DNA from: Negaprion brevirostris
Taxonomy: Eukaryota
Direction: 5' to 3'
DNA length: 64,000 bases
Assembly (NCBI GenBank): GCA_030324005.1
Contig: JARDVH010000193.1
Location: 83,492,325-83,556,324 of the forward strand
This document shows, in pieces, positions 1 through 64,000 of this stretch. Positions within the stretch are counted from its first letter, which is position 1, and each line of letters begins with the position of its first letter. The position numbers and the translations under genes are program-made. A model generated the notes under the pieces. That model ran no database searches. It was not told the DNA's origin and saw only the letters and a list, made by a program, of their open reading frames with translations.

Positions 1-104
1 GACAGTCAGTGGGTGGCGACCAGGCGGACAGTCAGTGGGTGGCGACCAGGCGGACAGTCAGTGGGTGGCGACCAGGCAGACAGTCAGTGGGTGGCGACCA
101 GGTG
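1..104. repeat. 26-bp minisatellite, at least 4 units, truncated by window start
   Basis: Unit GACAGTCAGTGGGTGGCGACCAGGCG repeats directly at 1, 27, 53 and 79 with 1-base variants and no spacers. Confidence 0.95.
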
Positions 105-164
105 GATGTCAATCAGTCTTGTGGTACCCATTTGGATGGCTGCATGACATCACCAATATGGTCA

Positions 165-995
165 ATCTTTTTCTTCATTCATGGGACAAGGGCATCACGG
201 GTTGGCCATCACCTATTGCCCATCCCTACTTGCCCTTGTGGAGGTGGTGGTGAGCTGCCTTCTTGAATCACTGCAATTCATGTTCTGTGGGTTGACCCAT
301 AATGCCATTAGGGAGGGAATTCCAGGATTTTGTCCTAGCAACTATGAAAGAATGGTGATATATTTCCAAGTCAGGATGGTGAATAGCTTGGAGGGGAACT
401 TGCAGGGCATGTTCCCAAGTATCTGCTGCCCTTGTCCTTCTAGATGGAAGTGTGTTTGGAAGGTGCTGTCTCAGGATCTTTTGTGAATTGCTGCAGTGCA
501 TCTTGTAGGAATTACACACTGCTGCTACTGAGTGTTGGTGGTTAAGGGATTGAATGTTTGTAGATGTGGTGCCAATCAAGTGGGCTGCTTTATCCTGGAT
601 GATGTCAAGCTTCTTGAGTGTTGTTGGTGCTGCACCTGCCAGGCAAGTAGGGAGTATTCCATCACACTCCTGACTTGTGCCTTGTAGATGGTGGATAGGC
701 CCTGGGGAGTCAGGGAGTGAGTTACTCACTGCAGTATTCCTAGCTCTTGTAGCCATTGTGTTTTATGTCGTGAGTCCAGTTGAGCTTATGGTCAATGGTA
801 ACCCCAAGGATATTGACACCATTGAATACCAGAGGGTGCTGGTTAGAGTGACTCTTATTGGTGATATTCCTTGCCTGGCATTTGTGTGGCGTGAATGTTA
901 CTTGCCACTTGTCAGCCAAACCTGGATATTGTCCAGATCTTATTGCATTTGAACATAGACTGCTTCAGTATCGGAGGCGTTGTGAATGGTGCGAA
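165..995 (-). mobile_element. 3' portion of a CR1/L2-group LINE (here 'LINE-B'), decayed
   Basis: Minus ORF 268-756 contains 'AAPTTLKKLDIIQDKAAHLIG' and 'SFIVARTKSWNSLP' (RT C-terminus). Homologous to 43080-44150 and 55080-56280. Ends in a CCCATGAATGAA-type tail. Confidence 0.85.
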
Positions 996-2330
996 GGAAA
1001 TAATTGAAGTGATGGTCACTTCAATTCCTCCTTAGAATCTCCACCATTTTGGTGTGACTGCAGCCATTTTATTCACTGTCTGCAGGTCTGCGACCCTTGG
1101 AGGTAAATTATGAGAAGTCATGCCTCTCCTAGATTATAACAATTCCAAAGACCTCTGAAACATAATGCAACTATATATTTTACTGGATAAAAGTATTGTA
1201 TGATTGAGTACATATTTTTAACTTTGCTTCACCCAAAAAACAAAACATGTTGGTGAGCAACAATTCTGTCAAAACATCAGGATATTTTTGACATAGATGA
1301 AAAGAAGAGAAATGATTCATTAAATCGTCAAAGAACTATGCTGAAAAAATTAGTACATGGAAGGGAATCATTAATTGAAAATGAAAAAATATCTGAGACT
1401 CATTACTAAAAAGTGGGAAAATTCTAAACCAGGAGTGGGGAAGTTAAGTAGAAAGTGCAGAAATAGTTTTCTCTTAATTACCTAATCAATAGTCTTCATG
1501 TATCTGAATAGTCTACGAAAATGAAAGCTCAATTTAACTATTCTGCTCTAATGAGAACAACACCAACTTTTCTCATGGAGCAACTTAACGGAAGTTCCAC
1601 GTACTGTCATAAAATTATAAAAGTTGACAGGACTGACAGGCAGATGCAGAATTTTTTAATAGATTATACTTATGTAACCATTCTGGTGTTGAAGGTACTC
1701 TTCAGTGCGTTATTAAACCAATACAGACCTGAAGGTTCAAATTGCGTACTGACAGCATCCCTGGCACCAAACCTCAGCAAGAATCAGCACTCTCGAAATC
1801 AGGAGGCAAGACTATATAAAAGTTATTTTTTCATAAAAACTATTAAAACCTAAGTAAATACATAAGTTAAATTTTCAAATTACAGATCAAAACTGCAGTA
1901 ATATACTACACAATCTCACAAGTACACTAACCTTATGCTGAAAACTTCAAACTGCTTCTTCAACATGCTCACTGTCTTAACATGCTGGCCTCACTTCCTC
2001 AGAAAAACCCACCTTTAGTGTCTAATCATTGGCCAATCCAAACATACTGGAAATGTTTCCCTCGGCCTTCACATACCTGATTCTTATTGGGTAGGTTCTA
2101 GAAGCAGTTAAGCACGAGAACATGACACACCCTGAGCTCACAGGTTGCGGTCATGAACAGGATTAGCAGGATTAGTTTGTCCTATGTTGTTCTAGTGAAG
2201 CTCAACATAAAATTCAATGACAGCACTTTACCTTTCACTTTGGCACTTCACAACTTTCCAGACTTGTATTGAGTTTTCAACAATTTCTACTGTTCTCGTC
2301 GCTATGTTATTACAATTATATAAAGTCTCT

Positions 2331-2505
2331 GGACAGAATTTTCCGCACCTCACCCCATCCCTCGTCACATGTTTTGCGGCAGTGGAAGTGGCTTGCCATT
2401 GACCAAATGGGATTTCCCACTGTTAGCAACCTCCACCACCAGGGGAACTGCTGGTGGACTGTTGGTGTCAGTGGGACCAGAAGATTTTGCCAGAAAATTC
2501 CATCT
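2331..2505. mobile_element. Short Harbinger-type MITE
   Basis: Imperfect terminal inverted repeats GGACAGAATTTTCC ... GAAAATTCCATC, like the other MITE ends in the window. Confidence 0.5.
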
Positions 2506-2719
2506 ACAATATGGAGAATGTACAGAGAACATTTACAAGTTTGATACCAAAAATGTATGGGTATACTTATCAGGAATGAATTGACAGTGAAGCCTCTTTT
2601 CTCTCAAAGATATCTGATTGGTGACCTAATAGAAGATTTTCAAACTGAGAGGTATCTATAATGTGGGTACAGAGGGAATGTTTTTGCTTGTAGGGAAGCG
2701 GATAGCTAAAGGTTATCAA

Positions 2720-4525
2720 TATAAAATCTTTGGCATCCATCTGTCCCAGACAATGGACTGCCCCAAGGTGTATGACCGCTCTTGGATTGAACACTGCTTT
2801 GGCTGCAGAGGCGGATTTAGCTGTGGCAGTCCCTTCTGCAGCTGGCACAGATGAATGGCATTTGGTTCAAGATTAACTGATGTTTTTTCCTTCCAGCCAT
2901 CGTGTCATTTCTTTTGCCACCTGCTATGGCCATGGTGTTGCTGACTGTTTGCTCCAGGTACTTTGGTCAGGAGCAGGGACTTCCTGTGCATTGATTCTGA
3001 CCTGGTCAACTTGAAGTTTTGCTGACTGCAGTTCTTCTGTTGAAAATATGAATAACTTATTGGCCTCCAGCCGATAGCAAGTTTTCTGTAGATTTATCTT
3101 TGGGTTGTGCCTGTTATCCATTTGGTTCACAGGACTGAACCAGTAGAGTCACCCCTGACTCCAGAGAGCATAGGATCCCTGCACATTGCTGTGCTTCCAT
3201 ATCTCTAAAGGCTGATTGAAGGTCTTGGTGAGGCCAATGAAAGCAAAGTACAGTGGTTGGCACCATTTGTGACACTTCTGCAACTGTCAAAGTGAGAAAA
3301 ACAGGTCAACTGTTAATCTGCCAACTGTAAAGCTGTACTGAGACTCCAAGTAGATCTGTGATGCCAGGTTGTGTAATCTGGTCAGAATAATGTGAGCAAA
3401 GACCTTACACACTATTTAACAGGGAGATGCTTCAATAATTGCAGTCACTGAAATTCCCTTTATCTTTGTACAAGGTGACGATGTTTGCATCAAGCATGTC
3501 ATGAGGTACACATCTTTCCTTCCAGCAGAGGGACAAGAGTTTTCATGGCGTTGCTGTAGTCATGCTGGTTTTCCACATTGAATGATTTCAGGCAGAATGC
3601 CATTATCTCCTGGGATTTTATCACTGGCAAGATGGCCTTGTTGACTTCTACTATGGTGGGCTCACTGTCCAGCCCCTCCTTGACAAGGAATGAAGCTGAA
3701 AGTGGCAATATTCTCCTATAGTGCAGAGTTCAAGATAGTGCTTCAACCACCTTTCCAACCGCTTGCTAGGTTAAGTGATGACCATCCCTGTCTTTGTCTT
3801 CAAGGGGGCTGACTGGTTCCTGCTGGGTCTATTGCTCACTTGATTCCATCATACATTCCTTTAGCACTCCAAGATCCAACAACAGACTGCATGCTGTTGC
3901 AGAGTTTCAACCAGTATTAACTGATGAAGTACCAAGCAGTCTGCTGAGACTTGATCCTGACAGCTCTGAGAGGCATCCAGTTTGTTTGGGGACGAGATAG
4001 TAGTTCCTCTTGGTTGCATTTCACAGCAATAACATAAAGCCAGTCAACATTCCTCTTATCTCTTTCTCAGTATGTGGGAGGGCATAGTTGTAGGTGGTAT
4101 TGCACAGATGATCCCAATTTGACACTGCATTCTGGCTTTGGGCTTTCTTGAGTGAAAGAGACAGATTGAGGAAGTTGAGAAAGTCAGGTCCTTTCTGGGT
4201 CAGTGGTACACCAAGTGTTGATCAAAGAACAACCTTTTTTCTTGGAGTAGTATAGTTTTCTTGGCTGAAGCCTGGCCTTACTGCCTTACTGCACGCCAGG
4301 AGCAGCCAGTGTCACAGACACTGCTGTGCTAGCTATGAGTGATGAGAATACTGTCGAAGAATGTGTAGTGTTTCTCTTGAAGGGATCCAATTTGAGTGAG
4401 CCTGATTTTTTTTATAGCAATTCCTATGTTCAGTCTTGTAAGATATGATATATGATTGTCACTGAGAAATCCAATTGGAAATTCACTAGGAACTTTTGTT
4501 AAGTATGTGAAACCTGGTACCACAG
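2720..4525 (-). mobile_element. Decayed RTE-clade LINE (endonuclease to RT C-terminus, internally deleted)
   Basis: Minus translation gives 'RLTQIGSLQEKHYTFF' (APE domain, ~4360-4410) and 'DMLDANIVTLYKDKGNFSDCNY' (~3440-3500), matching the RTE motif DMRDANIVTLYKNKGDRSDCNNYRGISLL. Many stops and frameshifts. Confidence 0.8.
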
Positions 4526-4720
4526 GGAATGGTAGAAGTGAATAGTAGAGATGTATTTAAGGAAAATGTAGACAAGCATTTAAGGGAGAAGGGCATAAAT
4601 AGTTACAGTGATAGCATCAGATGAGAAAAGATAGGAAAGGGTTTAAATAGAACATAAACTGCCATAGATTGATTGTGGCAAATGACCTCTCTCTATTTAT
4701 GCCACATATTCTTATGTAAT
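4525..4720 (+). mobile_element. CR1 LINE 3' end fragment
   Basis: GTATTTAAGGAAAATGTAGACAAGCAT...AGGGAGAAGGG resembles the CR1 ORF2 end (FK..LD.H) and 3'UTR. Confidence 0.55.
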
Positions 4721-4789
4721 CCCAGATCATAACAACTGTCTGTAATGAGCTATCTTTATGGTTCTTTACAGTTGCAATACCATGTACTT

Positions 4790-5050
4790 TTGACTTGCAC
4801 AATCATCCCTTTTGTCACTTAATCTCTCCTGCTTTCCATCACAGACCCCCCCCTTTAGCTTTTCCTCTCCTTCACTGTTCCCAACATTTTCCTACCTCAC
4901 AATACACCAAAAACCTATTACACCTCAATCTTTTGTTAGTCCTGATGAAAGATTATTGACTTGAATTTTTTTCTTTCTCCACCAATGTCTACTGACCTGT
5001 TGAGTACTTCCAGTAATTTTTGTTTTATTTCAGATATCCAATATCCACAC
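4790..5050 (+). mobile_element. Penelope-like element terminal remnant
   Basis: CCTGATGAAAG hammerhead-like core followed by TGACCTGTTGAGTACTTCCAG...TTTTATTTCAGAT. The same motif occurs at 14395-14490 and 53673-53750. Confidence 0.55.
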
Positions 5051-5394
5051 TTTTTTTAGAAGTAGAGGGTAGATGAGTTTATAAAAAAATTAAACTAAAT
5101 GAAATCTAAAGGTCACAACCATTGTGGTAGGATTTGAAATCATGTCCCCTGATGGCTAGTCCTGTGTGATAGTCACAATGTCACTGTCTCCCAGCAAGTG
5201 GAAAACGCAAGTTAAACTATTTTGTGCAACATACTTGATCATACCTCAGTAGAAGGAGGAAAATAGCAAAAAATGGCCCAGGATGTCAGTCTCAATGTTT
5301 GTGGCACCTCTGACAGTCTGCATCACAACCTGAATGTCTATGTAAATTGGAAGAGATTTCAGAGTCTCCAAACCACAAATAGGTTTCTTAAAAT

Positions 5395-5778
5395 GTATTC
5401 ATTCATGGGGTGTGGACATCATTGGCAAGGCCGATTTTCCTTGAACTGCCCCTTGACTTGCAAGGTCATTTCCAAGGGCAGTTAAAAGTTAACCACATTA
5501 TTGTGGGCTTGGGCTTGGAGTGGCACATAGGCCAGACCAGGTAAGGATGGTAGATTTCCTTCCCTAAAGGACATTAGTCAACCAGATGGAACTTTACGAC
5601 AATCAATGTTAGTTTCATGGTCGCTATTACTGAGACTGCTTTTCTATTCCTGATTTTATTAATTGAATTTAAATTCCACCAGCTGCTATGGTGGGATTTG
5701 AACTCATGCTCACAGAGGATTAGCCTGGACCTCTGAATTACACATCCAGCGACATTAACACCACTCTACCATCTCCTC
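5395..5778 (-). mobile_element. tRNA-headed SINE ('SINE-B') sharing its 3' tail with LINE-B
   Basis: Minus strand has a B-box-like GAGTTCAAATCCCACC, body TCCTTTAGGGAAGGAAATCT and tail CCCCATGAATGAAT. Homologous to 34752-35075, 38335-38553 and 63598-63940. Confidence 0.8.
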
Positions 5779-6572
5779 AGTATCGTATGAATCACTGTAA
5801 ATTCCTCAGAGATAATCATGATTTCTCCATCTTGTCAGGATCTGTATTCCCTCCATTGTTTGAAGAGGTGATGGTGTGTATCTTGACTCTAGGGTTGCAG
5901 GGCCTAGCCAAGGCCCATAGTTCATGCCAGAATTCCCTAACTCTTATGCAACAGCAATGTGAATATAAGGCCCATGCTGCCACCAGGGTTGAAATGAAAC
6001 ACACAAGTTGCTCTGTCCTTAAGGAACAGCAGCAATGATTGTCATCATCAGCAGCAAACTTGAAAAAAGCAAGATCTGAGCTGTAGAGAATCAATAAACG
6101 TAGGGAGCTTTAGGCACCACAAATTAATATATCAGTGGAGCATTGGAGACCAGTGAAGCGGTGAATGAATAAATTAAGAGTAGAGAGCACCAGTGATTTA
6201 ATGAATCAGTGGGAATACAAACAAGTTAATATAATAAAGTAACACACACTAACAAATCAGAAAATTAATGAAGCTCCACACACCAGTGAATTAATAAATT
6301 TATGCATTAGTGAGCACTGCAGCAACTCTCCAGCAGGCACTGGTAATTAATAATCCTTATCTTTGTTGCTGCCTCAAGGCCTGAAGGCCATTAGCTGAGT
6401 TTTGCTGATTTCGCCATCAGTTTGAATTTCATTGTTTTTAAGTGTTTATAATTTAAAGTAAGAGTCTTTAACGTTTGAACTAAAAAGTTAGTATTGCTGA
6501 AAAAGGACAGATGCCACCAAAGATTTTCATCCTGAACTCAGCAGGACAGCTTGCAAGAAATACCATAAGTAG

Positions 6573-6650
6573 AAAGAACATAAGAACATAAGAAATAGGA
6601 GCAGGAGTAGGCCATCTAGCCCTTCGAGCCTGCCCTGCCATTCAATAAGA
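6573..6650 (-). mobile_element. CR1 LINE 3' terminus running into an N-gap
   Basis: (AAGAACAT)n 8-bp tail plus AGGAGCAGGAGTAGGCCAT...CCCTTCGAGCCTGC, the reverse complement of a CR1 3' end. Confidence 0.8.
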
Positions 6651-6973
6651 NNNNNNNNNNNNNNNNNNNNNNNNNNNNNNNNNNNNNNNNNNNNNNNNNN
6701 NNNNNNNNNNNNNNNNNNNNNNNNNNNNNNNNNNNNNNNNNNNNNNNNNNTTGTCCACAATCAGTCCCTCCAGTCTGTCGAGCACCGCCTCTCTAGTAAC
6801 AATAATGTCATTGAGACCCTCCAGTCCATCTTTCCATCACTAACGCCCGGCAAATTATTCACAACAATTTATACTGTATAAGAAAGTACTACTAATTGGT
6901 TAGCAAGGAATTCAATTGGTAGAGGTATTTCCACAGAGAATGCAACAAGGAACTGTTAACTACCAAACATTAG

Positions 6974-7108
6974 GGCTGAAATTCTCTGGCCGTTCATGTC
7001 CTGTTGCCACTATCAGCAAGAACGGAAAACTTGGCGCTCAGCCAAATCTCAGTTCACTGCAGCTGGACCAGAGAATCCCAGCTGTGGGTGAGGTCAGAGA
7101 ATCTGACC
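6974..7108. mobile_element. Short Harbinger-type MITE (~135 bp)
   Basis: TIR-like GGCTGAAATTCTCT / AGAGAATCTGACC. Internal CTCAGCCAAATCTC is shared, inverted, with 48420-48550. Confidence 0.6.
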
Positions 7109-7552
7109 ATTGTGCAAATTCATATCAGGTTGACTCTGATTGCCCGCAGCAAAGCCTTGACCAATGACCCAGGAAATGGCTGTCCCACCTGCTTTTGTTC
7201 TATTGAAAAAGACACAATAATGTGTGGACATGCTCCTTCTGTCTGCAAAGGACAAGGCTCTGTGTGTGAAGATATGTGACTTCAAGCATGCATAAATGAG
7301 CCACACTGTGAGCCTGACTGGTGATCTTAAAAAAAAGTAAGATTTTTGTTTGCTAAGGCAAGAGTGAGCTACAAAGTTAATACAATAAATTGGAGGATTT
7401 TCTGTTTAAACATTCTGTAAAAACTTATAACTCTCAGGGACAGAAAGAAGGATAATGGAGGTAAAGTTTGAAGGGCTAAGGCTGGGGCCTGAAGTCATTG
7501 TGATCTAATGGTTAGAGATTACAATGTGATGTCCATGAGACCCAAGATAACA

Positions 7553-8623
7553 GGTGGAATTTTCTGAGAAAAATTCTGTGTCCAGCTAGTGTGAAAAGGA
7601 GAGAATTACAGATCCATTTTGGCTGAGTTTTTACACCCAATCTTGTGTATATAGTGCATTAAAAAATAGGTTAGACTGTTTCTAGCTACAATAGGCAGGT
7701 TAATTCACCAGCCAGCAGCAAAGGGAGCTATTGTACATATGCAGACCTCTGTGGCTGCACATGCTTAATTCAACAGCAGAGGGCTGACAGAGAGAGAGAC
7801 AGAGAGAGAGAGAGACAGAGGGAGAGAGCTGTCAGGCACCTACTGCTGGAACCAGTCTCAACCAATCCCCCCTTTGCAATCGTGGGGGCCCACAGCTGAT
7901 CGCGAGCCCCACACTGCCTGAAAATTTAGCGCCCACCACTCCACACCACCTGAACTGAGTACACCCTCCTCCCCACCACCTATCATAGGCAGGGCAGCAG
8001 CACAGCGCCCCTTCCTACCCCCACCGATCACAACTGCAGAGTGCACAGTTCTCCCCACCTCCCTCGCCGATCGGGCCACCCAGGCCTGGCCCCATCCCCA
8101 TGCTCTGTTCAGGCTCTGCCCTCTTAGGCTCTGCCCTCTTCCAGGTCCCACCCCCATACCACACTCAGGCCATGCCCCCATAGGCCCAGTGTGCAGTGCC
8201 AAAGTGCCCAATGGACATTGCCGAGCTGCCACACTGCTGCCCAAGTGGAATGCCCCCTTTCTTTCGGCCTCACTGGGGGTCTCAATGGTTTTTGGTTTTA
8301 CTGGTGAGGCTACCTGTTCATGGGGAGCAGGTGTTTTCCTTGTCGGAGAGAACATCTCTCGGAGATGCCATAAAGGCAAATGAGCTCAGACAATTGAGCA
8401 CCAGGCTCACTAAAGACATGCTAATGAACATTTATATATATTTGAGTAAACTATTCAGCCTCTCACTGGAAATGGGTGAGATGCTGACCTCGCTGAAGAT
8501 TGTGTTCTGGTAAAGTCGCGATAGCCGAGGAAACAGGTGTGAACCTGATTTCTTGGCTCTCACACAATTTTACCAGCTTTATCTGCACATCATTTGGCAG
8601 GGTGAACCAGCAAAATACTGCCC
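7553..8623. mobile_element. Large GC-rich Harbinger-type non-autonomous element
   Basis: Ends GGTGGAATTTTC ... AAAATACTGCCC. C-rich interior with a GA microsatellite at 7788-7828. Related to 52708-53545. Confidence 0.55.
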
Positions 8624-8661
8624 ACCAGGTTTGAAGCCAGTACAATGTCACCACAGAAATC

Positions 8662-9771
8662 TGGGCTGCTATTCTCCTATCCCTGCCTGCCACTTTTCTG
8701 GTGGGCCCGACCGGGATACACGCATTTGTGGCCTTTTACAGAGATTTGCACATGCGTGGGGAATGCATGGGCATTTCCCAGAATCGGTGAACAGTTGCTG
8801 GTCAGACCATGCTGGAAACCAGCCAGAAGGCAGGTAGGTAATTTAAATTTTTTAAAATCTAGTTTAAATATGTATCTTTGCTAATTATCAGGATATTTCA
8901 AGTTCCAATCGAATCTCCCACTCCACCAGGAGTACTTCATTCTGGCAGGGTTCAAACTTGTTCCCCACGTTTGAGGGAGAACCTGCCGGAAAGAAGGGGG
9001 GGTGGCCCTCGGGGAGGTTGTGCGGTGAGGGGGGTGCCCCCTGGGCATGGGCACCCTGGCAGTGCCAGCCTGTGCCCTCTGGCACTGCTCAAGGGGCAAA
9101 GTGACCATGCCCAGAAGGCACCTTGGCACTGCCCACCCAGGCATTGGCCAGTGCCAAGGGGGGGGTGCCTATTGTCGGTAGGGCCTAGGTGTGGTTGTTT
9201 GGGTGGGGAGGTCCCACTGCCATTCTGCATTGGGATCGGTCTGCATTGGGATGGAGGGAGGGCAGTGATTGGGGTGGGCTGAGAGGGAGTNNNNNNNNNN
9301 NNNNNNNNNNNNNNNNNNNNAGTGGTGGGGGGGGGGGGGTATGTGCTGGGGTGAGAAGGGTGGTGAGATCATCAGTGCTGGGGGGGTGGGGCCTGGGCAT
9401 TGGGGTGCTCTGGTACAGTGGGGTGGGGTGTCGGGGCTGGAGGAGGTAAGGGCTGGCCCAGGAATTGTTGTGGGGGCAATGGTCGGGCCATGGGGGTGAC
9501 TGGAGAGGTGGCAGTGCAGTGTCCTGGGCGAGCCAGTGATCGAGCTGGCCAGCAAACAGGAGTCTAATAGATCTGGACAACTGCGCATGCGCAGATTTTC
9601 AGAACTGTCAAACTGGCACCAAAAGACCCTGTTCCCCCTGGGTTTTTAAAGAGATTCATGACTGGGACCTCCTTGGTGTACAGAGTCTGGAGATTCAGGT
9701 GAGAGGCTGAACTGACAGAACAGTCGGGATTTAGAACCCACCAATACAGCACTTTTGGGAGAATCACGGTC
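8662..9771. mobile_element. Large GC-rich Harbinger-type non-autonomous element
   Basis: TIR-like GGCTGCTATTCTCC / GGAGAATCACGGTC. G-rich interior with TGGCAGTGCC/GGCACTGCC repeats and the palindrome TGCGCATGCGCA. Confidence 0.6.
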
Positions 9772-10139
9772 ATGGTTTCTGATAGTTGGCTAGTCAAAGC
9801 AATAGGGCAGCTATGGAGCTGGTAGAACGGAACTCAAGGTTCAAAGTTGAGTAACAAAAAATGGGCTGGCTAAGTTAAAAGACCTGACACTGGACCAAAG
9901 GGTGATCGTTGATACATTTGTTAGGTGAAAACCTAGAAACTAGGTTTGAAATATTTAACCAAGCAGAAAAATAGCTGAAATACTGGTTTAAATAAAATTA
10001 CATTTGGTCTGTCCATACCTTCGTCTCTGGTGGGAAGCCTACTCATGTGTCCAGGGAAGAGTCTGATTCAGAAAGTAAGGTTATATGAATAGATTAGTTG
10101 ACATGTTTATGCATGATGAATAGTATGTAAAGTTTGAAT

Positions 10140-10410
10140 ATGCTGAAAACATTTTTTCAAGTATTTTCATCTTGCACACACCAGGATAATCTTCAAGAAT
10201 ACCAATGTCAGGGGAACAATACATTTATACTGTATGAAAGAAGAGTACTGACTGGTTGACAAGTGACTGGTAGAGGCATTGCCTTGGAGAATGCACAATT
10301 GAATAGTGAGTTATACTTAACTGCCAAGCATTGTTTGAAATTTAAATTGAATTTGCTTGGTTAAGGCATTGGCCTGAGAAATGAACCAGCGAATGACTGA
10401 TACTTATTTT
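10140..10410 (-). mobile_element. Penelope-associated repeat
   Basis: Homologous to 6850-6965 and 54900-55078 (GATTGGTAGAGGCATTGCC..GGAGAATGCA). Degenerate hammerhead on minus near 10160-10188. Confidence 0.5.
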
Positions 10411-11260
10411 NNNNNNNNNNNNNNNNNNNNNNNNNNNNNNNNNNNNNNNNNNNNNNNNNNNNNNNNNNNNNNNNNNNNNNNNNNNNNNNNNNNNNNNNNN
10501 NNNNNNNNNNNNNNNNNNNNNNNNNNNNNNNNNNNNNNNNNNNNNNNNNNNNNNNNNNNNNNNNNNNNNNNNNNNNNNNNNNNNNNNNNNNNNNNNNNNN
10601 NNNNNNNNNNNNNNNNNNNNNNNNNNNNNNNNNNNNNNNNNNNNNNNNNNNNNNNNNNNNNNNNNNNNNNNNNNNNNNNNNNNNNNNNNNNNNNNNNNNN
10701 NNNNNNNNNNNNNNNNNNNNNNNNNNNNNNNNNNNNNNNNNNNNNNNNNNNNNNNNNNNNNNNNNNNNNNNNNNNNNNNNNNNNNNNNNNNNNNNNNNNN
10801 NNNNNNNNNNNNNNNNNNNNNNNNNNNNNNNNNNNNNNNNNNNNNNNNNNNNNNNNNNNNNNNNNNNNNNNNNNNNNNNNNNNNNNNNNNNNNNNNNNNN
10901 NNNNNNNNNNNNNNNNNNNNNNNNNNNNNNNNNNNNNNNNNNNNNNNNNNNNNNNNNNNNNNNNNNNNNNNNNNNNNNNNNNNNNNNNNNNNNNNNNNNN
11001 NNNNNNNNNNNNNNNNNNNNNNNNNNNNNNNNNNNNNNNNNNNNNNNNNNNNNNNNNNNNNNNNNNNNNNNNNNNNNNNNNNNNNNNNNNNNNNNNNNNN
11101 NNNNNNNNNNNNNNNNNNNNNNNNNNNNNNNNNNNNNNNNNNNNNNNNNNNNNNNNNNNNNNNNNNNNNNNNNNNNNNNNNNNNNNNNNNNNNNNNNNNN
11201 NNNNNNNNNNNNNNNNNNNNNNNNNNNNNNNNNNNNNNNNNNNNNNNNNNNNNNNNNNNG

Positions 11261-11322
11261 CAAGAAACAATACTTTTCACTGTATACTAATACATATGAC
11301 AATAATAAATCAAATCAAACAT
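11261..11322 (+). mobile_element. Rex1/Babar LINE 3' tail following a large N-gap
   Basis: CAAGAAACAATACTTTTCACTGT...TGACAATAATAAATCAAATCAAA matches the reverse-complemented end of the 13420-13895 element. Confidence 0.65.
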
Positions 11323-12551
11323 TGAGGATTAGCAATCCTGGAATTACATTTCATGAATTTGGAGATGGCTGTATTTAGAAACAATGTAATTGTGCTGTGT
11401 CAGTAAACTGCAAATTTTCCTGATGAGTGCTTCAACAAATATGTCTTTTTTCAGCAATATTCAAGCTCTGTATTACCAAACAAATATGGATATAAAATTC
11501 ATTTACCTCTTGTCTAACACCCCTTGTAGATTTACACATTAATAGGTTAAATCTGGTGGTTAAAAAAAAATTGTGTACACACTTCATTCAGTGTCAAGGT
11601 CAAAAATTGATGAGGTGTGATGAACATACTCAGATTACAAACGTTCTTAAACAGACACTTTGGAAAAATACCTTCAGGCAGTGTGGTATAGCATAACATT
11701 TGCTGAGCAGTTTCACCCACAGTTAACCTACAATGTAACATTTAAATACAACCTCTGGTTTTGTCACTGTTGTTTAAATGGTTGAGTGACAGATAGGACC
11801 TCTTTCTGCATTGATAGTGGAACAAAGAGAGTAAGAGTCATAAATACATTTTACAGATAAATTGACCATCACGCCTCGCCACATCTCTTCACAGTATTTT
11901 GTGTCACTGTCGACAACTGATGTATTTAACATGTCAGGCCATCAGCAAGAGGCCACCTTGCTCAGACAAGCCACCAGGAGCTGATCTGCAATCACTCAAA
12001 AATGTAAAAGAGGCTGATTTGGAATCATAATTACATTAATTCCAAGGAGTCTGGAATTCCCGTGGTCATTGCCTGATGAGGAGTATTTAAAGTGCAGGTG
12101 GCAATAAATATGATAAAAAAGAATATTGGGAGAAATTAGAAAATCTCAGCACGGGACTGTCAAGCCCAATTTTTGAGGAATGGTATTCTTCAACTGAGTG
12201 ACAGTGGTTCTTTCTACNNNNCAACTCCTCCTTCCAATGATGGTATTCATCTCAAGCTCCTGCATAATCAACACTTGACCTGTCGCTTCACAGGACCAGA
12301 GCAACAGATAAAATGCCAGGATAATTTGGAGCGATCAGTCAAAGCTGTCACTTTAAAGACCAGAGGGATTGCTGTTGGTTTGAGGAGGGCGGGGTTGTAT
12401 TTTTTTGCTGTGTCAATGAAAAAAAATGCATGCCTCTGCATACACGGGTTGGATTACAGATAACTTAGACGTGTTGATAGTTTCCTCACATAGACCATTA
12501 CACAACTGTATCGGAATACAGTTATCTCTAAATTTAGGGACTGTCCCATGT

Positions 12552-12833
12552 GGATGGCATGGTGGCACAGTGGTTAGCATTGCTACCTCACAGTACTAGG
12601 GACCGGGGCTCAATTCTGGCCTTGGGTGACTGTGTGTGGAGTTTACATGTTCTTCCTGCCTCTATGTAGGTTTGCACTGGTTTCATCCTGCAGTCCAAAA
12701 ATGTACAGGTTAGGTGGATTAGCCATGAGCAATGCATGGAGTTACGGGGCTAGGAGTGAGCATAGGAGAGTGATTTTTTTGAAAGGTTAGTACAGACTTG
12801 ATGGGCTAATGGCCTGCTTCTACTCTGTATGGA
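12552..12833 (+). mobile_element. HE1-type V-SINE
   Basis: tRNA-like head GGTGGCACAGTGGTTAGC, V-domain GTGTGGAGTTTACATGTTCT, CR1-like tail GACTTGATGGGCT. Confidence 0.9.
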
Positions 12834-13419
12834 TATGTTTTCATGATTTACAATATCACCTTACACAGCTTGTTATGATTAGGGAAATGTGAGCAGTTGA
12901 GAGATGAAATGCTTAAAGCAGAGTAGAAGTTAGTATTCAGAGAATGAATTCAGAGAAAGCAAGTGCTGGGTAATTCTTTTACAAATGTGTTAATCCAATT
13001 TTCTTCTTTCTTGAAGNNNNNNNNNNNNNNNNNNNNNNNNNNNNNNNNNNNNNNNNNNNNNNNNNNNNNNNNNNNNNNNNNNNNNNNNNNNNNNNNNNNN
13101 NNNNNNNNNNNNNNNNNNNNNNNNNNNNNNNNNNNNNNNNNNNNNNNNNNNNNNNNNNNNNNNNNNNNNNNNNNNNNNCTGAATTCTACTGTCAAAACTA
13201 ATCCTGTTCACAAAAGATCCCACTCGAGTAATTTTATGGCCCTCAGAAGTTGAAGCTCTGGTTGAGTTTCTGTATTCTCAGTGCAAGGATACACTCAACT
13301 ATATTGCTCCAGCTCCTGTTTAAACTAAAATTAACCAACTGAATCAAATCTGGGACCTCTGCTTACTGTTTTATTGGATGGGGGACCCAACACAAATGCC
13401 TTTGTATTTAGCCTATCTG

Positions 13420-13895
13420 TATATTTGATTTTATTTATTATTGCAACTTAAATTGTTTCTTGCGTGCTATACAACAAAGCATACCGTTCATAGAGAAGGA
13501 AATGGGAGAGTGCAGAATGTAGTGTTACAGTCATAGCTAGGGTGTGGAAAAAGATTAACTTAATGCAGGTAAGTCCATTCAAAAGCCTGACAGCCGCAGG
13601 GAAGAAGTTGTTCTTGAGTCGGTTGGTACGTGACCTCAAACTTTTGTATCTTTTTCCCAACGGAAGAAGGTGGAAGAAAGAATGTCCAGGAGGCGTGGGG
13701 TCCTTTAATTATGCTGGCTATTTTGCCGAGGCAGCAGGAAGTGTAGACAGAGTCAATGGATGGAGACTGGTTTACATGATTGATTGGGCCACACTCATGA
13801 CCCTTTGTAGTTCCTTGTGGTCTTCGACAGCAGGAGCCATACCAAGCTGTGATACAACATGCTTTCCATGGTGCATCTGTAAAACTTGGTGTGAT
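13420..13895 (-). mobile_element. Rex1/Babar LINE 3' fragment
   Basis: Minus ORFs give 'GKRYKSLRSRTNRLKNNFFPAAVRLLN' and 'CCITAWYGSC', typical Rex-Babar RT C-terminal motifs. Confidence 0.85.
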
Positions 13896-14394
13896 TAGGA
13901 GAAAGAAACCTAGTGATTTTCTTTTCACTAGCTCAGTATTGAGGTCAATCATAGTACCATCTAGCTCACCACAGATTTGTGTCCTTGGTTCATGAGGCTC
14001 AGTTCTGCACTACATCGTGCAACAGTACCAACTGCCTAATTGGAAGCGACAGCGGGGATGATTCGCCAGTTAACAGTCAGGGCCTCATTAACACGTTGCT
14101 TGCCAACTTTCTAACCAAAACAGTCTCAAAACATTTGCAAGTGCCTGGCAGCAGCTGAAAGCAAGTGACTCAGAGACCTCTGCTGGGGACCTAGAGAAAT
14201 GGTCCTCAGCAGAAACAAAATACATTGGAGTACTGCGGAATTGCAGATGGGGGTAGTTGAAGCTGGTGGGAGTTTGGGAAGGAAGGGCCATGGTTTTCTC
14301 ACAGATCCAGAAGAAAGTTTTTTAAATGTACATTTTTAAAAAATTCTCAAAGCAAAATACTGTTGATGCAGTACAATACTGTACTGCAATAACA

Positions 14395-14490
14395 TTTGAA
14401 AGGTTACAGGCCTGAAACATTAACTCAGCTTCTTTCTCCATAGATGCTGTCAGACCTGGTGAGTATTTCCTGCATTTTTTGACTTTGTTA
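14395..14490 (+). mobile_element. Penelope-like terminal remnant
   Basis: GAAAGGTTACAGGCCTGAAACATTAACTC...GATGCTGTCAGACCTGGTGAGTATTTCC, same family as 4790-5050. Confidence 0.5.
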
Positions 14491-14689
14491 AAGAAAAGAC
14501 TTCTGTCCCTGGATCAGGCAACTTTGGTCTGGCAGGAAAGTTACCACAATATCCTCATTTTGCAACCCATTTAAATTCCTTAGCTTACTCCCAAATATAT
14601 TTCATGCTTCTCCCATCTCTCCCATTTCTCCCATTTTTTGAGAACCATGGAATCCCAACAGTGCAGAAGGAGACCATTCAGCCCATTGT

Positions 14690-16250
14690 ATGACTGCAGA
14701 CAGAGTTGGAGCAGTGTGTCTCACATACACTATCATCAATGGGAAAAAAACCAATAGCTTTCATATTGCGTACCTTGACAAGTGCTGAATTAAATTATGC
14801 TCAGTTGGAGAAAGAGGCACTGAGAGAGAATCTTTGGAGAGCAGAAATTTCGCCAATATCTCAATGGTTGTCATTACACATTTCTGATGGAACACCATCC
14901 CTTGATAGCTATTTTGGACTGCATTAAGCTATTGCATCACTTGCTGCAAGCAGACTTCAACAAAAGTCTTTAATACCATCTGCACATTCTTGTGAGATCA
15001 AACACCATTAGTCAGAAAACCATGTCAATGTGGATACATTGTCACACTTGCCTTCGTCTACTAGTTAAAAACCACTCAGTAGTATTTCCAATATATTTTA
15101 CTTTTCACAGATTGAATATGTCCACTGATTGCAGCTCAAGTTCAATGATAGACCAGAAATGATCCCATGATGGGTAAGATAGCGGTAATTATGTTAAACG
15201 AGAGGAAAGTGGGAATGCATCTTGAATTAAAACCATGGCTGGGTTCTACCAAAAAAATTCTAAGTTCCCACTGTGCAGGAAAATGGGAGCGATTTCCGCT
15301 TTTTTCAGTGTACTTATCAGAATGAATCTCCAACATTCTGTGTACTGCAGAGTGCCTCAGCATGATTCACTCTGGAACGTAGGGAGCAGGCCCTATTCAC
15401 ACACGAGGCTGGCAACATAGTCAGAATGAAGATTGGCACATGCACAGTGCCCCCCCAACCCCCTGCTCCCCCCACCACCACCACCACTGGCCTCCGATTG
15501 CTGGCCAGCTGCACAATCCCCCTGATCACTGGCCTCNNNNNNNNNNNNNNNNNNNNNNNNNNNNNNNNNNNNNNNNNNNNNNNNNNNNNNNNNNNNNNNN
15601 NNNNNNNNNNNNNNNNNNNNNNNNNNNNNNNNNNNNNNNNNNNNNNNNNNNNNNNNNNNNNNNNNNNNNNNNNNNNNNNNNNNNNNNNNNNNNNNNNNNN
15701 NNNNNNNNNNNNNNNNNNNNNNTCCCAGCATGCTGCATTATTTGAGCAGTGCAGTGGGCTGGGAGAATCCTGACCCATATGTTTCCAGAAAACCTGAGTT
15801 GACAGTACAGGGCAGATGCCTGTTGTGGCGGATGAAGATAATACTTCCTCTAAATATGTAACAAAAAGTATAACAATTTCATGAAGGGCATCCACATGTA
15901 GTTTGACTGAAATAATTTGTGAGGAGGCACTTCTGGTGGCCAGGGGTAGATGCCAGATTGAGGTACAAGCATGACTTTGCTAGTCTTGTGTGTGGGTAAG
16001 GAATGCACCCCCATGGCATTCTTGTGAATGGCCTAAAATGCCTTGGTAACATCTGCACATTGACTTCACAGATTCATACAAGGGGCGCATGTTCATGATT
16101 GTCATTAATGCACATTCCAAATGGCCGGAAATTGTTTTGATGAAGTCAATAACTGTGGAACAAACTATTGAAAAGCTCGGTGAGAATTTCACTGGTTTTG
16201 GGAAACCAGAACAATTCAAGAGTGACAATGGACCACAATTCGTTGGTGGA
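14690..16250 (+). mobile_element. Gypsy/Ty3 LTR retrotransposon pol remnant (RNase H and integrase), pseudogenised
   Basis: 'PIAFILRTLTSAELNYAQLEKEAL' (RNase H) and 'MFMIVINAHSKWPEIV...FGKPEQFKSDNGPQF' (integrase core). Removing the MITE at 15237-15775 restores 'ELKPYVSRKPELTVQGRCLLW'. Confidence 0.9.
15237..15775. mobile_element. Harbinger-type MITE inserted in Gypsy pol
   Basis: Imperfect TIR GGCTGGGTTCT / AGAATCCTGACC. Exact 3-bp TSD CAT at 15234-36 and 15776-78. Confidence 0.8.
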
Positions 16251-16556
16251 AGAAAGCAGTGTCTCTCTGTCTCTGTCTCTCTTCAGAGGCTATCTGAAAG
16301 TTCCAAGACTGGAAAGGCTCAGATATTTGATCAATTGACCAATTCACATAGGTGTTGAAAGCTGCAAATCCAACATCATGTGAGCATATTTGCTTTAATG
16401 CTAACTTAATCTGAAGAAGAATGTATGTCTGTGGGATTGCTTTACATTGTACTAACAGTGATAGCTAGCTGTTTGCAATTATTTTGTGTCATATTTAAGT
16501 CTTGTAATTGATAAAAGTTATGCTAATTCTTTCTGTTATATTCTAACTTTGTTTGG

Positions 16557-16851
16557 GGTGGCACAGTGGTTAGTGCTGCTGCCTCATAGCACCAGGGACC
16601 AGGTTCAATTCCGGCCTTGGGTCTCTGTCTCTGTGGAGTTTGCACTTTCTCCCTGTGTCTGCATGGGTTTCCTCCGGGTGCTCTGGTTTCCTCCCACAGT
16701 CTAAAGATGTGTGGGTTAGGTTGATTGGCCATGATAAATTGACCCGAGTGTCAGAGGGATTAATAGGGTAAATGCGTGGGGTTACGGATGGGATTGTGGT
16801 CATTACAGACTTGATGGGCCAAATGACCTTCTTCTGTACTGTAGGGATTCT
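16557..16851 (+). mobile_element. HE1-type V-SINE
   Basis: Head GGTGGCACAGTGGTTAGTGCTGCTGCCTCA, V-domain, tail GATGGGCCAAATGACCTCTTCTGTACTGTAGGGATTC. Confidence 0.92.
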
Positions 16852-17753
16852 TTGAGTAAGTAAACTGTGTTTGAGAAAGGCTTCCTATTGAGTCACTTGT
16901 ATCATACCTAATGCTCACCTGTGGCAAAACAAATGTAAATTTAGGGTCTCTAACAGTTTGGAGTCTCCGGGCTGGGTCTTAACAAAGGTTAGGCACTAGT
17001 ACACTGGTACAACATGGTGAGCAGCCTTACATCATGGTACATGGCAAAAGAAGACCCTCAATGTTTTGGTCAGATTGCAATGAATCTGAAAACACAGTGT
17101 TGTCACTGTGAATAAAAGCTTTGAAGACACAGTGCCTAGCTAGTTGTGAAGTAAAGAGCTGGTAGCCAACAGATCCCTTGGGGTAAGATTACAGCATCTG
17201 CCAGTTCAGTGAGTGGGACGATTCATCAAGAGGATTGGCACCAGGTTAACTCAGTCAGGAGAGACAAGTGACCAGGGTGTGGGTTGGATAAATAGTGAAC
17301 AATGGAGAGTCGAACAAAGAACAATGCATAAACATCAGGCCACAGAAGGGTGTGACATAATGGTAGCTTTGGGAGTCACTGAGTAATGAATTGAATAAAC
17401 TGCAAAAATGCCATTACTCCAAGGTGCGTTCCAAGCACAACCTGTCTTAATGAATAGTGCTTACGAAAAGCTCACAAAAACAGCCACAGTGGCATTTGTG
17501 CCAGATATTACAGAGGAGAAGGAAGGTCAAAGAGATATTGTCAGAATGCCCCAGTTTGAATTGGAATACAGCTGACATACTATCCAAATTCAAAATGTTT
17601 AAACAACGCAAAGAGCTATGGTTTCTTGATTCAGATGTGTCTGAACCAGATAAGCAAACCATAAAAATTAGCCTAGCAATTAGGAATGAAGGTGCATATA
17701 GACCGAACACATTGGGATTAACAGAAGGGGACTAAGGATCCCTAGGAAATACG

Positions 17754-19421
17754 GGCCTGAATTTTGCATCAGTCAGGCCCGCGCACACGGTGGGCCTCAT
17801 GCAAAATATGTTTTCACCCATTGTTGGCTCCAGAATGAGATTTCATGCTGGCTGGCCACTTAAAGGACAATCAGAACAAAACTCATTTTAGGAAAGACTC
17901 TGCCCTGCTGGAGAGGGCAGGGGCTGAGAACAGAGAAGGTGTGTGCTAATACTTCTAATATGTTCCCTCCAGGGGAAAGCTGCTGTGGAGCTGTCTGAGA
18001 GAGTTGCAGAGATCAGTAAAAATAAATTGTGATGGAAAATCTATGCAAAGAGTGTCTAGGCAGCACATTCAAACACAAAACTTGGTCTCTGGAAACATTT
18101 TCAAATTTTCTTTCAACCCTGACATTTCATCCCATCCAGGATCGAAGTTGCAGCTAAATTGTAAAGGTCGCTTCGCCAATCACCTTCACAAAAGCAGCTA
18201 CAGTGTCACTCATCCCAGATATTACAGAGGAGAAAGAAGGTCAAAGAGATATTGTCAGAATGCCCCATAAAATTCCCCAGTTTGAATTAGGATGCAGCTG
18301 ACATACTATCCAAATTCAAAATGTTTGCATGGCATATAGAGCTATGGGGCCCTATTTTACCATTTTGATTCTAAGTGCTGGGCGGACTTGAAACTGGGAG
18401 TGTTTCATATCCGACTTTTAGACCCATTCTCATGCGCCCCCATATGCGCTCTGCCTGAAAAAATATCAGCGCTTCCAGATCGTACTGCAGAAGCCTGTGG
18501 ATGGGGCATAATGCGTCCAAAGTCCTGCAGCTTCGATCGGTGCCTCCAACTGCACATGCTCAAAAAAAACTTAGAATGTGGCTCCCCTGCCGCATCCCTC
18601 CCAGGCCAGATAATGCCTNNNNNNNNNNNNNNNNNNNNNNNNNNNNNNNNNNNNNNNNNNNNNNNNNNNNNNNNNNNNNNNNNNNNNNNNNNNNNNNNNN
18701 NNNNNNNNNNNNNNNNNNNNNNNNNNNNNNNNNNNNNNNNNNNNNNNNNNNNNNNNNNNNNNCATTCCCCCTCATTGATCTCAGGCAGTGTGTGGCAGTG
18801 GATCCCACGATCCATCCCCCACCCACCAGTGATTTCAAGCAGAGGACAGTCAGACACTTGGCACTTACCTCCTCACTAACTGGAGCATGCAAATTGGATT
18901 TTTGCGGACCATGTCTGTTTTGTACCGATTTTGAGCCGGATGGGCGAGCACGGTGGTAAAGGAGGAAGTGGCGGTAAGGCTGAGCACGCAGCCTATTAAG
19001 TCAATTTAAATACATGCAAATGTGTTTAAATGGCCGTCGTACCTGTTTCAGTCGTGATCCCAATCGCAGCCATGTTCGGGCCTTGGTAAAGGGGGAACCG
19101 GTGCGGAGGTGGGCGCAGATCACGCTACTCACCTCATGCCTGACTTTACCAAATTTTCGAGTCTGAAAATGGGCACAGCTTGATGGTAAAATTGGGCCCA
19201 TATTCTCTTGATTCAGAAATGTTTGAACCAGATAAGCAGGCTAAAAAAATTAGCCTAGCAATTAGCAGGATTAACAGAAGAGAGCTAAAGGATCCCCACT
19301 ATTTAAACTGGCCGCTGAAAATTGCAATAAATTGGCCGCTTAATGGGATAAATTACCAGATTGTCAGTCAGTACACTTCTACTCTCGTATCTGTCTGCCC
19401 GAGCAGCCTAAATTTCTGGCC
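17754..19421. mobile_element. Harbinger-type MITE containing a copy of flanking gag DNA and a second MITE
   Basis: TIR GGCCTGAATTT / AAATTTCTGGCC. Flanks ACG / ATG (near-TSD). Confidence 0.6.
18347..19199. mobile_element. Harbinger-type MITE, ~850 bp (family M1)
   Basis: 17-bp TIR GGGCCCTATTTTACCAT / ATGGTAAAATTGGGCCC. TSD ATG/ATA. The empty site is visible in the paralogue at ~17612-17635. Confidence 0.9.
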
Positions 19422-20925
19422 ATGAATTACATTGGAAGACCACTGTGGCCCTGGCCTAAATGTGCTGGAAAATTGGCCAAGTTACAAAGACACTAAAGGC
19501 TGATGGGAAATGTCACTAAATTACAGAGGACACGACAAGGCAGTTCTGCCACAGGACAGAAGACAACAGGAGGTAGTGGGCTTCAAAAGGTGATCATTAT
19601 TGGTTTCAGTTGCCAGACTTGTGAAATGAACAAACATTTGTGAACAATCATCCATCACACAGGAATTAGAAAATAGTGATCATGATGAATGGGAGGCCAT
19701 TAACATGGATATCTGTTGTAATCTAAAGAAGCAAAAAAATGCAAACAGACACACAATCCCAAGGAAGTTATAAATGTTATCACAGATCTAGTCAGATTAA
19801 TGGTAATCTATAGGAAGAATCCTCATGGAAGACAGCCTCAAGTGTTCAGCTTGAAGATGAAGTTTGATCCCTTTCATGCCTGGTCAGTGCGATTAGCAGC
19901 TGATTTCTCTGCAACTTCACGAGAAGTCATTATATAAATATTGCTGAGGAACTTGTAGTCAGAGCAAAGGAAGGCAGAATAATCTGTGTATTTTAAACAG
20001 GGTGTAGTGATAAGGATTGGGGTTTTATATTTTGTTTAACGAAGAAGTGATTTGATTCAAGATAAACAATGTTTTGTCTGTCAATCAGTTGGACCAAGGG
20101 TCTCAGTCAATAGTAGTTTAGAATCAGGATAAACTTTCATATTTATTGACTGGAGTTCATGTCATTTTGACATCAATCTAACAAATCCATGGACCACTTC
20201 TTCATCAGAGACAAAGCAAAGGGCACCAACTGTAATTTTTCAGATACAGAGCTAGCAGACTGAATTGTTGAGTTGGTGTTCACATTCAGTCCCATGGAAG
20301 CATTCCAGAAAGATCAGCTAGATAAATCCAAAACATATAGCTTTTAAGAGCTACTCAAGGATGGACATAAATATCAAGTGATCTTCACAGGTTGTTAAAA
20401 CTTACAGGTTATACGACCTCAATTGTTGATGCACGTAGTAGAACACCCAAATCTAGCGAGGCATATGGAAGTTGTGGACAGCCCTGCATTCATCAGTTCT
20501 GCAAGGTCCATGGCAGAAAGGATCATTGACAGCTGCACTGGAGGCAAGGTTGATAAAGCTGCAAAGAGAAACATGCTAATATTACATACAGAAAACTCGA
20601 AATCCTAACATGATTCTGCATTCTGGATAATAATCTGCCTAGAGATATTTTCCTATTTCCTCTGCTACTGCAGCCCAGGGCAGAATTTTCCATTTTGGAA
20701 ATTAAGCGTGGTGATGAGTGGAAAATTCTGTTGAGTGGCGGGGCAGTGAACACACATGATCTTCCACTTTTTCACTCAAAAGTAAAGCAATGGCCCTGAA
20801 GAGAAGTGAACCCTCCCCCAGGCATTCCAGGTAAGGATGGAGATCCACTTTCCTTAGGATGGTAGAAGAAATTCCTTTCAGTTGACTCAACTAGCCTGGG
20901 ACGAGGTTGCCAGGCAGTGTAAGGG

Positions 20926-22110
20926 CATAAGAACATAAGAACTGGGAGCACGAATAGGTCATCGGGCCCCTAGAATCTGCTCCGCCATTTAATAAGATCA
21001 TGGCTGATCTTCTTGTGGTAAGCTCCACTTACCCGGCCCGCTTACCGTAATGCTTAATTCCTTTATTGTTCAAAAATTTATCTATCTTTGCCTTAAAAAT
21101 ATTTGATGAGGTAGCCTCAACTGCTTCACTGGACAGGGAATTCCACAGATTCACAATCCTTTGTACGAAGAAGTTCCTCCTCAACTCAGTCCTAAATCTT
21201 TTTTAAGTCATGCCCCCTAGTTCTAATTTCCCCTGCAAGTGGAAACAACTTCTCTGCTTCTATCTTAGCTATTCCCTTCATAATATTGTATGTTTCTATA
21301 AGATCTCTCCTTATTCTTCTGAATTCCAATGAGTATAGCCCCAATCTATTCAGTCTGTCTTCATAAGCCAACTCTCTCAATTCTGGAATCAACCTAGTGA
21401 ATCTCCTCTGCACCCCCTCCATTGCCAGTATATCCTTTTTCAAGCAAGGAGACCAAAACTGTACACAGTACTCCAGGTGTGGCCTCACCAGCACTTTATA
21501 CAGCTGCAACATAACCTCGCTGTTTTTAAACTCCATCCTTCTGGCAATGAAGGACAAAAATCCACTTATCTTCCTAATTACCTGCAGCACCTGCAAACCA
21601 ATTTTTTGTGATTCATGTACGAGGACACCCAGGCCCCTCTGCACAACAGCATGCTGCAATGTTTTACCACTTAAATAATAGTCCATTTTGTTGTTATTCC
21701 TACCAAAATGGATGACTTCACATTTACTAACATTGTACTCCATCTGCCAGATCCTGGTCCACTCAATTAGACTATCTATAGCCCTTTTTAGACTTCCAGA
21801 GCCCTCTGCACATTTTGTTCTGTCACTCATCTTAGTGTCTCCAACTCCAAATCATCTATGTAAATCGTAAAAATTGCTGTCCCAACACTGATTCCTGAGG
21901 CCCACCACTAGTTACTGATTGCCAACCATACAACACTCCTTTATCCCCACTCTTTGCTCTCTGTTGGTTAACCAATCCCCTATGCATGCTAATACATTAC
22001 TCGTGACAGCGTGCACCTTTGTCTGATGCAGCAGCCTTTGATGCAGTGCCTTATCAAATACCTTCTGGAAATCCAGATACATCACATCCACAGGTTCCTC
22101 ATTGTCTACT
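20926..22110 (-). mobile_element. CR1 (HER1-like) LINE, 3' part of ORF2 and 3'UTR
   Basis: ORF 21192-21830 has 'LYKVLVRPHLEYCVQFWSP...RLGLYSLEFRR'. Upstream 'VDVMYLDFQKVFDK'. (ATAAGAAC)n tail. Confidence 0.95.
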
Positions 22111-22119
22111 GTGAATGTG

Positions 22120-22148
22120 GGGCCCGATTTTACCATTTTGATTCTAAG
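22120..22148. mobile_element. Left end of another family-M1 MITE, remainder in N-gap
   Basis: GGGCCCGATTTTACCATTTTGATTCTAAG matches the start at 18347. Confidence 0.8.
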
Positions 22149-22979
22149 NNNNNNNNNNNNNNNNNNNNNNNNNNNNNNNNNNNNNNNNNNNNNNNNNNNN
22201 NNNNNNNNNNNNNNNNNNNNNNNNNNNNNNNNNNNNNNNNNNNNNNNNNNNNNNNNNNNNNNNNNNNNNNNNNNNNNNNNNNNNNNNNNNNNNNNNNNNN
22301 NNNNNNNNNNNNNNNNNNNNNNNNNNNNNNNNNNNNNNNNNNNNNNNNNNNNNNNNNNNNNNNNNNNNNNNNNNNNNNNNNNNNNNNNNNNNNNNNNNNN
22401 NNNNNNNNNNNNNNNNNNNNNNNNNNNNNNNNNNNNNNNNNNNNNNNNNNNNNNNNNNNNNNNNNNNNNNNNNNNNNNNNNNNNNNNNNNNNNNNNNNNN
22501 NNNNNNNNNNNNNNNNNNNNNNNNNNNNNNNNNNNNNNNNNNNNNNNNNNNNNNNNNNNNNNNNNNNNNNNNNNNNNNNNNNNNNNNNNNNNNNNNNNNN
22601 NNNNNNNNNNNNNNNNNNNNNNNNNNNNNNNNNNNNNNNNNNNNNNNNNNNNNNNNNNNNNNNNNNNNNNNNNNNNNNNNNNNNNNNNNNNNNNNNNNNN
22701 NNNNNNNNNNNNNNNNNNNNNNNNNNNNNNNNNNNNNNNNNNNNNNNNNNNNNNNNNNNNNNNNNNNNNNNNNNNNNNNNNNNNNNNNNNNNNNNNNNNN
22801 NNNNNNNNNNNNNNNNNNNNNNNNNNNNNNNNNNNNNNNNNNNNNNNNNNNNNNNNNNNNNNNNNNNNNNNNNNNNNNNNNNNNNNNNNNNNNNNNNNNC
22901 CCTCCCCACCAGAGATCAATCTGATCTGCCTCACTCCTCCTCCCCCTCCCCACCAGAGAACAATCTGACCCTAAGTTAA

Positions 22980-23370
22980 TTGGCAAGGGTCTGATGTTGT
23001 GCTTCTGATACGTGAGCACACGGAAGTCTCCTTTAGAAGGATTGTGGTCGCTATGGAGACCCTGGTCCAGCAGGATCCTGGGCCAACACAAAAATTTCTG
23101 TTGGGTTTGCATTTTGACCTGCACATCGGTGCTCTAGCCATGGTACATTCCAGCAGTGGCTATGTGAGAAAGGGACATAGCAGCTCACCCTCCCTCCAGA
23201 TGCCTCTTCTCCTCAAGGAGTCAGGGGTGACGGCATTGAACATCCCACAGGCATCTATCCAGGATGCTCTGTCACTCCCCTTCCCCTCTGCTAATGACCT
23301 ATCAACTCTAGTAGGTCAGGCATAGGAGGAGCTGCACCTGCGTTGGAGCAGAATGAGACCCTTAGCATAT
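22980..23370 (+). mobile_element. Probable Harbinger internal (second-gene) remnant
   Basis: Weak similarity to 36540-36720 (GTGG..CT..ATGGA..G.CCAG.A...GGG.TTGC....GACCTG). Assignment to Harbinger is inference. Confidence 0.3.
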
Positions 23371-23384
23371 GAATAGACCAATAT

Positions 23385-23705
23385 ATGGATTAGGAGCAGG
23401 TGTAGGCACACAGCCCCTTAAGCCTGGTCTGCCATTCAATAAGGTTCTGGCTGATCTGATTGTAATCTTAACCCCACATTTCCACCCATCCCCAGTAACC
23501 ACTCATCCCTTGTTAATCAAATAGCTATCCAGCTCTGCCTTAAAAATATTCAAAGACTCGGCATCCACTGCCTTTTGAGGAACAGTGCTCCAAAGACTCA
23601 CAAACCTATGAGAGAAAGAAATCTCCTTATACCCAGCTTAAATGAATGACCCTTTATTTTTAAACAGTTACCCCTTAGTTCTACGTTCTCCAACAAGAGG
23701 AAGCT
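23385..23705 (-). mobile_element. CR1 3' end fragment
   Basis: TTAGGAGCAGGTGTAGGC...GCCATTCAATAAG...GGCTGATCTGAT, the reverse-complemented CR1 3'UTR. Confidence 0.8.
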
Positions 23706-24379
23706 CTGCATCCCAAGGAGATGGGGTGAGAAGGGGTGGGGCTTATTGAGGGGCAGGGCTGCTAGTGGGAGGGTGAGGCGATCAAGAGATGGGGACTGTG
23801 ATGAGGGATTGGTGGGGAAATTGAGGCAAGCCTGGCCAAGGAAGGGTGGGGGGTGGTGTAGGGTCCTCCTTGTATACTCTCCTCGTGGTGATGCTGATCA
23901 TNNNNNNNNNNNNNNNNNNNNNNNNNNNNNNNNNNNNNNNNNNNNNNNNNNNNNNNNNNNNNNNNNNNNNNNNNNNNNNNNNNNNNNNNNNNNNNNNNNN
24001 NNNNNNNNNNNNNNNNNNNNNNNNNNNNNNNNNNNNNNNNNNNNNNNTGCATATGCAGTGGCCTGCTCAGCACTATGCTGGCAGCCTCTACAGAGGGAAT
24101 AGGCCTTGCCCTCTGATTTTTAACGGGATTCACGCTGGGGCTCTCTGTGATGAACAGAGTATTGGAGATGCATTTTGAAAGTCCCATTGAAAGAAACAGT
24201 GGCATTTACTTCAATTTTTAGGCAAATTCAGCACTTAGAAGTTTTTTGAAAGAATCCCACTCATTCTTTTTATAAGAAGGGGCTACTTACATTTAAATAA
24301 GAAACACAAGCAATAGGGAAATAAAGTTGAGGCCAGGTGAGATAAAGTAAAACAGATTTAACGTAAAGGAAGCAAATTG

Positions 24380-24900
24380 AAACTATGACAGATAGCTTAA
24401 TCATATGGAATGCATACCTTGTGGTATGTGGGAAGTCAGGGATGATACTGGTGTCCTAATGACCACATGTATGGGAAATGTCATTAGTTACAGAACCTTG
24501 AGCTCTTATGCTTCGGGGATCGAGCAGTGACTGGAGTCACTGTGGCACACTGCAGTCTGTGAGGCTTGGAGTTACATGGATAGTATATTCAGAGAGCTGG
24601 TCACACTATAGTTTAGGAAACTGGAGGCAGAAAAGGAATAGGTGACAATCATGCAGCCCAAGAAAACTAGCCAGGTAGTGCAGGAGTCCCCTGGGAACCC
24701 ACTCATCAATCAATGTTCTGTTTTGGATAATGGTGAGGATGTTAGATCCTTGGGTGAGAGTCAGTTTGGTGATACCACACGTGGATCTGTTGAATGGGAG
24801 GGGAGAAAGAAGAGGGGAAGAGCGGTAGTGATACCGAATTAATTAGTTTGGGGAACAGACAGGTATTTCTTTTGTCATAGACATGACTCCAGGATGATCT
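24380..24900 (+). mobile_element. CR1 ORF1 remnant (zinc finger/leucine zipper to esterase start)
   Basis: 'ECIPCGMWEV', DH.C.KC-like and 'RAVVI' (GDS esterase entry) motifs, degraded. Confidence 0.65.
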
Positions 24901-25056
24901 GTTCCCACCTTTGTGTCAATCTTTTTGGCAAACCAATTCAACGAAAGTTTTTTAAAAATGAGGGACAAAGTAAAAGAGGCACTCCCTGAAAGAAGGTGGG
25001 GGGGGCAGGTGATCAAGGATGGATTGGCTGCAAGGGCCTTCTTCTGGTAAAGGGTG

Positions 25057-25200
25057 ATCATGATGTGGAGATGCCAGAGTTGGACTGGGGTAAACACAGT
25101 AAGAAGTCTCACAACACCAGGTTAAAGTCCAACAGGTTTACTTGGTAGTAAACGTCACTAGCTTTCGGAATGCTGTTCCTTCGTCAGGTGAGTGGATGGG
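25057..25200 (-). mobile_element. Penelope-like element fragment carrying a hammerhead
   Basis: Shares CACAACACCAGGTTAAAGTCCAACAGGTTTA with 40748-40875. Confidence 0.7.
25155..25191 (-). ncRNA. Minimal type-I hammerhead ribozyme motif
   Basis: Minus strand reads TCAC-CTGACGA-A-GGAA(CAGCA)TTCC-GAAA-GC-TA-GTGA: stem I TCAC/GTGA, core CUGANGA and GAAA, stem II GGAA/TTCC, palindromic AGCT stem III, CUA cleavage triplet. Confidence 0.7.
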
Positions 25201-25332
25201 TTCTAGAACATAGAACATAGAAAAACTACAGNNNNNNNNNNNNNNNNNNNNNNNNNNNNNNNNNNNNNNNNNNNNNNNNNNNNNNNNNNNNNNNNNNNNN
25301 NNNNNNNNNNNNNNNNNNNNNNNNNNNNNNNA

Positions 25333-26835
25333 TAATTTTCCAAGCCTAGAAACAGGTGAGGTACCAGAGGATTTGAGGTTTGCAAACATTGTACCATTGT
25401 TTTAAAAGGATGTGAGGGATGACCAGAGAACCATAGGCTGGTCAGTCTGACTTCAGTGGTGGACAAATTATTGGAAACAATTCTGAGAGATAGGATAAAC
25501 TGTCAACTAGAAAGGCTTGGTTTGATCAGGGATAGTCAGCTGGATTTTGCTAAAGGAAGATCACATCTTACTAATTTAATACAATTTTTTGAGGAAGTAC
25601 AAGGAGGATTGATAAGGATAGTACTGTGGAATTTGTCGACATGGATTTCACTAAGGCAATTGTCAAGGTTCCACATGGCTGACTAGTTAGAAAAGTGAGA
25701 TTTCAGAGATTCCAAATTTGATTCAAATAAAGGGTAATTGTTGGTGGATGTTTTTGCCAATGGAAAACAGTTTCCAGTGGAGGTCCACTGAGCACTGGCT
25801 CAATCTTGTGGTCATTGCTGTTTGGTGTATAAATTAATAATTTAGACTTAAATGTGGAGGCATAATTGGGGAATTTGCAGATCACACAAAAATTGGCAGC
25901 ATAGTTGATAGCGAAGAGGCTAACTGTTGACTCTAGAATGATGTCAATAGCTTAGCTAAATGGGAAGAGTTGCAAATGGAATTCAATCTGGAAAAGTTTG
26001 CGGAGGGCAAACAAAGCAAAGCAATACTCAGTAAATGAGGAGATATTGAGCAGCATTAAGGAAGTGAGAAACCTTGGAGTGCATGTCCGCAGGTCATTGA
26101 AGTTGGCAGGACAGGTGGACAAGGTGGTCAATGAAGCATATGGAATGCTTTCTTTTATTGGGCATGGTATTGAATATAAAAGCAAGGGTATAATTATGGA
26201 ACATGCTGGTTAGCCACAGCTGAAATCTTGTATAAGTTCTGATCACAGGAGGACATAATTGCTCTGGAGAGCTTACCGAAGAAATTTACAAAGATGTTGC
26301 CAGGGCTTGAAACTTGCAGCTATGGGGAGAAATTGGATAGGCTAGGTTTGTTTTCCTTGGAACAGTGGAGGCTAAGAAATGACCAAATTAAGGTTATGAG
26401 GAGCCTGGATTGATAGACTGGCAAAACTTCTTTTCCCTAGCTGTGGGGTCATTATCAAGGGGAATAGATTTTAGGGGTTTCCACAGTAACTTCATTGCAA
26501 TGTTAATGTAAGCCTACTTGTTACACTAATAAATAAACTTCAAACATTTAAATGATTGGTAGAAGGATCAGAGGGGGTATTAGAAAACCTTTTTCATCAG
26601 AGGGTGCTGGGCATCCTAAATTCACTGCCTAAGTTGGTGGTTGGGGCCGAGATGCTTAACTTGTTTAAAAGATATCAGTAGATGCATCTGGAGTGCTGTA
26701 ACCTGCAAGATTATAGACTGGGTCTCAGAAAATGGAATTAAACTGAGCAGTTAATTTCTTTATTCTCTTTTTTGGCTAGTACAGCCACGATGTGCAGCAT
26801 GGCCTCTTTTTTCACCATGATTGTTCAATGGTTCT
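25333..26835 (+). mobile_element. CR1 LINE ORF2 (RT) to 3'UTR, decayed
   Basis: 'ANIVPLF', 'VSLTSVVDKLLETILRDRI', 'KGRSHLTNLIQFFEEV', 'LGVHVRRSLK'. Confidence 0.92.
26474..26545 (+). mobile_element. 5'-truncated SINE/LINE tail inserted in CR1
   Basis: CACAGTAACTTCATTGCAATGTTAATGTAAGCCTACTTG...CTAATAAATAAACTT, the same tail as the V-SINEs at 39914-40158 and 30298-30613. Confidence 0.75.
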
Positions 26836-28163
26836 CTGGTTTTGTAAATATATGTTGCATTAGTCTTTTGCCGAGTCTCATGGACTCAGTTGAAATTCAA
26901 TGTGAATGAATGTCCTGCATTCCTTTAAGGCTCCAAAATGTACCCAGCAATGAACTCCCATCTGGATCTTTAGTTGCATTAATTCTTGCACAACCACAAG
27001 ACAATGAGAGGTTTTATTTCCATATCTGTGACATCAGGAAAGGTGCATGGAAAGTGACACTGATGACTGACCAATGCAGCTGTCAGTCTTAAATCTCAGG
27101 CTGATATTATTTGGGCTCAGAGGAATTGATCTTCGAGGTTAGGAATTATCTGGCTGCTGTCGCACTTTGGCGGTGGCACAATTATTTGTCATGGCTAACA
27201 TTATAATAGTTTCTCCAATGTGCAGTTTGAAAATGCATTCGTTTTATGAGAGTGATTGGAAAAGACAGTATCAAATGTCCAGCTCCACAGGCTTCCATTT
27301 CACTTTGTAGGTAGTATTTGCTTCCATGTTTAAAGTTACATGTACAGTTCCGACTCTTCCTATGCATGATACTGAACTAGATAGTAAGAAAAATTACAAA
27401 GCAGATTTTGAGTGAGTTGCCAGAGATGTGTGATTATCTTAATGAAGCTGCCTCCTTACCTATAACGATCATATGTTGCCTCTGTGTAACTGCTTGGTGA
27501 TGAGTTATGTAATCCTTATGTGAAGGCACAGCCCATGACTTAATATGGATTCCTTGGCATGACAATGCACTCATTAACCTGTGGCACAGGTACTGAACCC
27601 CTTATCCGGCATCGCAAAATCCAGAAGGACCCAAAATCCGACAATTTTGAAATTAGCATACAAACCCTTTTATTCTTTAATTGATTCTCCTTATTATGTT
27701 ACTTTGCTATCTTTCTTTCAGGAGACATTTGACTCTATTCTTTTCTCTAGCTGTCTGCTTCTTAAGAAGCATTAATGACTGATGACTTTGTCAAAGACGT
27801 CCGGGAGTGTTATTTTTGTTGCAATCACGATGCCAGGAAAACACTGGGAGAATGCAAATGGCTGGCTCCTTGACTTCTTACCATCACTAGTTAGATTTCT
27901 CTGGGACAGCTGAGGAGCAGGAATAGGAGGCTTCAGGCCAGTGGCAGATATCCAATTCAACTTGTTATAGGGGTCATTCACTGTGATTTCATGCTGTGAT
28001 TCGAACACTGTAGGAGACGTATGGATCCAATGATGCTTCAAAGGCTCAATAACTGTAATAAAGTGAGTGCACAATGGGAGAAGGCTGCTGTTTGTAACTT
28101 TATTTATCATACTTTATGTTATTTTATTTTACGTACTATAACTATTTTATGTATTAAAATTAT

Positions 28164-28189
28164 TTCTCGGTCTTTTGACTAAGATCAAG
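28164..28189 (+). pseudogene. U2 snRNA 5' fragment
   Basis: TTCTCGGTCTTTTGACTAAGATCAAG matches U2 nt ~6-31 (TTCTCGGCCTTTTGGCTAAGATCAAG) at 24/26. No Sm site or 3' half follows. Confidence 0.75.
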
Positions 28190-28210
28190 CATCAGATCAA
28201 ACACAACTAC

Positions 28211-28333
28211 GCATAACCCTGTTGCCTAGTAGCCATTTTCCAGTTTGTCCTGGTAACTCAAATATTGATAATCATTGAACTGCTGTATAATGAAGGCATC
28301 ATGACTGCTGCCAGAATGCTGGGTGTTGGGATT
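28211..28333 (+). repeat. 123-bp near-identical copy of 30949-31071
   Basis: Direct comparison shows 3 substitutions in 123 bp. The copy abuts a 100-N gap. Confidence 0.9.
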
Positions 28334-28730
28334 NNNNNNNNNNNNNNNNNNNNNNNNNNNNNNNNNNNNNNNNNNNNNNNNNNNNNNNNNNNNNNNNNNN
28401 NNNNNNNNNNNNNNNNNNNNNNNNNNNNNNNNNGAGATGGTTTAAGGGTTTGCCCTGTCTACACAGTGCTTTGGCTTTGTAACTCTGAGAAAGGAATATG
28501 TTTTCTTAAAAAAAGCATTGTATGCATTATAAGTTCAAGACCCAGGATATGTCAAGTCCTTCAAATCTGACACATGTCTGGTCCCGAGTTTCCTTATACA
28601 GAGTTTAGTACTTATATATGGAAAGGATTGCCCTTTGTGATCTGGACCATGTTGAGGACTGTCACGCTCTGAAAGCAATACATTTGCAAATCTCCCAAGT
28701 CTTCTGCAGGATCTATGAAGGACAGATATT

Positions 28731-29586
28731 TGGCCCAATTTTACTATAGCACTCCGTCAGGCGTGAGACGAGTTGCGTGATCTGCGTCGGCTTCTGCGTC
28801 GGTTCCCCCTTTACCAAGTCCTGAAAATTTGGACTCGCTGATATTTTTGCTCGCATTTAAATTTGCTTAATGGGCTGCATGCCCAACTTTACCGGTGTTT
28901 CCTCCTTTACCACCACGTTTTCCCATCCAGAACTGATGCGAAACAGACATGCTCCATATAAATCCAATTCGGGCGTTACAGTTAGTAAGGAGGTAAGTGC
29001 CGAGCATTCGATAGCTCTCTGCTTGAGATTGATGGGAAGAGGGAAGGTGGGTCCAACAGCTCCCTGTTTGAGATTGGTAGGGGGAGGGAGGGGAGAGGGT
29101 TCTGCTGTTACTCTGCCTGAGATCAGCGGAGGAGAAGGCGAGCCTGCTGCCACTCTGCCTGATCAGTGAGGGGGAATGGGGAAGATTGAATCACTCTGCC
29201 TGAGATCAGTGGGGGAAGGAGAGAAGGTAATCAGCCAGGATAGTGAGGGGTGGGAGGGGATAAAGGGGTCAGTAATATTGTGAGGGTGAGGCAATTTCTG
29301 TGGGGCCAGGGGGAAGCATTATCCAGCCTGGGAGGGATATGGCAAGGGAGCAATATTCTATTTTTTTTTCTGCGCATGTGCTATTGGAGGTGCTGACCGG
29401 AGCTGCAGGGTTTCTGTTGCATTAAGACCCACTCACAGGCTTGTGCAGAGTGATTCGGACTTGCTGATATTTTTGCAGACAGAGTGGGTATGGGAAAGCC
29501 TGAGAACAGGTCTAAAAGTCAGATCTGAAACACTCCCTGTTTGAAGTTTGCCCAGTACTTAAAATCCAAATGGTGAAATAGGGTCC
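28731..29586. mobile_element. Family-M1 Harbinger-type MITE, inverted relative to 18347-19199
   Basis: TIR TGGCCCAATTTTAC / GTGAAATAGGGTCC. Exact TSD ATT. Interior is the reverse complement of 18347-19199. Confidence 0.9.
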
Positions 29587-30297
29587 ATTGTCGTTGGTTG
29601 CTGTCGTAATATTGAGTGGGCCATGTCTGTCACTAGTGCAAAGGTTGTCCAGGACAGAAACCTGTTAGGAAACCAATGATTGCAGAATCCTGAGTGTTTG
29701 TTACAACTCAAACATTGTCTGTGGAGAGGCGTTCTCTTTAAGGATAATGCACATAAATATCGCAGCTTTGGTTACATGACATAGAGTTGAAGATCACTGC
29801 ATTGAGATGTGCGTAGGGTGGAGGGGGTCAGTAACATGATGATTCCTCTGCATTATGCATTCATGAGAGCTGGCAATGGGTGCATTTGAATTCTCCAGAT
29901 GCTGCTCCCTCTTGAGACATCCAAGTGAAAACCATTGAAGAAAGTTTTGTATTTGGGCTGCCTTAGTAAGCCGGTGTCACACTGACACGTGAGCATCCAA
30001 GTATGAGCTAGCTTTTTAGCCACTTGAGAGCTGCCATGCACACTGACTTGGTGACGCCTGTTGAAGGGACTGTGCTGTGTAGAGTTGCTTAAGGATTTGC
30101 GCTAAGGGAGTGATAATCACATCCCACAGTGACCACATGTTCCACCTCATGGAGAAGATGGCAAATGTGAGCTACTACATTGCTAGATAAGCAAAGGCAT
30201 GTGCAGTACTATCTTTTGCTCATGTCCATATGTGAGCTGTGCCTTCTATAGACCCTTGGTCATGCTAGATGTCTTCAGGGATTTTTCCTCTCAGCAG

Positions 30298-30613
30298 TAA
30301 AGTTTATTAAGTAAAATTTATGTATTAGTCACAAGTAGGTTTCCACTAATACTGCAGCGAAGCAACTGTGAAAATTCTCTAGTCTCCACACCCCAGCGCC
30401 CATTCAGGTGCACTGAGGGAGGATTTAGCATCGTTAATTCACCTTACCTGCACATCTTTGACTGCAGGAGGAAACCGGAGAACCGGGAGGAAACCACACA
30501 GATACAGGTAGGACATGCAGACTCCATACAGAAAGTGACCCAAGCAAGGAATTGAACCCGGGTCCCTGGCCCTGTGGGGTAGCAGTTCTAAACACTATGC
30601 CACCGAGCCACCC
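30298..30613 (-). mobile_element. V-SINE with alternative (TAATAAATAAACTT-type) tail
   Basis: Reverse-complemented tRNA head and V-domain. Tail ATTAGTCACAAGTAGG...GCAGCGAAGCAACTGTGAAA. Confidence 0.85.
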
Positions 30614-30649
30614 TTATCTGGCACCTCCACTGGTTCTTGCTCCTCAGGC

Positions 30650-31175
30650 CAATGGTCTTCCCAGAGTGGTACCAATCGGTGATGAGCTCTTTTCCTCATT
30701 CCAATTATAGCTATCAACAAGGCAGCATTGACTGCAGCCTTCATTTCCCATGCCTCCTTGTATCTGTGAGTGGATACAATTCAGCAATCAAAGCCAATTT
30801 CCCGTGAATGATCTTCCTCCATTTTCAAGCCAGGGATCCAGTCTCAGACACTTGACCTGCCCTCAGTCTGTGAATAGCATCCCTAGGCACCCCTTGCTGG
30901 CTAATAATATCCTGGAGGTGCACTGGCATTGTGAGTCATATAGTCTGTGCATAACCCCGTTGCCCAGTAGCCATTTTCCAGTTTGTCCTGGTAGCTCAAA
31001 TATTGATAATCATTGAACTGCTGTATAATGAAGGCATCATGACTGCTGCCAGAATGCTGGGTGTTGGGATTGTTATATGTGCTGAGTATGACTGCACAGC
31101 AGTAGTACATCTCTGACTTTTCAAAGCTATGTGTGTGCAGTCCATGGGGAAGCCAGGTATTCTGGTTCAGTCAAT
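30650..31175 (-). mobile_element. PIF/Harbinger transposase (HARBI1-like DDE) remnant
   Basis: Minus strand 'GSSHDAFII' followed, after a frameshift, by 'KWLLGN' and GY. These correspond to the Harbinger motifs PGS.HDAFIL and WLLGD.GYP. Confidence 0.7.
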
Positions 31176-31919
31176 AGCCAGTATATTGTAAATGCAGAAT
31201 GGAAAATCAGATATCAAATTGTTTAGCTATTCCCGATTACAGAGTTTGAATTAGAATGTAAGATTTATTAAGGTCAGGATAAAGTTGTTACTTTAATCCA
31301 TCCAACTTCCCAGCATATTCTTAAATCAGTTCTCTTTTCATAAGTATAATTTCCTCTTGAGCTCATTGACACAGCCTGCTAATAAAGTCTTCCTCAGCAA
31401 TTGATTCTATAACTCTATTTTCCTTTCAATGAAAAATAAATGCTGCCTTTGTTTCTTTCATTAATGTTTGATTTCTAATATTTTGTTACTAGACCTGTCA
31501 TATCCTGTTCTGTCCAGAACCCAAAATGGACAGAATTTTTTTGTCCACTGATTCAGATGTGCCACATGTAGTTTCTAATTTTAAGTTGCACCAATCAGCA
31601 GAGTGCTTTTTGCATTCTGTTATTTGAATATCAAAATGACTGGGTAGCCACCCCTGGAAGTGAATTATCCAAATCAAAGCTGCCAGAATCTAGTGTCTCC
31701 TACTGCATGAATGTTTTGCAATGCAATTTATCAATTCAATTAAAAAAACTTTAAGTTTTTTTAGATTATCTTTCAATCCCTTCTTTCTCAAAGAAAACAA
31801 GCTTAGTTATAAATTGCTCAAAGCATGAAGGAACTGCAGTAGAGATACAGTCAATTTTGGGATCAGTCCTTTTCTCTCACTGTAATAGTTATACCTGTGA
31901 TCTCTTTAAGAGTATCTGT

Positions 31920-32250
31920 TATGGTTTCAGATCCAGCCCAGACGATAAGAACCTTTGCTTCCTACGTGAAGAAAGATTATAGGAGAAATGCATCAAAGCA
32001 TCCAAAAATAACTTCCAGCAAATTTAGCACTAGTTAATCTTAAATTGGCAATCTCACCCAGAAAGCTAATATATGGTTGGTCAAAACACAAAATATCACA
32101 CATTTGAGGCACTATGAGGTGGAGCAGAATGCAGGAAGGTTTACACTGCATTTAACCTGTGCTATACTTGTCCTGGACTTGCTTGATGGGATAATCTGGA
32201 GGAGGTATCATCAGCATTTAATGTGTACAATGTTTGATCTAGAGCATGTA
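31920..32250 (+). mobile_element. Ancient SINE remnant, possibly LF-SINE-related
   Basis: GGTTTCAGATCCAGCCCAG head-like segment and TTTACACTGCATTTAACCTGTGCTATACTTG...TTGATGGGA segment, with a similar piece near 34430-34500. Family assignment is from memory only. Confidence 0.3.
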
Positions 32251-32534
32251 ATGCTGCCTTTAGGGGGATAATTTGAATTAAAGCCTTGCTTGGAGGAGGC
32301 GCTTAGTGGAAATTCACAAATGCTGCAACATCCTCCCACCACAATGACTTTTTTTTGACTCACTCTGCCTGTCAGTTCTTAACATTGCAGCTGTAGATGC
32401 CAGCATACTCCATCAAAGAGCGAAACAAATTTGCATCAAAAGGATTGATAGCTGTGCTAAAATTTGCAGAGATAAATCTGTAGCTTATCTTATCTTACAA
32501 GTTCTTCAATCCTACTTCACTGTTTGTTTTTACA

Positions 32535-33390
32535 GAATCACAGAATTGAAGCAAGTTATTCAGTCTGTCATGTCAATGTCAGCTCTCCACTGGAGCCTGT
32601 AACTATGCCACTCCCCCAACTTCTCCCCATAACCCTGGACATTCTGCCTTTTCAGATAAAAGTCGAATTGTCTCTTGAATGCCTCAAGTGAATCTACCTC
32701 CACCACACACTCACATTTCAGATACTTGCCACTTGCTGTGTGAAAAAAGTATTTCCTTAGGTGGCTGCTTTTGCTTACTTACCTTCATGGCCCTGTTTTT
32801 TTTTATTCTTCTACCAATGGGAACAATAATTCCTGATCTACTTTGTCCAAGTCCCTCATAATTTGAATACTTCTATCAAATTTGCTCTAAAACATTCCTT
32901 CTCCAAGGAAATGGTCCCAACTTCTCCAGTCTATCTCCGCAGCTGAAGTTCCTCACCGCTGCCATTATTCCCATGAATCTTCTATACGCTCTCTCTAATG
33001 CTTCACATATTTCCTAACCTGTGGCATGCAGATGCAATACTATTGTCGAGGCTGAACCATTGTTCTAAAACAGTTTAACATAATGTCCTTGCCTTTATGC
33101 CTCGATTAATAACATCAAGGATGCTGTATTAACCATACTCTCACCCTGTCCAACCATCTTCAAAGATTTGTGCACACCTAGATCCCCCTGCTCCTGCAAT
33201 CCTTTAGAATTGCATCTTTCATTCTACATTGCCTCTCTGTTTTCTTCCTACCAATGTGTGTCACTCCACAGTTCTCTGCATTAAATTTCACCTGCCATTT
33301 GCCTGAGCATTCCACCAACCTGTACATGTCCTTTTGAAGTTCTACATTGTTCTCACAGTTCACTAGATTTCCAGGATTTGGGTCATTTCT
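32535..33390 (-). mobile_element. CR1 LINE 3' fragment, old
   Basis: Minus ORF 'LQKDMYRLVECSGKWQVKFNAENCGVTHIGRK'. (ACAGAATC)n tail. Confidence 0.85.
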
Positions 33391-34299
33391 TTCAAACCTT
33401 GTGCATTTAAGATACTAATGCCACAGTCAGTAACTGCATTGGTCATGAATTTCAGAGAAATAAGTTCAAATCTGGCTCAGATTGATTGGATGAAAGATTC
33501 ATCTTTTTTCCTTGCTGTAAGTATTCTATCTGAAATTAGTTTTGAGTAATTAATTGGGCAAGTCAGAAGTTTGGCCCAAACTTATCAGGAATGATCAATC
33601 TCAATGAAAGACCAAAAGAATAGTTGCTATTTTGTGATTGTTTTGGAGTACATAGCAGGGAAAGAATTGAGAGAAGTTTATTGATGAACTAATTGAAGTT
33701 ACACCTGATCCATGAGTGTTAAATGGGAAGGAATTTGCAGTTGTAATGATGGTGAAAGTGTCAGCATTCACCATCATTACAACTATGGAACTTCCAGCAA
33801 CTTCTGGCATCCTCAGATGTTGCTGGGAGTGACTTCTTGCACTCCACGGATGACAATCTTTAGAAATTAGTTATACAGATGTGAACTTAGCATTTTATGC
33901 TGTAATGCCTCTGTTTGTAAAATACCCAAATGAATTAGACCTTGTTGAATGAGGCACAATGGTGTACTAAGTCATAACAACTGCCAAAATCTTCTCTGAT
34001 TCTGAAAAGCTAATTCTTTATTTGTGATATGTCAGATTTCTTCATGGTGATAAAAATTTCATAGAATGACAATTATTTATTTTCCAGAAGTTTGTTTATG
34101 ATAGTTTAGCTGCTGTTACTTTCATGTGTATGTTCACCTGCTCAAATGTCTGGAGAGAATATAAATGGAATCTCTACTAGGCACTTCAGAACACCATATA
34201 TTACTGTAAAGAATGGCTTCTTTCCTACAAGCAACTGCTGGCGAGGGAACTAATTGGTCACTACTTATATACATTCTTATCATGCCCAAAGTCAATGTC

Positions 34300-34428
34300 A
34301 TAACACTCAAGGTTATAGGCCAAGTGCTGGAAAATGGGATTATTGTGGATTTACCATAGTTTTGTTGGTGTAGACTGGATGGGCTGAAGGGCCTCTTCTG
34401 TACTGTATCACTCTATGACTCTATGATT
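34300..34428 (+). mobile_element. CR1 3' terminus
   Basis: GATGGGCTGAAGGGCCTCTTCTGTACTGTAT followed by (CTCTATGA)n. Confidence 0.8.
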
Positions 34429-34751
34429 TATGCTGTGCTGTATTTGACCTGCAAAAACTGCCTGATGGGATAATGTAAAGGCACTTTACTTTGCATCAAA
34501 GTTTGGTAAAAATACTGGATGCAAAAGTCAAACAATTTTCATTCATGTCAGTTAACTTGAATTGATTGACAGGGTGATTGCAAAGTAAAATATGTTGTAA
34601 GTACTGTAATTACTAGTTATATCATGTCAGCAAGATGGTTGACATTCTTATTACTGACTCTGTCAGTGTGTGATAGCAGACATCACATTGAAGAGGCAGG
34701 CTGATGAGGTTAAAGAGTAGGGCTGTGTAAAGGAGATATCACTGAGCCAAG

Positions 34752-35075
34752 AGGAGGTGATGTCAGATTGTCACTTGGCCAATAATCCAGAGACCAGGAG
34801 GAAAGCTCCAAGGACCTAGGTTTGAATCCCATCATAGCGGTTGGCGAAATTTGTATTCATTGAAAATAATCTGGAATTTAAATGTCTAATGATTACCATG
34901 AAATCATAGTTGTTTGCTGTAAAATTATTAGGTTCACTAAAGTCCTTTAGGGAAGGAAATCTGTCATCCTTACCTTACCTACTTGCAACTCCACACCCAC
35001 AAACTCTTAAATGCCCAGCAAGCATTCAGCCAACAAATGACGCCCACATCCCATGAAAGAATATTTAAAAAAAAA
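34752..35075 (+). mobile_element. SINE-B
   Basis: AATCCAGAGACC...GGTTTGAATCCCA head, CCTTTAGGGAAGGAAATCTG body, GACGCCCACATCCCATGAA tail and poly(A). Confidence 0.8.
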
Positions 35076-35724
35076 TCCTGGGACAACTGATACCAGGATG
35101 GATAGGGCTAAATGAGCACATTGTAAAGCTTGCAATGAGAGGTAAAGTAAAGCAGTTCCCAGGAATAGAACTCAGTGAAAAGTAGGAAGACTAGCAGACC
35201 CCTGGTATTGGTAAATATGTAAAGAAAGGTAATCCTTTTCCAAATGGTTAAATGTTTTAAACTGTCTGTAGATTTTTGAAATCTTGGGAAGAATTTCAAG
35301 CAAAAGAAATCAGATTCAATTTATATTGTCCTAGCAAGTACATGCAGGTCAGATATAAAAAAGAGTAAGTAATGTAACGTACCTTGTTTTAGGCACCCCC
35401 AGGCCAGGTAGACCACAGATTAGGTGAATAATATGTCTCAGCTAGGTGCCTTAGCCCTAGTACAGGGATGAATTGTTTTGCTTTTTGATTTCTGCACACA
35501 TTCCCACTGAATCAATCTCATGGAAGGCTTTGAATCATTAATAACTTAAAAGGTAGAAGAATCTTAGTTTTCTATTGTTGTACATCTGTAGCCAGATCAA
35601 TCTTCAAGATGATTTTTAAGATGAATTGTCATTTTTATAATGTTAACACATCAGAGCACACACAGACCAAGGAAAGGTAACTCGGAACATAACTTTCTAG
35701 GGAGTTTCATTATTTTCCAGTGGA

Positions 35725-36740
35725 TAGGTACAGAAAATTTGGAGTGAAGTCTAAAGTCTGAATTCCACTGGCAGGAAATCAAGTTAGATGCTGGAATTCT
35801 ACTGCCCAGGTTGCCACGGAATTGGAGCAGGGTGAGGAGTGAACAATGGAAATGTCTGTTGACCTCAGGCAGGAATTTCTGGTTTTGCTCAAACAAGGCC
35901 ATAAAATCCTACTCGAAACTTCCTCTCAACATTTTCATGGCAGGTTGACGGTGGGTCGGCTTTCCCACCAATCCATGTCGGGAATTCCATTTGCGTGCAT
36001 TAGCATTCCCTGGATATTCATTAAATATGCAACTTGCCTAAATCACATTCTTCCTTCCAACTACATACAATGCCACTGGAGAGTTAACTGGTCTGAATCA
36101 AGACCGGATATAAGTGATGTGCAGCTGTTCACCTCACTCAATTCTTCAATGAAACTGAGACCAATTGTGATGAGCAGTAAGTCTGTTTGTTTTGTTTCCA
36201 TCCTTCCGATGAGCCATCCACCAGAGCCAGCCAAAAAGCTTTTGACGCTCTTTTGACAATAGAGTGTGACACCCATGGCACATCCTCTCTTAGCACCGAG
36301 TACCAGCACGTCAGAGAGCATAACCATTTTAGGAGAGTTGGTACATCATGCTTGCTGGTGCAGAAGGTGGAGGCAGGGAAGGCCCAGTACTCCGGCAGTT
36401 GGAGGACTGCTGGAGACAACAGTCAAGCTGAACCAAAGGAAGATGAAGAGCCTCTGGAGTCACCCATAAAGTGGCAAATGAATGGAGACATCTAGTGGTG
36501 ATTCCTGAGGGTTTGGGTATCATGATATCTGTCATGGAAGAGCTGTAGGCAGCATGAATGCTGAGTGGAACCTTAGATCTGAGCGCACAGTCTCATCCAT
36601 TGAGAGAGTGGTGACTCTCATGGAAAGAGTCCAGGATCAGTTTTGCCCCTTACTGGGGTTGCGCACAGACCTGAAAGCCCTCACACGAGCACTGAACTCA
36701 GGAGTGTACCGCCTGTGTGACGGAGAAGGATGTGGTACCA
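35725..36740. mobile_element. Probable Harbinger-family non-autonomous element
   Basis: MITE-like start (GGAAATGTCTGTTGACCTCAGGCAGGAATTTC, compare 60875-61000) and similarity to 22980-23370. Confidence 0.3.
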
Positions 36741-36744
36741 ATCC

Positions 36745-36910
36745 CACAATGATGTGCGGGTTTGGTTGATTGGCCATATTAAATTGACCCTAGCCTAATG
36801 TTGGGTGGATTAGCAGGATAAATATGTGGGGTTATGGGAATAGGGCCTGGGTGGGATTGTGGTTCGTGCAGACTTGTTGGCCTGAATGGCCTATAAGGAT
36901 TCTATGATCT
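36745..36910 (+). mobile_element. 5'-truncated HE1 SINE
   Basis: GATGTGCGGG...TTGATTGGCCAT..TAAATTGACCCTAG...GGATTCTATGAT. Confidence 0.85.
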
Positions 36911-38334
36911 AGCATGGATCAGTGAGTGACATTTATGAGATGTCTGGAGTGAATACAAGTTGCTATCCTCCAACCATCCTAAGTCCCAGCCAAAGACTGA
37001 AAATGCCACTGAGGAGGTTGACATGCCCATCCTCTTTGAGATGTCTGGCAAGGTGATTTATCACCTTGTTTTGAAATCACAGTTCTTTGAAGTAAGAAAT
37101 CCTTGCAAAGGGAATGTGTCCACCACACAAATTTTTATCCCCAGCGTTTTGATCCATTGTCAGTTCATTTTAGTGCTTGTGTGATAATTGAAAGTTTGCA
37201 ATGCTTATTTATTTTCTAAGATGCCCTGCAGCAGTTGATCATCTTTAATTTATATGTATCTGGGACAGAATACCAATGCAAGAATTGTCAGATCTTGCAC
37301 CAGTCCATCATTTTCTGTTTTTATTTCAGGTTCCGTTCCCAGTATTCACTGTTATTTTTCCTTTTTAATCTTCACTGTTCTATTTGTTCTGGAGAGGCAC
37401 AGAGCTACTTCAGATTTCATTGTAAAATTGATTCAGAGCCAAAGAATCTGCAAGTGTATAGACATGAATTTTGAACTAGCAGAATACGAAGTTGATTTGC
37501 AAGCCATTCACTTAAGTGGAGATTTCCTTTTAGATGAGTTAATACCTTGGTTATCACACTGTGTTTATATCTGAGAGTGATAACAGAGTAGCATTGTGAT
37601 TACATCCAGTGAAGTATTGGATCCATAAAATAAATTTTAAAAAGCAAGCTTTAGATTCACTGACCAAGTGAATCTGCCTTTGACCAAGGTCAGGATAATA
37701 TAAGCTGATGTCATTATTTATGTAGCCATGAATCTTTTTGATGACATGACTTACCTGTTCTGACAGTAGGAGGGTCTGGGGTAGAGACAATCCAAGGTTA
37801 CTAGGATTATTTAGATCATCAAGCAAACATTAGTCAGTTAGATTGAGGTGATTTGCATTACAAATATCTCTCCAGAGACGGCCTCCCGTTGGCTCAGTTG
37901 GTAAATAGGGAAAAAAACTGTAGATGCTTCAAATGTAAAACAAGAACAGAAAATATATTTGGAGAGTTGGGGTATATAAATAATTCAGGCTTGGATGCTT
38001 CATCAGAGCAGGACAAAGAGTCCACACCTTTCAACTTTCCCCACAAGGGTCACAAAATGGGGAGGTGACCCAATGCTTATGGTACAAAGCACAAACTGTT
38101 TTGAGCCACATACCTCACTGCTATAGCTGTTTGCATCTACAAATTAAAGAATTGCTTCTGCTGCTGGAAGGTCATCAACTCGGTGAAGGACGCACTTTGG
38201 TCCGCACGAAACTTGCTGATCTTCCAGTTGAAAGNNNNNNNNNNNNNNNNNNNNNNNNNNNNNNNNNNNNNNNNNNNNNNNNNNNNNNNNNNNNNNNNNN
38301 NNNNNNNNNNNNNNNNNNNNNNNNNNNNNNNNNN

Positions 38335-38553
38335 GCAGGCAGGGATAGCAGAGTTCCTTCCCTAAAGGACATTAATGAACCAGATGGGTTCTTATGACAT
38401 TTGATAAGTGGTTTCATGGTCATCATTAGACTTCTAATTTCAGATTTTTATCGAATTCTGCCACGGTGAGATTTGAACCCGGGTCCCCAGAGCATTACCT
38501 TGGGTTTCTGGATTGCTAGTCCAGGGATAATTTCACTCTGCCACTGCCTCCCC
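38335..38553 (-). mobile_element. SINE-B
   Basis: TTCCTTCCCTAAAGGACATT...GATTTGAACCCGGGTCCCCAGAGCATTACC...GCCACTGCCTCCC. Confidence 0.85.
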
Positions 38554-38683
38554 AGTTGTAAGCCAGATGGGAGATAAAAATCAACTTTGCCACGGGAAGA
38601 CAAATCTGGACAGGAAGCAAAAATGGGCCGACTTCCTGCTGTCCACAGTGTCTGTGGCCGAATGACTTGCGTGCTGTAACTTT

Positions 38684-39003
38684 GGGCGGTACGGTGGCAC
38701 AGTGGTTAGCATTGCTGCCTCACAGTTCTGAGTACCTGGGTTTAATTCCGGTCTCGGGTCACTGTCTCTGTAGAATTTGCACATTCTCCCAGTGTCTGCG
38801 TGGGCTTCCTCCAGGTGCTCCAGTTTCCTCCCACAGTCCAAAAATGTCTGAGTTATGTGTATTGGCCGTGTGAAATTGACCGTAGTGCCAGGGGGATTAG
38901 CTAGGGTAAATGAGGGTTGTGGGAATAGGGCTTGGGTGGGATTGTGGTTGGTACAGACTCAATGGGCCAAATGGCTTCCTTCTGCATTGTAGCGATTCTA
39001 TGA
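38684..39003 (+). mobile_element. Full-length HE1-type V-SINE
   Basis: GGGCGGTACGGTGGCACAGTGGTTAGC head, V-domain and CR1-type tail ending GATTCTATGA. Confidence 0.92.
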
Positions 39004-39361
39004 ATACCCCATCTCCCCACATCTGCCATATTATATGAGATAACTTGTTTCCTATCATTTCGAACGGGAGTCCTTTCTGGCATCGATCTGGAAAGTCTGT
39101 CCAAAGTTCTACCATTACTTTAGCGTCACTGTAAAGTAGAGCATACATCACTACAACAGAACAGTAGAATCGCAGGGCATTGTTAAGGAGTAATTTTAAT
39201 GGGTGGTACCAAATTAACTATTTCAGATAGAAAACCCCCTCCCCCGACAGCAGTTTGTGGAAAGGACAATTAGGCGGGCTGTATAATGGGGAGGCCATTT
39301 CATTATCACCAGTTGTACACTATTGTCCACAGTTAGAATGACCTTCTGAATGTTCATAAAT

Positions 39362-39600
39362 ATAGAATCTTAGAATCATACAGAGCAGAAGAGGCCCTTT
39401 GGTCCATTGAGTCTGCACAAAAACCTGACCTCCCGTTTAATCCCATTTACCAGCACTTGGCCCATGACCTTGAATGTTACGGCGTGCCAAGTGTTATCCA
39501 GGTACTTTCTAAAGGTTGTGAGGCAACCCACCTTTACCACCCTCCCAGTCAGTGCATTCCAGACCATCACCACCCTCTGGGATACAAAAACATTTTTCCC
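39362..39600 (-). mobile_element. CR1 3' end
   Basis: Minus ORF 'VMVWNALTGRVVKVGCLTTFRKYLD'. (TAGAATC)n tail. Confidence 0.85.
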
Positions 39601-39607
39601 CAGTCTT

Positions 39608-39890
39608 AAGAAAAAGGATTTGCATTTATATAGAAGCCAGTCAGGCTCCTAAAAAAACAGTTCACTCAACAAGTTTGTTTTTGCTCTGCAATGGCTGGTT
39701 TGGAGACAATTAGAGGTTTGGAAATACAATAGCCATTTAGGACACAGCAAGAGCCCACAAGCAGCACTGAGAATTGATGTGTTTGCATGCTGTCCTGTAT
39801 ATAATAGCATGGAATCTTTATCTTGCTCCGAGCCAGCTTCTGGAGTTGGGTTTAACGTCTCATCCAGCCAGCATCACCAACAATGGAGCA
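39608..39890 (-). mobile_element. Deu-domain SINE remnant (SacSINE1/AmnSINE1-like)
   Basis: GGTTTAACGTCTCATCC (39849-39865) is the reverse complement of the Deu core GGATGAGACGTTAAACC. The 3' end CTATATAAATGCAAATC is on the minus strand. Confidence 0.65.
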
Positions 39891-39913
39891 AATAGAGACT
39901 GTGGAATTTATTA

Positions 39914-40158
39914 CCACTGCTGCCTCACAGCACCAGGGACCTGAGTTTGATTCCTGGCTTGGGTCACTGTCTGTGTGGAGTTTGCATCTTCTCCCCATGC
40001 CTGTGTGAGTGCTCCAGTTTCCTCCCACATTCTGAAAGACATGCTGGTTAGGTTCACTGACCCTAACAGGTGCCAGATTGTGGCAACTAGGGGAATTTCA
40101 TTGTAACTTCATTGCAGTGTTAATGTAAACCTTACTTGTGACTAATAAATAAACTATT
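39914..40158 (+). mobile_element. V-SINE with alternative tail
   Basis: CACTGCTGCCTCACAGCACCAGGGACC head, V-domain, tail GTAACTTCATTGCAGTGTTAATGTAA...CTAATAAATAAAC. Confidence 0.88.
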
Positions 40159-40159
40159 A

Positions 40160-40330
40160 CTAAGGGGCAATTTAGCATGGCCAATGCACCTAACCCGGAG
40201 GAGGAAACGGGAGCAAACCCATGCAGACATGGAGAGAATGTGCAAATTTCACACAGGCAGTTACCCAAGCTGGGAATTGAACCCAGGTCCCTGGAGTTGT
40301 GAATCAGCAGCGCCAACCACTGTGCCACCC
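40160..40330 (-). mobile_element. V-SINE 5' half, tail-to-tail with the previous copy
   Basis: Reverse-complemented head (AACCACTGTGCCACC) and V-domain. Confidence 0.88.
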
Positions 40331-40629
40331 ATCAATCTAACTAATACTTGTCTGGTGTGGGCTCCTTCCCCAGTCCCAGTGAGATGAGATCCTGAAGAGT
40401 CCAGTTCTGTAAAATTTCAGGGTGGAAGGAGGGGCAGCAAATTTACCAGGGGAAGAACATAAAATCCAACCTACTGTGTGCTGACCATTAAGCGAAACAT
40501 CGTTTCCACCCGTCCTCCCACACCCTCTCACCCCACTGCCACCACCACCACCACCACTTATAGTCCTCCCTTGGTTCCAGAGCTGGGAGTAAACACTGAA
40601 CAAAGCCCATTATGCTGCTGCATAAAATG

Positions 40630-40748
40630 TTGTGTGATTTCAAGAAGAAATTAGACACCTCTCTTGGGGCAAAAGGGATCAGGGGTTTGGGGGGGAGGAG
40701 GTATCGGGATATTGAAGTTGATTATCAGTCATGATCAAAATGAGTGGC
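40630..40748 (+). mobile_element. CR1 3'UTR fragment
   Basis: TTTCAAGAAGAAATTAGAC...AAAGGGATCAGGGG...ATCAGTCATGATC. Confidence 0.65.
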
Positions 40749-40875
40749 CATGGTGTGGAGATACCCGCATTAGACTGGGGTGGGCACAATAATAAGTTTC
40801 ACAACACCAGGTTAAAGTCCAACAGGTTTATTTGGAATCACAAGCTTTTGGAGCGCTGCTCCTTCATCAGGTGAA
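40748..40875 (-). mobile_element. Penelope-like fragment with mutated hammerhead
   Basis: Same family as 25057-25200. Minus strand TCAC-CTGATGA-A-GGAG(CAGCG)CTCC-AAAA-GCTT-GTGA, with core GAAA changed to AAAA. Confidence 0.7.
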
Positions 40876-40892
40876 CTAATTGTCAGTCAGTC

Positions 40893-41188
40893 GGCTAAGA
40901 TCAAGTATAGTGTGGACATGCTGTACTTGGTTGAAGTCATTAGGTTACATTTTAGTTTCATTTGAAACAATTTTTAAAAGCGGCATCTCAGCCTTTTGGC
41001 TAAGATGCAAATGAGATCAATCCTTGGAGGAGGAGCTACACCTACTCCAATCAGCTTGGGTCATGTAGATCAAGCCCAAGACAGGAGGTGAGAGCCCTGT
41101 CTTGTCAGCTTGGATCAGGAATGTCTCAACTTGTTGGGACTCTGAATTGGACTTGATTGGATTGAATTGGAATAAAAACAAAAAAAAT
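40893..41188 (+). mobile_element. U2 snRNA-containing, poly(A)-tailed putative retroposon
   Basis: U2 nt 19-37 at 40893-40911 (18/19) and U2 nt 4-27 at 40983-41006 (22/24). Several hairpins, TGAATTGGA-like repeats and an A-rich end. Confidence 0.6.
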
Positions 41189-43079
41189 TAAAGAATGCTT
41201 GCACTTCTTAAAGTGAAGTGTGGTAATGTTATCCCTTTAATGGGGCAATCTTTCAGGGCTACATGACTTGCCTGAACCTTATGGGGAGGCAGCACAGAAA
41301 GCCGAGCCAATTGGGAGCAAGGGCACATGTCCTGGGTTGGAAAGTAGTAGGAGCCAGGAAAGAGTAGAGAGTAGATGTCTATTACAATTGTCAGATCCTT
41401 CAGTGTAAATATAGAAATATTATTGTAAACAAATAAGTTATAGATTGTATAAAGCTAACTAACATGTTAATTTGAATTTGCAAACTAAATTCCTTAAAAT
41501 GTTTAATAATATCTGACTAGTGCATCTGTAGCTTACTTTTTGAACTCATACCCATTCAGTCACTTACTCACAAGTGCATGCAAATACATGGGTAAACATA
41601 CATTGGGAATACACAACACTCAAAAATCTTGCGGCGTGGCACTGAGTACAAGATTAAAGTGCATGTGTGGCAATCTGAAACACCAACTCTGTTTTTGCTT
41701 TCTTTCCACTGAATCCCCAGCTACCAGCTAATACAGCAATCAGACCAAGAAATAGCTGGTCTCCTCCCACTGCGTATTTAATCACTGCTACTTGAATCAT
41801 TAATGTTCAACAAGCGTGTGTGCCTTGAATCTATCATTAACTGGTGACTACACCCACTCATTGGTAACTCCCTGAACAATTGGGTTGTGATGCTGAGAGG
41901 CACATGGATCCAGGAAGATCAACTTCCAACCCCAGCGGTTTGGATCTGGCAGGACTGGCCTTTTAGAGACCTTATCCTCAGTCTTCCTCCCATTTGTAGA
42001 GAAATTCAGGATTCACCAGCAGGAAAAGCATGGTCAACAAACAATTTCCAGGCATTCTGCCAAATTGAGAGGGAGAGGAGCAGTGAATACAAAGCAATTT
42101 AATGCAAGAGGCTATCCTGAGACAATCCAGTTGGATGCATTCCGAGTGGAGAGATCTGAAATCAGCAAGCGTGATCAGGAGAGAGGATTGTTTATTAAAC
42201 ACTGTGGTTCTGATTCAGTGAGGTGCAGATACATTTAGAAAAATACACTATACTTTTTGCAGTATGTGTAACTCTTGAGTAGATAAAGCCACGTTCTTAC
42301 AAATGCAAACACATAATAGTCTCATTGGGAACCTGCTCCATTCCTCCCAAGTATACAGACATAACTGCTTAACATATCAGCATTTACTGTCACTTGGGTT
42401 CAAACTACTAATAAAGGAGAAGAAAGGGGTGAACTTGGCTTTACTCTGTTCAATGCTCTTCCACCAATCCTCACTGTTAGGTGACACTGCCAAGAGCAGT
42501 TGGAGCCTTGGTCTAACTTTGTCTCCATTTTCAGCTTCTCAGAAAGGAAAGGGCCATGGCAAGCTGACAGATGGAGAGACAGGACAAGCAGAGGCAGAGT
42601 ACCCCACCAGCACCAACCAATCAAATGCTGTACGGGGTGTCATGTGATTTCAATGGGAAATGTAGCAGCCAAAAAAAAGACACATTTCAGGAAATAACCA
42701 ATGGGGTTAAAAAGCTGATGAGGAAATGAAAAGAGAAACCCAGGGGAGCGAACAGTTCTCTTGTGTGACAGGGTGAGCAATTTTATCACATGCTATTTTG
42801 GCTGCCCTATGTAGTTTTGGAGCCCTAAGCCAAAGCACAGTGTGTTTCCTTGTAAATCGGCCCCCGTGGAGGACAGGTCAGGTGCAGCACCCCACATACC
42901 TAAAAATAGGGTAGCAACACAATAAAGTTGTAACTCAGGACACTTGCATACTAAACAGCAGAAGCCAAATGTGCTAGACAGAGCTAACTAAACTCACAAT
43001 CAATGGATCAGATCTAAGCTCTGCACCCCTGTCCCATCCTGTCATGAATGGGGAGAGCAATTAAGCAACTCTCTAAACT

Positions 43080-44150
43080 CCATAAATGTCCCCATTCTCA
43101 ATGATGGATGAGTCGAGCACTTGAGTGCAAAAATGATACTAAAGCATTTACTACAATCTTCAGCAAGAAGCACTGAGTGGTTTGATCTATCTCAGCCTCC
43201 TCCTGAGGTCCCAAGCATCACAGATATTATTCTTTAGCCAATTCGATTACTCCAAGTGATATCAAGAAACTATTGAAGGCTCTGGACAGAGCAAAGGTTA
43301 TGGCCCTAATAGTATTCCTCTGAGTAGTGCCCTAGGCCCAACCATCTTCAGCTGCTTCATTAAAACCTTCCTTCCATTATATGGTCAGAAGTGGGGAAGT
43401 TCGCCATCGATTGCACAATGTTCAGCACCACTTGTGGATTTCAGATACTGAAGCAGTTTGTGTCCATATATAGCAAGTCCTAGAATCTAACCATCATCCT
43501 TTGACATTCAATGGCATTAATATTGCTGAATCTCCACTATCCTGGGAGTTACATCTGACCAGAAACTGAACTAGACTAGCCATATAACCACAGTGGCTAC
43601 AAGAGCAGAACAAAGGCTGGGAATCCTCCCATGATTCCACCTCCTGACTCCACAGGACACAAGTTGGGAGTGCAATGGCATACTCTGTCTTTGCCTAGAT
43701 AGGTGCAGCTCCAACAACACGCAAGAAGTTTGACACCATCCAGAACAAATCAGCCGCTTGATTGGCACCTCATCCACAAATATTCACTCCCTGCACCACT
43801 GATACACAATGCAGTGGTGCAGAATGCACTTCGAGGCTCCTTAGAGCTTTCAAATCCAGAAGCATGGTCATCTAGAAGCACAAGGGTAGCAAACACATGG
43901 GATCACCATCACCTGGAAGTTTTCCTCCAAGCCACTCACTATCCTGACCTGGAAATGTATCGCAGTTCCTTCATTGTCACTAGATCAAAATCCTAGACCA
44001 CCCTCCCAGCAGCACTGTGAGGGCAGCTATGCTACATGGACTGCAATGTTCAAGAAGGAAGCCCACCATCACCTTCTCAAGGACAATTAGGGTTGGGCAA
44101 TAAATGCTGGCTTAGCCAGTGACACCCATATCCCATGAATAAGAAAAAAA
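43080..44150 (+). mobile_element. LINE-B fragment with internal deletions and 3' end
   Basis: CCTAGGCCCAACCATCTTCAGCTGCTTCAT (LGPTIFSCFI) and AAGTTCGCC (FA). Tail GGCAATAAATGCTGG...CCCATGAATAAGAAAAAAA. Confidence 0.88.
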
Positions 44151-45629
44151 ACACTAACAACACTGTATTTCTTATGGGTAGCTGGTGGACAAAAAATGGG
44201 AGATGCTAAGAACTGGAAGTTGGTCACTTGTTGCATAGGTCTTCACATCAATGAAAGTGATTATAGGCATCTGAAGCACAGGGAGTATGAAGCATGGTAC
44301 ATGGTAAGGCTGAAAGTGCATCCCTGAAAGTATCTGGTCATCTTCCCCTCCTTTTTCCTAGGGTTGTTTCCTCCCTCACTCTACGTAACACCTTGGTGGT
44401 GCTCATCTGCCACTGCTTCTTCTGATCACGAAATTCTAAACGTTTTTCTTTCATCTTCTGTCCAGGCCCATCACACCCCACACCAAACTGCAGTAGAATA
44501 GGGAGAATGCTGCCTTCTGCAACATGCACTGTCATTCTACCTAACTTGCTCAATCAGAAAGTGGCACCCAATTACTCAAAGCAAGGTTTTGCATGGCTCT
44601 GTATGAGTTGATTCACTGAGTGCAAATGAGGAGAGCAAACAAAAGGGGAAGGATGGCACAGGTCACAGCTAACTTCACCACAGAAAGCAATCATGATGGC
44701 TTAAAGGACCCAATCTCTAAAATGGTCACTTCATATCGGCAATTTCTTCATATATTGGACAAATTGCCAGAAATAGTTCCAAGATACTCATTTTTGTATG
44801 AAAGTAAACTCTCATGAATTCTGGGATTTTCTTTTAGCTATCTCATCTATTATAAAATCAGGATTTGTAAGATACATTATTTTAGATTTGTTTTCAAAAG
44901 CTTAGATATTGCATCAGCCCAAGAAATGTTCTTATATTCAGAAGTTATGAATTTTGTATGAGATTTTAAATAAATTTAACAAAAAGACCCAGTTGTATCA
45001 CCAACGCACTTTGCTACATTTTTGTACATTTGTACATTTTGTGCTATTTGTAATTAGTAACAGATTGAATTTGGTAAAGTAATGCTTGCAGTGTATACAT
45101 TTCCTAGTTTGTAATATCTATGATGTCAAAGCCAGTAATGTCCTAGGCAACTATTTGTATCAAAGATCGTGTGGATCCAGAAATGAGAAGGGGTGATCCA
45201 CTGAGAACATGCATCATGGGAGTGAATGGGGAGGGATGTGATCCATTGGGAAAGCAGTGAAAGGAATAATTGTGTACAGTCAGAGTCAATTAATTTTATT
45301 TCAAATGAATCAAAATAAATACTTGCTGAAGATTCTGAACTTTATGAAGTGCTCTGAAGGGAAAATAAGATTTTCTGCAGGATTTTTAAAAATCTCTTTA
45401 GGTCCCTAAGGTGTAACAACTATAGTAGAATCTTGCCATTGCCACTTGTTCTCGCAAAGGGTAAAATTGCAAGTGATAAACATACTTTATAATGGGAGTA
45501 AATTCGATTGGTTACAGCCATCCCAAAATTTGTCCCTTTTGAAGGAAGAAAGACAATACAACCATGATTTTGAGTGAATTCAGCACAATGTTGTTGCAGA
45601 AATTATCTGACAATGCAAGAAAATAAGAT

Positions 45630-46233
45630 CAATGGAATTTTCCAGAAGCTCCTCACGATGGATTTAGTGGTGGTCAGGGGACACAATGCAGCAGGAGGTG
45701 AAAGGCCAGTTTTGGACTGGTCTAAAATGACGGCATCTGCACTTCTGCCAAAAGCTGGCAGAAATCCATTTTGCATCCCATCACTGGGATGCAGCTGAAG
45801 GCCTGATCACAATCGTCCCCCCTTCCCAGTTCCACAGTGCCACTGGATTTTCACACCAGTTCAGAACACATCTGGACCAAAATGGCATGCACATGCGGAT
45901 TTATGTGCAAGTAGATTTGGAGCAGCTGAGGCGACTGGAAAGGAAGATGGAGGCCTCAAGCAACCGGACTCTGGCATCACATGCAGCGGTGGATGAGTGA
46001 AACATCTCAGATGTGGATATCCAGGCTCATTTTAAATATGACGCCCAGATAGAATGGTGGAGCATAAGCCATCCAATCCATCCTGCCATGCTAAACATTG
46101 GGAAACCCGACTGCACAATTAATTAGGCCAGTATTGTGCAAAATGGCACGACTCCCTAGCAGCCTCCATGGTGGGAAACTCTCCGTTTCCACTCTCACCA
46201 TGGGACTTAGTTCTGGGAAGGAAAATTCCATCC
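45630..46233. mobile_element. Harbinger-type MITE
   Basis: Perfect 12-bp inverted ends ATGGAATTTTCC (45632) / GGAAAATTCCAT (46220-46231). Confidence 0.6.
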
Positions 46234-46484
46234 AATATGAAATTTGTCAAACAGAGGCAAGATAAACTATTCCCGGAACTTTCCGGCTATTCACACCAGC
46301 GGGATCTTCCAGTCCTGCTGATGGCACACCGCTGCTGTGGGTTTCACAGTAACAAGGAGTGCATTCAACAGAACCCATTGACAATGGTGGGACAAGAAGC
46401 TCCCACCATTGGCCAATGGTGGGCTGCCTCCCACCACTGTGAAACACCTGCTGGGTTNNNNNNNNNNNNNNNNNNNNNNNNNGT

Positions 46485-47262
46485 GAATACAGTAAATTTA
46501 AGACAAATTTACTGGTGAAATTATTTAACAATGCAATTAAACAAGAACAATGTAAGATTGTCACTTAGAGAGAATAAAATCTATGTTTCTAAGTGTACAG
46601 CACAGTAATCTTTGTCACACTTATAGTACACTGTACTGTACTTTACTTCAGGGTGGAAATAGGGGGAATGGATGAAGTGCTGATGTTGATGTTGATGTGG
46701 ATGAAAAAAACAATATCATTCTCAATTGTTTCATCTTTTCTTTTTCAATTTTGTAAAGTTCTCACTAGGAGCAATAGCAGTGACAATTGCTTTATAAAAG
46801 GCAAAGCCTATTTCTGTGTTTGTATCGCAGTCTGCTGTCTTGTTGATTTTCAAAACTTCAGCTGATCTTATGCGATCTACCATCACCTTGGTTGTGAAAT
46901 GAATGTTGTTTTGTTCTTCTTCCTGCTCCTGTTTACTTTCATTTAAATTCATCAGGTCAATCAATTCTTCTTTAAAGAATTTCTCATGCTAAGATTGAAG
47001 CAACTCCTTTACTTCTTCAGTGGTTGGGCCTTCAAATCCCTCCCTTCCAACTTGCCGAGACAACAATTCTGGCCGCTTCAACATCCACACTGGGGATTCC
47101 TGTGAATTCATTCACAGCCTCAGGCCAAATTTACTGCCAGCAGACATTTATAGTTGATACTCTAACATCACCCCATGAGTCCTTAATTATGCTGACTGCT
47201 ATGAGGATGTTGAATTGCTTCCAGCAATCATGGACTATAGTCAAAGGATCTTCTTCCAGAAG
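46485..47262 (-). mobile_element. Tigger/pogo (Tc1-mariner superfamily) transposase 3' remnant
   Basis: Minus ORFs 'DCWKQFNILIAVSIIKDSWGDVRVSTINVCW' then WPEAVNEF.., and 'FTTKVM...DTNTEIGFAF...AIAP...LKKKR'. These match the C-terminal part of Tigger/TIGD proteins. Truncated upstream by CR1. Confidence 0.75.
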
Positions 47263-47267
47263 GTGAA

Positions 47268-48180
47268 GAATGTGGCTGAAACGCTCTCCATACCCCTTGA
47301 TTCCCTGAGAAGCTAAAAATCTGTCTATCCAAGCCTTGAATATGTTCAATGATGGAGCATTAGCACCCTCTGGGTAGAGAAAAACAAAGGTTCACAACCC
47401 TTTGAATGAAAAAATGTTTCCTCATCTCAGTCCTAAATGATTGGCTCCTGATCCTGAGAATTGCCTTCTTAGAATCCCCAGCCAGGAGAAACGGTCTCTC
47501 AGTATCTACTCTGCCCAACCCCTTTAATCATTTCAATGAGATTATTTGTCACTCTTCTAAACTCCAGAGAATATAAACCCAATTTATTCACCCCCTAATC
47601 ATAGGACAGCCCTTTCACCTCAGGGACTAATCCAGTGAAACTTTGATGTACTCCCTCCAATGCAGGTATATTCTTCCTTAAATATGGAGATGAAAACTGC
47701 ACATAATTTTCCATGTGTGGTCTTACCAAAGCCCTACACAATTGTGGCAAGTCTTCTTTATCATTACACTGCAATCCCCTTGCAATAAAAGCCAACATGC
47801 CGTTTGTTTTCCTAATAATTTGTTGTACTTGTACGCTAAATTTTGTGTTCCTTGTATGTCTGTCTGAACGGTAACGGAAGTTTCATATCGACTAAAAACA
47901 TTTTGCTTTACTAATGCAACCAAAGAGAATAACCTCCCACTTCCCATATTTTGCTCCATCTTCTTCCTTGTTGGCCACTTATTTAACCAGTCCATAGGTT
48001 TTTTCCAGCCTCTTTGTGTCCTCCTCAGAGCTTGCATTCCAACCTAGCTTTGTATTGTCTACAGACTTCGATACGTTCATTTTTTTCTCTTTACGTAAAT
48101 CGTTACAGAATGTCTTATTTATCCCTATTCTGTTTCCTGTCCATTAACAAATTCTCCATCTATGTTATTATATCATCCCC
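47268..48180 (-). mobile_element. CR1 LINE 3' fragment
   Basis: 'LAFIARGL...LCRALVRPHMENYVQFSSPYLRKNI' and 'NIFKAWIDRFL'. Confidence 0.9.
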
Positions 48181-48419
48181 TTTTCTAGTGCACCATTGAG
48201 GTGGGTCCACATGGCTAAAGCTTAGTACGGCCATATGGGCGACCTTGAGGAACTGGAACTATTAAGAACACAAATATAGACAGCTAGAAATCAACTTCAC
48301 CCGGGGCAATCTGGCACTCTGTTTGAGAGGCTGTCAGACAAGCCATTCTGCAGAAAGAAGACAGCTGGTTTTACCCATGGAGTCAATGCTACTCTCCAGA
48401 GGCTGATTATCCAAACATA

Positions 48420-48550
48420 GACAGGAATGCTCCAACCTTGCCCATGACTGGGATTCTCCAATCCCACTGCAGTGATTGGAGATTTGGCTGAGCACCAAAT
48501 TCTCCGTTCTCCAATGGTGGTGGGGCGTATAATATCAGAGAATCCAGCCT
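48420..48550. mobile_element. Short MITE, inverted copy of the 6974-7108 family
   Basis: GAGATTTGGCTGAGCACCAAATT...AGAGAATCCAGCC. Confidence 0.6.
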
Positions 48551-50451
48551 GTCTCTGCTTTGTGAAGAAATACACAGCAGGCTGGCTGAAACTCAGAGGT
48601 CTTCTCTAAACCAGAAGAAATGAAGAATCCCAAAGCCTAATTGTCTGCACTTTGATCTTCCTTGGAGGCTGTCACCAGAGGATACATTGCAGTGAGAGAG
48701 TTGATCATTCATTATGTATCTGCATCGTATTGGTGCTATGCATGAAGACAGATTACAAGTTGGAGTTGGACTCCACGCTGTTCTCTGCTTGCAAGCACTT
48801 AAAATGTCTGTATTATTGTCTTCTGAATGTATGGTGGGTACGTTTAGACAAGGAAGCAAAGGATTTCCATCATCTTTAGAATTGAACCCAGTAAATAGTT
48901 CCTTCAAGAGAGAAGGAGAGTGAAGTGAAAAGAACAGAATGGAAAATGAAGAGAATTAAAGCCTTAAGCATAAATAACTGTGTTAGCAATTCCAGCATTG
49001 TCTATGATTAGGCTGTCTGCAGCTTCAGCAGACTCGCTGGGTTCTGACAGGTGAATGTTTATTAAAATTTAAAATTTCTAAGCTCTCACATGAAATTTTG
49101 GATTTGCCCTCCCAAACCATCAGTTTTCACATTGATTGAACTGAACTTCAAATGCACTATTGGTAATGATTGCCTAATAATGTCTTGCCTCACTCTTTTA
49201 TTACGGGCTTTAGCTGAATATTAAGTGCTTACTAATACCAGAATGAGAACGGGTGAGACGGAGTAAGTGTTGTTCATTAGGTAACTACGATTTATTCCCC
49301 AGGGCAGCGTGTTCTCAGTAAACTGCATGCAATTGCTTTATATTCAGCAAGATAAAGGTTACTCATTTGCACCTACATGGAATGGTTATTCATTCAATAG
49401 GGTATAAAAATATTTCATGTTTAGTTGTTTGAAATAACTGTTTGTTCAGCAGGGTAAGAATTATTCAGTGTATCTGTTTGGATTTGCTGTTTATTCAGCA
49501 GGATAGTGATTACAGCCTTTTCCTTGTTTGAATACTGTGTGTTAATATTTGCATCAGAAGAACTTTGTTGTTCAATGCAGTTTCCCTGTGAGTATTTACT
49601 TTACAGAATCCTGTGACTATTCTGAAAGCCTCAGGGTGATTTGTACATCCGTGACATCAAACAAGTAGTAAACAATATGTAACGATTGACACAAATATAC
49701 AGAGGACCAAAAAGATTTTAACAAAGCTATGTTAGTCCTCAGATTGAAATCTCCTGCTTATAATAATCATTCTCATGAATTGTTAATGAAATTACATCTT
49801 TGATTAAATATCAGTGCTCCAAGATAATGAATATCATACAGCTGTGCTAATATCAATGATTAAAATATGAAGCAATGGACATTCTGTTTAACCACTTGCA
49901 GACCTGTTTCTTATGCTGACATTGTATGAGTATAACAAGGCAGTGCCCAGTCAGTGTCTACATCCACAGAAACTCAGCCACTTTGTGTACACAGCTCAGA
50001 TGCTCATATGTAAGCAGAATCCTGTAGTTATGAACTAATTATTATTTAGCCCAGAGGTATTGGAGGGGTATTGCATCATCCTAAAGGGAAATCTGCAAAC
50101 TGCCTCAAGAAGGAGGGTACAACTTACTTCCATAGAGGAATTTTCCCATCCAGTGCACATCACGGGAAGTGGGCAGGACACAAACCATGCAAAGATGGGA
50201 AAATCCTGACCAGAAAGTCATTGATGTGCTTAAATGTTTGGTGACTTGATTTTTCAAAGGGCAATGGATCCTCTTCCTCCGGTCAATCAATACCCTGTAT
50301 TTTGTTGCATCAGTTAAATGTTTGATACCCTGTTTGGCACAGCAGCCTCATCGATACATTTGATGCAGGATTAAGATGATAATGAGGAAGACATCAATTT
50401 TCATTTCATTTGGGTGTTTCCCTGAGCATCAGTTTGCAGTCGTGGCTTTAT

Positions 50452-51617
50452 TGTTATGATTCCAGTTGGTGGTTTGACTAGGAGATTCCAGGATGGAACA
50501 CTGGCTCAAAAGAGCATAACTTTTACTTGTTTTAGAAAATGTGGAGGAACAGAGTCACAGGATTGCTAGTTAGTTCTTGATAACAAGAAAAAACTCATTT
50601 AATAAACATGAAAAGTTTGGTTATAGTACAAGGCTCCTTTATATCCCTCTCTGCTTTTCAAATGTATACTGTTTTCAAAGATAGCACCCTATTCTGAAAT
50701 CACATAGCTGATGCCACTTAACTGAGCTGTGAATTTCTTCTCAAAATTCCCCAGATGATTGTCAACACGAATGTTTCCAAACTTCACTCCCAAAACAACA
50801 AACTTTAAAATTTTCTTTGAAACATTGCTTTCCATTAGCTGTTTTTATTAACAATCCAGCTCCAGGTTTTCCAAATATCCTTTCAAACAAAGTTTCTCCT
50901 TCACTGTTTTAATAAGGAAGTCAGTTGGAAATTTTCCAGCTCTCCTTTCAGGTTTCCTTAGTTTTAAAGCTTTTACACAAACACTCTGATCCACTTACCA
51001 ATTTCCATAATTATTTCAACTCAAGTTCCACAGGCTGCAGTAAAATCTCACAAATCTTAGAATCACTTCAGATACTTTTCTGGCTTCTCAGTAGCCAACA
51101 TCTTCTCAGCTCAGCCTGCGTCTTCATTGAGCAGCACCCTGCTCTTGTTCCAGATCCCTTTGTTCCTTTAGATATCTTGGAAACTTCTCTTAATGTTTCT
51201 GGTTTCCTTAGCTTAGCTGCTCTTTAAGCTTCAGGTGCTGGCTTTCTGAACCATCATTCCATGGTGTGGCCTTTCTTCTCGCAAAGCTGTGAGGGATGTT
51301 CCCTCTCTAGTTTCCTATAACTAACTGCTAACAATTCAGTTAAAAACACAATCCCAAAAATACCTTCCTCCCCTAGAAGTGCCCTGGTTACTAAGCAACA
51401 ACTTTTTACTTCTCCCAGTTTGTTTACTTTTCACACTGTAACCCTTTCTAAGCACAATAGTTGAACTCTATTTGAATTGACCAATCGCCCAATACCTTTA
51501 TCTAACATGAATCTAACTAGAGTTTAACCTTTATTTTCACACTTAAATCCATACCTTATTTTTAATATTTAACAATGTCAATATAAATCGCTTAATGCTA
51601 CCTCTGTTTTCCTGACA
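50452..51617. mobile_element. Probable solo LTR (~1.17 kb)
   Basis: Starts TGTTA, ends TGACA. Flanks TTAT/ATAT (near 4-bp TSD). Strong T/C strand skew and no coding motifs. Confidence 0.45.
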
Positions 51618-52707
51618 ATATGAGTCCCTCCAGTTAACTATGTCACTTAATGAAGCAAAAGTAATTTCACTCTCTTAATAGCTATTCTGCATGCCAATGA
51701 CCAACATGCAGACACAAAAAATGACAATTCACTGTTTTGCATTTCTTCAAATTGAAAAGTAGGAGGGGTTCTGCTGACTTCTTTGTGACAAGGGACATTT
51801 AATTCTAGTACGGCCGCTGACATCACTGAGATGTATCATCAATGAAGGTCTCTGTATCCTCCTTCTTGTGCTGGGTTAATACGCAGATGCTGCTGTCCTT
51901 CCTGCTGTAGCTTTTTCCTCATTGCAAATTATCTGAGTACTTGAATTCTTCCAAGTGTCAACATCTCCATAGTAAATTTACTGAAGTGGGTTGAACCATT
52001 ATGTGGATAATTGCAGTTTTATGCTTAATATTAGTCTTTAGACTACAATGGAAGAGTGCTAGCTTGCTACCATCACACTTATCATTAACTTTGCATGAGG
52101 TCATTAAACTTCTTTCTGTGCTAGAGAGAGGCTCTTGTGGTTAGGGAGTTGCCACTCACTGCCCATGCCACCTCCTTCTATATGCTCTTTGTTATTGTGT
52201 TGACAGATCTTTTGTTAACTTCTTTCAACTATTACATTCCACCTCTGCCTTATTTCTGTCAAATTCTCAGAGTATGAATATTTCTGAGAAATTTGCAGTC
52301 CATTTATTTATTCCTATCTGAACCCTTTTCTATAACTTTTTGCCTACTGTACAGTGCATTCTAACTTTCAACAATACACCAAACTCTCAAAAGTACTTAT
52401 AATCCTGCCACTTGCCCCCATCCCACATATTCTTCAGTTTTACCCCCTCCTCCACTGCTGGTCAGTGCTGTTGGAATGCAAAACATGGGAAGAGGATACA
52501 GGCTGACACTAAAAGAAGAAAATTCAAAACGGAAGACAAAGTTCATGGTTTGATGTTTTGATATTAGTGTTGAGTCCAGAAGACTATGAAGTTCCTAACT
52601 GGAAGGGGAGGTTTTTATTCCACAAGTTTTTATTGGGATTCAGATCTATCTACCTCTACCATCAACTCTCTACAGTTCTGAAAATGAGATATGGGATTGA
52701 AACTATT

Positions 52708-53545
52708 GGGCAGAATTTTCCCTAATTTGTCAGAGTGTCAGGGTCTAACTGAAAAACAGCGTGCATCTCTCTGGATGTACTGCAAGTTTTCACATCAGGT
52801 CTCAACCACTCTGACAAAAGGAAATCTGAGGGCCTTGTTTACACCATCAATCTGGTGGGGCAGAGCCAGAGGGAGTTAGCAAGGCTGGGTCTACAGAGAT
52901 CAGGGTGCCATCTTCAAAGGACACCCCAACCAGAATTGAGATAAAACTCCCCTCAGCATTCCCCTCCCCACCATAAAGGTATCAGGTGCTCTTCCCCCTC
53001 CCACCATGATAGTATTGGGTGCCCTCCAGGGCTCCCGCTCCCCCTCCCCATGGCACAAGTATTTGGGCTCTGCCTCATTCCCCACAATCACAGCTGCAAT
53101 ATTGCCAGCATTCCCCCCATTACTGCCAGGTCTCCTCCTCAATACCAGGTGTACCCATCACTGCCAAGAAACCTCTGTCAAAGGCCTTGTCACTGTCCCA
53201 GCGACCCACCACACTTAACAGAAACACGTCCCAATTGGGCTCATCATAGCGTCCATCCCTTGCATTGTCTTTTGGAAGTGCCCACCTGTGGCAGGGAGCA
53301 GTACCAGAGCACTGCCTGGTCATGACTCTTTCTCTCTACTTACCTTGGCATCACTGGAGGGATTCTTCAGCTTGTTTCTGTCTTGATAAAGCTGTTATGA
53401 ACCTTGCCGACATCACATCACATCAGCAAATATTCAGTGAGAGGGTAACGTGATGGGTGGGCCCTTTAATGATATTCAAATTCATTAAAATGTATTTAAA
53501 TGGGGTTACTATCTGGCAAGAACCTCGGTATGTTACCGGTAAATA
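52708..53545. mobile_element. Harbinger-type non-autonomous element
   Basis: Starts GGGCAGAATTTTCC. C-rich interior similar in style to 7553-8623. Right end uncertain. Confidence 0.5.
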
Positions 53546-53549
53546 GTAG

Positions 53550-53750
53550 GGATAATCAGAAAGCGAGAAACTTGTTTCCCAACTGTCATCTNNNNNNNNN
53601 NNNNNNNNNNNNNNNNNNNNNNNNNNNNNNNNNNNNNNNNNNNNNNNNNNNNNNNNNNNNNNNNNNNNNNNNCTCCACAGATGTGTCCTGACCTGCTGAG
53701 CTTTTCCAGCATTTTCCGATTTTATTTCAAATCTCAAGTATCTGCAGTAT
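53550..53750 (+). mobile_element. Penelope-like terminal remnant, partly gapped
   Basis: CTCCACAGATG...GACCTGCTGAGCTTTTCCAGCATTTT...TTTTATTTCA. Confidence 0.55.
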
Positions 53751-53799
53751 GTTGCTACTATATTAAAATAAGTCGGCTTTGGGATTTCTGGCAGGGTGT

Positions 53800-54870
53800 T
53801 CAAAGGATCCTGTTACAGATAATGGTTGGATACAATTCTGCTGCTGCTAATAGCTGACCATCTCGTTGTTGCTCAAACTTGAGTTGCTAGATCTGTTCAA
53901 CTTCTATCTCATTTAGGATGGTGGCAATGCCATACAAGATGATGGGCAGCTGCATTTGTAGTGGGCAAGTTTTTGAGGATGAGATCAAGTAGGTTTTGCC
54001 CTCTTCATCTGCTGCAGACTCAGACTAGCAGCGATATCTTTAGGGTTTGACCATCTCATCAGTAGTGGTGCAACCAAGTCAAACTTGGTGATGGACATTG
54101 AAGTCCCCACCCAAAGAATGTTCTGTGCCCTTGCCACCCTCAATGTTTCCTCCAAGTGGTGTTCAACATGGAGGAGTACTGACTCATTAACTGAGGGAGG
54201 GGCTGCACATGGTAATCAGCAGGAGATCTCCTTGCCCATGTTTGACCTGATGACACTAGACTTCATGGGATCTGATGTTCAGAGCTCCCAGGGCAGCTCT
54301 GTTTTGATTGTATACCATTATGCTGCCACCTCCCACCTCAGAACAGATCCAGGGGTAATGATAGTGGTGTCTGGGGCATTGTCTGTCCTGTATGGATCCA
54401 TGAGTCTGTGTCAGGCATGACTAGTCTGTGAGACTGCTCTCTCAATTTTGGCACAAATCCCCAGATATTACTAAGGAGTACTTTGTAGGGTCAACAAGGC
54501 TGATTTGCGATTGTTTCCAGTGCCTAGATCGATGCTCTATGTTCTATCGGTTTTTATTCCTTTGCCACTTTTTCATGATTTGCTGCAACTGAATGGCTAG
54601 CTAGGCCATTTCAGAAGTCAGTTAAGAGTCAACCATTTTGCTTTGCATCTGGAGTAACATGTAGACCAGATTAGGTAAAGTTAGCAAGGGCAGCAGGTTC
54701 CTTTCCTTAATGTAACTAGTGAACCAGATGGGTTTTTACGACAATTAACAAGGGTTTCTTGATTATTAAAATTTTAATTCCAGATATTTAAATTTTATTC
54801 AAATTCCATCACCACCATGAATCTCTGGACTACCAGTCCAATGACAATACCATTGTGCCACCAGCTCCTC
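53800..54870 (-). mobile_element. 5' end of a LINE (APE endonuclease) preceded by SINE-B head and body
   Basis: Minus strand 'NIWGFVPKL' (~54445-54472) and 'WVGTSMSIT / GDFNVHHQ' (GGGGACTTCAATGTCCATCACCA) APE motifs. 54590-54870 aligns to SINE-B. Confidence 0.75.
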
Positions 54871-54899
54871 CATTGCAACTGTTTTAGATAAAATAATTA

Positions 54900-56375
54900 A
54901 TAGCCATTCACTGGTTCATTCTTCAGGCGATGCCTTGACCAATCTGGTTGCATGATATAAATTTTCAAACAATGTTTGGCAGTTAATTGACAGTCACCAT
55001 GAACTGATGCATTTCCCATGGCAATGTTTCTACCAATCAAAATCCACTTGCCAACCAATTAGCACTCTTTTCTCAGCAATAACCTGCTCAGTGATGCCCA
55101 GTTTGGGTTTTGTCAGGGTCACTCAGCTCCTGACATTACAGCTTTGGTTCAAACATGGACAAAAGAGCTAAATTTGCGAGGCGAGGTGAGGCAAGCAAAA
55201 TTGTAATCAGTGGGTAACGGTGGAAAACTCTATGTTGGTTGGAGTCACACCTGTTATATAGGAAGATGGTTGTGGTTATGATGGGTCAGTCATCTCTGCT
55301 CCAGGACACTCTGCAGGAGTCTCTCAGGGTAGTGTCCTAGGCCCAACAATCTTCAGCTGCTTCATCATTGACCTTCCCTCCATCANNNNNNNNNNNNNNN
55401 NNNNNNNNNNNNNNNNNNNNNNNNNNNNNNNNNNNNNNNNNNNNNNNNNNNNNNNNNNNNNNNNNNNNNNNNNNNNNNNNNNNNNNNNNNNNNNNNNNNN
55501 NNNNNNNNNNACATTTGCACCACACAAATGCCAGGCAATGATCATCAACAATAAGAGATACTCTAAACACCACTCTTTGACATTCAATTGTGTAACCATT
55601 ACTGAATCCCCCACTGTCAACATCATTGGGGTTACCATTGATGAGAAACTCAACTGGACTCACCACAAAAACACATTGGTTAGAAGAGTAAGTCAGAGGC
55701 TGGGAATACTGTGACGAGTAACTGACCTCTTGACTCCCAAAGCCTATCCACCATCTATAAGGCACAAGTCAGGATTGTGATGAAATAGTCACCACTTGGC
55801 TGGATGAGTGCAGCTCCAACAACACTCAAGAAGCTTGACACCATCCAGGATGAAGCAGCCCGCTTGATTGGCACCATATCTGCAAACATTCAATCCCTCC
55901 ACCACTGATGCTTAGTAGCAGCAGAGTGTACTATTTACAAGATGCACTGCAGCAATTCACCAAAAATCCTTAGACAGTACCTTCCAAATACATGACCACT
56001 TCCACCTAGAAGGACAAGGGCAGCAGATAAATGGGACCACCATCACTTGCAAGTTCCCCTCCAAGTCACTCACCATCCTGACTTGGAAATGTATCGCTAT
56101 TCCTTCATAGTCGCTGGGTCAAAATCCTGGAATTCTCTCCCTCACGGCACTGTAGGGCAACCCACAGAAAATGGACTGCAGTGATTCAAGAAGGCAGCTC
56201 TTGAATCAAGGACAAACTAGGGATGGACAATAAATGCTGGCCATCCAGCGATGCCCAAGTCCCACAAATGAATAAAAAGTGTAAAGTTGCTGTTTCCGCT
56301 GTCAAAGGTATTCTTGAGATAGTCCTGATGAGTGCAAGATAAAAAGAATCAACAAAATGTCTTTTTTGAGCGTTT
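54900..56375 (+). mobile_element. Penelope-associated repeat split by a LINE-B insertion
   Basis: 54900-55078 and 56280-56375 join to give the repeat seen at 10140-10410. Decayed hammerhead GTCCTGATGAGTGCAAGATAAAA near 56322-56345. Confidence 0.5.
55080..56280 (+). mobile_element. LINE-B RT domain to 3' end
   Basis: CAGTTTGGGTTT (QFGF) and CAGGGTAGTGTCCTAGGCCCAAC (QGSVLGP). Tail CCCACAAATGAATAAAAA. Confidence 0.9.
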
Positions 56376-58173
56376 CTCAAATTGTTATTGCTGTACTATT
56401 TTATGTTCAAAAAAAATTCAATAAAGAGAAATAGGAGTTCAAAATGTGATTGGATCACAATCCAATAATATAGGTTAGCAATATGGGCAGACACAACTAT
56501 AGTTCTGCAAGGGAAAGGATTCCAGCTTCTCATTCCTGTTCTGTTTTTGTTTTCAGCTCAGGTTCCAGCTCCATTTTAGGGAATTTGGAAAGTACATTTA
56601 TTGTCAGTTTAATTGAAATGTTAGTTTATTAAACACTGTTTGCCATTCACAAATATATCTTCAATAGTTTTCCCTTTGTAAAATCTTCCTGCTTGCCATA
56701 TGTTACTCAGATCAGGAATTCTGTTTGTTGTCTGTTCCTTAATGCTGTAGTGAAATCATTTTGATTTGATTTATTATTGTCACCTAGACTTCTGCAAACA
56801 GTGGATGTTCATGTTCATCCATGGTTTTTGGTTGGGAAACAAGTGGATTTGCTTCTTTGGCATACAATCTTCTATACCCTTACTCAGGGAACAAAAGAAG
56901 TGCACTCATGGTTTATTAGGATTGTGAATGGGTAACACGAGTGAATGAGCAGGGAGGATGTGAGCAGCACCCACTCTATCCCCATTTTTGTCATTCACTG
57001 AAGGTTGTTCCTGGCCTTTATTTGTGCTTCTTCAGGACAGCATGAGTTGCAAAAATACTTGGAAATGCACTTGAAGTGTCATAACCTACAACGATTTGGT
57101 CAACAGCCTGAAAATAGTTTTAGGCTACATTAGGCTTCTGGTTGGCTGGCATAGGTGTGATGGGCTGACCTACCACCGTGCGTGTGTAAATTTTTATGTT
57201 TCCATGGCAGACGTTTCAACCCAATGCCTAGAATATGAACGCATGTACGCAGCCAATTGTCAAAGACCCGAGGAGTAGACAGCTTTTCTGAAGCTTAATG
57301 GATTGAGTGGTACTGGCAGAGGTTTTCCCTTACTAAAAGTCTACCCATTTCTTTGTTTCATGTAAAATGCACCAAGTGTTATTAAGTGATAAAATAAGTA
57401 TTTATAACTGAGGGTGGTCAGAAATGAAGATAAGTTGAGGTGGCTCACACATTGCAGATTGCTAAATCCTTTACTTCTCTGCACAGTGCATGGGAGATTC
57501 AACATATAGTGCCCAGGACCTTGTGGTTAGTAAAACTGTTAAAAGGCTTGGCTATCTCTGGGGAGGTGTCTGTCTTACTTCTTACTGAGATTCCCGAAGT
57601 GTGAATTGCGAACAATAATTATTATACATCCAGCTGTCAAACTAGAAAAGAGGAAGGTGAGCCATTAAAGAGACTAAACTATTGAGCTTTGCACAATTAT
57701 GTCAAATGTAACTTTATCTTTCATTCAAGATGGAAGTTATTACTTTAGAGGAGATGATTCCTCAGTACCTTTGTAGGTTTGTGCTAATAATAACCTCCAG
57801 ATGCTCACTTTAAGTAAATCACAACTCTCTGTCCCCTATGAAATCCATGATGTTCTTTGTCATGAATCAAAGAAACTGGAGTAATACATTAATCCTGGCT
57901 TTAACTTATTACAGACGTGCAAAGGTGTAGTAAGCATTTTGAAGTTGATATGCAGATCAGCATATTACGTTACTTCCTCCTAGCCACTGCCCCTTGTTCC
58001 CGTCAATATTTCAGTGCTCCTAGAAGTTGTGTGAAGCCATCGCTTACAAGAATTGGTGTAGGTTCCGTGTCCTATTACTGAAATAAAATGGTAACGAATA
58101 AATGATTCTTCAGATTCCTTTATGCCACTTTCAAAATTAAGCTGATGTTAATTTGTGTAGAATTACATGTAAT

Positions 58174-58856
58174 GGGTGGAATTTAATCCAACTCTCAAGA
58201 GCAGGCCGAGAGGCAATGGAGCCATAAAATCAGGAGTAAAAGCAAAGAAGGGAGCAGAGCATTGTCTTTCCAACTCACTCGAACTTAAGATCTTCATCCT
58301 GCCAAGACTGGTAATGTAACACTGGCAGTGCGGAGCTCTACATCAATTGAGGAGACTGCCCAGTAAAAGCTGGTGATCTCCATGTGGGTTTGAGGGGGTG
58401 CGATGGTGGCCTCTTAATAAATCACCCTGTGGCATATGGATGGCCTCACTCTTTGGCAGCAAGGCTGCCCACCAGGAAAGATTCTCCCCCTTCTCTCAAC
58501 AATAAACTGCAGCCATTCCTCCCTTCACCCCCCTCTCCTCAGCCAGGCCTACGTGACTAGCCTCAGCAAGCCACAGGTACTTCCCTCCATTCTGGAGCAT
58601 CTTTTGCTGTTGTTGGTCCAGGCAGCAGAGGCTACTGCTCCCATTGGTGATGGGGATTATAGAGCTGCCAACAATTTGATTAGTCAACAGCTTTTAGAGG
58701 AGGGATCTCAAAGTTGAAAAAGCTCAATTTTTGATGTGAAGCCATTAACTACCTGATAGGCAATTGCATCAGGGCTTCTTGAAATAGATGTAGCAAAGTT
58801 GCACTCAGCTTTCTGGCCAAATAGCAGAATCACCACTACAGCCATTAAATTCAGCC
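58174..58856. mobile_element. Old Harbinger-type MITE
   Basis: Ends GGGTGGAATTTAAT / ATTAAATTCAGCC. Confidence 0.45.
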
Positions 58857-60072
58857 AAAAATGTACATCTTCCTTAGCCTAGTCACAGAATGAGGCATTG
58901 ATTCTAATTTGTACATAACCAATGATCATATAGTAGACAAATTATTGTCAATGAGTTGAAAAGAGACTGTATGACAGAATATGGTTTCACTGTGTGTTGG
59001 TTATCAGGCAAGTATTTTTTATGCGAATGAGTAGGAAATATTAATCTCAAAATTAGGACCATGATTGGTGAATAGATTTGGAAGTGCCTTGGATGATGTA
59101 ACTTTGCTGTCTTCATCGTCTTGTGAAGGTAAAACGAATATTTACACAGACATTCCACCATCAAGTGTGAAAGAAATTACAATTGCACTCACAGCATTGC
59201 ACAATGGACTCTTTCCTTTGCCTATTTTGCAATGATCTCTTGTTTTACTAGATGGAATTAGGGCCCCGTGTGATTGGTAATATTTCCTGCAGAGAATAAT
59301 TCATGGTGTCGGAACTAGATGGCACTGTGGCCTACCTTCTCTCCCCTTCCTAACATCCTATTTGGTTACTGGGGAATCAGAAATGTTATCTATTCCTTCA
59401 ATTACTGTTTGTTCATCTCAGGCTCTGAGTCTGACTATCTGATGAATGTTTCACATTTCCTATCCCTCTTCACCCATTTTTGTTTTTCTTAACTAGCTCC
59501 AGTGCATTTTAGAAGTTCATTTGCATGATTTTCTGTTAGAGTGATTTATCTGTCTGTTGTGTTTTAAAGGAGATACAGGAGAAATTGATAAGCTTATTAA
59601 AAATACAGCTTGAAACAGTAAGGACTCCATGCCTTTCTCCCAGTTTCTCTGCTTCCGTCGCATCTGTTCCGATCACGCCACCGTGCAAAATGACATTTCC
59701 GACATGTTGGCCTTTTTCCTGAATAATTCCTCGGAGACTGTATTCTTGGTTTTACAAAGTAGGGGCGTAGAGTACAAAAAGCAGGAAGTATGCTAACCCT
59801 TAATGAATCACTGATTAGGTTTTACTTGGAATAGTGCATCCAATTTTGAATACCATGCTTGAGGAAGAATGACAACACCTTAAAGAGGGTGCAGATAGAT
59901 TTATTAGATTTACATGGAAAATATGGCTGGTAATTTGACCCATCCAATTCATGCTTACATATATGCTACACCCAAGCCTGCTCCATCCTTCTTTAGCCAA
60001 TTCTAACAATATAGCCCTTTATTGCTTTCTCCCTCATAGTGCTTTCTGAGCTTCCCCTGAAATGAATTGACA

Positions 60073-60362
60073 ATGGTAGCACAGTGGTTTGCACTGCTAC
60101 CTCAGTACCAGGGGCCCTTGTTCAATTCTAGCATCGGNNNNNNNNNNNNNNNNNNNNNNNNNNNNNNNNNNNNNNNNNNNNNNNNNNNNNNNNNNNNNNN
60201 NNNNNNNNNNNNNNNNNNNNNNATTGGCTGAATTAACCCTAGTGTCATGGGGATTAGCAGGGTAATATGTGGGGTTACGGGAAATAGGGCCTGGGCAGGA
60301 TTATGGTTGGTGCAGACTAAAAGGGCTAAATGGCTTCCTTCTGTACTGTAGGGATTCTAAGA
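60073..60362 (+). mobile_element. HE1-type V-SINE, gapped
   Basis: Head GGTAGCACAGTGGTT and tail CCTTCTGTACTGTAGGGATTCTA. Confidence 0.88.
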
Positions 60363-60874
60363 TATTCCCTTCAACTGCTCCATGTGATAGCGAGTCCCAC
60401 ATTCTAAGCAATCTTTATATAAAAGTGCTTTATGTAAAGGTGAATACCTATTTGATTTTATGATGGCTGCTTTATATCCATAGCCTCTGGGTCTGGTCTT
60501 GCCCACAAGTGGAAATAGTTGGCGGCATTGTTCGACTCAAGACCAGAAACTCTTGCTGGGGGTCAACGGACATTTCCATTTTCTGCCCCTCGACCGCTCC
60601 AATTCCATATTGAGTGGGGGTTTAAATTTCAATGAGTTTCTCTGCATCTTGGCAGGACCTATTCATTACTTCAAACCTGAACTGTGTTCCTGTGGAAGCT
60701 TCTGGACTTCTCATCTCCAAGATCAATGCTTCATAACAGAGGGATGAAAAGACCAGTTATCCACAAAAAAAACTGAAAGATCATCATTTACCACCTATTG
60801 TGGAGTGATGTATTTGGATTTCAAGAACAAATAATACTGGTATCGGTCATTGACTAAAACTGGCTGTAGATAAT

Positions 60875-61001
60875 GACCGGAATTTTACCACAACACCCAC
60901 CACGGAAATTGGAGCAGGCGAGGGGCGAGAGTATGGGAAGCTCCATTGACGTCCTGTGCAATTTTACACTTTCAGGATGAGCAAGTCATAAATCCCTGTC
61001 C
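60875..61001. mobile_element. Short Harbinger-type MITE
   Basis: GACCGGAATTTTAC ... ATAAATCCCTGTCC. A related inverted piece lies near 60510-60630. Confidence 0.4.
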
Positions 61002-61430
61002 AATGAGTTTCGATCTAAAGATCAAGAAAAAACATGACCAGTCTGCAGAATAACTACAAAAAGATGGTTGCTGCAGCAAACTCCATGCCATCTTTATGTT
61101 TAGGAACTGAACAGACATAAAATCTTTCTAAACCTCCCAAATTAGTTCCTAAATCTAAATCCACCTATAAACAATTGGACTCCTGAAAAGATAGTTACAA
61201 CCTGATGATCTACTGAACATTCCTCTTTTTAAGGGAATCTTACTCCTAATATCCAACTTAAGCTTTCTGAGTTCATCCAAACTACAAATCAAGAGTGGGA
61301 AAGACTTCCTTCTTCAACAGACCTGCAATGACAGATCTCCAACAATAAACTTAACACATGAACAGTTAACCTAGTTAACTCTAAACTTTGTGTTATAGAC
61401 TTTGTCTTGTAATCTTCTTTAATTATACCT

Positions 61431-61746
61431 AGAATCGTAGAATCCTACTGTGTAGAAGGGAGCCATTCGGTCCATTGAATCTGCACCAAACACGATCCTA
61501 CCCAGGCCCTATCCTCATAACTCCTTATATTTACCCTAGTTTGTCCCCCTTATACTAAAGAACAATTTAGCATGGCTAATCCACCTAATGCCCACATCTT
61601 TGAACTGTGGGAGGAAACCAGAGCATCCACGCGGACACAGGGAGAATGTGCAAATTCCACACAGGCAGTGACCCAAGCTGGGAATTGAACCCGAGTCCCT
61701 GGTGCTGTGAGGCTGCTGTGCTAACCACTGTGCCACTATGCCACCC
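61431..61746 (-). mobile_element. HE1-type V-SINE
   Basis: Complete reverse-complemented head, V-domain and (TAGAATC) tail. Confidence 0.92.
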
Positions 61747-61859
61747 AAGTATTGGAAAAAAGGATGAAGAGTGAAGGGTTAACCTTGCATCTTCAAACAT
61801 TTATATCTTGAAGTTTGAACATATGTAAACTGAAATACTTCTGACTCTCACCAAAGTAA

Positions 61860-62420
61860 GAATAGGTTCAGCTGTTATGTTCAACTCACCTCAAATCTTG
61901 CTTAGATCACATGTGGAGTATTATGTTCAGTGCTTGTCACCATACCAAATAAAGGATATAGTATTGGTAGAGAGTGTAAAAAAGCCTTGCAACCAAAACT
62001 GTGGGATCATATCAGGAAGGGATAAACTGGAATATCTCCTTGTTCTTCAGAATATAGTACTGAGGAGTGACAGAACTGAGAGTGGTAAATCTATGAAATG
62101 TTTTGATCGCATGGATAAGACAGTGGGAGGAATTCACTGTCAGTGACAGATGAAGTTTGAGAAAAAGAAATGTGACGTGATGAATTTGGTAGGAAGAATG
62201 TGGAGAGATAATAAAAAAACTCTAAAGGAGCTGCAGGAGTGACGACCTGGGTAGGCATGTGCACAAATCATTGAGGGTAGCAGGACAGGCTGAGAGAAAA
62301 GTTAACGCATAAAGTCCCCTGGATTTTATGGACGAGGAGGTCATGTTGAATTTGTGCAAGTTTAAAGCTGGCCTCAGCTGAGGAATTGTCCAATTCTAAT
62401 GCCACACCTTAGGGAGAATG
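61860..62420 (+). mobile_element. Old CR1 ORF2 fragments
   Basis: 'LLRSHVEYYVQCLSPY..KDI' and CAGATGAAGTTT..AAATGTGA..TGATG..TTTGGTAGGAAGAA. Confidence 0.7.
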
Positions 62421-62439
62421 TGAACATATTGGCAAGGAT

Positions 62440-62719
62440 AAAAACATAGAAATGAGAAGCAGGAGGAGGCCATTTGGCCCTTCGAGCCTGCTCCACCATT
62501 ATTTTGATCATGGCTGATCTTCAAATTCAATTTCCTGATGCCCCCATTCCCCGCCACACCCCTTAATCCCTTTAGCCTTAAGAGTGACATCTAATTTTGT
62601 CTTGAAATCAGATAATGTTTAGTTTCAATTGCATTCATGATAGTGAATTCCACACATTCACCACCCTCTGGGTTCTCCCAGGTTTACTCCTTATCCTCAA
62701 ACTGTGCGCCGTAGTTCTG
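62440..62719 (-). mobile_element. CR1 3' end
   Basis: AGAAGCAGGAGGAGGCCATTTGGCCCTTCGAGCCTGCTCC...GATCATGGCTGATC and 'TQRVVNVWNSL'. Confidence 0.85.
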
Positions 62720-62819
62720 NNNNNNNNNNNNNNNNNNNNNNNNNNNNNNNNNNNNNNNNNNNNNNNNNNNNNNNNNNNNNNNNNNNNNNNNNNNNNNNNN
62801 NNNNNNNNNNNNNNNNNNN

Positions 62820-62881
62820 TGAACCTGGTTCCCTGGCGCTGTGAGGCAGCAGTGCTAACCACTGTGCCACTGTGCCATCCC
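62820..62881 (-). mobile_element. V-SINE head (rest in gap)
   Basis: CCCTGGCGCTGTGAGGCAGCAGTGCTAACCACTGTGCCAC. Confidence 0.85.
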
Positions 62882-63149
62882 CGTCTTGAGCATGTGCTGT
62901 ATTACAACATAATGTTCAGATTTTTCAGGCTGAGTGTGTGAATAAATAGTCCTCTCCATTTAATCCCTCAGAAGCTGGCTACATTTATTCCTATAATAGT
63001 CACACACATTCTAGAGGGCTCTGGGCGAGTAGAGGTTGGCAGAAACAGGGAGATGTGCTAATAATAACACCTATCTCCATCTGCAAAACTACACTGATCG
63101 CAAACATTAAGAAGAAGGGAGTTAGAGATCTGAGTTTATCTCCCCTCCT

Positions 63150-63575
63150 CTGTCTATAACAGTCTATTCCATCAAAACCATTCATAATTTAAAAGACCTC
63201 TATTAGGCGAACCCTTAATGTTCCTTTTTCAAAAACAAAGAGACCCAGCTTGTTAATCCTGTTTGGTATCATCCTGATAAATCTTCCTTTTTGAAGCCTC
63301 CAAATCCATTTAACAATATGGTGACCAGAATTGTGATCTGCACTAAGCATGGCCTAACCCAGGTTCGATAAAAATCTGCTTAATCTCTCCATTGTTCAAT
63401 CCTCTTCTTCTAGAAATAAACCCATGTTCTCGGTTTGCTTTATTTTTCATGTCTAGTTAGCCTGTGTCCACCTTTAACAACTTGAGTATTTGTACTCCTA
63501 AATCCCTTCTTAGCAAAATGTAAAACCTTACAGTTCGCTGTGTTGAAATTCATTTTCCAATTATATGTTCATTTT
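63150..63575 (-). mobile_element. Old CR1 fragment
   Basis: ATATGGTGACCAGAATTG and GGCCTAACC (WSPY, VRP) motifs on the minus strand. Confidence 0.6.
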
Positions 63576-63597
63576 ATATGTTCGGGGATTCAGTAAT

Positions 63598-63940
63598 GGG
63601 GAGGAGGTGTAAGGGCAATCTTACAAGTAATCCCGAAACCCAAGTTAATGCTCTCAAATGCTATCGTGGCACTTTGTAAAATTTAAGTCAGTTAACAATC
63701 TGGAATTGAAAGTTAGTGTCAGTAATGGTGATCACACACAACTATCATTAACTGTTGTAAAAACCCATCTGTTTCATGAATGCCTGATAAGAAAGGGAAT
63801 ATGCTGTCCTTAACTGGATTGGCTCACACAATGCTACCTGCCCTCTAAAATAGCAAGCCAGTTCTTCAAATTAGGGATATGTAGTCAAATGCTAGCCTTG
63901 CCAGTAATGCTCACATCCTACGAAAGAATAAAGAAAAAAT
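63598..63940 (+). mobile_element. SINE-B
   Basis: AGTAATCC..AACCC head, GTTGTAAAAACCCATCTG body, AAATGCTAGCCTTGCCAG..TGCTCACATCC tail and A-run. Confidence 0.75.
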
Positions 63941-64000
63941 GTGGAGACACTAGGGTAGTATTTTTCTCCTTATGGCACAGATGTTGAGGGAGGGGTTTAA

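Follow-up and report, generated by a model that had tools for sequence, protein, structure and literature searches.

A dispersed, A-tailed repeat family with U2, U4 and U1 snRNA pieces in the shark Negaprion brevirostris, a probable retroposon

The window analysed here is a 64,000-nt stretch of Negaprion brevirostris DNA (assembly GCA_030324005.1, contig JARDVH010000193.1, positions 83,492,325 to 83,556,324, forward strand). At 40893..41188 on its plus strand lies one 5'-truncated copy of a dispersed, A-tailed family with a unit length of about 310 bp, and a second member of the same family, of the D type, lies further upstream. The features are:

40893..41188, +, whole copy; young subfamily A, 18 nt missing at the 5' end, non-CpG divergence of 3.6% from the subfamily consensus
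40893..40914, +, head remnant, U2 nt 19-40 (19/22), with the branch-point guide region
40915..40932, +, antisense arm, predicted partner of the head (U2 nt 25-40) in a hairpin of 15-16 bp; 0/2000 shuffled arms equal
40933..40956, +, eroded U4 5' stem-loop, assigned through alignment to subfamilies B and C, as the match of the window copy by itself is equalled by 778/1000 shuffles
40967..40980, +, Sm-site-like U-rich stretch; 8-9 nt equal host U4 nt 116-124, by itself not significant
40983..41008, +, inner copy of U2 stem-loop I (U2 nt 7-27), its base stem lengthened; probably where the ancestral element began
41014..41062, +, hairpin unit 1, probably a modified duplicate of U2 nt 24-60
41067..41116, +, hairpin unit 2 with a perfect 9-bp stem; its 3' arm in subfamily C corresponds by alignment to U2 nt 44-60
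41122..41140, +, third hairpin, probably derived from stem-loop IIb of U2 (subfamily C against U2 nt 44-84: 31/41)
41143..41170, +, short repeats resembling TGAATTGGA, probably derived from the Sm-site region of U2 (D-type copies run on into U2 nt 93-143)
41171..41188, +, poly(A) signal AATAAA (41171) and A-tail; no target-site duplication (TSD)
28164..28514, +, second family member, D type, with U2 head, U2-like 3' end and A-tail

The element features sit where the original prediction had placed them. Against the host U2 gene (L031), the head piece matches U2 nt 19-37 at 18/19 positions and the second U2 piece (40983-41006) matches U2 nt 4-27 at 22/24. The motif AGATCAA recurs at 40898, 41014 and 41067, and the hairpins are present, with 9-bp arms starting at 41077 and 41096, TTGGAG at 41024 with CTCCAA at 41045, and GTCTCAA at 41123 with TTGGGAC at 41134. 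The copy is structured, as was claimed (fold of -95.8 kcal/mol, z -3.6; 0/200 shuffles as good). The proposed abrupt break at U2 nt 37, in contrast, is an artefact in the window copy, caused by private substitutions at nt 38 and 40, while the family head reaches nt 40; such a break does exist in a sister subfamily, B37 (11 copies). No Rfam family matches anywhere in the window at gathering score, and on the element U2 alone scores at all (E 0.078).

Other repeats are found in the window. An unrelated, very high-copy repeat at 40746-40877, with many inverted joints and a depth of up to about 20-fold above that of the element, ends 15 nt before the element and has a second copy near 25049-25145. 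Another short interspersed family, which I take to be probably tRNA-derived, occurs in both orientations at 39911-40338, 12551-12742, 16555-16858, 38682-39006, 60073-60365 and 61444-61754. The middle of 28164-28514 is obscured by an N gap, in front of which 123 nt repeat 30949-31071 at 98%, probably through misassembly.

The element had been predicted to be a repeat with the boundaries given above, and a search of its own genome bears this out: it returned 3,486 candidates, and among the 40 that were scored the others are 91-96% identical and have a common 3' end. An exact 18-mer from the element occurs 1,934 times in the genome (reversed control 0), equivalent to at least 1,934 copies. A subfamily C query gave 2,188 candidates. 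Because the 18-mer is retained in only part of the copies (35/50, 12/28 and 7/29 in three search sets), I roughly estimate a total of 3,000-8,000 copies for this assembly with its many gaps. One old copy turned up in fifteen arbitrarily chosen stretches of 10 kb, which amount to 126.7 kb of non-N sequence. Part of the element was present in 20/24 sequencing runs (nine organism codes and unlabelled runs), and the repeat in 4/4 runs examined, where contig depth on the element is about 10^4 times that of the flank, a depth ratio that is not a copy number. Nearly all sampled copies, including the one in the window, are dispersed and lie outside U2 sequence. TSD scores of at least 10 were observed in 7/107 copies (shuffle expectation 0.1), and about 90% of copies have no TSD. 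The 3' flanks of the 107 copies show no base preference, and among the 107 scored flanks, from which L238 was excluded by an N gap, none exceeds 12/18 matches to U2 nt 38-55. Tandem or clustered copies occur at L017/L065, L118, L119 (three copies head-to-tail), L123, L129, L134 and L138, some of them interleaved with LINE 3' ends.

In order to sort subfamilies, I used 156 distinct collected copies, with two ambiguous rows excluded, and four to five subfamilies with units of about 310-380 bp are apparent. Subfamily A, with 62 long copies, has a non-CpG divergence of 4.9%, a value subject to best-hit bias, and of 7.0% in 11 less biased copies; B40 (13 copies) follows with 7.4%, B37 (11 copies) with 7.8% and C (32 copies) with 11.8%, and the D type is known from about six copies. 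The types differ in their snRNA heads. D begins at U2 stem-loop I; C is headed by U1 up to nt 95, less an internal deletion of 11 nt (E 5e-25 against host U1); B37 has the break at nt 37; and the head of A is U2 nt 1-40, identical to the host gene at 40/40 positions (nt 19-40 taken from copies). Of 53 copies, 6 start at U2 nt 1 and a further 9 at nt 4. Double heads occur as well, in L174, with an extra 5' U2 piece (U2 1-51), and in L101, so that snRNA additions at the 5' end are recurrent. From structure and divergence together I infer the order D, C, B, A. The inner U2 piece, which had been suggested to record repeated targeting, is explained more simply as the ancestral 5' end, because the D type begins there.

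The body between the U2 pieces, described as non-U2 in the original prediction, proves upon alignment to the older subfamilies to be degenerate U2 plus an eroded U4 piece. The U4 assignment rests on the subfamily C consensus compared with the host U4 gene: C matches U4 nt 23-47 at 23/25 positions (0/1000 shuffles equal). Subfamily C also has the inner U2 stem-loop, and its 3' part matches U2 nt 44-84 at 31/41 (1/1000 shuffles equal); the D type matches U2 nt 93-143 (0/1000). The window copy aligns to C over 227 nt with 77% matches, and these origins thereby transfer to it. Taken singly, the bodies of A, B40 and the window copy show no significant U2 origin (742-749/1000 shuffles equal), nor is the U4 piece significant in B40 (64/1000), A or the window copy, and Rfam did not detect U4 in any scanned copy. 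The U4 piece may form a kink-turn of the kind bound by 15.5K.

All consensus folds are more stable than shuffled sequences, with z from -4.4 to -6.6 (60 shuffles per consensus). In A and B, the spacer behind the head is predicted to pair with U2 nt 25-40, and the spacer of C, which is another one, has U1 nt 2-19 as its predicted partner; for the C fold, U1 nt 1-11 were supplied from the host gene, and only about 4/32 C copies extend that far. The arm pairing was matched by 0-3 of 2000 shuffles in C, A, B40, B37 and the window copy, compared with 160 and 190 of 2000 when heads and arms were swapped. Arm variants preserve pairing (e.g. T-A 37, T-G 33); in the third hairpin, covariation is mixed (T-A 36, C-G 9, T-G 13, C-A 7, other 2). 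The U2 and U1 regions covered by the arms are the branch-point and 5'-splice-site guides, respectively. On these models, every head is predicted to have its own antisense arm that masks its splicing guide. The arms could also be mechanical fold-back products rather than selected features. Folding of A and B also predicts base pairs between the U2 head and the 5' strand of the U4 piece, and such pairing may account for the decayed U4 3' strand in A. In the C model, about 10 nt in the loop of hairpin 1 are complementary to that of the U1 stem-loop II piece, a possible kissing interaction; the same loop is present in D, where no U1 head is seen.

A small number of copies is associated with U2 genes. 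Initially, I read the data as showing no U2 targeting, since a strict pattern (young tail followed by U2 39-52) had 0 matches, until a looser pattern detected L238, which the strict one had missed because its tail differs by one base. An A-run directly before U2 nt 38-43 onward exists at six places (13 overlapping matches; control 0), preceded by a subfamily A copy at 91% (L238), D copies (L235, L243), LINE 3' ends (L101, L245) and an N gap (L233). An element followed by U2 from nt 38/39 onward occurs in three copies, L238, L235 and L243, and U2 nt 38/39 is the Keno/Utopia site; these three may be insertions in U2 pseudogenes rather than genes. Three further copies directly follow sequence resembling the upstream region of intact U2 genes at 78-89%. 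The first, L103, is a B type with the break at nt 37; the second, L248, has an A-type head with a LINE fragment next to it; the third, L101, has U2 1-39 followed by an A head and lies in an array spacer resembling that of an intact three-gene U2 array. In L103 and L248 other repeats are inserted in the upstream region. The promoter search, with its four matches, is incomplete, as L103 was not among them. In L131, U2 38-53 and a second A-tail follow the element, which is the layout that read-through from a U2-resident master would give. Within 180 kb around the C182 U2 gene, no additional U2 gene or element was found.

The intact array (L036-L038, G000:C157:37354999-37356174) is a tandem of three identical-looking variant U2 genes with a 492-bp period, 84% identical to the main U2. 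Spacers related to it on C9130 and C54127 are interrupted at nt 37-42 by a LINE, the element or poly(A), and in L245 (G000:C54127:84-152, minus strand) the insertion that splits a U2 gene at nt 37, the Keno site, is minimal and consists of hardly anything beyond an A-run. Three divergent U2 genes (L032, L033, L034), about 81% identical to L031 and with one extra A near nt 30, are possibly from another organism; two are on small contigs, and one adjoins what I take to be 5S rRNA sequence.

The neighbouring LINE was studied in 30 of 133 matches, chosen by their zf-RVT domain, which this LINE carries. It has shark homologues, and the best PDB match of a homologue is L1 ORF2p (E 8e-67; R2, E 1e-20); the labels "Tx1" and "Keno-like" for it are tentative ones of mine, based in part on site use. 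In 3/30 LINE loci (L079, L085, L095) the element ends within 15 nt of a LINE end, where about 0.006 would be expected (51 ends, 15 nt, one element per 130 kb). In L095 the element, with its own 12-13-bp TSD, directly follows the LINE tail, while in L085 the LINE, with a short TSD of its own, follows the element tail, and these two insertion orders point to one nicking activity. Two LINE copies (L101, L245) end before U2 nt 38 onward; the LINE is mostly dispersed, with 0/22 of its 3' ends followed by U2 nt 38 onward. No convincing LINE-derived tail was found at the 3' end of the element, and what is shared spans 14 nt at most: subfamily C matches the LINE at 13/14 nt around the poly(A) signal (13/1000 shuffles equal), and the LINE and subfamily A have no significant tail in common (940/1000), so that the partnership rests on adjacency and site use. 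L248 has a weak endonuclease match, with E 0.002 against a local ORF and nothing in Pfam or PDB, and the L248 LINE may be another family. Five extended loci yielded no full-length partner LINE. The long ORF of L107 (G000:C96078:249-4067; an intact frame of 1,273 aa whose motifs resemble those of endonuclease and RT; the contig is small and AT-rich) was considered and rejected, being 20-24% like the partner and hence a distant element, possibly of another family or a contaminant.

The copy number in the thousands, the descent of the parts from U2, U4 and U1 snRNA, the four to five subfamilies, the copies within U2 genes and the contact with the LINE are observed. Beyond this, I consider it fairly probable that this non-coding family is a retroposon which captures U2 promoters, uses an L1/Tx1-type helper and masks its splicing guides. 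The original prediction had offered two options, a SINEU-like shark family or a U2-targeting element co-transcribed from a U2 promoter. A SINEU-like family fits what is observed, and the second option fits those copies that lie at the Keno/Utopia site or behind U2 upstream sequence, but most copies lie elsewhere. I infer transcription and mobilisation along the following lines. A modified U2 gene would have duplicated its hairpin (D type), a U4 stem-loop and a U1 head would then have been acquired (C), and the U1 head would later have been swapped for U2 nt 1-37 or 1-40 (B37, B40, A). Now and then the LINE endonuclease would nick U2 genes at nt 38/39, and RNA polymerase II, starting at the U2 promoter upstream, could then read an element inserted at the nick; transcripts of copies that sit at U2 nt 37-40 would carry just such heads of U2 1-37 and 1-40. 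The AATAAA of the element would serve to polyadenylate the RNA, which would then be copied into sites that are for the most part unrelated. With the guide that pairs with pre-mRNA masked by the antisense arm, the element RNA would not disturb splicing. The U1 head of subfamily C is left unexplained by capture of U2 promoters. A wider reading, in which a lineage of snRNA mimics, descended from a modified U2 gene, swaps U2, U4 and U1 modules, renews its masters through U2 promoters and a U2-targeting LINE, and evolves an arm for each guide so that its RNA does not poison splicing, has in my view somewhat less than an even chance.

Alternatively, the family may be SINEU-like but owe its transcription to read-through from promoters of the host or of repeats unrelated to it; heads would be gained by template switching, and the U2-resident copies would be by-products of the site preference of the helper. 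The available text of Kojima 2015 (PMC4494074) argues the same for crocodilians. Copies in U2 genes are rare, extra 5' U2 pieces such as that of L174 exist, and the U1 head requires either template switching or a master in a U1 gene. However, the head breakpoints of B37 and of A and B40 fall at or beside the very insertion site seen in U2 genes, and two different subfamilies occur in U2 genes with upstream sequence, which makes this reading unlikely. An origin of the copies as retropseudogenes of a variant snRNA gene (a modified U2) that serves the host, and not as a selfish element, would agree with the D type resembling modified U2 up to about nt 150, with the well-retained U4 stem-loop of C and with the stable consensus folds; the successive heads, the erosion of U4 in A and the poly(A) signal before the A-tail fit a turnover of retroposon masters instead, and I regard this origin as improbable. 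Slightly more improbable still is a non-autonomous, internally deleted derivative of a Keno-like LINE with acquired U2 ends: the common U2 site, the direct adjacency and the short match of C around the poly(A) signal speak for it, but the body aligns to snRNAs and not to the examined 1.58-kb 3' part of the LINE. Independent chimeric retrocopies or chance-joined U2 pseudogene fragments, which some double heads and element-LINE junctions might evoke, can practically be dismissed, given the near-identical architecture in 30/30 loci, the diagnostic subfamily positions, the genome-wide matches and the 1,934 copies of the 18-mer.

Among known systems, the crocodilian elements SINEU-1, -2 and -3 are the closest in design. 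According to the available text of Kojima 2015 (PMC4494074), they derive from U1 and U2, none was found outside crocodilians, and their transcription is left open. As far as that text goes, they have in common with the shark family repeated U1/U2 heads, a length below 500 bp, a poly(A) tail, internal oligo-T, variable TSDs, tandem insertions, thousands of copies, no convincing LINE-like tail and a putative Tx1-type partner deduced from common targets; SINEU-3, a rearranged U2 whose 3' end has about 40 unique nt, is similar in outline to the D type. Compared with the same description, the shark family differs by its U4 stem-loop, its U2-traceable body and its head-specific antisense arms, and its copies reside in U2 genes behind upstream sequence, whereas SINEU resides in Mariner-N4. 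It can be placed with SINEU as a structural class, by likeness of design.

The available part of PMC4640811 places the start of Utopia and Keno (Tx1 clade) 3' flanks at U2 nt 39, and a small minority of copies of the element and its neighbouring LINE have the same nt 38/39 3' junction; unlike these elements, the shark family is non-coding and mostly dispersed, and its insertion is not U2-specific. From classical Pol III SINEs it differs by having U1/U2 heads and internal T runs instead of a tRNA, 5S or 7SL head. R2, as cited in the available text of PMC4494074, is promoterless and co-transcribed with 28S rRNA; the shark element may likewise lack a promoter and use that of its target RNA gene, but it is non-autonomous and the promoter would be of the Pol II snRNA type. 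Chimeric retrocopies of the U6-L1 type, as cited in the same portion of that paper, join an snRNA 5' of truncated LINEs, much as in L101, L085 and L248; the shark family, in contrast, is a fixed composite unit amplified from masters. A search of the openly accessible literature found no shark snRNA-derived family and no U4-bearing retroposon, and the available portions of PMC5786205 and PMC5381603 name no additional snRNA-retroposon lineage; the family may already have a name in Repbase or Dfam.

These observations extend the SINEU-type design to cartilaginous fish and add U4 as a source. If true, capture of U2 promoters would explain how promoterless SINEU-type elements get transcribed, and it is directly testable, as the loci behind U2 upstream sequence can be named. 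The head-specific arms suggest that a transcribed, snRNA-derived parasite is constrained not to pair with pre-mRNA. On a practical note, thousands of copies inflate the U2 annotation of shark genomes. Matches to U4 genes or pseudogenes also have element copies and old LINE pieces less than 1.5 kb away at three loci (L114, L115, L110), two of them in the C163 U4 cluster.
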